64,000 nucleotides of DNA, from positions 65,534,001 to 65,598,000 of the forward strand of contig OX597817.1 in NCBI GenBank assembly GCA_951406725.2. The letters are read 5' to 3'. The notes under the pieces were generated by a model. That model did no database searches. It had not been told where the DNA came from and worked only from the letters and a program-made list of their open reading frames with translations. The first letter of the stretch is position 1; each line of letters begins with the position of its first letter. Position numbers and translations under genes: made by a program. Source of the stretch: Octopus vulgaris. Lineage: Eukaryota. Positions 1-64,000 of the stretch are shown here, piece after piece.

Positions 1-1
1 G

Positions 2-86
2 GCTGTCCCCGAGGAGTGCGCCGAGATGTCAAACGTGTTATAAAACATTGTTTGGCATGTTCTCGGAGCATGAAACTAGTAGTAGC
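2..86 (+). ncRNA. Hammerhead-like motif (minimal type I, long stem II, U4C core change)
   Basis: CCGAGGA at 9-15. Long imperfect stem II (GTGC..CCGAGA..ATGTCAAAC / GTTTGGCAT..TCTCGG..GCAT), then GAA-ACTAGT-A at 72-81 (palindromic stem III, GUA site). Weak stem I gctg/tagc. Followed by (TA)n. Confidence 0.5.
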
Positions 87-113
87 ACATAAAGTCTTGT
101 AGTGTGCTTATTA

Positions 114-174
<61 letters not shown>

Positions 175-179
175 TATGA

Positions 180-320
180 TGATGATGGGTTCCCACACAG
201 TTTCCTCCTACTAAATTCACTCATAAGGCATTGGTCGAGATGGTGTTAAACAAGAAAACACATGACCAAGGTGCCGCACAGTGATACTGAACCCGAAACC
301 ATGAGGATACAAACTTACAA
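180..320 (-). mobile_element. SINE family A, 5' (tRNA-like head) fragment
   Basis: Reverse complement matches 2734-2900 (ccaaggtgccgcacagtgatactgaacccgaaaccatg). Confidence 0.75.
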
Positions 321-419
321 CTCTTATACAGTCTTATTTACGTTACTACCAACATGTCTACACAAGCTTACATTCATTAGAAAATACTTGGCTAACTCAC
401 CAATAAGCCCACTCTTGAT

Positions 420-529
420 AAGGAGGTGTTCTCAGATAAATAAATAAATAAATGAAAAGTCTTGTTGGTTTGTTTCGGGGAGGTAAATAAACCAGCAATG
501 TTTCAAGTGGTGGAGGAACAGTCGGACAG

Positions 530-608
<79 letters not shown>

Positions 609-647
609 CACACACACGCACATACATATATACATACATAAATACAT

Positions 648-711
<64 letters not shown>

Positions 712-1480
712 TGTTGTATTTGGGGATGGTATTGTTGCCTGTTTAGCCAATAAGACATACGCACTATATATTTGGTGTTAATTTGCTTCAGCTTTATTTT
801 ATTTTTTACATTAATCGTATACACGTTAACAAAAATTGAATTAAATAAAAATAAGTAGGTATAAACACATGAACAAAATAGATAAAAAGAAATTAAATGA
901 ACGTGTATAAACAGGGAATACAGATAATACAGACACCCCCCCCCGCATACACACGCACTTACTAAACATAGACACACACAGGGGTATACGCATGCGCAAA
1001 TAAAGACACATACAATAGGAATACAAAATGGCTGATCGTTAGTAAGGAAAGACACACAAATAAGAAAGAAGAAAGCAAAAGACGACTGATGAAGTTACAG
1101 AAGTGTAACGAAAGAACTCTGGCCGAAATACGTTTAATATAAAAAATAAAATAAAGCTGAAGTAAATTAACACCAAATATATAGTGCATGTGTTTTTATC
1201 GGCCAAACTGGCAACATGACCATCCCCAAATACAAGAATATCTGTTTCAACACACGATTTCACATAAAAAAATCTTGCAAAATGAATATATAAATGTATA
1301 TATACATGCACACACATATATATATATGACGGGCTTTCACTCAGTTTTTATCTACAAAATCCACGCTTTAGTCAATCCGGGGCTATAACGGAAGACCACT
1401 TACACAAAATGTCACGCAGTGCAATAGAATTCGAAGACATGTTGTCAAGTCAAGAAGCAAGCTTCTACCACACAGTCAAC
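420..1480 (-). mobile_element. Degenerate SINE family A split by an inserted fold-back element
   Basis: Head at ~1480-1325 and tail at ~530-420 match the 2734-3150 copy. They are separated by (CA)n and the 708-1290 element. Confidence 0.6.
708..1241. repeat. Inverted repeat, ~113-bp arms (708-820 / 1128-1241), with a hammerhead-like core at 1086-1135; Penelope-like non-autonomous element
   Basis: atattgttgtatttggggatggt...gctttattttattttttacattaatcgtat is an imperfect reverse complement of 1128-1241. Core CTGATGA-A-GTTAC-agaagt-GTAAC-GAAA at 1086-1113. Confidence 0.75.
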
Positions 1481-1836
1481 AATACACGCAATGAAAATAC
1501 ATAAAGCTTCTCCAAATCTCAGCATTTGCGTGAATTAAAACAATTCTGTAACGGTTATCGACAAAGCAGTCTTGTATCTCGGTTGTTAGAAGACAAGATC
1601 TTGTTCTGTTAAAAAAACTTTGAATTTTTCTATCAAAAACATATAATAGTAATAGTAGTAAGTCATATACAGACGTCCTTTTATATGGCCAACATATTCA
1701 ATCTCTAAACCGTATTTTACCAGATTTTAATCTCAACTCGGTCTAAATAAAATCTTCTCCCAAACACAGTATGTATTTGTATGTATTAATTTATTTATTT
1801 ATCATAGCCATCGATTGTGACCCTTTCTTGAAAAGC

Positions 1837-1940
1837 CTTCTTCTTCTTCTTCTTCTTCTTCTTCTTCTTCTTCTTCTTCTTCTTCTTCTTCTTCTTCTTC
1901 TTCTTCTTCTTCTTCTTCTTCTTCTTCTTCTTCTTCTTCG
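1837..1940. repeat. (CTT)n microsatellite
   Basis: Direct reading; gives the poly-L/K/E ORFs. Confidence 0.98.
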
Positions 1941-2139
1941 TCGTAGTCGTCATCGTCGTCTTCGTCGTCGTCACCAATGCCACCCCTCTTCTGCTCCTCA
2001 ATATCATCGTCGTCGTCCTCCCCATCATTATTATCACCTTCAGTAACAAAAATCACCACCAACACCATCAACAGCAATAACACCAACAGCAACAAAAAAC
2101 AGCAATAACAATGATATTCTCTCTACTATAAGCATATGG

Positions 2140-2440
2140 GCTGTAATTCAAACTTAAAACGTAAAGACGAACGAAATCCGCTAAGCATTTTGTCCGGCCT
2201 ACTAACGATTCTGCTAGCTCGCCGCCTTTAATAATTATTTCAGATTTAGGCACAGGGCCAGTTTTTGAAGGGAAGGGGCGGTCAATTAGATCGACCTCAT
2301 TGCTTAACTGGTACTTATTTTATCAACTTTTAAAGTATGAAAAGCGAAGTTGACCTCTAAAGAATTTGACCTCAGAGCGTAAGAGCAGGAAGAAAAGCCG
2401 TTGAGCCTTCTCTCCGGCACACAAACAATTCTGTCAGTAG
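2140..2440 (-). mobile_element. Two degenerate SINE family B copies
   Basis: Match 4425-4658 (gctaagcattttgtccggc...ctagctcgccgcctt; ctggtacttattttatc). Confidence 0.75.
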
Positions 2441-2683
2441 TTTACAATATTAAAAACATAAATTCTTTATTAGCTTCAAGGGCTCAAAGAGATGCAGAAA
2501 ATACAAGCTAACATAAAACAAAGAAATAAAGAGCGAGTCGAAGAAGATATACCAAGACAGGGGTGAAAGGCTTATAAATTATATAATTGGAAAAATCAAA
2601 TGTTAATAAAACAAAAACTTATACAGAAATAAAAATAAAGTAAATAAAATACACGATAATTAAAACAAGATATTTATATATAA

Positions 2684-3501
2684 CTAGCAGTATCGCTCGG
2701 CGTTGCTCAGGTTTGTAAGGGAAATAACTATATAGGTGCAGGAGTGGCTGTGTGGTAAGTAAGCTTGTTTACCAACCACATGGTTCCGGGTTCAGTCCCA
2801 CTGCGTGGCACCTTGGGCAAGTGTCTTCTACTATTGCCTCGGGCCGACCAAAGCCTTGTGAGTGGATTTGGTAGACGGAAACTGAAAGAAGCCCGTCGTA
2901 TATATGTATATATATATGTATATATGTATGTGTGTGTGTGTGTTTGTGTGTCTGTGTTTGTCCCCCTAGCATTGCTTGACAACCGATGCTGGTGTGTTTG
3001 CGTCCCCGTTACTTAGCGGTTCGGCAAAAGAGACCGATAGAATAAGTACTGGGCTTACAAAAGAATAAGTCCCGGGGTCGAGTTGCTCGATTAAAGGTGG
3101 TGCTCCAGCATGGCCGCAGTCAAATGACTGAAACAAGTAAAAGAGTAAAAGAGTATAAGCATTTTTAGAGATGTAAAGTATAATAGCCATCTCAATATGG
3201 CTAACCACAAAGGCGGGTGTTACTGTAGCTTTTTACGTTCTGAGATTTAATAATACATTTTTAGAGAGTTACTTCCCCTATATAATAGCAAAAAAAATGC
3301 ATTAAAAATGGGAAAAAATGATGGTAATTTTTTTTTAAATCGTAGACTCATCGTAGACGCGCGCTAATACCCAGAAGGGCTCGATATGAATCACGACTAT
3401 AAGATACCCGCTTTTGGTTACACTGCACCGCAAAATGTGGGAGTAGTTAGGAATCTAAATCGTAGGAGACAGACACACAACTTCACTTTTATATATAAAG
3501 A
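2684..3501 (-). mobile_element. Non-autonomous Helitron containing a nested SINE
   Basis: Minus strand reads A|TCTTTATATATAAAAGTGAAGTTGTGTGTCTGTC...cctgagcaacgccgagcgatactgCTAG|T: 5'-TC, degenerate subterminal hairpin, CTAG-3', inserted between A and T with no TSD. Confidence 0.85.
2734..3152 (+). mobile_element. Full-length tRNA-derived SINE family A with internal (TA)/(TG) microsatellite
   Basis: A-box-like tggctgtgtggt, B-box-like ggttcagtccc, tail (AAGAGTA)n, tata on both sides. At least 8 related copies in the window. Confidence 0.9.
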
Positions 3502-4235
3502 TTTAAACCTCTACTCGTGTCGATCAAGGTATTTCAGAATCTTCCGTGAGGAGTTCTTGCTTTATTTTGGCCAAGTGAAAGACCACATCTTCAAGTGAAA
3601 TATAAATACTTCGTAAAGTCTATCCGAGATGTGAATACTCATAGCCATTCTCATTTCCTTCTCGTTTGGTACTTAGTTTGGATATGTATTATATATATCA
3701 TATATTATATAAGTATTTTATTAGAACTTTGTTTTTCTTGGAAATGGATGTGACTTTCATTTCAGTCAGCTCAGCGACTTGTTCCCACTCGCAGGTCATT
3801 GTTTCTCCTTCATAAGAAGTAGGTTCTTCCTTGGAAGAGAGTATTACTTTGCAAGTATTCTCAATCTCGAATTTTTAAAAACTTTTTTTGGCTTTTCCGG
3901 TGGGTTTCTGTTGTTCGTTCTTTTAAAGCCTGCTTCACCCCATCCACCCCTGTTTTGTTGTCACCTTCATACATGAATAGGCTTTTGCTGCAGTGAGGTG
4001 TTTGCACTAGTTATTGTGGTGTTTGCCTCTATTTGCCTTGGCTTTTTTGTTGCTGGGAGAGATAGTGGGGTTAGTTACGTGACTTGGTGTTTGGATTGAG
4101 AACGAAGCAATTTCATTTTCCGACTCACGAGTTCTATATGGTGTCACTATTTTCATATACCGTTGCTTTTGTTCGTTCGGGCTTTCTGTGCAGAAAGTTG
4201 TTAGATGGGTTAGAATAAGGGCCAGCGCCTCATTT

Positions 4236-4658
4236 CTTTCTTATTTCTTTACTGCCCACAAGGGGCTAAACACAGAGGGGACAAACAAGGACAGACAAAC
4301 GGATTAAGTCGATTATATCGACCCCAGTGCGTAACTGGTACTTATTTAATCGACCCCGAAAGGATGAAAGGCAAAGTCGACCTCGGCGGGATTCGAACTC
4401 AGAACGTAGCGGCAATCGGAATACCTATTTCTTTATTACCCACAAGGGGCTAAGCACAGAGGGGACAAACAAGGACAGACATAGGTATTAAGTCGAATAC
4501 ATCGACCCCAGTGCGTAATTGGTACTTAATTTATCGACCCCGAAAGGATGAAAGGCTAAGTCGACCTCGGCGGAATTTGAACTCACAACGTAACGGCAGA
4601 CGAAATACCGCTAAGCATTTCGCCCGGCGTGCTAACGTTTCTGCCAGCTCGCCGCCTT
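4236..4658 (-). mobile_element. tRNA-derived SINE family B with tandemly duplicated 3' body
   Basis: Minus strand ggcggcgagctggcagaaacgttagc...gagttcaaattccgccgaggtcgac. Segments 4236-4415 and 4425-4600 are direct repeats. Confidence 0.9.
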
Positions 4659-4669
4659 ATCTTTCTATC

Positions 4670-5990
4670 GAGCCCTAACAACTCAGCAGCATAATCTAGG
4701 ATTTCTTGAAACCTTACCTCAGTTGCCACTGTCACAATATCTTTTGAACGTGTTATAGACTTCCTTCTGGCAGAAAACCCGAAAACTCACGAATACAGTC
4801 AGGTCATACATCTAAACATCAGTCATAGTCGGAGATTTCATTTAATTCTATGACTCGGCTATGTTATCCTTTGCAAAGTTCCTATCTTTGGATGTATTCC
4901 CACCAAGTACATTTAGAGCCGTTTCAAACTTCTCAGATAATTCACTATCACACAGTAGCCGTTTGGTTGGAATAAAGAAGCAGTGTTCTTGGCGATATAT
5001 TCCCGTTCTCACATTATTGGAAAGATCATTCAAATTCACTGGATAATTTGGTGCGCTGACTAAGCGCAATGTTTTGTTGCAGTATTACGCCTGGCACTAG
5101 GGCGGCGAGCTGGCATAGTCGTTAAGCAAACCGGGCAAAATGCTCGTTCTGAGTTCAAATTCCGCCAAGATCGACTTTGCTTTCATTCTTTCGAGGTCGA
5201 TAATTATATTGTACCTTTATGCATCAGGGAAACAAAATTTTGTAAACCAGTTTGAAAAATGCTCAAAGTCATCCACACCATATTTAAACGTCAAATCTCA
5301 TGTAAATTAAATTCCGTGTGACCATTGAAAGCACTTTGGAAGTGATATACAAGCAAGTGTTATTTTTATATCAGCTCCAGCATTTCATCCATAATAACAT
5401 TAAACGCTTTTTGCGAGCTTGAAGCCTGTTGCTTGTTTTCTCATAAGAAATAAAAGACCTAGTTGGCATGAGCTTCTAGGAAAGCCCAAATCTCATCTAC
5501 ATTGTACTGGTGGTTTTCGTGTACAATACTTCTTTCAGAATAATTTCTTCCGGCACTTCAAGATAGTTATGTGCAGCTTCTCTATTAGAACAGGCAGATT
5601 CAAAGGTCATTTTAATACTAAGGCGCCTCTTAACTTATTAATCTGAAATTTAGCCCCCCCGCAAAAAAAGGTGGGGCGTAAAAGGCGAGGAAATAGCTTT
5701 TCATTAGAGGTTGCACCTTCCACTTGCTGCAAATAGTCACACTTTCCCTTGAATGACAAACGTGTTTATCGGTGTATTATGCCAAGTATGATTTCCTTTT
5801 ATGCACTCAGGAGACCTTCCATTCTACCATCGTTTCAAATCAATACAAATACAATATCCGAGTACTTTAACAGAGTATTTCGAGTATTTTCTTCGGGGCT
5901 TTGTAGACTCTATTGTCATGTTTTGCCCATCACTCTAGAGATTTCAAGATTTATACGATCTTTACAATATATCCGACATGCTTTCTGAGA
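4670..5990 (-). pseudogene. Decayed Tigger/pogo (CENP-B-like DDE) transposase
   Basis: Frameshifted minus-strand translation: ESACSNREAA..NVDEIGLS*KLMPTRSFIS..GFK..KKRLMLL..WMTLSIF..NWFTKFCFP..SAPNYPVNLNDLSNNV..NTASLFQP. Matches the Tigger motifs NxDETGLFWK, DNAPGHP and NTTSLIQP. Interrupted by a SINE B fragment at 5100-5200. Confidence 0.85.
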
Positions 5991-6163
5991 AGTTTTTACG
6001 CATCAATCTTTTGTGAAAAAAAAAAGGAAAGAAAAAAAGCATGCTTTCAATACAACATAATCCTTTTAAAATGATTTTTGCAAGTTGTGTTCACTTTCGC
6101 CCTACGGCCTCTCTCTAGTTATCTTAAATATGATACCTTAAGCATCACTAGTCAAATCCAACG

Positions 6164-6197
<34 letters not shown>

Positions 6198-6343
6198 ACG
6201 CAGACACAAATACACATTTATATATGCATGTGTATATATTTGTATGGTTTGGTATACGTACACACATACATACATGTCTATATACGTGTAAGTGTATGTA
6301 TGTATGTATGTATATATATAATATATATATATGTATATATGTA

Positions 6344-6402
<59 letters not shown>

Positions 6403-6964
6403 TATATATATACCCATACATACACTGCATATATCTGTGTAAATGTGTGTGCTTCATGTCTGACGTATCATTATATCTTGATGCTGATAGATCATAACTA
6501 CTTATCAAACATTATTACCATAGCAAAAATATATTTCACTACCTTCGATACACATTCTACCAAAAGAGCGCGAAGGAATCTTTAAGAAACATGTATCTAT
6601 ACGATAGAGAGCTATACGAGCAAGAATTTTGAGCTTCATAAATTAATATATTATTTTGATTAACCTAGTAAATTGAAAAAAGTTCAAACGTACATGCTTA
6701 TTTTAAATGGAGGCGTATGCCTCCAGTCGCATCAGGTTGTGTACATAACTTTATACACATATGATTAATACAGAAGTAAACACACACACGTGTGCGTGGT
6801 GTGTGTGTGTGTTTATGTGAGTATGTATATATGTATTTCTAATTATATTACGAAATATGTATGAATAAGGTATGTATATATATATAAAGAGAAAGAGTGA
6901 GAGGGAGAGATTGATAGATATATAGATAGATAAAGCATGCATACGTATATGCATATTACGCATG

Positions 6965-7014
<50 letters not shown>

Positions 7015-7380
7015 TGTATGTGTGTGCGTGCGTTTGTGCATATGTGTGTATAAACTAAAAAAAATATACATAAATACAGATGTATGTAATATATATTTAT
7101 TGTGGGGTGACATCCCTCTTCCCTCAAATCATTATCACTTTCCGAACCGGATGAAAGGACACCTTAATTGATCACAGGCAAACAATGAAAAATATTTCTG
7201 CGGCTGCCATCTTAAAACCGATTGAGGTAGGATATGCTTATATTGAATACAGGGAGGAAAGAATCCGCTACGAGGCTGAGAGCTATTTTAAATTGCATAA
7301 ATGTGTCTACAAAAATACTGGTTTAAAACTAATTAAGGGGAAACTAATTAGTGTAATAATGGAACTTAAATAAACAAGAC

Positions 7381-7469
<89 letters not shown>

Positions 7470-7475
<6 letters not shown>

Positions 7476-7729
7476 AAAATCTGAAGTATAAACTAGAATG
7501 TAATTACATTATAGAGAAAATATTTAAATTAGGAAAGATAAACTAAAAGGTAAAAGAAATAACAAAATACAAAATCACAATGACTCTCAAAAAAGTACTA
7601 TAAAAAGAATAGAGGAAAACCCACTCTAGGCCCAATAACCTGCAAGACCCGACTGACCGACAGTGTGTCTGAGTTAAAACCTGTAGGCACTAAACTAAAA
7701 GAAGAAACGGAAAGTCTACTTGTATCTGC

Positions 7730-7807
<78 letters not shown>

Positions 7808-7935
7808 CCACAAAACAGTGTGAAAACAAAATATTATAACAAGAGACTCAGATCAAGACTATGCAATCAGAACAATGAGAGTACTGATCACATCATTTCT
7901 GGTTGCTTAGTCTCAGCAAAATCAAAGTTTATTAA
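7470..7935 (+). pseudogene. R4/Dong-clade (restriction-like endonuclease) LINE C-terminal remnant
   Basis: [13 protein letters not shown], then a (TA)n insertion, then [24 protein letters not shown] (CCHC zinc knuckle, [13 protein letters not shown] type). Confidence 0.75.
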
Positions 7936-7994
7936 TATTTTTACGCTTTCTTGGTTTTGAGTGAAGAGCGGATTAATCACACTACGTGGCACTA

Positions 7995-9900
7995 ATTTTT
8001 CAACAAACGCTACTTCATGTGGTATTAATTAATTTTAGGGTGCTCATTATGAATATGAAATCTGTTTTGCTCCATCACATCTGCATTTTGATCTACAAGA
8101 TGTCCCACATCTAATATGTTTACGGATATGCCTAATTTTGTGAACATTGCATGTAATTTATTTTGTGTACTAAGCTACAATCAATCACTGTTAAAATAAC
8201 AGTATACACTTATGTATAGTATTGATTTTACTGACAAGATCAGTAGCATGGATTTCAAGAGTGAAACCAGCAAAAGTCTGCCATCAAGCGAAGATCGGTT
8301 AACCCTTGGTACCTTATTTCAATAGAAGAGATCACTTGATGGAATATTTTACCATGCTCATCATTCACTTGGCCTAAGTCCAAAGAAAAAAATCCAAGTG
8401 ACTCTAAAGAAAACAAATCTTTTGAGAACATTTTGACATTCTGAGCATCGAATGAATCTAGGAGGTCAGCTATGCTTGCCTTGTAATCCGGGATCGGTTC
8501 TTTCCGAGAAAGTTTTCAACTGTCTTTAATACAGCATCCTAAGCCTGTCGTTCAACTTCATTTATTGAATCTCTGAACATCTGTTTCTTTATTAATTTGC
8601 ATGTGTTTGGTACAACGATCACATCTTCTTTAACCTTTGCTTTACTTAATCGAGGAAGGATATCTTTCAACAACTTGAGGTCCAGTGTCTTCAAGGTTTA
8701 GTGTCTTCAAAAAATTTTTAAGATTCCAAGTTTAATAAATAGCGGTGGTAACACAATTAGCTCAGGTGAAGCTAGTGGTATGTATTGAACGCTTTCATTC
8801 CATAGACTCCATTCATAACATGCCGACTCTCTGGCTGTTCCATAGGCACAAGAAACAGCAACACTTCGTGTAGCCCGTTTGCAATCCAGTTAAAAAAATA
8901 TGACCTTCAAGTCACCTCCAGTTTCCCACTTCAAATCATCATACCTGATCAAGGAAAGTAACATCTTAATACTGTTGTAGGACACCTTCCTCAAATAACG
9001 CACTGGAATCCCTAGGTACTGATTCCCAACAAGCAAAAAGATTGCCTTTCAGTTGGAAACACTGCCATCAATGAATAATTACCAATCTGTCTTGACATCA
9101 GAGAAAATTTCCAGTACTATCTTCAAATCAGTAATGTTCTTGCACAAACATTAAAATCAAACCAAGTTCATTATGTGTGTGGAAAAAATTCAAGAAATTC
9201 CTTTTCTCGGTGTCTGAACGCTGTTCTTTTGGTGCCTTGGGCTAAAACACCAAATTCCCCGAGCATTGTTCTAGCTAGAAAAGCACCGTCTTTGAAAAGT
9301 TCCAACTTTCGAGGAAAATGACCATGTAGTTCTTAGCTTATTTTAGGGCATAATTGAGGAATTTCAAAATCCTCGTCATACATTGGTCTTCTCGGCCAGT
9401 TTGGTCATCAGAATCATCATCTGACTCATTCAATGTTTTATTGCTTGGCACAGTAAGAATTTCGTCTTCGTATGGTTGTGGTATTATGGCAGGCGGCAAA
9501 TTAGTATGCGTGATATACTTAACGGTTTTCTTACTGAACCCATCAACATTAATTATGCAAAAGTTGGAATCAGTAGAATGGTTGTTTGATTTTCACTATG
9601 CCATTGGAGCAGGAAATGTCATTTGGACCACAAGCTTTTGCATACAATTTGTAGTGTAAAGCATTTATATTGATGTCCAAATTTCATTTTGAAGTAATCC
9701 TTGTCTTGCTTGTATGAGTAGCGTAATGTTTCTCCTATAGTTCTTGAATGCATATTCCTCACAGATGTTGCAAAAATTATCTGGATCATTGCAATATACA
9801 CGCCTTGAAGCTATACAAATTGAAGCAAATTTAAGTAGAGAAATGAAAAAATAGCAGTTCACAGTGGACAAAGCAATTACCAATTTGATACAAGTTACAA
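7995..9900 (-). mobile_element. Decayed Chapaev3-like (CMC) DNA transposon with transposase pseudogene (~9830-8225)
   Basis: N-terminal CNDPDNFCNICEEY. C-terminal SHLDFFSLDLGQVNDEHGKIFHQVISSIEIRYQG..LMADFCW, matching the family motif SDEHGERFHQDI..EKRYQG..MADYCW. Many stops and frameshifts. Superfamily name recalled, not searched. Confidence 0.75.
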
Positions 9901-9949
9901 TAACATTCGAAACACGCATCAAATTGGCCTTAAGAGTCGGGTAAAAGAG

Positions 9950-10165
9950 TTTTCCACTTCAAATCATCATACCTGATCAAGGAAAGTAGCATCTTGATAC
10001 TGTCATATGACTCTTTTGCTTTCCTCGAATAATGCATTGGAATCCCTGGGTACTCATTCCCAACGTGCAAAAGGAGTGCCATTCAGCTGGAAACACTGCC
10101 ATTAATGAATAACCATTAATCTATCTTGACATCAGTGGAAATACCCAGTACCATCTTCAAACAAG
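9950..10165 (-). repeat. Diverged second copy of an internal transposase segment (8922-9135)
   Basis: cacttcaaatcatcatacctgatcaaggaaagta...tcttgacatcag...cagtac..tcttcaa occurs at both places as a direct repeat. Confidence 0.9.
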
Positions 10166-10339
10166 TAATGCGGCCTATGCGCTGGTCTGAATTAATTTCC
10201 CGTACTATACTTGTGGCTTCTTTATTGATATGATTTATGCGGTTTGATTGATGTTGATATATACATGCTTGGCGAGCACGTAATTGTCTAATTCATGTAG
10301 GCTTTTCTTTTTATCAAATCAGATAATGTAACAGTGCAT

Positions 10340-10580
10340 AATACTCTACTTTTGATCTAACCAGCAGCATACAATAATAAGGACATCCTAATATCAGATT
10401 TTTTCATTTTTACATCACACAAACGGAATTTCAATGATACTGAAATCAATGTCACACCACACATAGCATGATTAACATAGTCGATCCACAACATTTCTGC
10501 CTGCTGTCCACCATCTACCTCTGCTAATATTTCAGCATGGGCTTGCCCAAACATAAGTTGAAAATAGCTACAAATAAACA
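10340..10580 (-). pseudogene. Probable RTE-clade LINE 3' remnant
   Basis: AEILAEVDGGQQAEMLWIDYV resembles the RTE C-terminal IL.G.V.G.R..GR....W.D motif. Confidence 0.4.
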
Positions 10581-10792
10581 AGATTCAGTTAAAACTACCA
10601 TTCAAAAGTACATATTCACTCGAATCATTCTACTTGAAGAATGCTTTATTTAGCATGAAGAAAAGTTAATCGAAATCTAGTAATAATTTTATCTAATATT
10701 CTGTTGTCTCTTGGGAGAATCATTTTCTTTTTGTGCCTTAAAATGTAACACACTCACCGGTAAAATTTCCACTTATTTCTTATTTTTATTTT

Positions 10793-10831
10793 CCTAAAAT
10801 TTTCGTTGCATCTTGCAACCTTTTCAATAGA
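10793..10831 (-). ncRNA. Minimal hammerhead ribozyme, U3-A8 core variant (within a ~10695-10845 element)
   Basis: Minus strand: tcta TTGAAAA G GTTGC aagat GCAAC GAA AATT T tagg. Confidence 0.65.
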
Positions 10832-11177
10832 CTTGACTCTGTCCGTTATTTACACTGCTTTCCTTTTTAATACCTTTATTTCAAAACAACGTTATGAGTA
10901 TTGCCTTTTTTTCTTGCAAGACTTCTTCAAAACTATTGACATTTTATCAACTTATGACTTGACCGAATCATTAGAGCGTCGGACAAATTTGCTTGCTGTA
11001 TTTGTTCCATCTTTTTAGGTTCTACTGGAGTTAACGTTGCTTTTCACTACCCCTATACACACACGCATAATTATATACATTTTTACTTGTTTCATTCATC
11101 GAACTGCAGCCATGCTGGGACCTCTTTCTCTCCCTTTCTCTCTCCCCCCTCTCTCTATATATACATTATATATACAT

Positions 11178-11220
<43 letters not shown>

Positions 11221-11509
11221 CTATCTATCTGTCTTTATCTTTGAAACCCATTTTCACTGATTGAAACTGGTGTTGGTTCATTTAAGTCCAAGCATATGTT
11301 TAGATATGTGCGCGCTCACACACACACACACACACAAACACACACATACACAAAAGTTATGCAAATTGCATTACTTTCTGACTCTCCATCGTATGTTGTG
11401 TGTGTGAATGTGTGTGCGTGCGTATGTGTGCGCGCGTGTGACTGTATGTGTGTGCGTGTGCGCACATATATAAAAGTATTCTTATTTCCTTTACATGTAT
11501 CCTTCATTT

Positions 11510-11689
11510 AACTGCGCCCATGCTGGAGCACCGCTTTTAGTCGAACAAATCGACCCCACGATTTATTCTTTGTAAGCCTAATACTATTCTATCGGTTCTC
11601 CTTTTGCCGAACCGCTACTTTAAGGGGACGTAAACACACCAACATCAGTTGTCAAGCGATGATGGGAGGACAAATATAGACACACAGAC

Positions 11690-11754
<65 letters not shown>

Positions 11755-11910
11755 ATGGGCTTCTTTCAGTTTCCGTCTACCAAATCCACTCACAAGGATT
11801 TGGTTGGCCTAAGGCTAGAAGACGCTTGCCCAGGGTGCCACGCAGTGGGACTGAACTCTAAACCATGTGGTTAAGAACCAAGCTTCTTACCACACAACCA
11901 CGCCTGCTCC
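11510..11910 (-). mobile_element. SINE family A, near full length
   Basis: Reverse-complement match to 2734-3125, including the internal (TA)n. Confidence 0.9.
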
Positions 11911-12127
11911 TATGTATGTTTATATACACACACACACATATATAATTGTATTGTATACTTATATGTATGCGTATATATATATATGTGTGTGTGTGCGTGT
12001 GTGCATGTGTGTGAGTGTGTGTGCATGTGTGTGAGTGTGTGTGTGCATGTGTGTGAGTGTGTGTGAATGTATGTATATATACATACATATATATATATTC
12101 ATACTAACATGTAAGTATACATACATT

Positions 12128-12206
<79 letters not shown>

Positions 12207-12599
12207 CAATATATATATACATGTATATATATATATATATATACATGTATATATATATATATGCGTACATAGACTCAAACACTCATACACCCACATACAT
12301 ATCATTCGCGAAATTGCATAACTCTTTGGTGCTGTTATGTTACCTATTTCTTTCGCGCGTGTCAAATTTCATACTGCTTTGACAAAAAAAAAAAAAGAAA
12401 GATAAAAGTCATTTACTAAAGGTAGATAACTGTAGAAAGTTACCTACCTTAAAACAAGCGCTCACACACCCACATATTCATTTACATATTACCATACGCG
12501 TATCACATACACCTAGCAACTTTTTGAATCTCTTTCTCACAATCTCATTCGCATCGTAACTTTCACCTTCTTCGTTATACTAATTTCTTTTATGAATCA

Positions 12600-13385
12600 G
12601 CGAGGATGTCCTTATGCGAAAGCCTGACCAGCTAAAAATAGCAGCAAAATATAACTGAATTACTCTTATATTATATACATCATATCAGTAAAAATAAAAG
12701 CAGAAAGACGGAGCGGGATATTCCTTACTGCTCATCATAAGTCTGATTAATTATGGTTGAACTAGAGCTAACAAAAACACTAAGAAGGAGAATCACTATA
12801 CAAAGAGTTTGCGTGATTCACAGAACCTGGAAACCTCTGTACAGATCAACCGACCTTCTAGAAATACAACCAAATTATCCTTATATCGTGCACTATCGTC
12901 TCAAAGGAAAGGCGTACATATTGGACAGCGTAGTCCAAAATACAAAAAATGACACAATGGTCACGGTTGGATTATAGGTTTCCTTAATTGTGATTGCTCT
13001 GGGCTTATCAGTTACTGTTATACGGAATAAAGAAACGGTAAAACGTACAAAATTCCTTGGAAGAATCACAGTTGCCTCATTTGGATAACAGAAACAAACA
13101 ACAATTATAATGTACAAACAATATATTAGATCCGCCATGGACTATGCTAACAAAGTAAAGGTACCCACCACTAATCTGTCTTCAAGGAACTGCACGTGCT
13201 AACACTGCACCTATACATAGTTGCTTACTTACGAGAAATAGCAGCTTATTCTCCTTCGGATCCCATTATAGCATCTTAAAAAAATGACTTATTTTAGGAC
13301 AATGTAGTTTTGGGTTCTTTGCACATTGGAATGGTCACGGCTGAACTACCTTTGATCCTACCTTTACTCGATAAGGATTTACACA
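12600..13385 (+). repeat. Three degenerate copies of an old ~200-bp interspersed repeat (family E)
   Basis: Recurrent motif gacc(t)gct.gaaatagcagc.aa...tggtcacggct(g)ga. Also seen at ~16730-16950(-), 22120-22310(-), 29820-30045, 30160-30355, 31620-31820(-), 37740-38030, 46880-47030(-) and 58950-59110. Confidence 0.6.
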
Positions 13386-13649
13386 AAGACACACAGTATA
13401 CAAAGCGACTAACTTTACATCACGTGTTACAAACAGATTTGATATATTGTCCTGATATACAGCAAAAATAACGAAAGACTTAAAATGAAACAGTACATTA
13501 TCATGCAAGGGTACTACTTGTTGTCTCAGCAATCTCCAACCTTCACAATCCCTGACATTTCTTGCACGATCACCTCCAAAAGAAAGAAACGCATGTACAG
13601 CACCTCGGGACATATTACAAGAGTAAATATGTTTCCCATTCAGCCCAGA

Positions 13650-16400
<2,751 letters not shown>

Positions 16401-17622
16401 CTAAAGTACATATAGCTGCTTTCTTTTGTAGCAACATATAAGTTAATGATAACTCGATACCTTCAAGTACTGCTTCCTTTGCAATAGCGTTAAGTTGATG
16501 TTTCTTTCTCCCTTTTCTCCCACTAGTTTTTGAAACATTAAAAATAGGCTTAAGTGTGCTGCTCTTCTTCTTCTGACTAAGCCATACAAATATGATTTGA
16601 GCCATATTTTTAGTAACCCATAACATCATCATTTGATTTCTCCCTATACATCCCCAGAATACAAAGGTTAATCAGTTCGAAAACAGCCCCCAATACACTG
16701 AAACCCTTATCGTCATCGTCGTCGTTGTTGTTTCGTCCAAGGTGAACTTTGATCGAGTAGAGCTATGTTTAATCTAAGGCGTGTCAGCCGTGATCATCTA
16801 ATTCATTAATTTATCTATAAATACATTGTTGAAAATGTCCTTTCTTTTTTAAGACGGTATTGTATAAATTGAGGAAGGTTAGGTCGCTGTTTTTTTTTTG
16901 TTTTGTTTTGCAGGCCAAACGACACGACTGCATGCAGAGTCCTCATAGGCTCGCTGAAATAATTGTTAGCGTCAACATACATTGTTTACTGTTCATACAT
17001 TCAATTGTTTCTGACCTCTAAAGTTGTCAACATGCATCATAGAAAAATAAAAGAAAAGCAAACGAGAAAAAAATCCGCTTAACAATTGTTTCAGCTGTTT
17101 TGGAGCAAATGTGTGGCTCTTTGAATTAATTGCCTTCCTCCCACCCACAACTTTGAAAATTGTCATTCTACAAATCCCTATCATATTTAAAACACCACCA
17201 TTAACAACCACAGCTGTCCCCTTGTCACCTTGCATTCCAATAATTGACCGAGTTGGTGGTAGCTGTTTAGATATAGAAAGAGGTAGCTAGCTAGATATGA
17301 AGATAGAAAGTGGGAGAGACAGAGATAGAAGAGAGAGAAAGGAAATGACAGAGAAATACACCGTGAAGAGAGAAAGGGAGAGAGGAAGGGAGAAAGAGCG
17401 GGAACGAGAGGGAGAGAGAGAGAGAGAGAAGGAGAGAAGGGAAGAGTAGGGGATCACATTGAACGAATTCCATTCAATGTAATAATTTGTCCTCCATTCA
17501 TATTTCTGTTCCGGAAATTGTCACCCTTTTCCTCTTCCTTGTGTTCCTAACTCTCACCTTTTCAATACCCTACCGCCTACACTTGGTTATAAATATATAT
17601 ATATATACACACATATATATTG

Positions 17623-17657
<35 letters not shown>

Positions 17658-17904
17658 CGCGTGTGTGTGTGTGTGCATGTGTGTGTGCGTGTATGTGCGT
17701 GTGTATGTATGTGTATGTGCGTGTGAGTGGGGACGTGTATGTAAGTGGGAACATACCTGTGTCGAAGATGGGGCGTGCACGTGTGTCTGTAAGGGGCCTT
17801 TTTTTGTTTTATTACCATTTCACGCCTACAAAACCACATCTCGAACTGAAATAAATTTCTTTAAGGCACACTTTTGATTTTGTTCTTCTCTCTCTCTCTC
17901 TCTC

Positions 17905-18035
<131 letters not shown>

Positions 18036-18654
18036 GCATGTGTATATATATATATGTGTGTGTATATATATGTCATTGTACGTACGTATTTATGTGTATA
18101 CGTATATATAATGTATGTATGTATATATGTATGTAAAAGATGATTTACCACCTCCATGGTTTTCAATTTCCCTTCACGTTTATTTCTAACCTCTTTTCCT
18201 TGAGGTTTATTCATACAATAAAAGTCTATTATTATTTAGTCCCAAAATACATATATTTTCCAGGAAAAAGTATATATTCAGAAAAACATTATACACTAGG
18301 GATTTCATTTTACGCCAACATACAAACTCGCACGGATATAACTCGCATGCGCACACATACATGCACACACGCATGCACATATACACTCACATGAGCGTAG
18401 AGACAAATATAGATACACAAAAGATGCGCATATATGAAATACCAAAGAAGCTTTAAATATAACTTGCATGCGCACACACACACACGCACACACACGAACG
18501 CATGCACACACACACACACATATAATATTTATGTATGTGTGTATACACACATACACATATACACAAACACACACAGAGAAAAAGAGATTAAGATAGATAG
18601 ATAAATAGAGAGAAAAAGAGAAAAAGAGAGAGATTGGTAGCGAGAAAGATGTGT

Positions 18655-19020
18655 GAATGTAAGAGAAGGCTGGAAAGTGGAGTATTTTCCAATTCAAGTC
18701 GGATGTAGAGGGTTTGTTGGACACAGTGTGAGACGACGGTTGTTATCATTAGGCCTAACTCATCGTAAAGTAAATACCACCATGACCAATATCCAAACTA
18801 CAGTGGAAATGGCTAGCCACTGGATTTGGTTAAAAAGAGACGATGAGCGATGGCTAGAAGAATATTGAGCTATTTTTAATAACCAGTTGATCTAGCAAGC
18901 AGGGCCTCATATCAGTGATGGGGGTCGGTGCGCATTGATGCCGTCGAGAGGCAGGCCCCGAAACGGCGCACACTCTCTCCTGGTTGCAATGTTACACAGC
19001 CAAACAGGTGTATAATAGGA
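18655..19020 (+). mobile_element. 3' end of a HERO-like restriction-endonuclease LINE (5'-truncated) with 3' UTR
   Basis: Open frame GWKVEYFPIQVGCRGFVGHSVRRRLLSLG...VEMASHWIWLKR..* (stop at 18868), matching the PIEVGCRGF...AERASxWLWxKR C-terminus. Confidence 0.8.
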
Positions 19021-19029
19021 AAATACTAT

Positions 19030-19839
19030 GAATTATGTTTACCCAGAAATGTTAATACGAACGGAATAAAACAAGTTTCAAGTAAATCGGACAAGTAATT
19101 ATTAGAGGTTTTCAGATATAAATACCCGAAACGGTTCATATTGGGAAAATATTTTGAAAATAATCTTAATCCTGAAAGGGATGAAACTCTTATCTTTCGA
19201 TTAGACACAGTAACTTGACAACGAAAAAATCACGAGTTTTTTCAGTAAATGTTTCTATTTTTGCGTTTGTTAAACACGATATTTTAATCATTTAGAAATA
19301 TTTTTAAGTGAATGTGATTTCAAAAATGTAAATTGTTTGTACAGTAAGTATTTATATTTTAGCTTTCTTTAAACAGACAATATCTTAATGTTTTTTAAAA
19401 ATTATTTTCGTGTGAATACCATTACAAAATGTTTTTTGGTGAATTTTTAAAATGTTTCAAAGTGAAAATGACTTTAAAAATATAGTAAAAATTTTGTAAA
19501 AGACCCATTCTAACCTCGGTGTGAAATAGTTTTTTTCCATACGAGTGCATTCAACGTATATCACCTCCGAAGATTTAGCTGTTATTTCTAGCACACACAG
19601 CTACCACGTAACAGCTATTTGCGATAAAGGACCCGAAATAGATGTTACGTGGTAGCAGGGTGTGCAAGAAATAACAGCCAAATCTTTCTTGTTCAGGGGA
19701 AAGGGGCCGTTTACGCTTGATTTCGATGACAGATTCGTTGAAAGCATGCGAAATAACCCCACGAAACAAAACTCCGTTGCTAAGAAACTCAGAGTTTGCC
19801 GGTGACCCAACGGGTCACGGGTAGTCTAGTCTAGTCTAG
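19030..19839 (+). mobile_element. Non-autonomous Helitron 3' portion
   Basis: Hairpin gtgaccc-aac-gggtcac (19802-19818) followed by CTAG-T three times (19826-19840). 5' boundary uncertain. Confidence 0.7.
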
Positions 19840-19869
19840 TATGTATATATATATATTCATGCATACATT

Positions 19870-19919
<50 letters not shown>

Positions 19920-19925
19920 CATACA

Positions 19926-19979
<54 letters not shown>

Positions 19980-21107
19980 TATAAGTAAATAAATGGAGTT
20001 CAACGCAGATGCTATTCAAATTCTTTTACTTTCGACATATGTTTCGAAGACAACATTGGTTTTATTCCAAAGGAATAAACAGTGTAAAATGCAATCTTCT
20101 CATCAGGAAAGAAAGAGAGCGTATCTCAACAAGACATTATAACAATTTTGATGATTGCATAAATGATAAACAGAACGTTATTAAGTATTTTTAAATAACC
20201 GTTAGTAGATTCGACGTCAAGGCAGATACTAGAAAGAGAAGGGGTAAAGAAATAATAAGTAGAGAACAAATAAAGAGGGATATTTTGGTTGAAAAAATGT
20301 TCAAAGGCTTGGAAGTAGATTTCTCTATTGAAGTAAAGTGCAAGTTAAACAGGGTTTCCAGTAAAATCACACTTTCCCCAACAGAACGCATGACCAAACA
20401 ATCGTCAGATACTAGAAAATATAGGTGCCGTTCTCATGTACTGAAGGTGTAAGTATTTAAATTTTCAGTGCAAAAGCACTCTCCTTACTGTTCTTCTCAG
20501 GCTTGCAGGTAGACTAGAAGAGTTAGTACAGTTTCGGATAAAATACCATGCGGTATTTAGAAACTTTTTTATTTACGCTCAACTCCAGTTTATGCCAATT
20601 TCGCATTTCATTCTTGCAAGAGAAAAAATATACTGGTTTAAAATAATATACGTTAGAGAAAAATAATATACTGGTTTAAAACTAGGGATCGATATAATTG
20701 ATAATTCCCTCAAAATGTTAGCCTATACCCGTTTATCTAACTCTCTCTAATCACATATATGTATGTTAGCCTGTCACTGTATTTCGACGGTTTACCTGAC
20801 TCCAGTCTTTTTATGCTGTTTAATTTTTAGCTCATTCGTCTGCTTGATTGTCCTTCACATTTTCTAACTATCTACTTTCTTTCTGCCAATTTATCAAACT
20901 TTCTCTCGGTGTTTCTTTTTGAAACTTCTTTCTTCCACCTCTCTTTTCCTCTAAATATACACATACATAAATCAATGCATGCATGCATTATGCAGAGACA
21001 CACTCACACAAACACACACACACACACACGTATACACACATACATATATATATACATATACACTTACCCTTATTATATATGAGCGTGTGTATATGTGTTT
21101 ATGTATG

Positions 21108-21146
<39 letters not shown>

Positions 21147-21690
21147 ATATATATATCCGTCCTTTTTGTGTATATCCATTTGTCTTTCGGTCTATGTCTC
21201 TCTGCCTCTTTCTTTCACAATGTTCGTTTTCTCACCCACTTTCTCTGTCTCTCAATGCCTGTGTGTGTGTGTTTGTATGTGTATGTTTTAGTGCGTCTGC
21301 TGTGTGTGTGTCTGTGTGTGTGTGAGTGTCTGTATGCGTGCATGTGGTATGTATGTGTGTTCAAATGTCTGTCGTTTTTGTATCTGTCTGTATGTATGTC
21401 CATCTAATTACGCCTCAGCTTGAATCACTGTCAAATTTCCGACTTTATATATTGCTGGACTTTGGTGACGTTAATTGCAGATCAGAGTATAGACTGAGGC
21501 ATAGATATATATTATAGACGTTTTTCTATTTCACTCTTTAACCACTATCACTACCACCACTGCCATCAACACCGACACCACTCCAACAACAACACCCCAG
21601 CCTTACCTCAGGTACCTCCACCCACTCAACTCTCCCCACTTCATTTCTCTTTACATTCCGGGCATTCATATAAATAGACTGATAATTTTC

Positions 21691-21751
<61 letters not shown>

Positions 21752-21899
21752 ACATATATGTACATACAAACGCGTACATATACACATACATATATTTGTG
21801 TGTGTGGTCATATATATACACATATATACAAGCATATATACACACACGTAAGATGTATACATAAACTGAAAGACACGTATGTATGCATGTACGTATACA

Positions 21900-21900
21900 C

Positions 21901-21931
<31 letters not shown>

Positions 21932-22030
21932 TGTATGTATGTATGTATGTATGTATGTATGCATACATGTATGTATGTATGTATGTATGTATGTATGTAT
22001 GTATGTATGTATGTATGTATGTATGTATGC
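21900..22030. repeat. (ATGT)n microsatellite
   Basis: Direct reading. Similar tracts at 26589-26735, 52997-53230, 56313-56528 and 60762-60846. Confidence 0.97.
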
Positions 22031-22306
22031 ATGTGTGAATATACGGACGTATATACATATAAAGAGGAAAAGAATTGGATAGTATTTTCTACGTCATTAG
22101 CAAACAGGTGAGAATATAATTGTTCTAGTTGTCGCTGGCAATTCAGCTCTATAGAATAGACCTACGATTAAAAATGATCCAATGGTGACAATCCCGTCTA
22201 TGATTGCCGTTTTCGTTTTTTCTTCCAAGGATAACATAACTACGTATTTCTCGTTTTGAAGACAGAAGGGAGTGTTTTATTCAGGAAATTTAGCTACGAC
22301 TTCTAT

Positions 22307-22445
22307 AGTAGCGTAAACGCCGGAGGGCGGTCCTCCCCAGGCAACGGTTTCATAGGGCGACATTTTGGGTCCACTGTATAGAATTCAGGGCTCGGGAGGC
22401 GGAAAACTTAGAGGTTGTCTCAGGGGGCACTCACCCTACATCACT
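22307..22445. mobile_element. Possible short GC-rich hAT-type MITE remnant
   Basis: GC-rich island from gtagcgtaaacgccggaggg to ccctacatcac, with degenerate inverted ends. Confidence 0.3.
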
Positions 22446-23517
22446 TGATTTCTATAACGTTAATGAGTGCCAACACAGGACTTCCCTCGCTGGATTGTTT
22501 CGACTACTATTAATGTTGTTTGGGAGAGGTGCTAATTCAAGAGTTTGTTTCTGTAACATGTATAGTATGAAAATTGGAGAAGTGCCTCTGTATCCTTAAG
22601 TATCGCGAACTGTCTATCATTTTCTTTTCCTGTCGGTTTGTTTGCCTGTTTCTATGCATGCATCAATCGTTTTATCTGGTAAAATTTCCCTTAGCTTGAC
22701 ATATTGGCAACATATCCAGTTGATTTGTTTATTTCTCTACATGCCTCTTTGTCTGTCTATGTATCTATCTATGTTCTTTTATTCTTTTAAACTTTTATTT
22801 TAGTCATTGGACTACGACCATGTCTGAGCACCGTCTTCGTGGGTTTTTCTGATTAAGCAGACTCCACTACTTATTCTGGTACATATATATTCTGGTAGTT
22901 ATTCTATCGGTTTCTTTTCGTTAAACAGCCAGGTCAGGGGAAGTAAACCGTATTTTGAAAATTTGTTAAGAAATGTTTAGTATATCAACCATAAACACCA
23001 CTGCTGTCCTCGGATTCGTATGACTGGTTCTCTCTACAGACATTTTCTCTCAATGGTGAATATGGAAATTTATTATATAGCGATACAGAATGGACTTGTA
23101 CAATTAGACAATAGTAAAAAAATATATACAACTGCAATTTGAGTTAACCAGCACATATATAGAAACATAGAAACATACATACATACATGATTGTATGTAA
23201 GCATGTACGTTTGTTCGTATGTATGCATGCATAAATTTATGCTTGCATGTTTGTATGAGATTTAAGTTTCTTCATGCCAGTTTCTAATGATGTTACAATC
23301 ACTTCTAAATAAGTCTTTGGCTTTTGTATGAATGTGAAAGAGTTAGCGTGTACGTATGTGATCACGGGCATGCATGAATATGGATAAACTTGCGCTCATT
23401 CAGTGGGTGTGTATGTCAGTTTAGTACACAAATGTGTGTATTTCATTTCTTCTTATATATATCTGTGTATATATTCCATGTATGCATGCGATTGTGCATG
23501 TATGTGTGTGTGTGTGT

Positions 23518-23570
<53 letters not shown>

Positions 23571-24530
23571 CGTGCGCGTGCGTGCGTGCGTGCGTGTGTT
23601 TTCAATGCAGAAATCTCAAGTAGATAAGTCCTGGATTGTTTAACAAATGTTTCACTGTACCAAAATCCGATAGTATTAGAATGCAAATCAATTAATTTTT
23701 TTTTTAGATAACTCATTTTTTACTCTTTTTAAATGCAAATCTGTTGTTTCATAGTCCAATGCATCTGTGATAATAGGTACAAATAAGGAACCATATTCTG
23801 AATTAAGAACTGTAAATTTAATCATTTAGTTCACTATTTCAGATCTTTTTCCCAGTTGTCTATATAAAAGTGTGAATTTTAAATGGCAACAACATTAAAT
23901 CTGTAATCTGCAGAGAAAGACAGTAGCGGTTCATATTGCAGAAGACCATTGTTGAAGAGACTAGCCAGCAAAAACTGACATGAACACTGGCTGCATTCGT
24001 TTAATTTCTGGTGTTGGTATGCTCTCTTGATGGGAGCTGAAAGGTGTGCATTCAACAATCTTCATTGGTCCGTTTATTGTTGATGTCACTAGCTTATTTA
24101 ATCTGCATTCCACTACCTTTACTTGTCTTCATGCAGACGTCATAAATCTATGTGATATATCCAGTTCTTATATTTAATTATTCGACAGAATCAAACGCTA
24201 AAGGTTACAGGCCGTTTCTTTATGTGAAAAAAAATCGATTAGTGAGAGAACAATCTAAAAACTCAATAGGTAACCATTACTATTGGTTTCACTCAACCGA
24301 ACTAAATAAACATACTACTGTATAGTGTAGTATTTGTCTAGTTCGTTACCACATTTACGATGTGCATGCATATATGATTGTATGTGCACGCGCAGCCTTC
24401 GAATTGTTCTATCCAAACGCTTTATGAGCTTCGAGATCCGCTTCAAGATGCAGTGCTCTCAAAAGGAATGATGTGTTTGTGTGTATGTATGCATACATAT
24501 ACATACATGCATATATATATATATATATAT

Positions 24531-24841
24531 ATAATAGTTATCGCCATACTAATATGGCATTCTTATAAAAATAAGAATAAAGCTGTCCGCTTATTAGTTC
24601 CATGAGGCCATCGCCTTAAGTTAGCTATTTGATACACAAACTGTATCCCTTGTTCGAAGGTTATATGGATACAGTTTGTGTATCAAATAGCTAACTTAAG
24701 GCGATGGCCTCATGGAGCTAATAAGCGGACAGCTTTATTCTTATTTTTATAAGAATGCCATATTAGTATGGCGATAACTATTATTTTCCGGGAACGCTGC
24801 CGCTGTTCTCTTTTAGAGAGACTTAGTAATTTTAATATTTC
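24531..24841. mobile_element. Fold-back element in (TA)n: 118-bp arms (24531-24648 / 24667-24784), 18-nt loop, ~55-bp unpaired extension
   Basis: Arms are reverse complements with one mismatch seen (gttcc vs gctcc). (TA)n on both sides. Confidence 0.9.
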
Positions 24842-24887
<46 letters not shown>

Positions 24888-25081
24888 GAAATATATATAT
24901 ATATATATATGCATACATATATGTATAAATGTATATATGTATATATAGGTATGTAGATAAATACATACACATATAAATATACACAGTCACACACGTATAG
25001 TAAAATACATCGCTGTATCATTTTGGATTTAGACAACCAAACAACGTACAGCCATCTTCAGTGAAACATGCTCTCATGCAG

Positions 25082-25122
<41 letters not shown>

Positions 25123-25209
25123 CACACATATATATATGTACATATATGAGTGTGTATATGTGATGAATATTCATATGCGTATACACACGCACACACACAC
25201 AAGCACACG

Positions 25210-26679
25210 TACACACATATTCTTTTATTCTTTTACACATTTCTCTCATTTGATTGCGGCCATGTTGGAACAGCACTCTAAAGGATTTTAGTCGAAGACA
25301 TCGACCCCAGCACTTGTTCTTTGAAAGCCTAAGACTTATTCTATCAATCACTTTTGCCGAACCGCTAAGTTACGAGGAGATATACACACCAACATCGGTT
25401 GTCAAGCGATGTTGGTGGTGGTGGGGGACAAACACAGACACAAAGACAAACACAAATAAATACATTTTCATATATATATGTACATATACGAGGGAGTGGA
25501 GAAACGAAAGAAGAGCACTCAGCGAATTTATTGGGATTTACATGTATGGATCAAAGCAGTTTGAATCAAATTCGTTGGTACTCTTGAGTTTAACCCGTGA
25601 TGCTAGTAGTCAGCTATTTTGAATTTGAATGACGGAAGTTGATTGTTATTACCGGAAGGTGGGCTGCGATTCGTCGAGGAAGGTCACGCGGTGTCGTGGT
25701 TTGATGTTGGTATATGGGTAACAGTTAGTTGTAAAATAACGCATGGTGAACAGGAAATTGACACGTGGAGGAGAGAAAATAAATCACGTGGCGGTTAGGT
25801 TGTTGTTGTTGCTGTTGTTGGGGGGAGGGAGTTCTAAGGGCCGGCCTGTGCAAGTATATAGTTCTATATGTGGGTGTGTAGATGCGTTCATATGGTTTTG
25901 CGAGTATGTGTGTATTGGTGCGAGCCTGCGCGTCTGTACATGGGTGCGCATGCACACATTTGCGCACGTACTCTCTCTCTCTCTCACACACACGCATACA
26001 CTTGGACAAACAATCACGCGCGCGCACGCAGACACATATCATGCACGCGCCTACGCACACTTGCACACACATATACGCATACACACACATGCATAATCAA
26101 TTCATTTATATGTACATATATATATTTGCATGCATGTACACATGTATACCAATGTGTGCAAACACACCAATGCGCGTGTATGGGTATGTGTGGGTGTGCG
26201 TGCGCCCATGCACAGATGCACATGCTCGTATCAATACACACAAAACGCAAAACTATATAGCGCGTCTGTACACCCATATATAGAACTATATACTGCACAC
26301 GCCACCCCTTCCTGAACAACAACCTGAATGATTTCCTGTCCGCCACGTGGTATATTTCCTGTCCTTCACGTTGTCAATTTCCTGTTCGCCATGCAGTATC
26401 TTCCAACTAACTCTTACCCATATACCTACATCAAACCATGACACTGCGTAACCTTCCTCGACGAATCGCAGCTCACCTTACGGTAATAACAATCAACTTC
26501 TATCATTCAAATTCAAAATGGCCGACGACTAGCATTATGGTTGAAACTAAAGAGTACCAACGAATTTGAATCAAACTGCTTTATCCAAATGTATGTATGT
26601 ATGTATGTATGTATGTATGTATGTATGTATGTATGTATGTATGTATGTATGTATGTATGTATGCATGCATGTATGTATG

Positions 26680-26713
<34 letters not shown>

Positions 26714-26890
26714 TGTATGTATGTATGTATGTATGTATATATATATATACATGTATATATATATGAAAAGCTTCCTTCAGTTTCCGTCTACTAAATCCAC
26801 TGACGAGGTTTTGGTCGGCCCGAGGCTATAGTACAAACCACTTGGGACTAGACTTGAAACCATGTGGTTGAAAAGCAAGCTCGAAACCCA
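25210..26890 (-). mobile_element. SINE family A split by a 1-kb foldback
   Basis: Tail half at 25460-25210 and head half at 26890-26770, same strand and correct order. Confidence 0.65.
25547..26587. mobile_element. ~1.04-kb foldback/MITE-like element with ~400-bp diverged inverted arms
   Basis: tggatcaaagcagtttgaatcaaattcgttggtactc...gctgcgattcgtcgaggaagg... matches the reverse complement of ~26195-26587. Confidence 0.9.
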
Positions 26891-27057
26891 CAAAGCTTTT
26901 GGATAGAACAATATGTATGTAATGTTTAATAGTACGTCGAAAGGCATGAGTCGTTTGGTAGACAGAGATCTTTACATTTTGACCAGAACGATAGTTGAAG
27001 AAAGTCTTTTTCAAATACTCTAATTACATCAAAACAATTTTACTAAAACCTTCTATG

Positions 27058-27150
<93 letters not shown>
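27058..27150. repeat. (TATC)n microsatellite
   Basis: Direct reading. Also at 30767-30825 and 33892-33975. Confidence 0.97.
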
Positions 27151-27665
27151 ATGTGTGAGTCTGTGTGTGTATTAATATATATATATATATATACATACAC
27201 AATTATAGGTACACACATGCGCGCACACACACGCACACACATACAAAAATGGGGAAAAGGTTGGAAATATATCAAACTTTTATATGCATGTTTTATTTCA
27301 TGAATTTATATGTAAGAAAATAAATGTCTTCGTATTATAGTTTGATTGAAAATATGTTGATGTACGTATTCATAAGACAAGTTTGACATATAAAACACAA
27401 GTGAAAAGGGGAGAAAAAAATGGGGTCACCTGTTACTTCGAGTTTTCCGTATAAAAAAAGGCTTTACTGTAGGCATTTTTGCGTATGCTTCGAATAAGAA
27501 AGGTTTTGTAGTAACAGAAAAATGTTATATTTATATGAACAGGATCCGGTTTACTTTGACATTCGGCTTTAGAAAGTTTGGGATAATTTTTCCGCAGTTG
27601 AAACTGTGTAGATTAATGAATAAGTATGCATGCCGCTTACACACACATACGCGGGTGCATGCACG

Positions 27666-27719
<54 letters not shown>

Positions 27720-27929
27720 TACATACATACATACATACATACATACATACCTACATGCATGCATGCATACATACATACACATACACCACATACATACAGA
27801 TGAAGATTATGCAAGAGCGACACACTTTTCTTAATCGATAAAGGTAATGTAAAGTGCACATATTAGTTAACACTTACTGCACAGTAATTCTTCTTATCGC
27901 TCTTCATGATTGCTGGAAAATACGGGCTC

Positions 27930-28780
27930 TGAGTAGAAACAATGAGTCGTCATCACACCATGGACAAGAACAATAGGGAGGAAGAGGATTAAAGGAGGGG
28001 GAATCAGCATTGCAGAGAAATTTCGCAGTAGAAGACTGTCAGCTTCGACCATTGACACAAATCACCATCAAATGGACCAATTGTTTCGTGCAGACAGGCG
28101 AGTTACAATGCTGCACAGTAGGATTGTGGTCACAATGTATTAAGAGAGATGGTGAAAAATTGTGGGTTTTGGAAACTATGAACAAAATGAGTATCTTAAC
28201 AGTTGATACCAGATTTGAAGGAGAGAAAAGTAGAATCTGCATTGATCAAATGAATCAAGGGAATCAAGTGAAGCCGATGAAATACATTTTTCCGGATATG
28301 GCGCCCATATTTTTATGATCCGAAAACGAATGATCGGTTCATGTAATGGCATCACGCCTCTTCTCCTGTAGCTAAAATCTTCAAGAGCCACCGTTCAACA
28401 GAGAAAGTCATAAGGATTGCTTTTGGGGATGACTCGGGCATCATTTTCCTTGATTTTCAGGAGCAGAAATTCAGAACGAGAAATATATCTCTGCGTGTGT
28501 GTTTGCGTTTGTGTGCGTACACACACACACTCACCCTCCCACACACACACACATAACATGCACACAACATGGAAGTCAGTGAGAAAATGTGAAAACGTGA
28601 AAATAGCGTAATTATTATTTGGCTGCTCGAGGAAAAGCATCTTGCTCATGCCACCCAGACAATATGTCACCTTATTCATTCGCACAAAATTTTGTAACGC
28701 ACACTGACTCGCTAGTAGCTTCCACTAGCATAAACATACTTCACGCCAGTGCATTCCCACACGGTCGATATACTTCTTCC
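27930..28780 (+). pseudogene. Decayed mariner transposase
   Basis: DTNHHQMDQLFRADRRVTM (HTH region), WHHASSP..KIFK, F.D..GIIFLDF, ILL..PDN remnants. Confidence 0.65.
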
Positions 28781-29241
28781 TCTCAACACACGCTCGCTCA
28801 TTTTTGCTGAAAAGATAAACATCATTCTCCATTCATTTTCTGTCAACTGTTACAGTATGTTGTATCTCTAAACCAACATCGTGTTTCTCTCTATCTAATT
28901 TTTAATTTTCGCTTTTCCTTTCTATGTTGACGAAGGGTAACTGTCCAAAACGTCTATATTTTCTCCTTTTCTGCACAGTACTATTGCATTGACTTCGTAG
29001 TTTTGTCTTCCCTTATTGATTTGTTCTGGCTCGTGTTTTATCTGAATATTACTTACGGGCAGGCTACTTCTAATAATGGGCTTTTACTGTCATCTTGGTG
29101 ACTACTGCTTCTCTCTGCCATCGCCATCATCGCCCCCACCGCGTGTTTCTTTTCTCTATTTGTATGTCCGCCCTTATAAACAAACACACACACATACACA
29201 CACATTCAAACACACACAAATATATACATACATATACACAC

Positions 29242-29272
<31 letters not shown>

Positions 29273-30773
29273 ATATCCATTTATGTATGTATGTACCATG
29301 CATACATACTGAAGTCACACTTACACAAAGTTTTCAGCCAACAACATTGTCATTAGTTTTTCCTTTGTTTTTTTTTCCTTTGGCTTTGAGGGTTTTTTTG
29401 TTGTTGTTGTTACATGTCGAGCCAGCACTGATCTAAAGTGAGATGAGTTTAGTCATATAACAATCGCCTTCTACTAAAACTGGAGACATTTTGTTTTTTG
29501 TATTTCCACCTACGGCTAAAGCTGGTTATTTATAAGTGACAAATTAACATTGCTGTTTTTCACCTGCACCCTCTCTCTATGTATCTCACTCTATCTGACT
29601 CTGCCTTTATCGCTTTGTTTCTCTCTCACGCACTTTCTCTCTCTTTTTCAGTCTCTTTGTCTAAATCTATATGACCCTCTCTCTCAATCTATCTCTCCAT
29701 CTTTATTTATCCGTCTGTTTCTTTCTCTCTCTCTCTCTCTTTTTCGTTTACAACCTTCTCTTCCTTAACAATAACAACTACAACATGAATTACGTCTAAA
29801 GCACAAATAACACGATTAAGAGCACCGCAACTGAGCATCTACGTGGTCGATCGACCTGCTAAAAATAGTAGCTGCATAATCCTGAAATCACGCACCGTAC
29901 CGTCTGAAACAAGGGTAAGGAAGGACTCACTGAATAATGTAATCCAGCATATCATTGAAACAGACAGGATGATCACGGCTGGAATAATGCCACTGATCAT
30001 AGGGTTGCTCGATCAGGGATAACCTGGAGCTAAACAACAGCAACGTTGCTAACAACAGCACAACCAATACCAATACGACCACACCACCACCTCCACCACC
30101 ACCACCACCACCACCAACACCGCCACCACCAACACCGCTGCCAACAACAGCGCTACCGAGGAATCCTCTTAGTGATCGATCTGCTAGTAAAAGCAACCAA
30201 ATTCCTCTTAAACCAAACCGAACCGTCTTAATGAAAGCAGAACGCAGTTCGGATAATAAACCTGATGTATTGTTTAAAAATAAAATGGCATGATTACAGC
30301 CGGATCACTTTGATCATAAGTCTACTCAACCAGGATTGACCTTGGGTTAAACAACAACACTATTACTCCTACTACCACCACCACCACCAGCAGCACAACT
30401 ACCCCCCACCACCAACAACAATAGCAACAACAACAACGTAGCAACAACAGCTCACACAATTATATCCTCACAAGTTATGATAATTAAAATGCTTAATAAT
30501 ATACGAGAGAAACAGATGAAAGAAAAATAAATTAAATCAATTATATAACACTAATCAATACAAAAGTCAAATCAGATAATGACATCCCCACCCCATCAAA
30601 ACAAACAAACATTCTGATTTATACACAAACGCAAAATCACATTCATTTTCTAAAATCTCATTTACAAACAAATATACATACAATACATATATTTGTGTAC
30701 GTGCACACCAACGCGCAAAGACACACACACACACACACACACACACACCACACACACACACAACCCTATCTAT

Positions 30774-30821
<48 letters not shown>

Positions 30822-32654
30822 TTATCTGTTTGTCTACTATATATTCACACACATACACACTCTCATATACAATGCATGCATACATATTAAATTATTCATT
30901 TACATATATACATATACAATTATGTATGTATATATAAACGTGTATACAGATGTCTATAAATACGTATATATTAATGCATACATATATCATCATATATATA
31001 TGCAAATATAAATGATAAAAAAAATCTAACGTCCCGAAATGATAAAGGATTAATAGAGATTTACCAGGAGGTCTAATCTATACAACAGGAGTCAAGCAAC
31101 AACAATAACAACAAATAACAGGAACAACAATAAGAAAAGCAATCACAGCAATAACAAAAGCAATAAATAAATATAAAAGAAATTATATTTTTATTATAGT
31201 CTAACAAAGCACGAAAATAAAAAAAATAAGTATATATATATATATATATATAAATATATATATACATACATATATATATATGTATGTATTCACACGATTA
31301 TTCCCATATTTATATATGTATTTTATGCATGTCTATATAAATGTTCAGGTGTCTTGGAAATTCTCTTCGGATTAATCACCTTTAACAACTCTTTGCCTCG
31401 CCTCGCCTTTCTTCGGTTTTATCATTACCTCACCAATGTGGGAAACTATTCAGCGCCAATTAACCATAATGTAAGTATTCTTGAAACCTTTTGAAACATT
31501 GTTTGTATTATGAAGAACTATGAAAGAATTAATTTATTGTTGTTGTTGTTATCGTTGTCGTCATCGTCATCGTTGTTGTTGTTACCGTTTTTATTTGCCT
31601 CCCAGTGGGCCCTGTCGGTTTTTATTTTATTTTAGTCTGGAGGAAGAAGAATCTGTTTTGATATGCTTCGCAGGCCTTCCGAGAACGGTGAGATTGACGT
31701 CATGTTCCACGAGAATGAATACTTGCAAGTTGACTCAGTAGACCAATGATCAAAGGTGTTCAAGCCATGTCCAATTCGTATTTTTATAAACAGTATATCT
31801 AGAACAATAGCGATGAATTGACAGAGTAGTAAGGTCGTTGAATGAAGTGCCATAGGGTATTTAGCTATAACACATATGCTCTGAGTTCATTCACATACCA
31901 CCGAGGTTTGACTTTGCCTTTCATTCTCTTAATCGATAAAATAAAGTACCAGTCAACTATTGAGGTTAATATAATCTATAGTTCCTTTCATATAAAGAAA
32001 AGAGAGCAACTTTTAAAAATCAACAGGGCTGAACATCCGTCTCCAAATGCACCTGATCACTAATACGCATAGTATTCGACTCTCTCTATATATCTATATA
32101 GTGCGTGAATAAATATCAATACATCTCGGACAATCATGGCGAATCTATGACACGTATGTCAGCGATGCTACAGCTCTGGTTTTAGGTGACATTATCTTAG
32201 GAAAAGAAATTTTGCAATATCACATGATAAAAAGCTTGTCTATGAGCCTTAACCTAAGACTATAATATATGTATATATGTAAGTGGTATTATAATAATAA
32301 GGTCATTTAAGAATTAAAACTGCAATGCACCATCTTAACACAGGAGGATTTGGTAAGGAAAATATGTTTGTTATTTCTACCAAGTTGACAACCACAGAGA
32401 AACCCCGTCAAACGTAAAAGTGTAGTGACAGAAATAGTAGAACCCCGGAAATAGTTTTGTACACTTATGCTCTCAGTACTGTGAGGTAGATGATTTTGAT
32501 TTTCATTCATACCGAACTGATTGATAAAATAGATACCAGTAATAAATTGTATCAATTCTATCAACGATACTATCCCCGCCCAAGCATATTTGCGAATTAG
32601 CATCTAAGTGGAAAACGATTTTGATGACTTTGTGCGCATATATGAGCGTACATG

Positions 32655-33060
32655 TATGTATTTTTTCTTTTTTTATCTTGTTTCAGTCATTTGACTGCGG
32701 CCATGTTGGAGCACCGCCGTGAAGAGTTTTAGTCGAACAGATCGACAACAAGACTTATTCTTCGTAAGCCTAGTACTTATTCTACCGGTCAATTTTGCCG
32801 AACCGCTAAGTTATGGGGACACAAACACACAGGCATCGGTTGTCAAATGAAGGCGGGGAGGGGGTGGACAAACACAGACACACACACACACACACATATA
32901 CAACAGGCTTCTTTCAGTTTCCGTCTACCAAATTCACTCACAAGGCTTTGGTTGGCCCGAGGCTATAGCAGAAGACACATGCCCAAGACACCACGCAGTG
33001 GGACTGAACCCGGAACCATGTGGTTGGGAAGCAAGCTTCTTACAACACAGCCACACCTGT
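32655..33060 (-). mobile_element. SINE family A, near full length
   Basis: Reverse-complement match to 2734-3140. Confidence 0.9.
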
Positions 33061-33319
33061 GTCTATATATGCATACGTTTGTATGTATATGAGAGGCATT
33101 TGTCATAATTTCAATCACACGCATACACACTCAGATTCAAACGCAAACAGTCATATCTGTTCACTCCATCAGCAGCTATAACAACCTCTGTTTTTCTGAA
33201 CAACTTTCCGATCGTTACCTTATTGCCAAATATTCTTTTTCACACTTATATCCCTTTCTCAGCCACTTTACTATCCACCTACATACGACTAACTTTCAAA
33301 TATTTATGTAGTATATATA

Positions 33320-33652
33320 CGGATGTGTGGTAAGTAGCTTGCTTACAAACTACATGGTTCCGGGTTCAGTCACACTGCATGGCACCTTGGGTACGTGTCT
33401 CCTACTATAGCCTCGGGCTGACCAAAGCCTTGTGAGTGGATTTGGTAGAGGAAAACTGAAAGAATCCCTGATAGATCGCTAGCCACTACATATTCTTTAT
33501 TTTCTCTCCTTGTTTCTGTGTTCCTTTCTGTGGAAGAGCGTAGGCTCGAAACGTTAAATACTTTTTCACTTCCCGAGCGTTAAACTAACACATCTGTTTG
33601 TTGTCTACACCACCTGTCTTCGTCTTTTGTTCCATTTTGTGAATTATCCCTC

Positions 33653-33696
<44 letters not shown>

Positions 33697-33865
33697 TTTG
33701 TCGCTTCACCATCGCTTGACAACTGATGCTTGTGTATCTATATTTCCGTAACTTAGCGGTTCGGAAGAAGAGACCTATAGAATAAGTACTAGGCTAACAA
33801 AGAATAAATCTTGCGGTCGATTTGGCCGCATTCAAATGACAGAAATAAATAAGAGAATAAAAGAA
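33320..33865 (+). mobile_element. SINE family A split by an HHR-bearing element (33470-33655)
   Basis: Head 33320-33468 and tail 33660-33865. The insert is related to 50205-50515. Confidence 0.85.
33525..33558 (+). ncRNA. Hammerhead-like motif, A6U core variant
   Basis: ttt CTGTGGA A GAGC gtag GCTC GAA ACGT T aaa. Confidence 0.55.
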
Positions 33866-33891
33866 TATATACTCATGTACGTTTGTGAATG

Positions 33892-33975
<84 letters not shown>

Positions 33976-33983
33976 CCTCTCTC

Positions 33984-34130
33984 TCTATATATATATAAAA
34001 CTGAGAATGTGTGTCTGTCTGTGTGTCTGTATGTGTACATCATTAAAACTCGAGAACTACCCAATAAATTTCATTCAAATTTTACACATGCCTTACTTAG
34101 GATCCATGCAGTACCATGATCCAGTTAGGG
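33984..34130 (+). mobile_element. Helitron 5' fragment
   Basis: TCTATATATATATAAAACTGAGAATGTGTGTCTGTCTG resembles the 5' end of the 2684-3501 Helitron. Confidence 0.55.
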
Positions 34131-35784
34131 AAATATATGTATTTGTGTGTTTGTGTGTGTGCGTGTGTGTGTATATATGTATGTATGTTTGCATGCACGT
34201 ATGTGTATTTAAATGGCACTAAAACCAAGGATTGCTACTGTACGCACCGTTTGTCGACCATGATGTACAAATTACATTGTCGACCAGGATGCGGAAATTA
34301 TAATTACAGATTGCTTCCTGAATAGGCCGTGCCCAATGTAGAGTCTTTTAGCTTACACTAAACGTTTTCTTATTTCGCTTCTCCCTCCCGATCTAAACTT
34401 TTCAACATATTTCTCTCTTCGTCATCCTTTTTCAACCTTTGCGTTGAAAGAACCCATCAGTATGGTGTAGGTGGATTTGTGAGCTAGCAGGTCGGACATG
34501 TGCGATTGCCGAGTGGAGCCTAAAGAAATACTGCACACTCATGCATCAACTGGACAAAAAAGATCTGCATTGTATTTACTAGAGAATATTTCCACTTGAA
34601 CCCAAGAAGCAGCGTTATTTAACAGAGAGGATGATAATTTGTGCAATTGCAAACCAGAGAGAAATTTTCTTTAAAAACAAGCTATCAATTACAGAACGAC
34701 TAGAGAGTTTTCAAAGCAAATTATTTTCAATTGTAGAAATTTACAATGGCAAAGACCAAATTTTTGCACGATTTTCTCTCTGCCTTTTCAATCGCAAACA
34801 TTATTCTGTGACAGTGATCTTCTCTTGACCATGAAACAATTGACAAAATTAAGTTATCTAAAACAGTTCTCCTTGACTGCTATCAATAAAAACTTGGAGC
34901 ACTAAAACTCACCAACTGTTCCTCACCAGTGAGTGGTTTCTTATGTTCTTGCTTCCTCGTCATTCACTCCATAGAGTTTGCATGAGCTTATAATGCATAA
35001 CATGGATAGTTAAAGACTGGATTATCAGCTGAATAAATAAACATACTGCATAGAACAACTGCTCCCACGAGAAAAAAAGGCTTCTGAAAATCTCAACTAA
35101 GTGAAAAATGAGCAAAAGACTATGGGAGCACAAATAATACTAATAAAACTAATTAGAGTTTAATTTTCCTGATTTATCAGCTATCCAATAAGAAGAATTA
35201 TCCAAAAAGATTTATATTCTTATATCGCTATAATTATACTACTACAATTGCAAATTGTAGGTTATACGCAAATATAATTATGATGAACTATATAAAATAA
35301 AATCACAATAGATAATATTTCTGACTGTATAATTAATAATTGTAATATTTAATATTTTCATATTAATCTTAATCAGAGAAGTTGTTCAGAGGCAACTATC
35401 CAGAATAAAAGTTATGAAGGGCAATTATTTAAGGATAGTTACTTTGATGTCTACACACATTCACACACGCGCTTGCGCATGCACAAACACACATATGTAT
35501 ATGTGTGCATGTATGTATATATATATATGTGTGGGTGTATGTGTGCACACACACGCGCGCACACACACACACATACCCATGTGCATACATACATATAAAG
35601 GAAACATGACTTGAGGGAAATAATTCAACTATTGGTAATAAAATAAAAGGGAAACGTATTAAGCACCATACCCAAAAATTCTTAAATTAAAGCTTATCGT
35701 TTATTTGGAGAAAGAACATAATGACCTAGCGGCAATTATTAGCAACTGTCAAAAAAAAGGGGACGATAATTACATATAATCCTT

Positions 35785-35995
35785 TCTATTATTATCAAAA
35801 GGCCGGAAATTTTGAGGGAGGGGTCTAGTCGATTACTTTGACATTAGTGCTCAAATGATACTCCTTTATTGACCCCGAAAGGATGAAAGGCAAATTCGAC
35901 CTTGGCAGGATTTGAGCTCTGAACATAATGACGGACGAACAGTCACTAAACATTTTGCCCGGCATGATAACGATTCTGCTATCTCGCAGCCTTAA
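35785..35995 (-). mobile_element. SINE family B
   Basis: gaccccgaaaggatgaaaggcaaattcgacc...ctcgcagcctt matches 4530-4658. Confidence 0.8.
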
Positions 35996-36256
35996 GATAA
36001 TTTCAAATAACACAAATTAATTCCTTAAGTTAATTTACTTTCTTAGGGAAAAGACAGTCTGACAGTTATTTGCTGGTAGGAGACAACATTTACTGTTGTA
36101 CAATACACGATAGGCATTGAGGACAAATTTGCAGACTTATACAGTTACACAATTTGTTTGAATGCTTAGTTTTTGAAGTTGTAAGGTTTACCTTATTGTT
36201 AATAATATAAAATTAAGCAGCAAAATCAATTTTACAAGAAAAACTAATATTAATAC

Positions 36257-36613
36257 TACGGAGATGTACTCGCATAGCAAGTAATTTGATCTGAGATCGT
36301 GTGCTGAAACGAAAACAATTGCAGCGTGGGAGGTGTTTATAAGCCATTTAAGAAACACACAAAAGCCGTTCGATTCACTCCAACATTTAAGTTTAATTTG
36401 TCAAAATATTTTCGTCGCTAAAATCCGCGACCTGTTCACTGACAAAGTCCGTGCTGCATCACGGAGATGCAGCACGGACTTTGTCAGTGAACAGGTCGCG
36501 GATTTTAGCGACGAAAATATTTTTGACAAATTAAACTTAAATGTTGGAGTGAATCGAACGGCTTTTGTGTGTTTCTTAAATGGCTTATAAACACCTCCCA
36601 CGCTGCAATTGTT
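36257..36613. mobile_element. Snap-back retro-element with 147-bp arms, 5-nt loop, TSD and two hammerhead-like motifs
   Basis: Arms 36314-36460 / 36466-36613 are identical apart from a 1-nt indel. Flanked by the direct repeat aatattaatac (36246-36256, 36614-36624). Confidence 0.9.
36397..36446 (-). ncRNA. Minimal hammerhead ribozyme, G3-C8 core variant (mirror copy on + at 36480-36530)
   Basis: tttgtca GTGAACA G GTCGC ggatttta GCGAC GAA AATATT T tgacaaa: 7-bp stem I, 5-bp stem II, palindromic stem III. Confidence 0.7.
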
Positions 36614-39600
36614 AATATTAATACAAATTCTGAAAATTATTTATGTAATTATAGTAACTAGGAGAACGTTTTTCGAAATACTAATACGTTCATGAATATT
36701 AAAAAAGAATTTAATCACATTATTTTCCTTTTCCTTTTTCTTTCTTAATGCATATGCCGTAACTGTCTCTTATAAAACAAATTTTATCTTGAAGCCACTT
36801 CGTTTCATTGCCTCGTTGTAAAATTTGTAATGATTTTAGACGGATGTTCATAGTATGAAATGGTAGAAAGGCGGCGACTAATATTTTCGGATAAATTCTT
36901 TTCAGAATTTAGTGGGTGGTTTATATTAAGATGTAATACTTCTGTAGGTTCCAATAAGTGTGACTATTCCAAGCTACCAGGTTTAAAATTATGTCAAGAA
37001 AAAACGTTTGCTATGGTCATCTTTAATCTTTTTAATTTAGTTAAAACAATGATTTTTTTTCATCTATGGATTCATGCTCATTCAAATTCCATGAAATTAA
37101 CAGACAAAAATCTCTGCACAAACCTCCATGTAAACATTGGCTCAAGTATAAATAAATTTCAGATATAAGCCTTATTAAACCAGAAATGTTAGCTAAACCC
37201 AAGTTAGCACCGGTGCTACTAGCATTTTACTTTACTCATGGGTCATTGTCAAAGGATAACATAGGTTGTCTTATCTGCGTAATAATACTGACGTCAGTGT
37301 CACAAGTAGTTGTAAACAACTTAGCGTAATCTATTGCTTATTGAAGTAAATTTTTAATGACACAAGGGGAATTGTTAATAATGTCAAACTCCGTGAAATT
37401 ATGGATATGTATTGCGGATTCTATTAAAACAATTTTTTCTTTGTTCATTGATATATGAATTCATCAATGCCTTAATTACTTGCTTTACTGTTCATTACCT
37501 GTTTCACAGTGTTACTTCAGTAATTAATGTTAATTAGCAGCAACTTTGAAATTATATTCTCATTAGGAATCAACCTAAATTAACACAGCCGTTATTAATA
37601 TGTATTACCACTTGTGAACATAGCATATTTTCATTTTAACTTGCGTTGTCAATGTAGATTAACCAAACTCAATACATGTCAATACAAACTTAACATAGTC
37701 ACACCGGGGTATCCGTTAATAACTAATGTTGTAACACAGACGATCAACCAACAATAGACTCGTTACATAGTAACTTGATCTGTGAAAGATAGCAGCCAAA
37801 TTAGCTTTGAATTATTCCTATAAATTATTCACAAACAGCCTTGAAAAAGATATTTAAAACTACATTGCATAGTCTTTAGATACTTGACATCTGAAGAAAA
37901 AAAAAAGATAAACGCAAAGTCATATGATGATGATGATGATTATGATAAAGACAACAGTGAAAAAATAGCTTAAACAATTCTATATCGATATCACATGGTC
38001 AATGCTCGAAGATTGTTTGTCTGAGTTAACAGGTGCTGAACCTCATTACGTTGATGTTTAACTAATGATAATTAGTATTCAGCAATGAAAGCAACATTGA
38101 CTGGTACAGATAAGTGATTCTCATGACTTCATACTGTAAACCTATAGTTAACTAATCAAAACTAAACGTGTACCAATACTTATTTGCATCACATTATAAT
38201 TAACCAATTTAACTGGTTTGTCTCAGTTAATCACCGCGTAGATGTATTCTGAATAGATGGTACATGTATTGAACATTACTGATTATTGTTGGTGAGGAAT
38301 ATAGTCGATTACCTGAGTTCCAGATATATTACCGGTACTTTATTTCCGTTTCAAAACATACATAGCCGATACAAAATGTTCAACAGGGTTTAATTGGAGA
38401 GTGAGAAGAGTACAATATGGCCAGACTGTAGCACTGCGTAGGATACAAGTTACTCCGGCATATCATAACGTACGCTGCTGTTCTCAACTAATCAGAGGGA
38501 CGGATCTGTGGATTGCATCTAATCTTAAGACCGACTTCATATTTGCCATCTTTCTTTGATTCCTTGCCCGGTCAGATCAACGAATATCCCTGGGTGATTT
38601 TTCTGAGAAGCAATATGTACTTTTCATAGAATTATCAAGAGAAAATACAAAGGCGGTGCCTTGTCTTCTGTCGGGTATTTTTTTTCACATGACACTAGTT
38701 AGTCAGCTAAGTGCAGATAAGTTAACAACTGGTTGATAACTCAAGATTTAAAAGATCAGAACAAATACTGCAAATCATTTTGTTCTACTCCCAAACGATT
38801 GTTAGTTCACCGCCTAAAGCTCTACCTATCTATTATGGAATCAGGAGGTGAGAATAACTTGGCACATCTATGTGGATGTTTGACCTTCTAGGAAAAGTAA
38901 CTAGATCTTTCCCAGATTACTGCATGACTTCTGTCGTCTTTGAAATGCTGAGAGATTTGATCATGAAGTACTAAATACACAGTTCTCACGGAAAACCCTG
39001 CATGATCAAAAGTGAACCGCTTTTGAAGCAAGATTTGCGTAGCCATTTTTAAAGTTTCAGTTCTATAAAATCGAACCACTGACCATGCGGCTGTTAGAAA
39101 CAACGCATCAACTCAAATGTTCTCCGATCATGATCAGTCCATCGTTTAGGGGTATATAGGACTACATTATATCATGTACTCCTCCCATTTTTTAAGTCTG
39201 TAGGTTATGATTTAAAAGAGATGTATATGTTTAGGAGGTTAAGCGTTCGCTGAATGTCTTGTTTAAATGCATTGTGTTAGAGATTTGGGCAACAAAGTAT
39301 CAATTCCTATCATTATCAATCAATCTAAATATTTTCAAACTAAATCATTACACCAATTAATTAAAACTGCCTGTTTGAATTAGGATGTTAATTAAAACGG
39401 CTTAATTCGACGAATCTTTGTTCTTTATAAATCAAAGCTACTTTAAAGAATATGTTTAGGCTTTTACTATTCTACTATATTGGAAATACTTTACCTAAAA
39501 AACGTTAAAAAAGAAGCAGTCGTAATTATACTCCAAGTCTGTTAGATTCCACAATCAATACAATATGAAATATAAAAGGTTTATCGGAATGCTTCCTTGC

Positions 39601-40010
39601 TTCTATTAATATAATTCATGAATGATGTGGCCATTACTCTTTATGAGATAAGTTTTTTACACATTGAGTCATAGGGTCAAGACTAGAAGACTTCGTAGTA
39701 ATGTATTGTATCTTGAGCAAGTCAGCTTCATGGTGTGCGTTTCAGTGTCTTTGAACCCTACCAAAAAATAAAAATTGTTTACTTTACACATGAATACATA
39801 TATTAATATATGATACTCTGCAGATTACACAAATTGGTATACATATATATACTTACCCACACATATGCACGCATATACATGCGCGCATACACGCACATAT
39901 TGTTTAGTATTTATTTTACAATAAAGTTGATGTGAAATCATGTGTTGAAATAGATACTGACAAAATGGGAAACATACAATATATATGTATACTCATGTAT
40001 ACATACATAC

Positions 40011-40400
40011 ATGGGATAAAGAAGAGAAACTGTGTACAGTTGTGGAAATTAGCTGCCCAGCGGATGTTAACAAAACTGAAGATCAGTGAAAAAGAGAATA
40101 CTTAGGCCGAACTATTGAGAAATCTGCAGTTACTCTATCCAGATTACAAGTTCAGGTTTATCCCTGTAATTATTGGGGCCCCGGGCTATGTAACATACTG
40201 CCTAAATATAATCTTGAGAAATAAAGCTTCTCAAACCAGAAAGGAGAAAGCTAATTCTAAGACTACAGATACAATCCATCATTGAAACTGTAAAAATCTG
40301 TAAAATTTTCCAGAAGTTTATCATTTAAATATTTATGAGCATGTCTAGATATGCAACTACATGCAGGAAAATACATATATAAATTAAAACATACAAATCT
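40011..40400 (+). mobile_element. 3' end of an R4/Dong-clade LINE (restriction-like endonuclease domain plus UTR)
   Basis: WDKEEKLCTVVEISCPADVN..KISEKENT*AELLRNLQLLYPDYKFRFIPVIIGAPGYV..LQIQSIIETVKICKIFQKFII*. Confidence 0.85.
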
Positions 40401-40639
40401 GCACATATACATACATATACGTATATAAGTGTGTGTGTGTGTGTGTGCGTGTATGCGTGTGTGCGCGCGTGTGTGAATGCGTGTATGAAAACATCCATGT
40501 GTGTGTGCGTGTGTGTGTGCTGTGTGTGTGTGAGTGTGTGTGTGTGGGTGTGTGAGTGCGTGTGTAAACATATATACAGAATGCGTATGGTATTTGAAGA
40601 CATATTTGGTAATGTAATAAAACAACTCTAATCTAGCAA

Positions 40640-41620
40640 AATCCAAATGTATGCTAATGTTTTCACTAAGATTTCTTATCAGATAATGCTTCTACCTTCA
40701 GCTTCGATAATTGTTTCAATGCGTGATTGGAATCGTTGACATGCCTTATTCATTTTGGATATCCCCAGGACAATGACGACCTTCAGTGAAGCTATGATAT
40801 TGTGACGGTATCGATGAGTCCCTCTTTCAACAACACTCCAAACCTATTAGTCAAAAGGATTTAAATGTAGCGAGTTGGGAGGCCACAAGTTTTATGTTCC
40901 ACCACATGATCGTAAATATTGTCTAACACCCATACTTTGGCTACGTTTGCTTTGTGAGAAAATGCTGAGTCTTGTTGAAACAGGTATGGACTTTAACTGC
41001 GTACTTCATCCATCAAAAGAATGACAACTCTCTCCAGTACTCAACGTACCCCGCCACATTAATTCTGAGACCTCGTGCAAAGATGTGAGGTGGCATTACA
41101 TGATCTTCGTCACTCAGCACTCCTAAAATCATCACAGTTTCTGGAGACTTAGTGTGCATCTCTCTGTGTACATCAGAAGGATCTGCACATAGCCACCTAC
41201 GATTTTCTTTGTTAGACTTTTGGTCCTGGTCCAAATTTTCGTCATTAGAAAAGAACCAAAGCGTACCATGCTCCTAAGGACTTTTACTTTTGATAAGTAA
41301 CCACTTGTCACGGCTCAAATGCATTTTTCTCTGTCTATTCTGATACCTATTGTGTGTCATTACTGATATTTATTCTATGAAGCTTTTTGGCGATAGCCCT
41401 GCTGATTTTCTGGGATAACCATCGATAATATTTTGAATGCGATGTATGAATTGCGGTGTCCTTATAGTGTCCAAACATTTAGAACGCATTTTTCTCTTTG
41501 ATGGAGTTCGAGCATTCCATCCAAAAGCTTCCGGTTCCTTCGAAACTGTGTACAAAAGATCTTGCAAAATTTGGAAAGTTGGCAATTTCTAAATCGTTGT
41601 GTCCCACAACTCTTTTTATA
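40640..41620 (-). pseudogene. Decayed Tc1/mariner transposase, maT (DD37D)-like
   Basis: WFFSNDEN.DQDQK..RRWLCAD..MHTKSPETVMILGVLS.EDHVMPPHIF..GLRIN, YLFQQDSA, WPPNSL.LNPFD. Confidence 0.85.
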
Positions 41621-41702
41621 GAAAGAAGGAATAATTGATTTACTTGACATCAGAATATTGCTGGTACTTATTTAATTAACATATGATTTTTACCTGGAAA
41701 AA

Positions 41703-41750
41703 TAATGTATTTCGTTATGCGCTACAGGTAGCGCATAACGAAATACATTA
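41703..41750. repeat. Perfect 23-bp palindrome with 2-nt loop
   Basis: taatgtatttcgttatgcgctac-ag-gtagcgcataacgaaatacatta. Confidence 0.97.
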
Positions 41751-41782
41751 AAGTATCTAACCACACTGTTTATAGGCAGTGG

Positions 41783-42086
41783 TGGAGGCACATGGGCTAG
41801 TGGTTAGAGCAGCGAACTCGCGGTCGAGGGATCGCGGGTTCGAATCTCAGACCGGGCGATATGTGTGTTTATGAGCGGAACACCTAAGCTCCACGCGGCC
41901 CCGGCAGAAGGTAATGGCAAACTTCTGCTGACTCTTTCACCACAACCTTCTCTCACTCCTTTCTCCTGGATCTTGCAGCTCACCTGCGACGGACCGGCGT
42001 CCCGTCCAGGTAGGGAACCTATACGCCAAAGAAACCGGGAAACCGGCCCTTATGAACCAAGCATGGCTCGAGAAGGAACAAAAAAA
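41783..42086 (+). mobile_element. tRNA-derived SINE family C with V-domain-like core and 11-bp TSD
   Basis: gggctagtggttagagc (A box), gggttcgaatctc (B box), cctgcgacggaccggcgtcccgtccagg, A-tail. TSD atag(g/t)cagtgg at 41772-41782 and 42087-42097. Confidence 0.85.
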
Positions 42087-42716
42087 ATAGTCAGTGGGTA
42101 CTTGAAATGCTGTCATTAATTTCGGTGTTTTAAAAAATATTCTGTTTTTTTACAATTTCACTTAATGTCTATTTAAGCTCATTATAATAGTTAGCAACTT
42201 CTCTAACAGCTTCAGCACAAATGCCAATTATTTTATTTTTAGCTTTTTGTTCTGGCATAAGTATTAATCTAATGCACCTCTATTATTCTTTCTCCGTATT
42301 TTGTTTTTAAATTTTATATTTCAGCATGATGTACTATGTCGTTTGTTAATTCCTAAATGTGCCTAAGTCGGCCTTCGTTTATTCCTGTTGTTTGTTTATC
42401 TGCTAAGATATATGTACTATTCGGTTGTTCCTTCATTAGATTTGTCATTGGCTCATTATTATTAGGTTCTGCTTTTTGATATTCAGATTGAAGCACGATA
42501 GGATTTCGTAGAGGGATGGAAAATATGCTTTGAAATATTTAATTATGCCTCGTTACATTCTGGATTTCAGTCCGAACTTTCAGCATGTCGAATATACATA
42601 AAATAACAATTTGCTAAATATTGTTTATATTTAGTGTATGTCTAATCGCAAAATGCGTGTCTTCGGATCAGTGTAATAAATAGATAAATAAATAAATAAA
42701 TAAATAAATAGTAGCA

Positions 42717-42936
42717 ATAATGATTTCAAATTTTGGCACAAGGCCATCAGTTCCGAGGGAGGGGATAAGACGATTAGATCGACCCTAGTATGCCACTGGT
42801 ACTTATTTTATAGCCCCCGAAAGAATGAAAGGCAAAGTAGGCCTCGGCGGAATTTGAACTGAGAACATAAAGACGGACGAAATACCGCCAAGCATTTTGC
42901 CATGCGTGCAAACGATTCTGCCAGATTACCGCCTTT
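42717..42936 (-). mobile_element. SINE family B
   Basis: Reverse complement of 43473-43685, including the tail ggccttgtgccaaaatttgaa. Confidence 0.9.
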
Positions 42937-42997
42937 CTAATAATAACAATTATCCTCCTCCTCCCCCTCCTCCTCCTCCTCCTCCTCCTCCTCCTCC

Positions 42998-43685
<688 letters not shown>

Positions 43686-45030
43686 AAGACAATTTACGTG
43701 ATAAATGAATTTAAATAAACTTACTGTCGTTTGAAATGTTAAATGCAGCAGCAGCAGCAGTAGTAGTAGTAATAGTAGTAGTAGTAGTAGTAGTAGTAGA
43801 AGCAGCGGCTACCATTCTCTTTTTAGAGAGTAAAGAAAATATAATTTGCGTGTTGGAAACATTTACAAAATAATTTTAATAATAATTATCTCTACAACAC
43901 CCATGTGAATAATGACAGCATAAAAACAAAAACGTTAATCTATATATAGATGCATGAGAAAGATGTTCCAATAACAGCCACAGCTATAGCGTTGACAGTA
44001 GAAATGTTTAATTACGCATACATAGTGTTTATTAAATAATTTTAAATGTAATCTAAATTGTACCGTTAATGTAGCAATGGCAATTTAGCGTTGCCATGAA
44101 ATATAAGTAAATGTGAACTAATTTTTAAAAACTTTTCTATGGGCAGAAAGTGTAAAACATTCTGACCGGTTTCGAAATTTTTGAGAATCTCATCTGAGAA
44201 TAATTAGCCCCTTTTTCTGTTTCCAATGATATTAACAGCTTATAGCTAGTTATGGTGAATGTAAACTAGAATTCAACTAAAATCATTTTGCTAATTTACA
44301 CAACAGTACATTCGTTAACAGCATGGTAAATGGTTAATCAATCAATTAATTAATTAATTAATTAATTAATTAATAATGCGCGTACAGCATTTATTGGATC
44401 ATCTGAAATTTAATTTAGGATATGGCTTTAATGTGACAATGCATTAAATGTGTATCTTCTTTATATGACATTTCAAATTAGTAGTAATACTGTCAACAAA
44501 ATAGGAAACATAGCAACAGTAATGAAAAGGACGACAACTATATCAACACTTTTTCACTAGTTACATTTTACGCATTCGTTTTGAACTGAATACGATAGTT
44601 AAAAAAATGGTGATGAATTTGCAGGAACTTGGTCACTGGAAGATGAATATGTTGTTTTCAGTGCGAATGGCCTACAGTGATCGGAAGTGGAAGCTAATTA
44701 AGTGAAAATAGATGAGGGCTCTCATTATATGTAATGATTCATTTTAATTAAATAAAAAATTCCGAGAACTATTATTTATAATAAAGGATCAGTGACATTT
44801 AGAAGGTAATTTTAGAGTAAAGTCACTTATTTTGAATAAGCAAATAGCAATTGAAAATAGTTAATGGAAAAGAAACGGTTTCTAGGGAAGATATTGCAAC
44901 TGAAACGATTGCACTGAGAGTAGGTCTTGGCAATTTCTTAGGAGCTAAACAAGATAATTCAAACAGATGTGTTTAATATTTCAGTTGCAAATATTCGAAC
45001 TACTTGGTGAGAGATGGACAGGCAATAATA

Positions 45031-46231
45031 CAGGGTATTTGGGCTAAATTTGACAGATTGCATAAAAGGTAAAATAAAACACGATATTCCATCTAAAAAA
45101 TAAGAGTATTTAAAAATCTCAAAAAATATCAAGTAAATCAGGAGTGCTCAACTATATTTTAACTATGGACCCCTTTGATTACTAATTTTTTCTGATGGAC
45201 TTCCATATCCATTCGATGTTTAAAAACTTGTTTTATTGAAACTTTTTTCAAAATTCCTTTTTGTCTTTCACACATTAACTTGTGTAGGTTGAACTATTTA
45301 AAATGTTAAAGAAACCTAGTTATTTCTTGCAACAGATACCAATATATATACCTAAAGCAAAATTTTTTCAGAGGCACTTAGAATACTTTTGTCGATCTCC
45401 AATTTACTGTTTTGTTATGTGGACCACCTAAAATCTTATATGGACCCTGGTTGAGAACCACTGAATTAGATTATAGCAGGGAGATAACAGTTTACTCATA
45501 GTAGCTGCTCTTAGCTGCCATCACAGCCTCAAGAATGCTCTGGAACCTGACGCATGCATTGCTCACTGTGTCTCTGAAAAGATTTTCAAACACTTCCTTG
45601 ATCTTGGCCACCGGCTCAGCCTTGTTGCAGGGAGAGCGGTTGGTGTATTTCTCAACCGGGCCCCACACATAGTATTACAACTGGGGGAATTAGGAGGACA
45701 GAAATTGGGGCGAATGAGCTCGTAGAAATTTTCTGACAAACACTTATGACTCTTTCCAGAGATATGGTAAGGATCCAGATACCTACTGTCACACATATGG
45801 CCTTCCAATAGCAACCCTCTCCAGTTAAGGTCTCCAGCAGCTTCACATAGCCGTCTGAATTGAGCCTAAGGGCCTTTTCAAAGATACGAGGGGGAAATCT
45901 GGCATGCGGACGCAGTCAGAATGCCTGCTGTGTCCCTTCCTGCTGGCCACGGCTTTGTGGTCTCCCTTGAAGCAGTCCATGTCGCGTCTTACAGCCTTTA
46001 CAAAGTTCACAGTGAGTTGGACGTCAGTCATGATGTCGGCATTTTGATATTCTGCTCGAAACGTCTTGACACAAATAAATCTTTTCCAATTCTTCCAACC
46101 AGTTAACTTATTCCCAACTACAACTTTAATCTTTATGCTCTCCAACGCTGTTGACTGTTCATCAAAACATCAAGCTATTCCTGAAAAAAAGGAGACATAA
46201 AAAGATCGTCAAGTTTATCCCGAACGCCCTG
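45031..46231 (-). mobile_element. Internally deleted Tc1/mariner (maT-like) element with TIRs and TA TSD
   Basis: TA|cagggtatttgggctaaatttgac ... gtcaagtttatcccgaacgccctg|TA. Internal remnant NFCPPNSPSCN. Confidence 0.8.
45090..45463 (-). mobile_element. Nested hAT/Charlie-like MITE fragment
   Basis: Minus strand begins CAGTGGTTCTCAACCAGGGTCC, a Charlie-type terminus. The other end was not found. Confidence 0.55.
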
Positions 46232-46249
46232 TATATCTCGTTCGATACT

Positions 46250-46480
46250 TCGTAGAGATGATTACGCGCATATTTGATAATTTTGTTGACGTACTGACCG
46301 AGTCAGATCAATCAAAACCTTTTGATAGTGTTGACTATATTATGTGGAAGCACTAAGCCAATGTGCAGCATTGCTCGGTAATATCCGCTCGCTGATCAGG
46401 GTAACTAGATACAGATCTGAACCGATTCACATAATACTCTGTCTGTCAAGAGCGTCCCCCTTTCGTTGCCTCTGTAGGTT
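46250..46480 (+). pseudogene. L1/Tx1-like RT fragment
   Basis: DQSKPFDSVDY (DQxKAFDRVxH) and SVCQERPPF (SVRQGxPLS-like). Confidence 0.5.
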
Positions 46481-47360
46481 TTTCATGTGAATAATGTTTC
46501 TGAATTATTTAATCTCCAAGCAATTCTATTTCCCTATATCTATAAATGTATATTTACTTAGTACTTCACTTATTACTCTGGCGATTATGTAGAGGCTATG
46601 CTTTGCTAAGGAAGTAAGAATCAGGCCAAAACATATGTATAGCTGTCTCTCATACACACTCAGAGATGTCAAAATAATATAAGCCATTGATTAACTTTGT
46701 TTATTTTCTATCACATTTATTTTTAATTGGTTATTTACTTTAGTATGTGTTAAATACACAAATACTTTTAACTCACATAATCATTAAGTGTTATTAGAAG
46801 TCAGTTAAATTACTTTTGGGTTCAGCTTCTCAAAAGATACATGGAGAGAGTGGTAGATAGAGAAAGGGAAGTTCAAGGGAGGTTGTATAGGTTCAAGTTA
46901 GCCCTGAGGTAACAAACTTACGGTCAATGACTTTTCATTGTATGCATCTCTGCAGGGAACGACAGGAAAGAAAAATGGCTGCTATTTCTAGTAAGATCCT
47001 TAAATCAATGATGTAGAGGTTCTCTCATTGACTCGTTTTCTATTTTCACGATCTTGTATATCATCTTCATGGACATTAAAAATTTGAGATATAATAACTA
47101 GCAAAACTTCCGCCGCTACTCCACTCACCATCATCAATTTTTCTCTGCGGTAGAAATAAAAGAGGATAAAACGAAATGGGAAAAATGTGAGGTTTCAAGC
47201 GATGCTAAAAATACGTTTACAAAACAAACATACTTGTAAGTTTGATTTAAATTTCTCCGTAGTTCTCTTTATACCTCTTATATGCTCTCTCTCTTTCTAA
47301 TTCCAAATGTGACTGCTCTCAAATTTCTCGGTTGCTGGTGTCGTTGCTTCTACTTCTGCT

Positions 47361-47391
<31 letters not shown>

Positions 47392-47618
47392 AACGTTGAG
47401 TGATGATATTATAAATCAGATTAAAGTTTAAACAGTACTGAAACAGATGCATGTATATACACATTTATTTCATGTATTTCGATGAAGCTAAGATAAACTT
47501 CAGTGTGCGCGATTTTGATGACATTTTCATTATGTTTACTTCGCTCTGCGTAGTTCTTCACAAAATTTCATAGACCTGTTCACGATCAAATAGAGCAGTT
47601 GGAAACAACAGACTTATT

Positions 47619-47928
47619 TCACGCAAATATTTTGCATTGCGACATCTTGACTACCCCTTCGATAACGTCGCTAGCGTGGAGAGCGGAGGCTGATACGCAT
47701 GGGCGACAGCGTGTCTTCCATAAATAATTTGCCCCGACTTGTACCTGAGAGAAGAACTTTCTAGGTGCAATCCCATCGTCATTCATGACCGAAAGGGGTC
47801 TTTTACCTTCATAAGTCGTGTGGACTTTCCTATGGTAGACGACAGATGAGGGTTCAGCAACATTTTGCTGAACGAGTGTACAGTCGTTTCGAAAGTAATA
47901 GATCTGATTCTGTTGGTTTGCTGTCAGT
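47619..47928 (-). other. Candidate host exon (unique, GC-richer sequence after a 3' splice site)
   Basis: Minus strand ttcatttctctttaAG|ACTGACAGC at 47928. One frame is open to 47619; possible donor CAG|gtacaa at 47745. Protein not recognised. Confidence 0.35.
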
Positions 47929-48018
47929 CTTAAAGAGAAATGAATACCATACCAGTTAGTTTTAAAACTTTTGTACAATTCCTATATGTATGTGTGTTCG
48001 TGTGTGTGTGTGTATACG

Positions 48019-48085
<67 letters not shown>

Positions 48086-48116
48086 TATATATACATATAT
48101 ATAAACATATATACAC

Positions 48117-48150
<34 letters not shown>

Positions 48151-48254
48151 ATGTATGTCTATATATATGTGTATATATGTATGTCTATATATATATACAT
48201 ATATACATATACATATACATACATGTATATATATGTGTATGTATATATATATAC

Positions 48255-48319
<65 letters not shown>

Positions 48320-48399
48320 CACATGTGTGTGTGTATGAATTGAGTTGTTATTTCTTATACTTGAGGAGAGCCATGAGCTATAGTGGTTATAAAGTCAAT

Positions 48400-48449
<50 letters not shown>

Positions 48450-49135
48450 CGTTCGCCTCAGCTTTTGCTTCTATTCCTTCTATGTTTTTCTATCACAACA
48501 TTTCTGTGATCTTTTCAATGAGTTTAAATTCACCATTTAATTTAAGCTCTTTGAGAAGATCACAGAAAGCTGTGGCACAAAAATATACTGAGGATATAAG
48601 CAAAAACTGTGGAGAATGGTTTGTGATTGTTTATTGACTCTGAATATAATCAGTATTACTCAGCCAAAATATTATAATATCGATTTCATCACTTCGTTTC
48701 ATACGAAAATTCTTGTAAAGAAAAATTGACAAATGATATATATGTGTGTGCGCGCACATATGTGCCTGTTTGTAGATATTTATATCTACATTTCTATATA
48801 TACATATGTATACGTATATATATGTATATATAGAAATGTATGTGTGTGCGTGTGTGTGTGTGTGTACATGCGGTGTATTTGCCAGACTCTTTTTCTTAAG
48901 ATAAGCGGTGTATAAGCGGTCTTTTGCTTAAGATAAGCGGTGTATAAGAAGGCAAAAGTGGACCAGAGAGAAATGTAAGTAAAACTTACAAGTATCTCCG
49001 TTTTGTAAATGCATTTTTAGCATCGCCTTAAAATGATGATAACCGTGGTTAAACCTCACATTTTTAGTTTCTGGAACTAGAAAAATAACAAGCAGAGATG
49101 TTAATAAATACACATTTGTTACTATTTAGACATAT

Positions 49136-49471
49136 TCGAACCCGTAAAACAGCCATTGACTATATTTTCTAATGGAAAAAATTTCTCGTTGTAGACAGAT
49201 AGGTATAAACACAGAAAGTTAGATTGCAGCGTTCCCTAACCAGTCATAGTACGGAAATATAAGAGAGACCTGTCTATCTGGTCAGTCAGCAACGTCTACT
49301 TTTCCGATCTATGGTGCAGAGGGGAGGTAAAAACTACTCCGAAATTCCCACATCCAGCAGTCTGGTTAGGGAGCTCTGCGAACTAACAGGGTGTGTTTAA
49401 ACCTACCTGTCTACAACAAAAGGTTTTCTTTATGACAAAATATAGTGAATGACTTTCTTAAGGATTTCGAT
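49136..49471. mobile_element. MITE with ~105-bp degenerate TIRs
   Basis: cattgactatatttt...ttgtagacagataggtataaacac...ccctaaccag vs ctggttaggg...gtgtttaaacctacctgtctacaa...aaaatatagtgaatg. Confidence 0.8.
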
Positions 49472-49731
49472 CGTGGTTTTGATTTCTGGACCGGCGTTCT
49501 TGAGTAAAAAACATTATTTCACGTTGCTCAGCGATCAGTTCGACTTTTGACGAGAGGCACATTTGCGCACATGTGCAGGAATTGTCGATTTAATGGAGTG
49601 AATGTACAGTACATAGTATAAACAAATAATTTGCACAGGTCCTTCAGTAAAAACAAAACACACATACGTCGTCTTCGACAGGATATTTGTAAGTATGTGT
49701 GTGTATGTGTGTATGTATGTGCATATAAGTA

Positions 49732-49797
<66 letters not shown>

Positions 49798-49878
49798 TAG
49801 TCTGTATATATATATATATATAGATATATATAAGTATATATATATACATATATATAAGTATATATATATATATACATC

Positions 49879-50200
49879 ATACTAATACATACACCAACCC
49901 TATACATACACACGTCCAGACCTCTCATACGCACTTATACTCTCTCATACACACACACACACACACTTATACATACTAATACGTACTAATACATACTAAT
50001 ACATACTAATACATACACCAACCCTATACATACACACGTCCAGACCTCTCATACGCACTAATACTCTCTCATACACACACACACACACACACACACCCTT
50101 ATACATACTAATACATACTAATACATACACCAACCCTATACATACACACGTCCAGACCTCTCATACGCACTAATACTCTCTCATACACACACACACACCC
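49879..50200. repeat. Minisatellite, three ~95-125-bp units
   Basis: atactaatacatacaccaaccctatacatacacacgtccagacctctcatacgcact..(ca)n repeated three times. Confidence 0.95.
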
Positions 50201-50204
50201 TCAT

Positions 50205-50512
50205 GTTGGAGCTGGTCATTCAACCCTATTATAAACCCTATTATCTCCCCTTATTTCGCTCTCGCGTCTCATGTTTGATCTTTGACCTCTGGCCGAAATC
50301 AGATCGCCATGTTGATTCGTTAGTTACTGCACGCATTTTTTTCTCTCCTTCTTTCTGTGTTTTTTTCTCTCTGTGTATCTTTCTGTTGAAGAGCGTAGGC
50401 TCGAAACGTTAAAGACATGTTTTATTTATATTTCCTGAGCGCCATACTAATACAATTGTTTGTTTGTTTCCCACCTGCCTTCGTCTTTTGTCTATTTCCA
50501 TAAAGCTTCCCG

Positions 50513-50515
<3 letters not shown>
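50205..50515 (+). mobile_element. Penelope-like 3'-end element with HHR-like motif (50378-50416), ending in (TA)n
   Basis: tcttt CTGTTGA A GAGC gtag GCTC GAA ACGT T aaaga. Homologous to 33470-33655 and more distantly to 55400-55600. Confidence 0.7.
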
Positions 50516-50578
<63 letters not shown>

Positions 50579-50728
50579 TTATATATCGTGAAGTATATTT
50601 GCAACCTAAATGTGGCTAACCCTTAAGGGTTGATGCTACTGTACCTTGTAGCCCCAGGAAGACATCTCCTCCGGCTAGCTATTGACACACTTTCTGTGCC
50701 CTATCAGTATTTGCAAAGGGAAGTCATC

Positions 50729-50823
50729 TTTCCCATCTCCAGCCTGACGTGATACACACGGACCCGAGTTTCTGGATATTGACCCGTCATCAGCGTGTGA
50801 CAGCCACTGTTGGCGATGGGAAA
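50729..50823 (-). ncRNA. Type I hammerhead ribozyme, canonical core, extended stem I
   Basis: Minus strand: cacacg CTGATGA c GGGT caat ATCC a GAAAC tcgg GTC cgtgtg (50799-50755). Distal 12/13-bp helix 50729-50741 / 50811-50823. Confidence 0.8.
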
Positions 50824-50859
50824 TTGTTCTCAAAGCAAATATATATACTTTTTCTAGTG

Positions 50860-51570
50860 ACGAAATAGGATGTTGAACTGACGAGGATCGGAAATGTGGA
50901 AGAGTATGCTGTCTAAGAATCTGCTTCTAGGTTTCAGCATTGACATCCCCTTGTAGGCGAATAAGTGGACCAGGACCAGCAGTAGAGATCACTCACCATA
51001 CCATTACACTACCTCCTCCGTATTTCACTGATTTCTTCCCATATGCATAATCTTTCACCACTTCTTCCGCCATCGGAACCAATCACATTAAACTTCGACT
51101 CATCGCTAAAATGAACCAGTGATTACTGTCCTTCTGTCCAAACGACATGTTCGTGAGTGAAACGAAGACGGGCTTTTTGATTCTTCTTGGAGATCAGAGG
51201 TTTCTTTGCCGGTGCCCAAGCAAGCAACCCAGAATCTCGTAACCTCTGAAAAACTGTTTTGCACGATACGCTGACATCGGAAGTGGAACTAAACTTGCGG
51301 GATATCTTAGTAGCATTCTATCCTTCAGTGACATTCTAACCATAATACAATCCCGGCTTGGTGAAGTTTTAATCATGATAGACATTCATGATTAACTTTA
51401 TGAAAGGCCTTCGAGATATATCACATCCATATTTAAATGTCTGCGCTGTTGTTTCAGTACCCAGTCATAATGCTGCCGTAGTTGTTTGAGGTACCTCCTT
51501 CCTGGAGTAAAGCCGTGCTGCTGTTTCAGTGAGCAAGATATTTTCTTTCCAGAATGCTTCTCATGACTAT
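50860..51570 (-). pseudogene. Decayed Tc1 (DD34E) transposase
   Basis: SKKNQKARLRFTHEHVVWTEGQ*SLVHFSDESKFNVIGSDG..KSVKYGGGSVMVW*VISTAGPGPLIRLQG. Confidence 0.9.
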
Positions 51571-51599
51571 GTTCTTGTGTGAGTTCAACGAGATAGACT

Positions 51600-52490
51600 T
51601 GAGAATTTGATACCTGCTCGACTTCCTCTTAACTTTTTGGGAAGTTTGCCGCAATGGTTTTAACAGAGCATTCGAATGTCATTTGAATGTCATGAAAAAG
51701 GTCACTGGAAAAACCTCAGGGCATGTGGTTGAGTTCAAGTTAATCTCATGAGTGGCTGATTCTAAATTCTCTACGTTTATGTAATCTGTGTTTGCCTCTT
51801 CCCTGTAAAGAGTTGCAGTATTAAAGAGTAGATCATGCCTATTTATTTGCAAATCTCCCAGTGGAGAAGTGAAAACACTTTGAGGTTGTTTTAAACATAC
51901 CCCTTGGTGTCTGTAGTCAGTGAGCTATTTTCTTCAAACAGTGACCCTATCTTGTAATGAACTAAGGCGGATTCTTTTGGAAATTTGTAGAAAGCCTTAT
52001 GTTTCGTTTTTATATTTTCAGCTGCGCTGTTTTTCCTTTTTTTCTTCTCATTTTCATGGGAGAGTCTGATTTTGTTTTGGCTCACTGAAAGTGTCGCGAG
52101 ACATTATTAAGTTGTTTATGAAATCTGACGTCTATATTATCCGTCTGATAAGGATGATTTTTGACTCTAAGAATAATGTTTCTGTTTATATTTCTTTGAA
52201 ACGAATTTAATGCTTGCATTATTGACATTAATTCTTTAAGTTACCTTTAAGTTTCTTACATAGAATAGTTTCGGGCCAGTTGTGTTTCAGGAATTTTTCT
52301 TGAGCCAGTTTCCAGTTAGCTTTGGAAAAGTCCAGGATGGATAAGGTGCTGATACATTCTGTGTGGTATATTTGATTTTGCATTGGGCAGTACATTATTA
52401 ATTTTACTATGTTATGACCTGAGAAAATCGTTGGTATCAACTTCAGTGTAGAGGTCCAAGATGTTGCTCCTGAACGGGTACAGTATTATT
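51600..52490 (-). pseudogene. CR1/L2-like LINE ORF2 remnant (end of APE domain plus linker)
   Basis: SNILDL..IPTIFSGHNIV (SDH motif)..LDFSKANWKLAQEKFLKHNW. Confidence 0.65.
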
Positions 52491-52499
52491 ATCTATAAA

Positions 52500-52930
52500 C
52501 AGATTCTGCTTGGTTTTTGAACACACCCATGAAGTGATTCTGCATAATTTTTGTTCATAACGTTCCCCAGACTTGACTAGCCCGGATTTTTTTCTTGTGG
52601 GGATATCTCAGAAGGTTTACGTTAACAAACCAGAAACACTGGTGCAACTGAAGGAGAGCATCAATAGAGGAATCAGAGAAGTGGGGTCTGAAACTTTTGA
52701 GGGTGTTATAGTGCAAGTTTTGGGAGCACGGGAGTGCGAAGTCGGAAATGGCTGCCATTTAAGCGATGTCATTTTTCATATGTGATGTCGTAGTGTTGCA
52801 AAATTCGATTAATGCATATCAAGTTCCATTATGTCCTTAATATCATATCAAAATAATTTCATGCATTTATTTGTAAAGTTAAGAAAGTTATTAAAAATTG
52901 AAACCCATCAGTAACTTTTAGGACACCCTG
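52500..52930 (+). mobile_element. 3' end of a Tc1/mariner element (rosa/DD41D-like)
   Basis: SPDLTSPDFF.WGYL..KVYVNKPETLVQLKESI. Ends with TIR acttttaggacaccctg|TA. Confidence 0.85.
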
Positions 52931-53124
52931 TACATTGTTGTAAGTTCATTAGTACTGCTTTTATTATTCCATGACTTTCCTGAAACTTAACACATTTGTA
53001 TGTATGTATGTATGTATGTATGTATGTATGTATGTATGTATGTATGTATGTATGTATGCATGCATGTATGAATGCATGTACGTTTGCATCTATATGTATG
53101 TGTATGAATATATATATATTATGA

Positions 53125-53157
<33 letters not shown>

Positions 53158-54857
53158 CATACATACATGCATTCATACATACATACATACATACATACAT
53201 ACATACATACATACATACATACATACATACATACATACATGTTGATACATGTATGGAAAGGTTAAAATAAAGCGCTCATACACTAGGAAAAGACTCCTTA
53301 AAAAGGTTAGTAACATCCTGATAAAAGATTTTATAACATTTGTTTAAAAATATTTTTTTTTAAATCACCTTTACACTTCAAAACTATATTAAGTAATTCT
53401 CATAGATTTTCATATATATATACATGCATACATATATGTTGCTATGTATATGTATATACATGAATACATACAGACAGACAATTTTTAATTGAAGTTGAAA
53501 CTTACACGACTCGATCGCTCCATATTTCGGTTCATCTTATAGTAGTTGAATTAGCAATGAACATACAGATATAAGCATATGATTTAACATAACGTTATAA
53601 TGTCACAGAATATTTTAAAATAAACTTGTAATTTGATTGTTTTGGGTGGGCTTTCTATAGCATTAGTATAGATATAATTAGGTAAAAAATAGCGATTATT
53701 CGAATACGAAATGTAAAATGGGAAATGTAACTCGAAAATTGAAAAATAGAATAATAGGAAGAAGTGACGAAAATAAGAACAGAAAATAAAAAATATGAGT
53801 AAAAAAGATTTAGAGCTATTTTATACTATGCTGATTGAAAAAATCCTATATCTCGTTTATGAAATGCCTATAAAACTATTTTCTTTTCTTCATTTTTCTC
53901 ATTTTCAGGAATTTTTTATCCATTTGTCATTTGCATATATCGTTCATATCGGTTTTTTCAATCAGCATATTATATAACAGTTCTAAATCTCTTTTTCTCT
54001 TCTTTTTGTATTTTCTTTCTTTTCCTCCTCTATTCTTCTCTTTCTCCTTTTCTTTTCTATTTTTCCATATTCCAATTTCACCTCTCATTTTACATTTTAT
54101 ATTCGGAACCGGTATTTTCTACCCAATTACATCAGCGTTAACGCTAAAGCATTCCAACAACCAATCAAATTACGAGTTTTGGCGGACATTAAGAACCGAC
54201 ACGTTGAGAGCGTACTTTTTCTGTTTTTCCTTTTTTATTTAGTTGTGGTTCGAATGAATACTTCCGTTCTGTAAGACTTTCATTATTGCAAACTTTCTTT
54301 ATTATTCATTCAACGTAAACTTCTTAAATTGCTTAATCATGTCTTCGAATTCCATGTTGATAATGAATAATATCCATCATGATAATGTCACTGAATTTCA
54401 ACAGGATCGTAGTGACATTTCTAGAGCCACATATTGCATATGTTCTGAGCTAATGTCAATGCAGAAACAGTGAAATTGTTTTCATTGCGAGTACTTGAAA
54501 TAACAATGACCTCCTGTGCAGTATTCGTAGAAGCAAGTTGCATTAGTACTCAATATTTGGGAGATATCACATTTTAGAAATTACGTCAAATTGATCACTT
54601 ATGGGTGTAAATGAAAAATGACGGTACACTACAGTAAGATGAGTTTTAAATATTCAAATGAAATGTATTAAACAACGAAAGTATCGGATTGCTATTCAGT
54701 TAGGCATGGTCTGGACCAATCTTTGGCCGAAACATATCTAAGTTAGGTAAGTTATAATGAAATCAGGATGTACCTCTGTTCATTCCAAGTATTTCTGACA
54801 ACATCCCAAAAAATCTTTCACTTTCTTCTAATAATTTCTGAAGTTATGGTCGAGGTG

Positions 54858-54910
<53 letters not shown>

Positions 54911-54926
54911 TACCTTGTTTATTTTT

Positions 54927-55024
<98 letters not shown>

Positions 55025-55059
55025 TGTGTGAGTGTGTGTGTGTGTGTGTATGTGTGTGT

Positions 55060-55385
55060 GAAGGCGCGTGACTTAGTGGTGAGAGGGCATTCGGCTCACG
55101 ATCGTATGGTCGTGAATTCAATTTCCGGCGACGCGTTGTGTCCTTGAGCAAGTCACTTTATTTCACGTTGCTCCAGTCCACTCAGCTGGCACAAATGAGT
55201 AGTACCTGTATTTCAAAGGGCCAGCCTCATCACACGCTGTGTCAGGCTGAATCTCACTGAGAACTATGTTAAGGGTACACATGTCTGTGGAGTGCTCGCC
55301 TACTAGCACGTTAATTTCAAGAGCAAGGTGTGCCGTTAATTGTATCGGCTGGGACCCTCGTCATCGAAACCAACAAGGTGCTCCT
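55060..55385 (+). mobile_element. tRNA-derived SINE family D with CORE/Meta-like domain
   Basis: gcgtgacttagtggt...tgtgtccttgagcaagtcacttta...ccactcagctg..aaatgagta. Other copies at 61930-62160(-) and 49465-49535 (partial). Confidence 0.8.
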
Positions 55386-55399
55386 ATATATATATATAT

Positions 55400-55608
55400 A
55401 TAGTTAATCCAAACATGAAAAGCACAAACAGAAAACACAACAACGCGAGGACGTGGAACAAGTATAGTGTTATTGGACGCTTAGAAAAGGAAAGAAAGAA
55501 GGAGGATTTAACGTTTCGAGCGGAGTTCTTCGTCAGAAACATAAGAAAAGGAAAGATCCAAGAAAGGGAAGACGGAGGAAAAAATCGCCAACGATACACA
55601 CGCAGTCA
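55400..55608 (-). mobile_element. Penelope-like 3'-end element with HHR motif (55507-55539)
   Basis: Minus strand: ttt CTGACGA A GAAC tcc GCTC GAA ACGT T aaa (one stem II mismatch). Ends in (TA)n. Confidence 0.65.
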
Positions 55609-55625
55609 CACACACACACACACAT

Positions 55626-55657
<32 letters not shown>

Positions 55658-56161
55658 GTGTGTGTGTGTGTGTATATAGATACATGCATACAAGCGCGCG
55701 CAAACACAGACACACACAAACACTACATGTTTATTGTTAATTGCAATACTAACTGAAAATCCAGAAGGTGAAATCCGGGAGCAACAGTGGAAAAGCTTAA
55801 GCTTCAGTTAAATATTATATAACTACGTTTTCGCTTGAGTATTGTTTTCTCGTATTTGTACTAGTAGCACTCCCCTATTATGCATGCATATATATATGTG
55901 CGCGAGTGTGTGTGAATGTGTGTGAATGTGTGTGAGTGCGTGCGTGTGAGTGTATGTATATGTATGTATGTACATACGCACACACACACACACACACCTA
56001 CACGCCACCCCACACACATATATATGTAACATATATATAAAAATATATATATATATATACATATATAAAACAAATGATAGAGGCGGAAAATGGAATATAC
56101 GAGAAACTCTATTGCTCACAACAGTGAACTACTATGAACATCCCATTACTTAAATATTTTA

Positions 56162-56226
<65 letters not shown>

Positions 56227-56619
56227 CTCGTATTTATAAATAGGAACATGTTACTCTACCTCTCCGTATCGAGTAGTATTTTTGATTTTTTTGTATTAAT
56301 TATCAAGAATTTTGTATGTATGTATGTATGTATGTATGTATGTATGTATGTATGTATGTATGTATGTATGTATGCATGCATGTATGTATGTATGTATGTA
56401 TGTATGTATGTATGTATGTATGTATGTATGTATGTATGTATGTATGTATGTATGCATGCATCTATGTATGTATGTATGTATGTATGTATGTATGTATGTA
56501 TGTATGTATGTATGCATGTATGTATGTATAAGTATGAACAAATGAAAGAAATTAGCTATCAGTATATTTCATTGGAGTTACGTTTATCTAATAACAGACT
56601 CAGCTCCTGATTATTTAAA

Positions 56620-58860
56620 GCTTTGCGTCCACCTCGGCAGATGTCCGGAGAAAGGGTAGAAAGTTTGAAGGAAATTCAAAATGGCTTCTAGGTATTCAGA
56701 CCTTTATTGGTCTGCAGCAGTGACACGGTTGTAATACTATCAAAGCAACATCGGTTATTTTCTTTATTTTTATGTCCACGTATTGCGGATAAGAAGGTCG
56801 GGTGTTGCATCTCTTTAACTGTAATATAGTATACGTAAGGACATCAGTTTCTTAAAATGGATACCGTACATGGTAGAATGGGAAAAATCAATCATCATTT
56901 TACGAAATTTGAATGCATTAGCGATAACAGATATTGCATGCAGGCACGTTACTAACGTGAGTAAGCTGCAGTCTATATACCAGGGAGCATATGTCCTGAC
57001 TTTGTGTGAGGATCGGCTAGACTTTGGCTAGTATATCCGGGATATCGGTGGTCATTTAGCAACAGGATGTCCTTGTTGATTGATACTATGTGTTGGCTGA
57101 GTAGGTGCAGTTTTCTGTAGAGGCAGAGTGGGTAGTTACGAGTTCCAGGTGAGTAAGAAGGGGCTCTGTCAAAGGATATTCCATTTGACATTAGGGAAGT
57201 CATCTCGATAATCCGGGAGTCTTCAAATGACGCAGAACAGCGAGGTGAAATTTTCCTTATTCCTACATGTTTTGTATATATCTTCCATTAGAGTCATTAG
57301 CTGTCGTGCCCGTACAACGTCTCGTGATGCCATCTGCTGGTAGACTACAGCCTTTGAGAAACAGGATCCACCCCCCGTGAGATGTTGATAGGATTTCAAC
57401 AGTTACAGTTTGGAATAGAGACCGTGTATGTGTGATTATTAACGTGCAGTGTTTGCAGCGATATCATTTCAACATGAGTAGCTAACCATGACGTTATGAA
57501 GGTTGAAAGGTTTATGATATGTTTGGGTCTTTGGAATATGCTTTTCAGTTAGCGTCAGGAAGCTCCTAGTTAGGTTGACTAGAGGACTGAACCAGATTAG
57601 TTTTCTATTTCTAAATCTTTAGCTTGGAGTTGGGGGAGGGTTCTCTATATATGCTAACTTGTTGGTAAATTCACTCCTTGCTAATGACTCGTATTGTGAG
57701 TTGCTGATCTATCGAACATCTCTCCGTCTGCTGAAGGATAAATTCTACAGATGCTTGTAGCTAGATTTCTAATGACAGCTGGAGGTGGTTGGAGTAACTG
57801 AGGATATAGTTTTCTCATTGAATTTTCTGAAGAGATTGTTTTACTTACCCCGAAGTCTATGGTTATGCACAGAAAGTCGACTTTTATCTAGATTGTGGTA
57901 ACTTTTATAGTTAGGCCGAATTCTTTGAAGATCTTTATTATATTCTTCCTGAACTTATTCATGGCGTGGCCGTTCGTAGGGCTTGAGAACAATGAGGATG
58001 TGTGTATTTCTTTCAGATATCCAGTATAAATAATCTATCGGGGTCAGCGGCCGTTTTCGTTTCCTATGGCTACGCCGAGCAGTAAGTCGCCTTCCATTTT
58101 TTGCCCAGTAGGATTCATCGTGAAACAAGATTGTCTTTCTAACGTTCATGGTGATTCTGACATAGAGATGGATTGTCTACCAAAATCTAGGACCTTCAGG
58201 AAGAAGGATTTCAAAATTAATTGGTAGACACATATAATATCGAACTGAATGAACTTGCAGGCTGCGTTGTTTTCAATGTCGCAGAACTAGTCAATTACTG
58301 CAACGCTGCAGTCTCATTGGTTTAACAGTCTAGTCCTTCTAATATTAGAGCTGATGGTATCAACAATACTCATACTTACAATGCTTGCCTCTCCCTGAGG
58401 TTGGGTTGATCATCCAATATTGATGATACAAAAGGAAGCTGAGTTTATGGGCTGTAAGCTTGATACAGGTAGTTACACAATCCAGAAGGGTGGCTAGCTC
58501 TTTCACTTCATTGTTTAAGTCGTTGTACGCAGAGATTTTTCTTATATGTTTCGGAAATGGTGTTCGTAGAAAGTTTTATATGCGTGGAATTCCACGTCTT
58601 TTACCTGGGGCTGGAGGATATTCTCGTGATTTGAAGCTGAATTTATCTACAGATATGCTGGCAGTCAGATCTTTCCAGGGCGCTTGATTACGCTTCCCAG
58701 TTTTCTCGATTAGCCTGTTAAATAAAGCTTCTTTAGTGGTGTTTGAGAAAACCTTTTCAATATTCGTTGAGAGGCAATCAAATACCACAAGTGGAACTGT
58801 TTTTTAAAAGTCGAGGGAACTATTTAAAAGGCGACAAGTTTGATTAAACTGTAAGTAATA
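56620..58860 (-). pseudogene. Very decayed Penelope-like element ORF (RT plus GIY-YIG)
   Basis: VVFDCLSTNI (SFDV.SLFTNI-like), DKFSFKSREYPPAPGKRRG (F.F....Y.Q..G.AMG-like), KRPLTPIDYLYWIS (RKPT.T..YL.W.S-like) and VVYQ near 57350, in the expected order. Confidence 0.5.
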
Positions 58861-59663
58861 ATACTCTAAAGTCGACGTTTTTCTCCACCGTTGTCGAAAT
58901 ACTTCCCTACATAAAAGTTAGATAAGGGTTGTAACAGTAGTTTCATGTTGCTCATGAAGACATCTACCTCAGCTTCCTAATTTATCTCAAGTCGGACCCA
59001 ATTATCTTAAAAATGCACTCCCTGACATGCAAGAAAACAGGATGATCACGGCTGGAACGCCTCGTTGGTTGGTCTGATTGTATCTTGGCTGACTTACAGT
59101 TAAAGCACAATAATGGCTGAAAATATCTATGTTAATAGTTATGCCTGTTAATAGCTGTAAACCTTGAGACGGGCAAGCAAAAAGACAGGGAAAGGTGACT
59201 CAAGTGTGTGTGTGTGGGGGGGGGGCTTGAAGGCGCTACACTCCGATCGATATTCTGATTATATTATTTAATATATTATCGACTTTTCATGTCTAGACCC
59301 CGATATTAGCCGAGCAATCATTTCACTGCACTTTATACGACATCCAACCACCCTACTACATTGATAATGTCAGACATAACAAGTGATCTATTTCTAGAAA
59401 ACACATTCACTACTCCCTTCCTTCCTCTTTCTGTCTCCTTTTCTCTCTCCCCCTCTTTCTCTTTCTCTCAAACTCATACACTTCGTCCACTCGGTCATTA
59501 CCGAGCTCCTGGTTAATGACAAGCATACACACACCACAGACAGACACTTTCACCTCCACTCACTAACACGCGCTCTCCCGGCCGAAGCCTTTCTTTCATA
59601 CACAGGCAGATACGTACAAACGTCTATAAAGGCATTTATATGTAGATATATGCGCGTAAGCAC

Positions 59664-59708
<45 letters not shown>

Positions 59709-59811
59709 GACAGACAGACAGACAGAGCGGGGATAGATACGAGGGGAGAGAGAGCGAGTCTCCGGGGCTACTAAAGCCGCTACCCTGAGCTTCATCAATT
59801 GGTTATATAAT

Positions 59812-59930
59812 ATAGGGTGTTCATAAATTATCTTTACAACTTCCCCTATTTATATTCTAGATGTATTGTATACAAGCAAGGAAGGCCATGTGGAAGTATT
59901 CTGGTGTTTCTCATGGAACTTTCTTCGTTC
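59812..59930 (+). mobile_element. Tc1/mariner-type terminus fragment
   Basis: ta-tagggtgttcataaattatctttacaac resembles the CAGGGTGT TIR start seen at 52930. Confidence 0.4.
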
Positions 59931-59958
59931 CTCTTTTATCTCTTTTACTTGTCAGTGA

Positions 59959-60039
<81 letters not shown>

Positions 60040-60103
60040 CAACAACAACAGCAACATCGAAAAATACCTTAGGAATGAGAACCCAGGTTCGAAATTTCCT
60101 CAA

Positions 60104-60149
60104 GGCACCTGATGAAGGCAGGAGGGTATATCAGCCGAAACGTTGTGTT
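60104..60149 (+). ncRNA. Minimal hammerhead ribozyme, canonical core (within a ~60052-60237 element following (AAT)n)
   Basis: ggcac CTGATGA A GGCagg agggtata tcaGCC GAA ACGT T gtgtt. Confidence 0.75.
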
Positions 60150-61929
60150 AACAACAAACAAGATGAGGACAAATATCCATCAATTGTAAACAATGTAAAT
60201 AATGTACATAATTCCTCATCTCTTAAACATAGAACTATTTTATATGAATTGCTGGATGAGAGTTCAAAATTTAAAAATTCAGGGGTAAATAAATTTGGTA
60301 AAAATAATTAAATAAGCTAAATATACAGATTCGGGTAAAGGACATCATCTACAGCCGTTTCAGGGGCACATTAAATGTACAAATGGTGTTTTAAGTATTC
60401 CATATACAAAAACATAATGCCCCACCGCCACCATCACCATCACATCAGGATGGTTTCCTTCGTGATGAAATTCTACATGATGATAATTTGATAGAAGCCC
60501 TTACCTTGGATTTTTGCCTGTTTATTTGTTACTTCTCCATTCGGTACCTGAACCCACCGTACATGATACATAGATTTTACATATAACTTTTACATGTAAT
60601 TTTATTCACTTATTTATATAAATTTATATGTATATTTATTTCGTTGTGTGCTTTAAATTTTACTTTGGAATTTGTATTGATTGCCTAGATGTGTTCCTTC
60701 TATAATTTCTCTTATCCTTATATGTACAAATATATATGCATGTGCGCTGGTATGTACGTACGTACATACATACATACATACATACATACATACATACATA
60801 CATACATACATACATACATACATACATACATACATACATACATACATGTACATGAATGCTTTATATCATATAACTTAGGCTCAGTACATCTCACACAATT
60901 CTCTCTCTCTCCCTACACGTACAATATCTTCATTTCCCCCAATCCCTCTCATCGCACATTTCCAGTTATTTCCTTTCCCTCTCAATACTTTCCATACACG
61001 CGCAATATACGACAACATAACACACAAACGGACCAATGAGGCTAGCCAGTCCTGATTTCATTGACCGAACTCCTTACTTGCTTTAAATATAACTTGATTA
61101 TTGCATCTCCAGCAACACAGAATGTTGGTAGAGGTGACAACTACAGGATATATTTAATCAACAGTGAAAATAGCACTATAATTATTTCTCTTGAACATTT
61201 ATATTATTAGAGGTTGAATAGTAAACATCAGACCTATAAATAACTGTGTGATATTGAGGGCAGCGGCCCTTTATTGTGTGTTCAACATTGCATTTCCACC
61301 TTCCGGGGCTATTAAAATAAAGTAATATAAAGTACTTACTCAAGTTCAAATCCCGCTTTGATCAACTTGGCTTTTCAAAATTCTTGGGTCAAAAATTGTA
61401 TTAATCTCGGTTTGATTTCATATTCATCTATGGTTAAAATTGCAGCATTTTAACCTTCTGGTAACATAAAGAACCAAATTTATTTTATTGACTTCAGCAG
61501 TTTGTAAGGTTTACCACAGGGGAATTTGAACATAGAAGTACTACCCAAGCTCCGAGTTCAAATTTCGCTGATGTACTCTACTTTTTATACTTCTAGGGTC
61601 AATAAAATTATTAGTCACGTTCTGAGTTAAAATCTTGTGATCAACTTTGCATTTCAAACTTCTGTTATATTGGTCATTAAAATAAAGGATCAGTCAAGTA
61701 TTTCGTTGATATAATTTGATTAGATACCAAACCCCTCCCCGAATAACCATAGTATGTCTTCGTTAGAAATCTTTTCTGTTAAAGGAAGTGAATAACATAC
61801 GTTAGAGCGCTGAACAAAATATTTTGCCTCTATATTTTCTGTTCAAATCCGACCACAAATAATTATTTATGTTCAACTGATTTTGTTACAAATATTTACC
61901 AATAATTCCAGCTTTAGCTTTCCACTTGC

Positions 61930-62160
61930 TTAAAAGACTCCGCCGGTTACGACGACGAGGGTCCCAGCTGATACGATCAACGGAACAGCTTGCTCGTGAA
62001 ATTAACGTGCAAATGGCTGAGCATTCCACAGACACGTGTACCCATAACGTAGTTCTCGGGAGTGTCTTGCTCAAGGACACAACGCGTCGCCGGGAATCGA
62101 ACTCACAACCTTACGATCATGAGCCGAATGCCCTAACCACTAAACCACGCGCCCTCACTG
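61930..62160 (-). mobile_element. SINE family D with internal deletion
   Basis: Reverse complement of 55060-55157 joined to 55255-55380. Confidence 0.85.
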
Positions 62161-62779
62161 CTTTCCACTTGCTAACTATGATATTGCTACAGGTAACCAC
62201 CAAGTTGTGACAGAAAAACAGGTTCACCGGAGTGACTCGAACCACATAACGACTACTTGTCGGGCAACTGCTATCTAAATCATACTTCATATCGTAAGTT
62301 TTGCAGTTGATTGCATTTAATTGCATACTGGATTGCACACCGGAAAATTGCATAACTTTCAAAAAATTAAAAATAAAACGAACAGTTTACCATGAAATGT
62401 ATATAAAATTGATCAGTTACATTGAATATGCAAATAATGCTAATTTTGGTTAATTGCATAATATTTTTTCCCGACTTTTAGGTTAAAAGTAGTAAAATTA
62501 AGCATAAAATTGAACATGTGATTCGATAATAAAGTGATTCCTAGAAATTCCGTTTTCATGATGACTAAAAAAGGTGACAGTATTTCATGTTTGTAAAAAG
62601 TTCTAAATTGAAACTATGAGAGTTCGAATTGTTGTGTGACTTTATTTTTTATTGTCCACTAAAAAACTTAAATGAAAAAAAAACTTCATTGTAGATAAAA
62701 TTTCTAGAAAGATAATTTTAAATTGTTTTGAATAAATAGTGAATAGGATGTAATTTATTAATTAATTACTTTTTTTCAT

Positions 62780-63018
62780 TATCGACAATATTGATATTTT
62801 GCTACCGATCCGGATAAAATCACTCTTGATTCTATGATACAAACTTCATGTTTTAAAGTGATATAAATTAGAACTTCCCATCAAAGTTTAAGGTTAATTT
62901 ATCATCTAAACAGCAAGTAAATTATGATTAAGTTAATTTACTAAACTTTTTATACTTTCAAATTTAATTGAAACAAAGACAGCGTGTTTCAACAGAAATA
63001 CGTTAATTAAATGGTTAA
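62780..63018. mobile_element. Possible piggyBac-type MITE end
   Basis: ...gtgtttcaacagaaatacgttaattaaatggTTAA, a degenerate GGG-TTAA-like terminus. Partner end not found. Confidence 0.3.
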
Positions 63019-64000
63019 GCTGCGGCCGGTCCACTTTATTTTATCTTAATCTGCATGAGCTTTATTATTTATCGTTGATTAATTCAAAGTGTGTAAAAGC
63101 CATTTTCTGATTAAACAAGAATAATATCAAATGTATAAAAGTTGAGTTCAACGAATGTTATATCGATACAAACCTATAATATTTAGATTAGATCGAGCAA
63201 ATCTATCCTTTCTAGGTACGAATAATACACCCATAATACCTTTCTATAGACCTAATGTCATATTACTATTGAATATCTTATAATTTATTGCCTTCTAGAC
63301 GAATTCAATTAATTACATATTCCAGTTAATTACATTAGAATATCAGTTAGCGAAATTTTTATAGTTATAGTTAAGCAGAATCAATTGTAATGTTCTAGAA
63401 CGAGTTTTGTCTCATATTTTCATAAATTTCAGTTTCCTATTATCAAAATTATTATTTCTTTTATAGGAACGTTCCTATTCAAAACTACTTCTAATATTCT
63501 CATCTTTTGGTGGAAATATTTTTTTCTCTCGATATTATATCGTCTGAGTGTTTTCCTGAATATATTATATATGAGAATTCGTTTTCAAAACTAGATTTCA
63601 TATCAAAAATCACCATCACCATATTTTAACAGCTTTTCTTGTATTTTCGCGGAAGTTTTAATGCCTTTGTTCGATTGCGTCTATAAAGTTATATTCTAGT
63701 TCTTCAAAAACTGTTAATTACGATGTCCGACTTTTAGCTATAATTTTCTTAGCTGTTCGAACGATTATTTCAGATAAGACTAATGAATCATCATTCTCAG
63801 TGAATGTACAATTTGTCTCCAGAATTCATCTAATATTCGCGACAGATTTCTCCTGAATAAATAAGTTACTATACCTTGGTATAAAACGATATATACTATT
63901 TTTTAGACAAGCTAGATGCAAATGTAAATAAGATAGTTGATCATGTTTTCATAGCTTTTTACTTTGATTGTTTGGTTTGCTTTTGCTTTACACGTCTTTC

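Follow-up and report, generated by a model that had tools for sequence, protein, structure and literature searches.

A hairpin insertion in octopus DNA is probably the end unit of a Penelope-like element joined to an inverted copy of itself

A hairpin insertion in the window, the 64,000-nucleotide stretch of octopus DNA analysed here, is probably (roughly 0.6 by our estimate) the terminal unit of an abundant octopus repeat, a pLTR with a tail, standing head to head with an inverted, tail-less copy, the whole likely made from a linear RNA. The repeat family is most likely an endonuclease-type Penelope-like element (PLE). The link to Penelope drawn in an earlier note is supported by the pLTR-plus-tail layout, by two fixed ends, by the start of an open reading frame (ORF) and by PLE-type motifs in a protein, P0002. 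The layout is ordinary for Penelope-like elements, and the 9-mer at the hairpin apex is a useful mechanistic trace. The window itself is AT-rich and laden with microsatellites, is without real long ORFs and holds no other copy of the ~203-nt unit within its 64 kb.

The element is bracketed by a 12-bp direct repeat, the TSD, with an AT-rich left copy at 36245–36256 and a right copy at 36613–36624, base 36613 being common to the right copy and the end of the right arm. Such a 12-mer would arise by chance with a probability of 7e-7 at the given offset and of 3e-4 with 400 offsets allowed. The 11-bp repeat read previously (aatattaatac) is real, but it is part of this longer one. Inside the TSD, the arms at 36314–36460 and 36466–36613 are fully matched across 147 base pairs, apart from a single 1-nt indel, around a 5-nt loop (36461–36465), in line with the ~147 bp that had been described as copied back on itself. 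The sole indel sits in an A/T run inside the ribozyme discussed below. The left arm, on the minus strand, is a direct pLTR-like unit with its 5′ end at 36460; the right arm, recognized by its pairing with the left and lying on the plus strand, is an inverted pLTR-like copy with the first 11 codons of the ORF at 36580–36612. A 57-nt ‘tail’ (36257–36313, minus strand) is present at one end only. Together these parts give the direct/inverted order of pLTRs, with an inverted 5′ copy next to the direct one, that PLE insertion units show.

The 9-mer acggagatg, which was said to mark both the start of the element and the hairpin apex, does occur at 36258–36266 and again on the plus strand at 36461–36469; the two strands of the 64 kb window contain no further copy. 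At the apex it supplies the 5-nt loop and 4 nt that pair with 36457–36460. Its recurrence by chance has a probability of 1.7e-6 at the given place, and of 5.5e-4 for the five loop letters alone. The T at 36257 is assigned to the element because family copies end there, and the apex copy therefore begins one base later than the usual end.

Public sequencing runs give a view of the family beyond this copy. Part of 36000–36475 is contained in 20 of the 24 runs listed, and four of them (X1, X2, X4 and X17) were compared. The data are contigs over 36000–36475, which covers the left flank, the left arm and the apex, and neither RNA ends nor strand can be read from them; that X17 is RNA is a guess, and X1 is possibly not independent of the assembly. 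On the unit, depth reaches a peak of ~1e5 times the flank value, which marks a very abundant repeat and is not a copy number. Among the records listed, loose ends gather at 36257 (59, 50, 59 and 11 records in X1, X2, X4 and X17, respectively) and at 36313 (30 in X2 and 44 in X4). Family copies have these two fixed ends, 56 nt apart, next to mixed AT-rich flanks that are TA-rich at 36313, and the two ends flanking the tail are likely two RT start sites. The inverted arm stops no more than 1 nt from the second fixed end (opposite 36314), which a simple fold-back alone does not explain.

That stopping point fits either a cut made there or an origin by dual priming, in which the inverted arm would be a second cDNA, primed at the nick in the other strand; its synthesis would have begun at the second of the RT start sites, the template being either the same RNA or a sister transcript. 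Once one of the two cDNAs had restarted and run for 9 nt, microhomology of 4 nt would have joined them. It also suits dual priming that the PLE protein of Anolis acts on both strands, nicking and extending them, has two start sites and is a predicted dimer, according to the available text of PMC11167929. Yet two alleles rare in the family occur in both arms, the alternative allele making up 85–99.8% of depth at 36330 and 91–99% at 36380, whereas the RNA-like X17 contains very mixed copies; copies of two independent templates would be expected to differ in most cases, except where a single source locus dominates or the RT reads one RNA twice. Because both arms have these rare alleles in common, they point to one template, and dual priming strikes us as a doubtful, if serious, alternative to a single linear RNA folded back on its own copy.

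The flank contigs of X2 and X4 match the window to exactly 36256 and then continue for 66 and 1347 letters, respectively, off the element. To judge from where these contigs stop, both samples likely carry an empty site from which the insertion is absent, a state that the earlier note had suggested looking for in other individuals or species, and the reading of a young insertion with a TSD agrees with the 12-bp repeat and with these two departures. The insertion is real, and it is likely young and polymorphic. An artefact of a chimeric read or of the assembly would fit with the facts that no listed contig of the four runs spans the insertion stretch, that the flank contigs of X1 stop at 36193 and that the sole indel lies in a homopolymer run. 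Nevertheless, a fold-back at the read level would close neither with a 12-bp duplication and new flank nor at the second terminus of the family, the left flank of other samples departs at exactly 36256, and the window contains another, unrelated fold-back that is extended on one side. We consider an artefact hardly credible.

On the 5′ side, family copies reach GCTGCATC and then pass into unrelated, mixed AT-rich flanks (agreement 0.5–0.57). Loose ends from 36446 onward number at least 52, 30, 63 and 12 in the four runs, with at least 5 at 36460, and depth drops 341-, 388- and 580-fold from 36448–36463 to 36464–36475, and to 0 in X17. Joints in other copies are varied: among the 15 of 19 joints listed, six change strand, eight skip sequence and one goes back (36419 to 36315), and further joints, given without strand, lead from 36447 to 36320 and from 36447 to 36323. 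Residual depth over the apex (36464–36475) in X1, X2 and X4 is 3–8 times that of the flank.

These data bear on the earlier proposal that the template was a head-to-tail or circular hammerhead RNA of ~203 nt, a non-LTR retrozyme, whose junction the RT passed before folding back. Several observations speak for it: the 9-mer match is not due to chance, the apex bin retains a low, non-zero depth in three DNA runs, and some other copies contain back-junctions, such as that from 36419 to 36315. Circular PLE intermediates are proposed in the available part of PMC4209133, retrozyme circles of 200–350 nt are described from coral, mussel and axolotl (PMC7229834, in part), and retrozymes derive from pLTRs according to the accessible part of 10.64898/2026.07.22.740005. 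A circle nevertheless predicts one recurring junction from GCTGCATC to ACGGAGATG, and no joint from ~36460 to ~36258 occurs among the 15 of 19 joints listed, in contigs that are short and, with a family so repetitive, under-sample junctions and the 5′ end. Moreover, the 341-, 388- and 580-fold falls in depth and the loose ends that enter mixed flanks mean that most copies end before the apex sequence, the back-junctions land at 36315–36323 and at no single fixed place, and the ribozyme, minimal and with G3:C8 and U17, is not of the canonical retrozyme type. A tandem or circular 203-nt template thus finds little backing in the family at large, and we regard it as unlikely. The same low standing goes to the notion that some members of the family move as a 203-nt circle, which the natural G3:C8 hammerhead cuts and closes, and that the RT was caught passing the circle junction before it folded back; if this were true, the insertion would give direct evidence at the genome level for the circular intermediate of Penelope elements put forward in 2014.

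Comparison with non-LTR retrozymes goes both ways. As far as PMC7229834 was available, it describes tandemly arranged units that carry canonical type I hammerheads and are expressed in circular form. The octopus element resembles them in its unit of ~200 nt, low GC content, type I hammerhead, long TSD and relationship to pLTRs. In contrast, no tandem array or other tandem copy is seen in the window, the unit contains a likely ORF start, and its predicted hammerhead is minimal, has a G3:C8 pair and scores below Rfam thresholds, whereas that of the retrozymes is canonical and makes loop 1–loop 2 contacts. With its likely ORF start, the ~203-nt ‘monomer’ reads more as a pLTR plus tail than as a non-coding retrozyme unit.

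The depth over the apex also raises the question of whether the apex was made in this event at all: a source copy that already had the fold-back junction may have been copied whole, or the loop match may be an accident of repair. In favour of this, apex-bin depth is 3 times (X2) and 8 times (X4) that of the flank in samples that apparently lack the insertion. This residual depth may instead come from 5′ ends that align to 36466–36475; a perfect duplex of 147 bp would, we infer, be a poor template, and the chance probability of the loop match is 5.5e-4. An apex with such an origin seems quite improbable.

We return to a linear RNA with an internal start, a restart and a fold-back, which is the simplest account given the layout of Pen2a_Av and the self-priming proposed with it (PMC3846280, in part) and given that the tail is tied to two internal RT starts, downstream of the hammerhead, in the available text of PMC11167929. 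The endonuclease of the element would first nick AT-rich DNA, and the RT would start internally, ~30 codons into the ORF, and copy ~203 nt to the 5′ end of the RNA. It would then restart at the same internal site and halt after 9 nt, a move that would normally yield the partial tandems of the PLE class; the recurrence at the apex of the 9-mer from the element end upholds the re-entry at the element’s start that had been read here. Next, the new 3′ end would pair with 4 nt just made, and the strand would be copied back on itself. Finally, the copy would end or be cut at the second end of the family and be joined across the staggered nick. The restart and the steps after it are inferred from one junction. 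For PLE repeats that stand head to head, self-priming had been put forward by 2013 (PMC3846280, in the portion available). As an insertion product without RT or endonuclease, the unit would be incapable of autonomous movement.

In the available text of PMC8557442, the way in which PLEs form their tandem and inverted ends is described as still undefined. The present young copy, with the RT start site repeated at its apex, suggests that a restart and a fold-back are alternative results of a single step; with so many fold-back copies in the family, the two can be counted in any octopus assembly.

The inverted, 5′-truncated copy and the one-sided tail are described as typical of PLEs (PMC8557442, in part). 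A close counterpart is Pen2a_Av of Adineta vaga, for which the accessible portion of PMC3846280 reports a pLTR with the first 12 amino acids of the ORF, or 22 with the tail, next to a shorter inverted pLTR and with a 9-bp TSD; the corresponding values in the octopus element are 11 and 30 amino acids and 12 bp. Like Pen2a_Av and the scheme in PMC8557442, as far as these sources were available, the octopus element has a pLTR with the first codons, a one-sided tail, a shorter inverted pLTR placed head to head, a TSD of ~10 bp and an AT-rich target. It differs from them in having no ORF body between the repeats and in an apex loop that repeats the start of the tail. The tail is also longer, at 57 nt, than the 30–40 nt of described PLEs.

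Another likeness is to PAc, a Poseidon element of Anolis carolinensis, in which RT starts at two internal sites 111–118 nt into the ORF, downstream of a hammerhead and after AT-rich nicks (PMC11167929, available text). Both elements have a hammerhead motif near the ORF start, two ends that define a tail, and AT-rich nick sites. The octopus element ends 90 nt inside the ORF, against 111–118 nt in PAc, and its ATG lies 56 nt downstream of the predicted ribozyme cut, against 26 nt upstream in PAc.

The coding side of the argument starts from the ATG at 36347 on the minus strand, which opens 30 codons (36258–36347) running to the element end, likely the start of an autonomous Penelope-like ORF. 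The encoded peptide is identical at 27 of 30 positions to residues 1–30, the N terminus, of P0001 (XP_029654200.2), an Octopus sinensis gene model. The Octopus vulgaris protein P0002 in turn has 78% identity to P0001 residues 1–222 over 67% of the query. The species of these two proteins are the basis for taking the host to be an octopus. It contains PPKF, RWR and DKS and then a motif-1-like Y-x-L-x-K-x-H-K block, to be compared with the PLE motifs GxKF, RWK and DKG/DKT given in the available part of PMC8557442, and it ends at motif 1, so that it has N-terminal motifs of the Penelope RT type without the RT core or a GIY-YIG domain. In P0001, ~222 residues of the element’s protein are fused with a methyltransferase domain, through mis-annotation or in a chimeric transcript. 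P0001 resembles the window exactly as far as the end of the element, and for this reason its join of residues 1–30 to the Penelope-like part may be an artefact of the gene model. The link from the window peptide to PLE-type motifs runs through this chimeric model, and the family may encode a PLE-type RT.

Among 15 family variants in the ORF frame, six are CpG changes and five of the nine others are synonymous, counted from 15 of the 17 rows in range with two minor G>T rows left out; the five of nine lend weak support to a coding history. Searches for relatives gave little. P0002 had no Pfam or NCBIfam match, no meaningful PDB match and no relatives in viral or prokaryote contigs; P0001 residues 1–222 had no relative of 570 aa or more; the 30-aa window peptide as query returned no representatives; and pattern scans with the element DNA found nothing in viral contigs or genome contigs. 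A metagenome match, L001, covers 25 nt in DNA of 57% GC with no further likeness and was dismissed as chance. In the Atlas, P0001 gave nothing useful, and P0002 fell near unnamed rotifer and cnidarian clusters (0.92–0.97), with DUF8422 on 16–41% of members, which serves as a lead only. A single-sequence structure model of P0002 had a pLDDT of 34.5.

Placement of the family among PLE clades draws on the same motifs. The Hydra clade is characterized by RWK, DKT, a GxKF that is not conserved, (TA)n targets and an EN that lacks CCHH, to which P0002 offers RWR, DKS and PPKF, and the octopus repeat its TA-rich flanks at 36313; RWR and a third DK residue other than G are Hydra-like. The motif-1 block of P0002 looks partly Neptune-like. 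In P0002 the D-to-K distance spans 79 residues with Y at position 14, and in the Neptune1_Ac row, counted by eye, the distance is 82 residues with Y as in P0002. Hydra-1_Obim, in the available part of the PMC8557442 supplement, shares with our element an octopus host, AT/(TA)n targets and a hammerhead with U17, but has a different ORF start and a C3:G8 core. It was rejected as the family in question, and the available part of that supplement yielded no probe from the family of the octopus element. In O. vulgaris, 190 families of Penelope-like elements account for 6.83% of the assembly, according to the portion of the PMC13282606 supplement available, and the octopus element may be among these families of the O. 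vulgaris library; the accessible text of PMC8967140 likewise counts Penelope among the abundant octopus repeats.

The ribozyme noted previously has a predicted counterpart in the left copy at 36397–36446 (minus strand; fold z −3.72 and pattern scan), which fits a minimal type I hammerhead with a 7-bp stem I, one extra G, a 5-bp stem II, GAA, a palindromic 6-nt stem III and U17. Its core, GUGAACA, has G3:C8 in place of C3:G8, and the predicted cut lies between 36404 and 36403. A second copy, which has an additional T close to the predicted cut site, was found at 36480–36530 on the plus strand by pattern scan and arm pairing, and across the 128 kb of both strands of the window these two mirror copies were the only matches to the minimal-hammerhead pattern with swapped cores allowed. 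The claim of an embedded ribozyme thus stands as a fit to the minimal type, but one that falls below Rfam thresholds and, in the left copy, reads along the minus strand; Rfam at gathering thresholds gave no match in the window. The matches that Rfam gave by E-value near the element reflect generic hairpins, hit miRNA models whose thresholds they miss by far, and were set aside. In a transcript of the insertion, the arms would form a 147-bp duplex with the hammerhead buried inside it.

Such minimal hammerheads, with an extra base and a palindromic stem III, occur in PLE pLTRs, and pairs on opposite strands 100–700 bp apart have already been noted (PMC4209133, as available). The octopus motif departs from those described in that available text by G3:C8 in place of their U3-A8 variant, by G as the extra base where the consensus has H and by its 7-bp stem I. 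The G3:C8 core is the family majority in the consensus of the listed loose ends, with no listed variant in the core. In loop II (36419–36426), this copy differs from the family majority, while stem II and the G3:C8 core are kept, a pattern that hints at selection on the fold. U3:A8 is a natural core covariation (PMC3088659, in part), G3-C8 is mentioned as a tested variant in the available text of PMC3884650, and an engineered C3G/G8C pair partly restores cleavage in PAc (PMC11167929, likewise in part). What is an engineered partial-rescue mutant in PAc is, on sequence grounds, the natural core of the octopus element. In a literature search that was incomplete, one PMC4209133 supplement file lying outside it, and whose sources were available in part, G3:C8 appeared only as an engineered variant and U3:A8 as natural. 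The natural G3:C8 core, which appears fixed in a very abundant family, is a minor novelty. The predicted cut is 57 nt from the 5′ end (36404–36460), which equals the length of the tail (36257–36313), probably by coincidence.

A second, unrelated fold-back lies at 24531–24840, between two (TA)n runs, with 118-nt arms (24531–24648 and 24667–24784) that are 99% complementary and ~55 extra bases on the right only. A scan found no hammerhead core in it, and it looks like another Penelope-type inverted end plus tail. Copies of a further, short interspersed repeat family occur at 2145–2437, 4242–4659, 42716–42944 and 43464–43614 and also at 35776–36002, about 250 bp to the left of the hairpin insertion; this family may be an octopus SINE.

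What the first reader, a model, noticed from the sequence alone, without database searches (positions are those of the whole stretch)
36397..36530. G3-C8 hammerhead variant present on both strands
Seen: core GUGAACA replaces CUGANGA, with a perfect 7-bp stem I (tttgtca/tgacaaa), 5-bp stem II (GTCGC/GCGAC), palindromic AATATT stem III and a UUU site. The plus-strand copy has one extra T at the site. Established: G3-C8 rescues activity in engineered HHRs and is rare in natural ones. Inference: a natural swapped-core ribozyme family. At this locus the long hairpin would probably sequester it.
Basis: partly seen in the sequence, partly recalled or inferred. Interest (0 to 1): 0.75.

Follow-up and report, generated by a model that had tools for sequence, protein, structure and literature searches.

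The report
Swapped-core hammerhead in octopus Penelope retrotransposon
This 356-base head-to-head duplicated fragment, likely the end repeat of an octopus Penelope-type jumping gene, carries a hammerhead-shaped RNA motif whose core C-G pair is reversed to G-C in this copy and in the related copies examined, so it would be a natural example of a swap known from laboratory mutants, if it cuts, which is untested.

Summary
The two motifs are the arms of one head-to-head duplication (36257-36612) inside a 12-bp target-site duplication, with a 57-nt tail on one arm. An ATG 56 nt after the predicted cut starts a peptide. It matches an Octopus gene model from the same Met (27/31), which links to proteins with Penelope-type RT motifs. 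So this is likely a Penelope-like element (PLE) pLTR carrying a minimal, dimer-type hammerhead.

In four runs (3,927-14,431 contigs laid each), no substitution reached 2% over the GUGAACA core. A second subfamily with a different loop II keeps the core. G3-C8 is therefore a family trait, absent from 56 published PLE hammerhead representatives.

Limits: conservation over the flank was not significant (p 0.08-0.22), only 21-37% of neighbouring depth covers the core, and cleavage is untested. The extra T was not seen as a family variant. Read-through RNA here would be locked in a hairpin. The scan noted G3-C8 PLE motifs twice before in other genomes (unchecked).

Verdict: new variant of a known kind.

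The parts
36245..36256 (.). Left copy of a 12-bp AT-rich target-site duplication (TAATATTAATAC)
   Evidence: (family D7); abuts the family end at 36257 seen
36613..36624 (.). Right copy of the target-site duplication; its first T also completes the right arm
36257..36460 (-). Sense arm: 5'-truncated pLTR of a Penelope-like element, with tail (204 nt)
   Evidence: depth rises from about 50 to above 100,000 at about 36250-36257 in X1 and X5; loose ends at 36257 in 57-79 contigs per run
36257..36313 (-). 57-nt tail present on one arm only; 36313 and 36257 are the two preferred family ends
   Evidence: table 7 (34-50 and 57-79 contigs per run)
36258..36347 (-). Start of the element ORF, 30 codons open to the element end
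   Evidence: 27/31 identical to the first residues of P0001
36397..36446 (-). Type I minimal hammerhead motif, family form. Stem I 36440-46 with 36397-403; core 36433-39 (G3=36439, C8=36434); extra G 36432; stem II 36427-31 with 36414-18; G12-A14 36411-13; palindromic helix III 36405-10; U17 36404; predicted cut between 36404 and 36403
36461..36612 (+). Inverted copy of the pLTR without the tail, head-to-head with the sense arm; 36461-36465 is the unpaired spacer
36480..36530 (+). Second hammerhead motif (G3=36487, C8=36492) with one extra T in the run 36520-36524
   Evidence: no insertion row at the matching T run table 4

Best explanation
The locus is a 356-bp head-to-head duplication inside a 12-bp target-site duplication, likely the solo pseudo-LTR of an Octopus Penelope-like retrotransposon, whose hammerhead-shaped motif carries G3-C8 instead of C3-G8 and is predicted to cleave slowly after U17 when two motifs pair through their AAUAUU palindromes. 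Shown: the motif, the insertion anatomy, that G3-C8 is the state of the copies that could be laid, and the protein chain from the ATG to a PLE-type RT. Inferred mechanism: (1) a partial-tandem master element is transcribed through two pLTRs; (2) helix III cannot close in one motif (2-nt loop), so two motifs form a double hammerhead, possibly helped by the element's protein; (3) G3 pairs with C8 and places the residue-8 ribose as C3-G8 does (mechanism recalled, engineered rescue read in PMC11167929); (4) reverse transcription starts at one of two sites, 36313 or 36257, giving the optional tail; (5) fold-back priming gave the inverted copy, and endonuclease nicks in AT-rich DNA gave the duplication. 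This copy itself is probably inert: it has no upstream ORF, read-through RNA folds into one long hairpin, and the + arm has an extra U at the cut site.
For: Anatomy matches PLE descriptions (head-to-head inverted pLTR, tail on one arm, pLTR holding the first codons, TSD 8-10 bp; PMC3846280 passages; PMC8557442 passages). TSD chance about 2e-7, or 2e-4 if all-AT. Protein chain: window peptide to P0001 (O. sinensis model, same Met, E 1.1e-8); P0001 74-223 is 78% identical to P0002 (O. vulgaris); its cluster mate P0003 reads TDKSG, PPLYGLRKDHK, PPTRPVCG, MDVVSLYPSI. The Atlas places P0003 at feature score 0.97, with structure rows in clusters bearing RVT_1, GIY-YIG and HTH_animal. The motif has the min-HHR marks of PMC4209133: extra nucleotide at 9/10.1, G10.1-C11.1, palindromic helix III. 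Family: no substitution row at >=2% in 36427-36446 in any of 4 runs. A loop-II variant subfamily keeps GUGAACA (loose-end consensus, 45-68 contigs per run, agreement 0.72-0.75). The one common stem change, A1.3 to G at 4-11%, keeps a U-G pair. The C3G/G8C double mutant partly rescues a PLE hammerhead and single mutants are dead. Hand estimate: two random changes among 11-13 conserved positions land on 3 and 8 and re-pair about 0.5% of the time (uncorrected for the many families that exist).
Against: No cleavage evidence of any kind. Core-versus-flank conservation is not significant. Depth over the core is only 21-37% of the adjacent bin 36410-19, so most copies diverge or end before the core and were not counted; 890 loose-end rows were not shown, so a C3-G8 subfamily is not excluded. 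The extra nucleotide is G, whereas the published consensus is H (G in 1 of 56 rows). The predicted double-hammerhead is only 0.6 kcal/mol better than two open monomers. In the one PLE reconstituted in vitro, cleavage needed protein, was not needed for insertion, and left no read ends in RNA-seq. The RT link rests on a chain of gene models, not on one contig. P0001 is a chimeric model ending in a methyltransferase domain. Pfam gave no RT hit on P0002 or P0003. The synonymous-change test on the 30 codons was not significant (6 of 11 versus 4.4 expected, p=0.24).
Confidence: 0.6

Rival explanations
1. Same PLE pLTR, but the motif is a catalytically dead or nearly dead relic. The swap was fixed in a master copy and carried along because cleavage is not needed; the hairpins may serve only folding or protein binding.
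For: Cleavage was dispensable for insertion in vitro in PAc. Min-HHRs cleave poorly even as dimers. The core is not significantly more conserved than the flank. There is a non-consensus G at 9/10.1 and a marginal dimer energy.
Against: All other conserved positions are canonical and the two changes restore a Watson-Crick pair. Loop II was replaced between subfamilies while core and stems stayed, and the common stem I change is wobble-compatible.
Confidence: 0.28
2. G3-C8 marks only one or two sublineages; the wider family, including the autonomous element, keeps C3-G8 or U3-A8.
For: Only 21-37% of the adjacent depth reaches the core, and most loose-end rows were not shown. No DNA of a full-length element was seen. 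Canonical and U3-A8 motifs occur in the same window, though they have no BLAST match to this element.
Against: Both loop-II forms that were printed carry GUGAACA, in all four runs.
Confidence: 0.08
3. A fold-back DNA element (MITE) or an assembly artefact that resembles a hammerhead by chance.
For: The palindrome is near-perfect; the extra T lies in a homopolymer and may be a sequencing error; no listed contig spans the whole stretch.
Against: The family has asymmetric ends and an ORF start linked to an RT; a 12-bp TSD; 0 descriptor hits in 100 controls; opposite-strand joints at other places in the family (4 of the 15 rows shown).
Confidence: 0.04

Closest known systems
Minimal type I hammerheads of metazoan Penelope-like elements (min-HHR; Cervera and De la Pena 2014, PMC4209133)
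   Same: Type I topology, extra nucleotide between 9 and 10.1, G10.1-C11.1, palindromic helix III that needs a dimer, location in the pLTR, opposite-strand pairs 100-700 bp apart, mostly solo copies.
   Different: G3-C8 core (0 of the 56 rows of their Fig. S3: 53 C3-G8, 2 U3-A8, 1 U3-G8); extra nucleotide G (1 of 56); stem I 7 bp rather than 2-5.
Drosophila virilis Penelope hammerhead variant (same paper)
   Same: Six-nucleotide palindrome from 15.1 to 16.1 (AUAUAU there, AAUAUU here).
   Different: Canonical C3-G8, bulged helix II and 2-bp helix I there.
Natural U3-A8 hammerheads (Perreault 2011, PMC3088659; Schistosoma Cercyon PLEs)
   Same: Natural covariation of the 3-8 pair.
   Different: U3-A8 is reachable by transitions through a U-G wobble; G3-C8 needs two transversions from C3-G8, and the single C3G and G8C mutants were inactive in PAc.
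PAc (Anolis Poseidon PLE) hammerhead, C3G/G8C double mutant (Frangieh 2024, PMC11167929)
   Same: The same swap in a PLE hammerhead, partly active; ORF starts near the ribozyme; two RT start sites define the tail.
   Different: Engineered, not natural; the PAc ORF starts at stem II, here 56 nt after the predicted cut; tail 30-40 nt there, 57 nt here.
Non-LTR retrozymes (bioRxiv 10.64898/2026.07.22.740005)
   Same: Non-autonomous PLE-derived repeats with type I hammerheads.
   Different: Retrozymes are head-to-tail arrays; this locus is an inverted pair with a TSD. Some family joints may be tandem (kind not printed).

Membership tests
Hammerhead ribozyme | Three-helix junction with stems I and II flanking the core | tested here: met
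   stem pairing probability 0.7-1.0 in the sense arm
Hammerhead ribozyme | Consensus core C3 U4 G5 A6 N7 G8 A9 | tested here: not met
   G3 and C8 instead; U4, G5, A6, A9 canonical
Hammerhead ribozyme | Watson-Crick pair possible between positions 3 and 8 | tested here: met
   G3-C8 in both arms and in the copies laid
Hammerhead ribozyme | G12 A13 A14, A15.1-U16.1, H17 | tested here: met
   minus arm exact; the plus arm has one more U at the site
Hammerhead ribozyme | Match to an Rfam hammerhead model | tested here: not met
Hammerhead ribozyme | Site-specific self-cleavage | not testable with these tools
   needs an in vitro assay or raw RNA reads
PLE minimal hammerhead (min-HHR) | Extra nucleotide at 9/10.1 (consensus H), G10.1-C11.1, palindromic helix III | tested here: met
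   all present, but the extra nucleotide is G, seen in 1 of 56 published rows
PLE minimal hammerhead (min-HHR) | Core under stronger constraint than the flank | tested here: inconclusive
   p=0.22 and p=0.08
Penelope-like element | Head-to-head inverted pLTR with an optional tail on one arm | tested here: met
Penelope-like element | Target-site duplication in AT-rich DNA | tested here: met
   12 bp; empty allele not seen
Penelope-like element | pLTR contains the first codons of the element ORF | tested here: met
Penelope-like element | ORF with a PLE-type RT (GxKF/Y, DKG-like motif, RT1-RT3) | tested here: met
   through the chain P0001-P0002-P0003; motif names partly from PMC8557442 passages, RT1-RT3 wording recalled; Pfam scan itself negative
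Penelope-like element | C-terminal GIY-YIG endonuclease in the same ORF | tested here: inconclusive
   P0003 ends before it; only Atlas neighbour clusters carry PF01541; no longer homolog found
Penelope-like element | Hammerhead and RT ORF contiguous in one full-length copy | not testable with these tools
   no genome held; no RT in 122 window ORFs scanned
Non-LTR retrozyme | Head-to-tail tandem units each with a hammerhead | tested here: not met
   this locus is inverted; tandem forms elsewhere are only hinted (table 5c)

The most novel reading that the evidence does not exclude
An Octopus PLE lineage crossed the inactive valley between C3-G8 and G3-C8 and amplified with an active swapped-core hammerhead. 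With the C3-G8 and U3-A8 motifs in the same window and the scan's unchecked notes from other genomes, PLE hammerheads would sample three Watson-Crick states of the 3-8 pair under selection for cleavage. A whole class would then be invisible to CUGANGA descriptors and Rfam, including in elements now listed as lacking hammerheads.
Probability: 0.4. Interest if true: 0.7.

Novelty: new variant of a known kind. Interest (0 to 1): 0.52.

Why it matters
Whether the hammerheads of animal Penelope-like elements are kept for cleavage is open: they cut poorly in vitro, and cleavage was not needed for insertion in the one reconstituted element. A compensatory G3-C8 swap carried by a high-copy family is the kind of natural covariation that argues for selection on the active fold. 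It also gives a 50-nt construct with a clean four-way test. The published descriptors I read use CUGANGA (or U3-A8), and Rfam missed this motif, so hammerhead counts in genomes may be too low.

Tried and rejected
No whole genome is held, so copies could not be aligned.

Collection scans found no relatives:
- Family pattern: 0 matches in metagenomes.
- 25 GTDB and 4 viral seed matches do not extend beyond 27 nt or form the motif.
- Generic G3-C8 pattern in viral contigs: 119 loci read of about 140; 1 reached stems I and II >=4, weakly.
- Generic pattern in metagenomes: 0 of 115 passed. A repeat family among them (36 loci, 14 distinct) was aligned and rejected: stem II pairs only 2-3 bp, and the repeat ends like a DNA transposon (my recalled reading).

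Proteins:
- Pfam on 122 of 298 window ORFs (low-complexity ones and two others left out): no hit.
- Representatives search with the 30-aa peptide: 0.
- Longer homologs of P0001 1-221: 0 of 951 candidates.
- Atlas on P0001 1-221: nothing usable.
- PDB sequence search on P0002 and P0003: 0.
- P0003 in viral contigs: 0.
- Single-sequence AlphaFold of P0003: pLDDT 33, not used.
- Synonymous-change test: not significant.

Expression: no RNA holder listed. Depth is not a copy number and was not used as one.

Rfam at E<=10 on 36257-36465 and 24650-24800 gave only chance hits.

Literature: searches showed no report of a natural G3-C8 hammerhead. Lunse, Weinberg and Breaker 2017 (PMC5785218), the largest survey of these motifs, is not held and may bear on novelty. 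Supplement file 1 of PMC4209133 could not be searched.

Full report
1. Observation. The window is AT-rich, repeat-dense eukaryotic DNA. Positions 36314-36613 form a palindrome whose 147- and 148-nt arms differ by one T, with the spacer at 36461-36465. Each arm holds a type I hammerhead layout. On the minus strand (36446-36397) it reads: 7-bp stem I; G3 U4 G5 A6 A7 C8 A9; one extra G; 5-bp stem II starting G10.1-C11.1; G12 A13 A14; AAUAUU; U17. The plus copy (36480-36530) has one more U at the site. Stems I and II are the minimum-energy fold (z -3.4; 1 of 200 shuffles). A descriptor allowing any Watson-Crick 3-8 pair found only the minus copy in the window at strict settings, and 0 hits in 100 resampled windows. 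Rfam has no hammerhead match at either threshold.

2. The insertion. A 12-bp AT-rich direct repeat lies at 36245-36256 and 36613-36624, with a chance of about 2e-7, or 2e-4 at worst. It brackets 36257-36612: a 204-nt sense arm on the minus strand and a 152-nt inverted arm, head-to-head. The sense arm has 57 nt that the other lacks. Laying four runs on 36200-36478 (likeness 80, share 2%; X1, X2, X5, X9, labelled organisms A, B, C, D; 4 of the 24 listed) placed 14,431, 3,927, 8,992 and 6,256 contigs. Depth rises by orders of magnitude at about 36250-36257. Loose ends pile up at 36257 (57-79 contigs per run) and 36313 (34-50). These are the two arm ends of this locus. Passages of PMC3846280 and PMC8557442 describe this anatomy for Penelope-like elements: inverted head-to-head pLTR, tail on one end, 8-10 bp TSD, first codons inside the pLTR. 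The main text of PMC11167929 ties the tail to two RT start sites and reports cutting of AT-rich DNA. The tail here (57 nt) is longer than the 30-40 nt they give.

3. Link to a PLE protein. An ATG at 36347 (minus), 56 nt after the predicted cut, opens 30 codons to the element end. A search with it returned one protein, P0001 (Octopus sinensis gene model), which starts at the same Met with 27 of 31 identities. P0001 ends in a methyltransferase domain, so it is probably a chimeric gene model. Its residues 74-223 are 78% identical to P0002 of Octopus vulgaris. P0002's cluster mate P0003 continues through ELPPKF, TDKSG, PPLYGLRKDHK, PPTRPVCG and MDVVSLYPSI. I read these as the GxKF/Y, DKG and RT1-RT3 motifs; the first two names come from PMC8557442 passages, the rest is recalled. 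The ESM Atlas puts P0003 at 0.97 with DUF8422 clusters, and its structure rows include clusters with RVT_1, GIY-YIG and HTH_animal. Against this: the Pfam copy used gave no RT hit, no full-length homolog was found, the window holds no RT in the 122 ORFs scanned, and I never saw hammerhead and RT on one DNA. The host is likely an Octopus species (inference from these records).

4. Is G3-C8 a family trait? In one search, table 3 lists 38 substitutions at 35 places between 36279 and 36426 and none from 36427 to 36446, which covers stem II 5', the extra G, the core and stem I 5'. A loose-end consensus behind 36419 (45-68 contigs per run, agreement 0.72-0.75) shows a second subfamily with a different 9-nt loop II and the same stem II, core and stem I. 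The only common non-CpG change in the stems (A1.3 to G, 4-11%) keeps a U-G pair. Changes at G12 and in stem II 3' are CpG transitions of 0.8-6.4%, which I read as decay after insertion. No insertion row appears at the T run, so the four-T form is the family form and the extra T is private to this arm or an error. Limits: outside CpG, 0 of 18 core-type places vary against 17 of 140 in the 3' flank (p=0.22), and 1 of 42 structured places against 17 of 140 (p=0.08). Depth in bin 36430-39 is 37, 21, 33 and 27% of bin 36410-19, so many copies are clipped at loop II or end before the core. 890 loose-end rows were not shown. Differences close to an alignment end are also under-reported. So G3-C8 is the state of the copies seen, but stronger constraint on the core is not shown statistically.

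5. Mechanism. In one motif, helix III would close a 2-nt loop, which is not possible, so the active fold needs two motifs paired through AAUAUU. This is the dimer model of PMC4209133 (main text parts 1-2 of 4) and of PMC6765202 (passages). The nested double-hammerhead scores -27.2 against -26.6 kcal/mol for two open monomers: allowed, barely favoured. In PAc, C3G and G8C each abolish cleavage, the double mutant partly restores it, cleavage needs the element's protein, and it is not needed for insertion in vitro. That residue 8 acts through its ribose while its base pairs with residue 3 is recalled (Martick and Scott 2006, not read). By hand, two random changes among 11-13 conserved positions would hit 3 and 8 and re-pair about 0.5% of the time, uncorrected for the number of families. 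I put slow, dimer-dependent cleavage in the source elements at about 0.6. At this locus the stems have probability 0.00 in a transcript of the whole insert (-276 kcal/mol hairpin) and 0.7-1.0 in the sense arm alone. Three joints in table 5c (36446 to 36389, 36402 and 36327; depths up to 3,227) are written like the one 'goes back' row and may be head-to-tail hammerhead tandems elsewhere in the genome; their kind was not printed.

6. Comparison with what is known. Fig. S3 of PMC4209133 (supplement file 2, parts 1-2 of 3) lists 56 representatives: by my count 53 C3-G8, 2 U3-A8, 1 U3-G8, 0 G3-C8. The extra nucleotide is G in one. Section 8 and passages of PMC3088659 report natural U3-A8 only in the text; its figures are not held. 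PMC3884650 mentions G3-C8 as an engineered variant (passage). The Craig 2021 methods used a cuganga string (passage), which would miss this motif; its supplement was searched for first places only. Also seen: passages of PMC6155905, PMC8969392 and PMC10226581 (irrelevant), and part 1 of 5 of bioRxiv 10.64898/2026.07.22.740005. Nine searches showed no natural G3-C8 hammerhead. Lunse 2017 is not held and could change that. The scan itself has two unchecked notes of G3-C8 motifs with an extra nucleotide behind Penelope-type RTs in other genomes; I could not test them. Public collections gave no relatives outside the coded runs.

7. Verdict. It works like a PLE minimal hammerhead and sits in a PLE pLTR. 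It fails the literal C3/G8 consensus but keeps the 3-8 pair. It is a new variant of a known kind, with activity untested. Interest 0.52. It is above ordinary because the swap is carried by a high-copy family and is easy to test.

Noticed in passing
window 10793-10831, minus strand: PLE-type minimal hammerhead candidate with a U3-A8 core, an extra G at 9/10.1, 6-bp stem II, AAUU helix III, U17 and 4-bp stem I (z -1.9). Found only at relaxed settings, for which no shuffle control was run.
   Followed up: partly
window 60104-60149, plus strand: Canonical C3-G8 PLE-type minimal hammerhead candidate (extra A, ACGU helix III, U17) just after an (AAT)n/(AAC)n run; stem II looks decayed (z 0.17).
   Followed up: partly
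window 24531-24784: Second near-perfect palindrome (118-nt arms, 99% complementary, 18-nt spacer) beside (TA)n, a similar anatomy; no hammerhead descriptor hit and no Rfam match.
   Followed up: partly
window 36258-36266 and 36461-36469: The 9-mer ACGGAGATG occurs at both the element's far end and the junction, so the two ends of the unit can pair; it may be the microhomology behind the fold-back.
   Followed up: no
window 53622-54179, 19570-19686, 48443-48625, 42716-43682: Further older inverted repeats (69-82% identity); the last encloses a long (ATT)n run.
   Followed up: no
P0001 (Octopus sinensis LOC115227545): The gene model joins about 220 residues of this element's ORF start to a methyltransferase domain; either a mis-annotation or an exonised PLE fragment.
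   Followed up: no
table 5c, joints 36446 to 36389, 36402 and 36327: Possible head-to-tail tandems of the hammerhead unit (about 59 and 127 nt) in several copies; these would allow dimers in one transcript. The kind of joint was not printed.
   Followed up: no
L150, L154, L170 and 33 more metagenome loci: A roughly 700-bp AT-rich repeat family that matches the search pattern but lacks stem II; probably a DNA-transposon end.
   Followed up: partly
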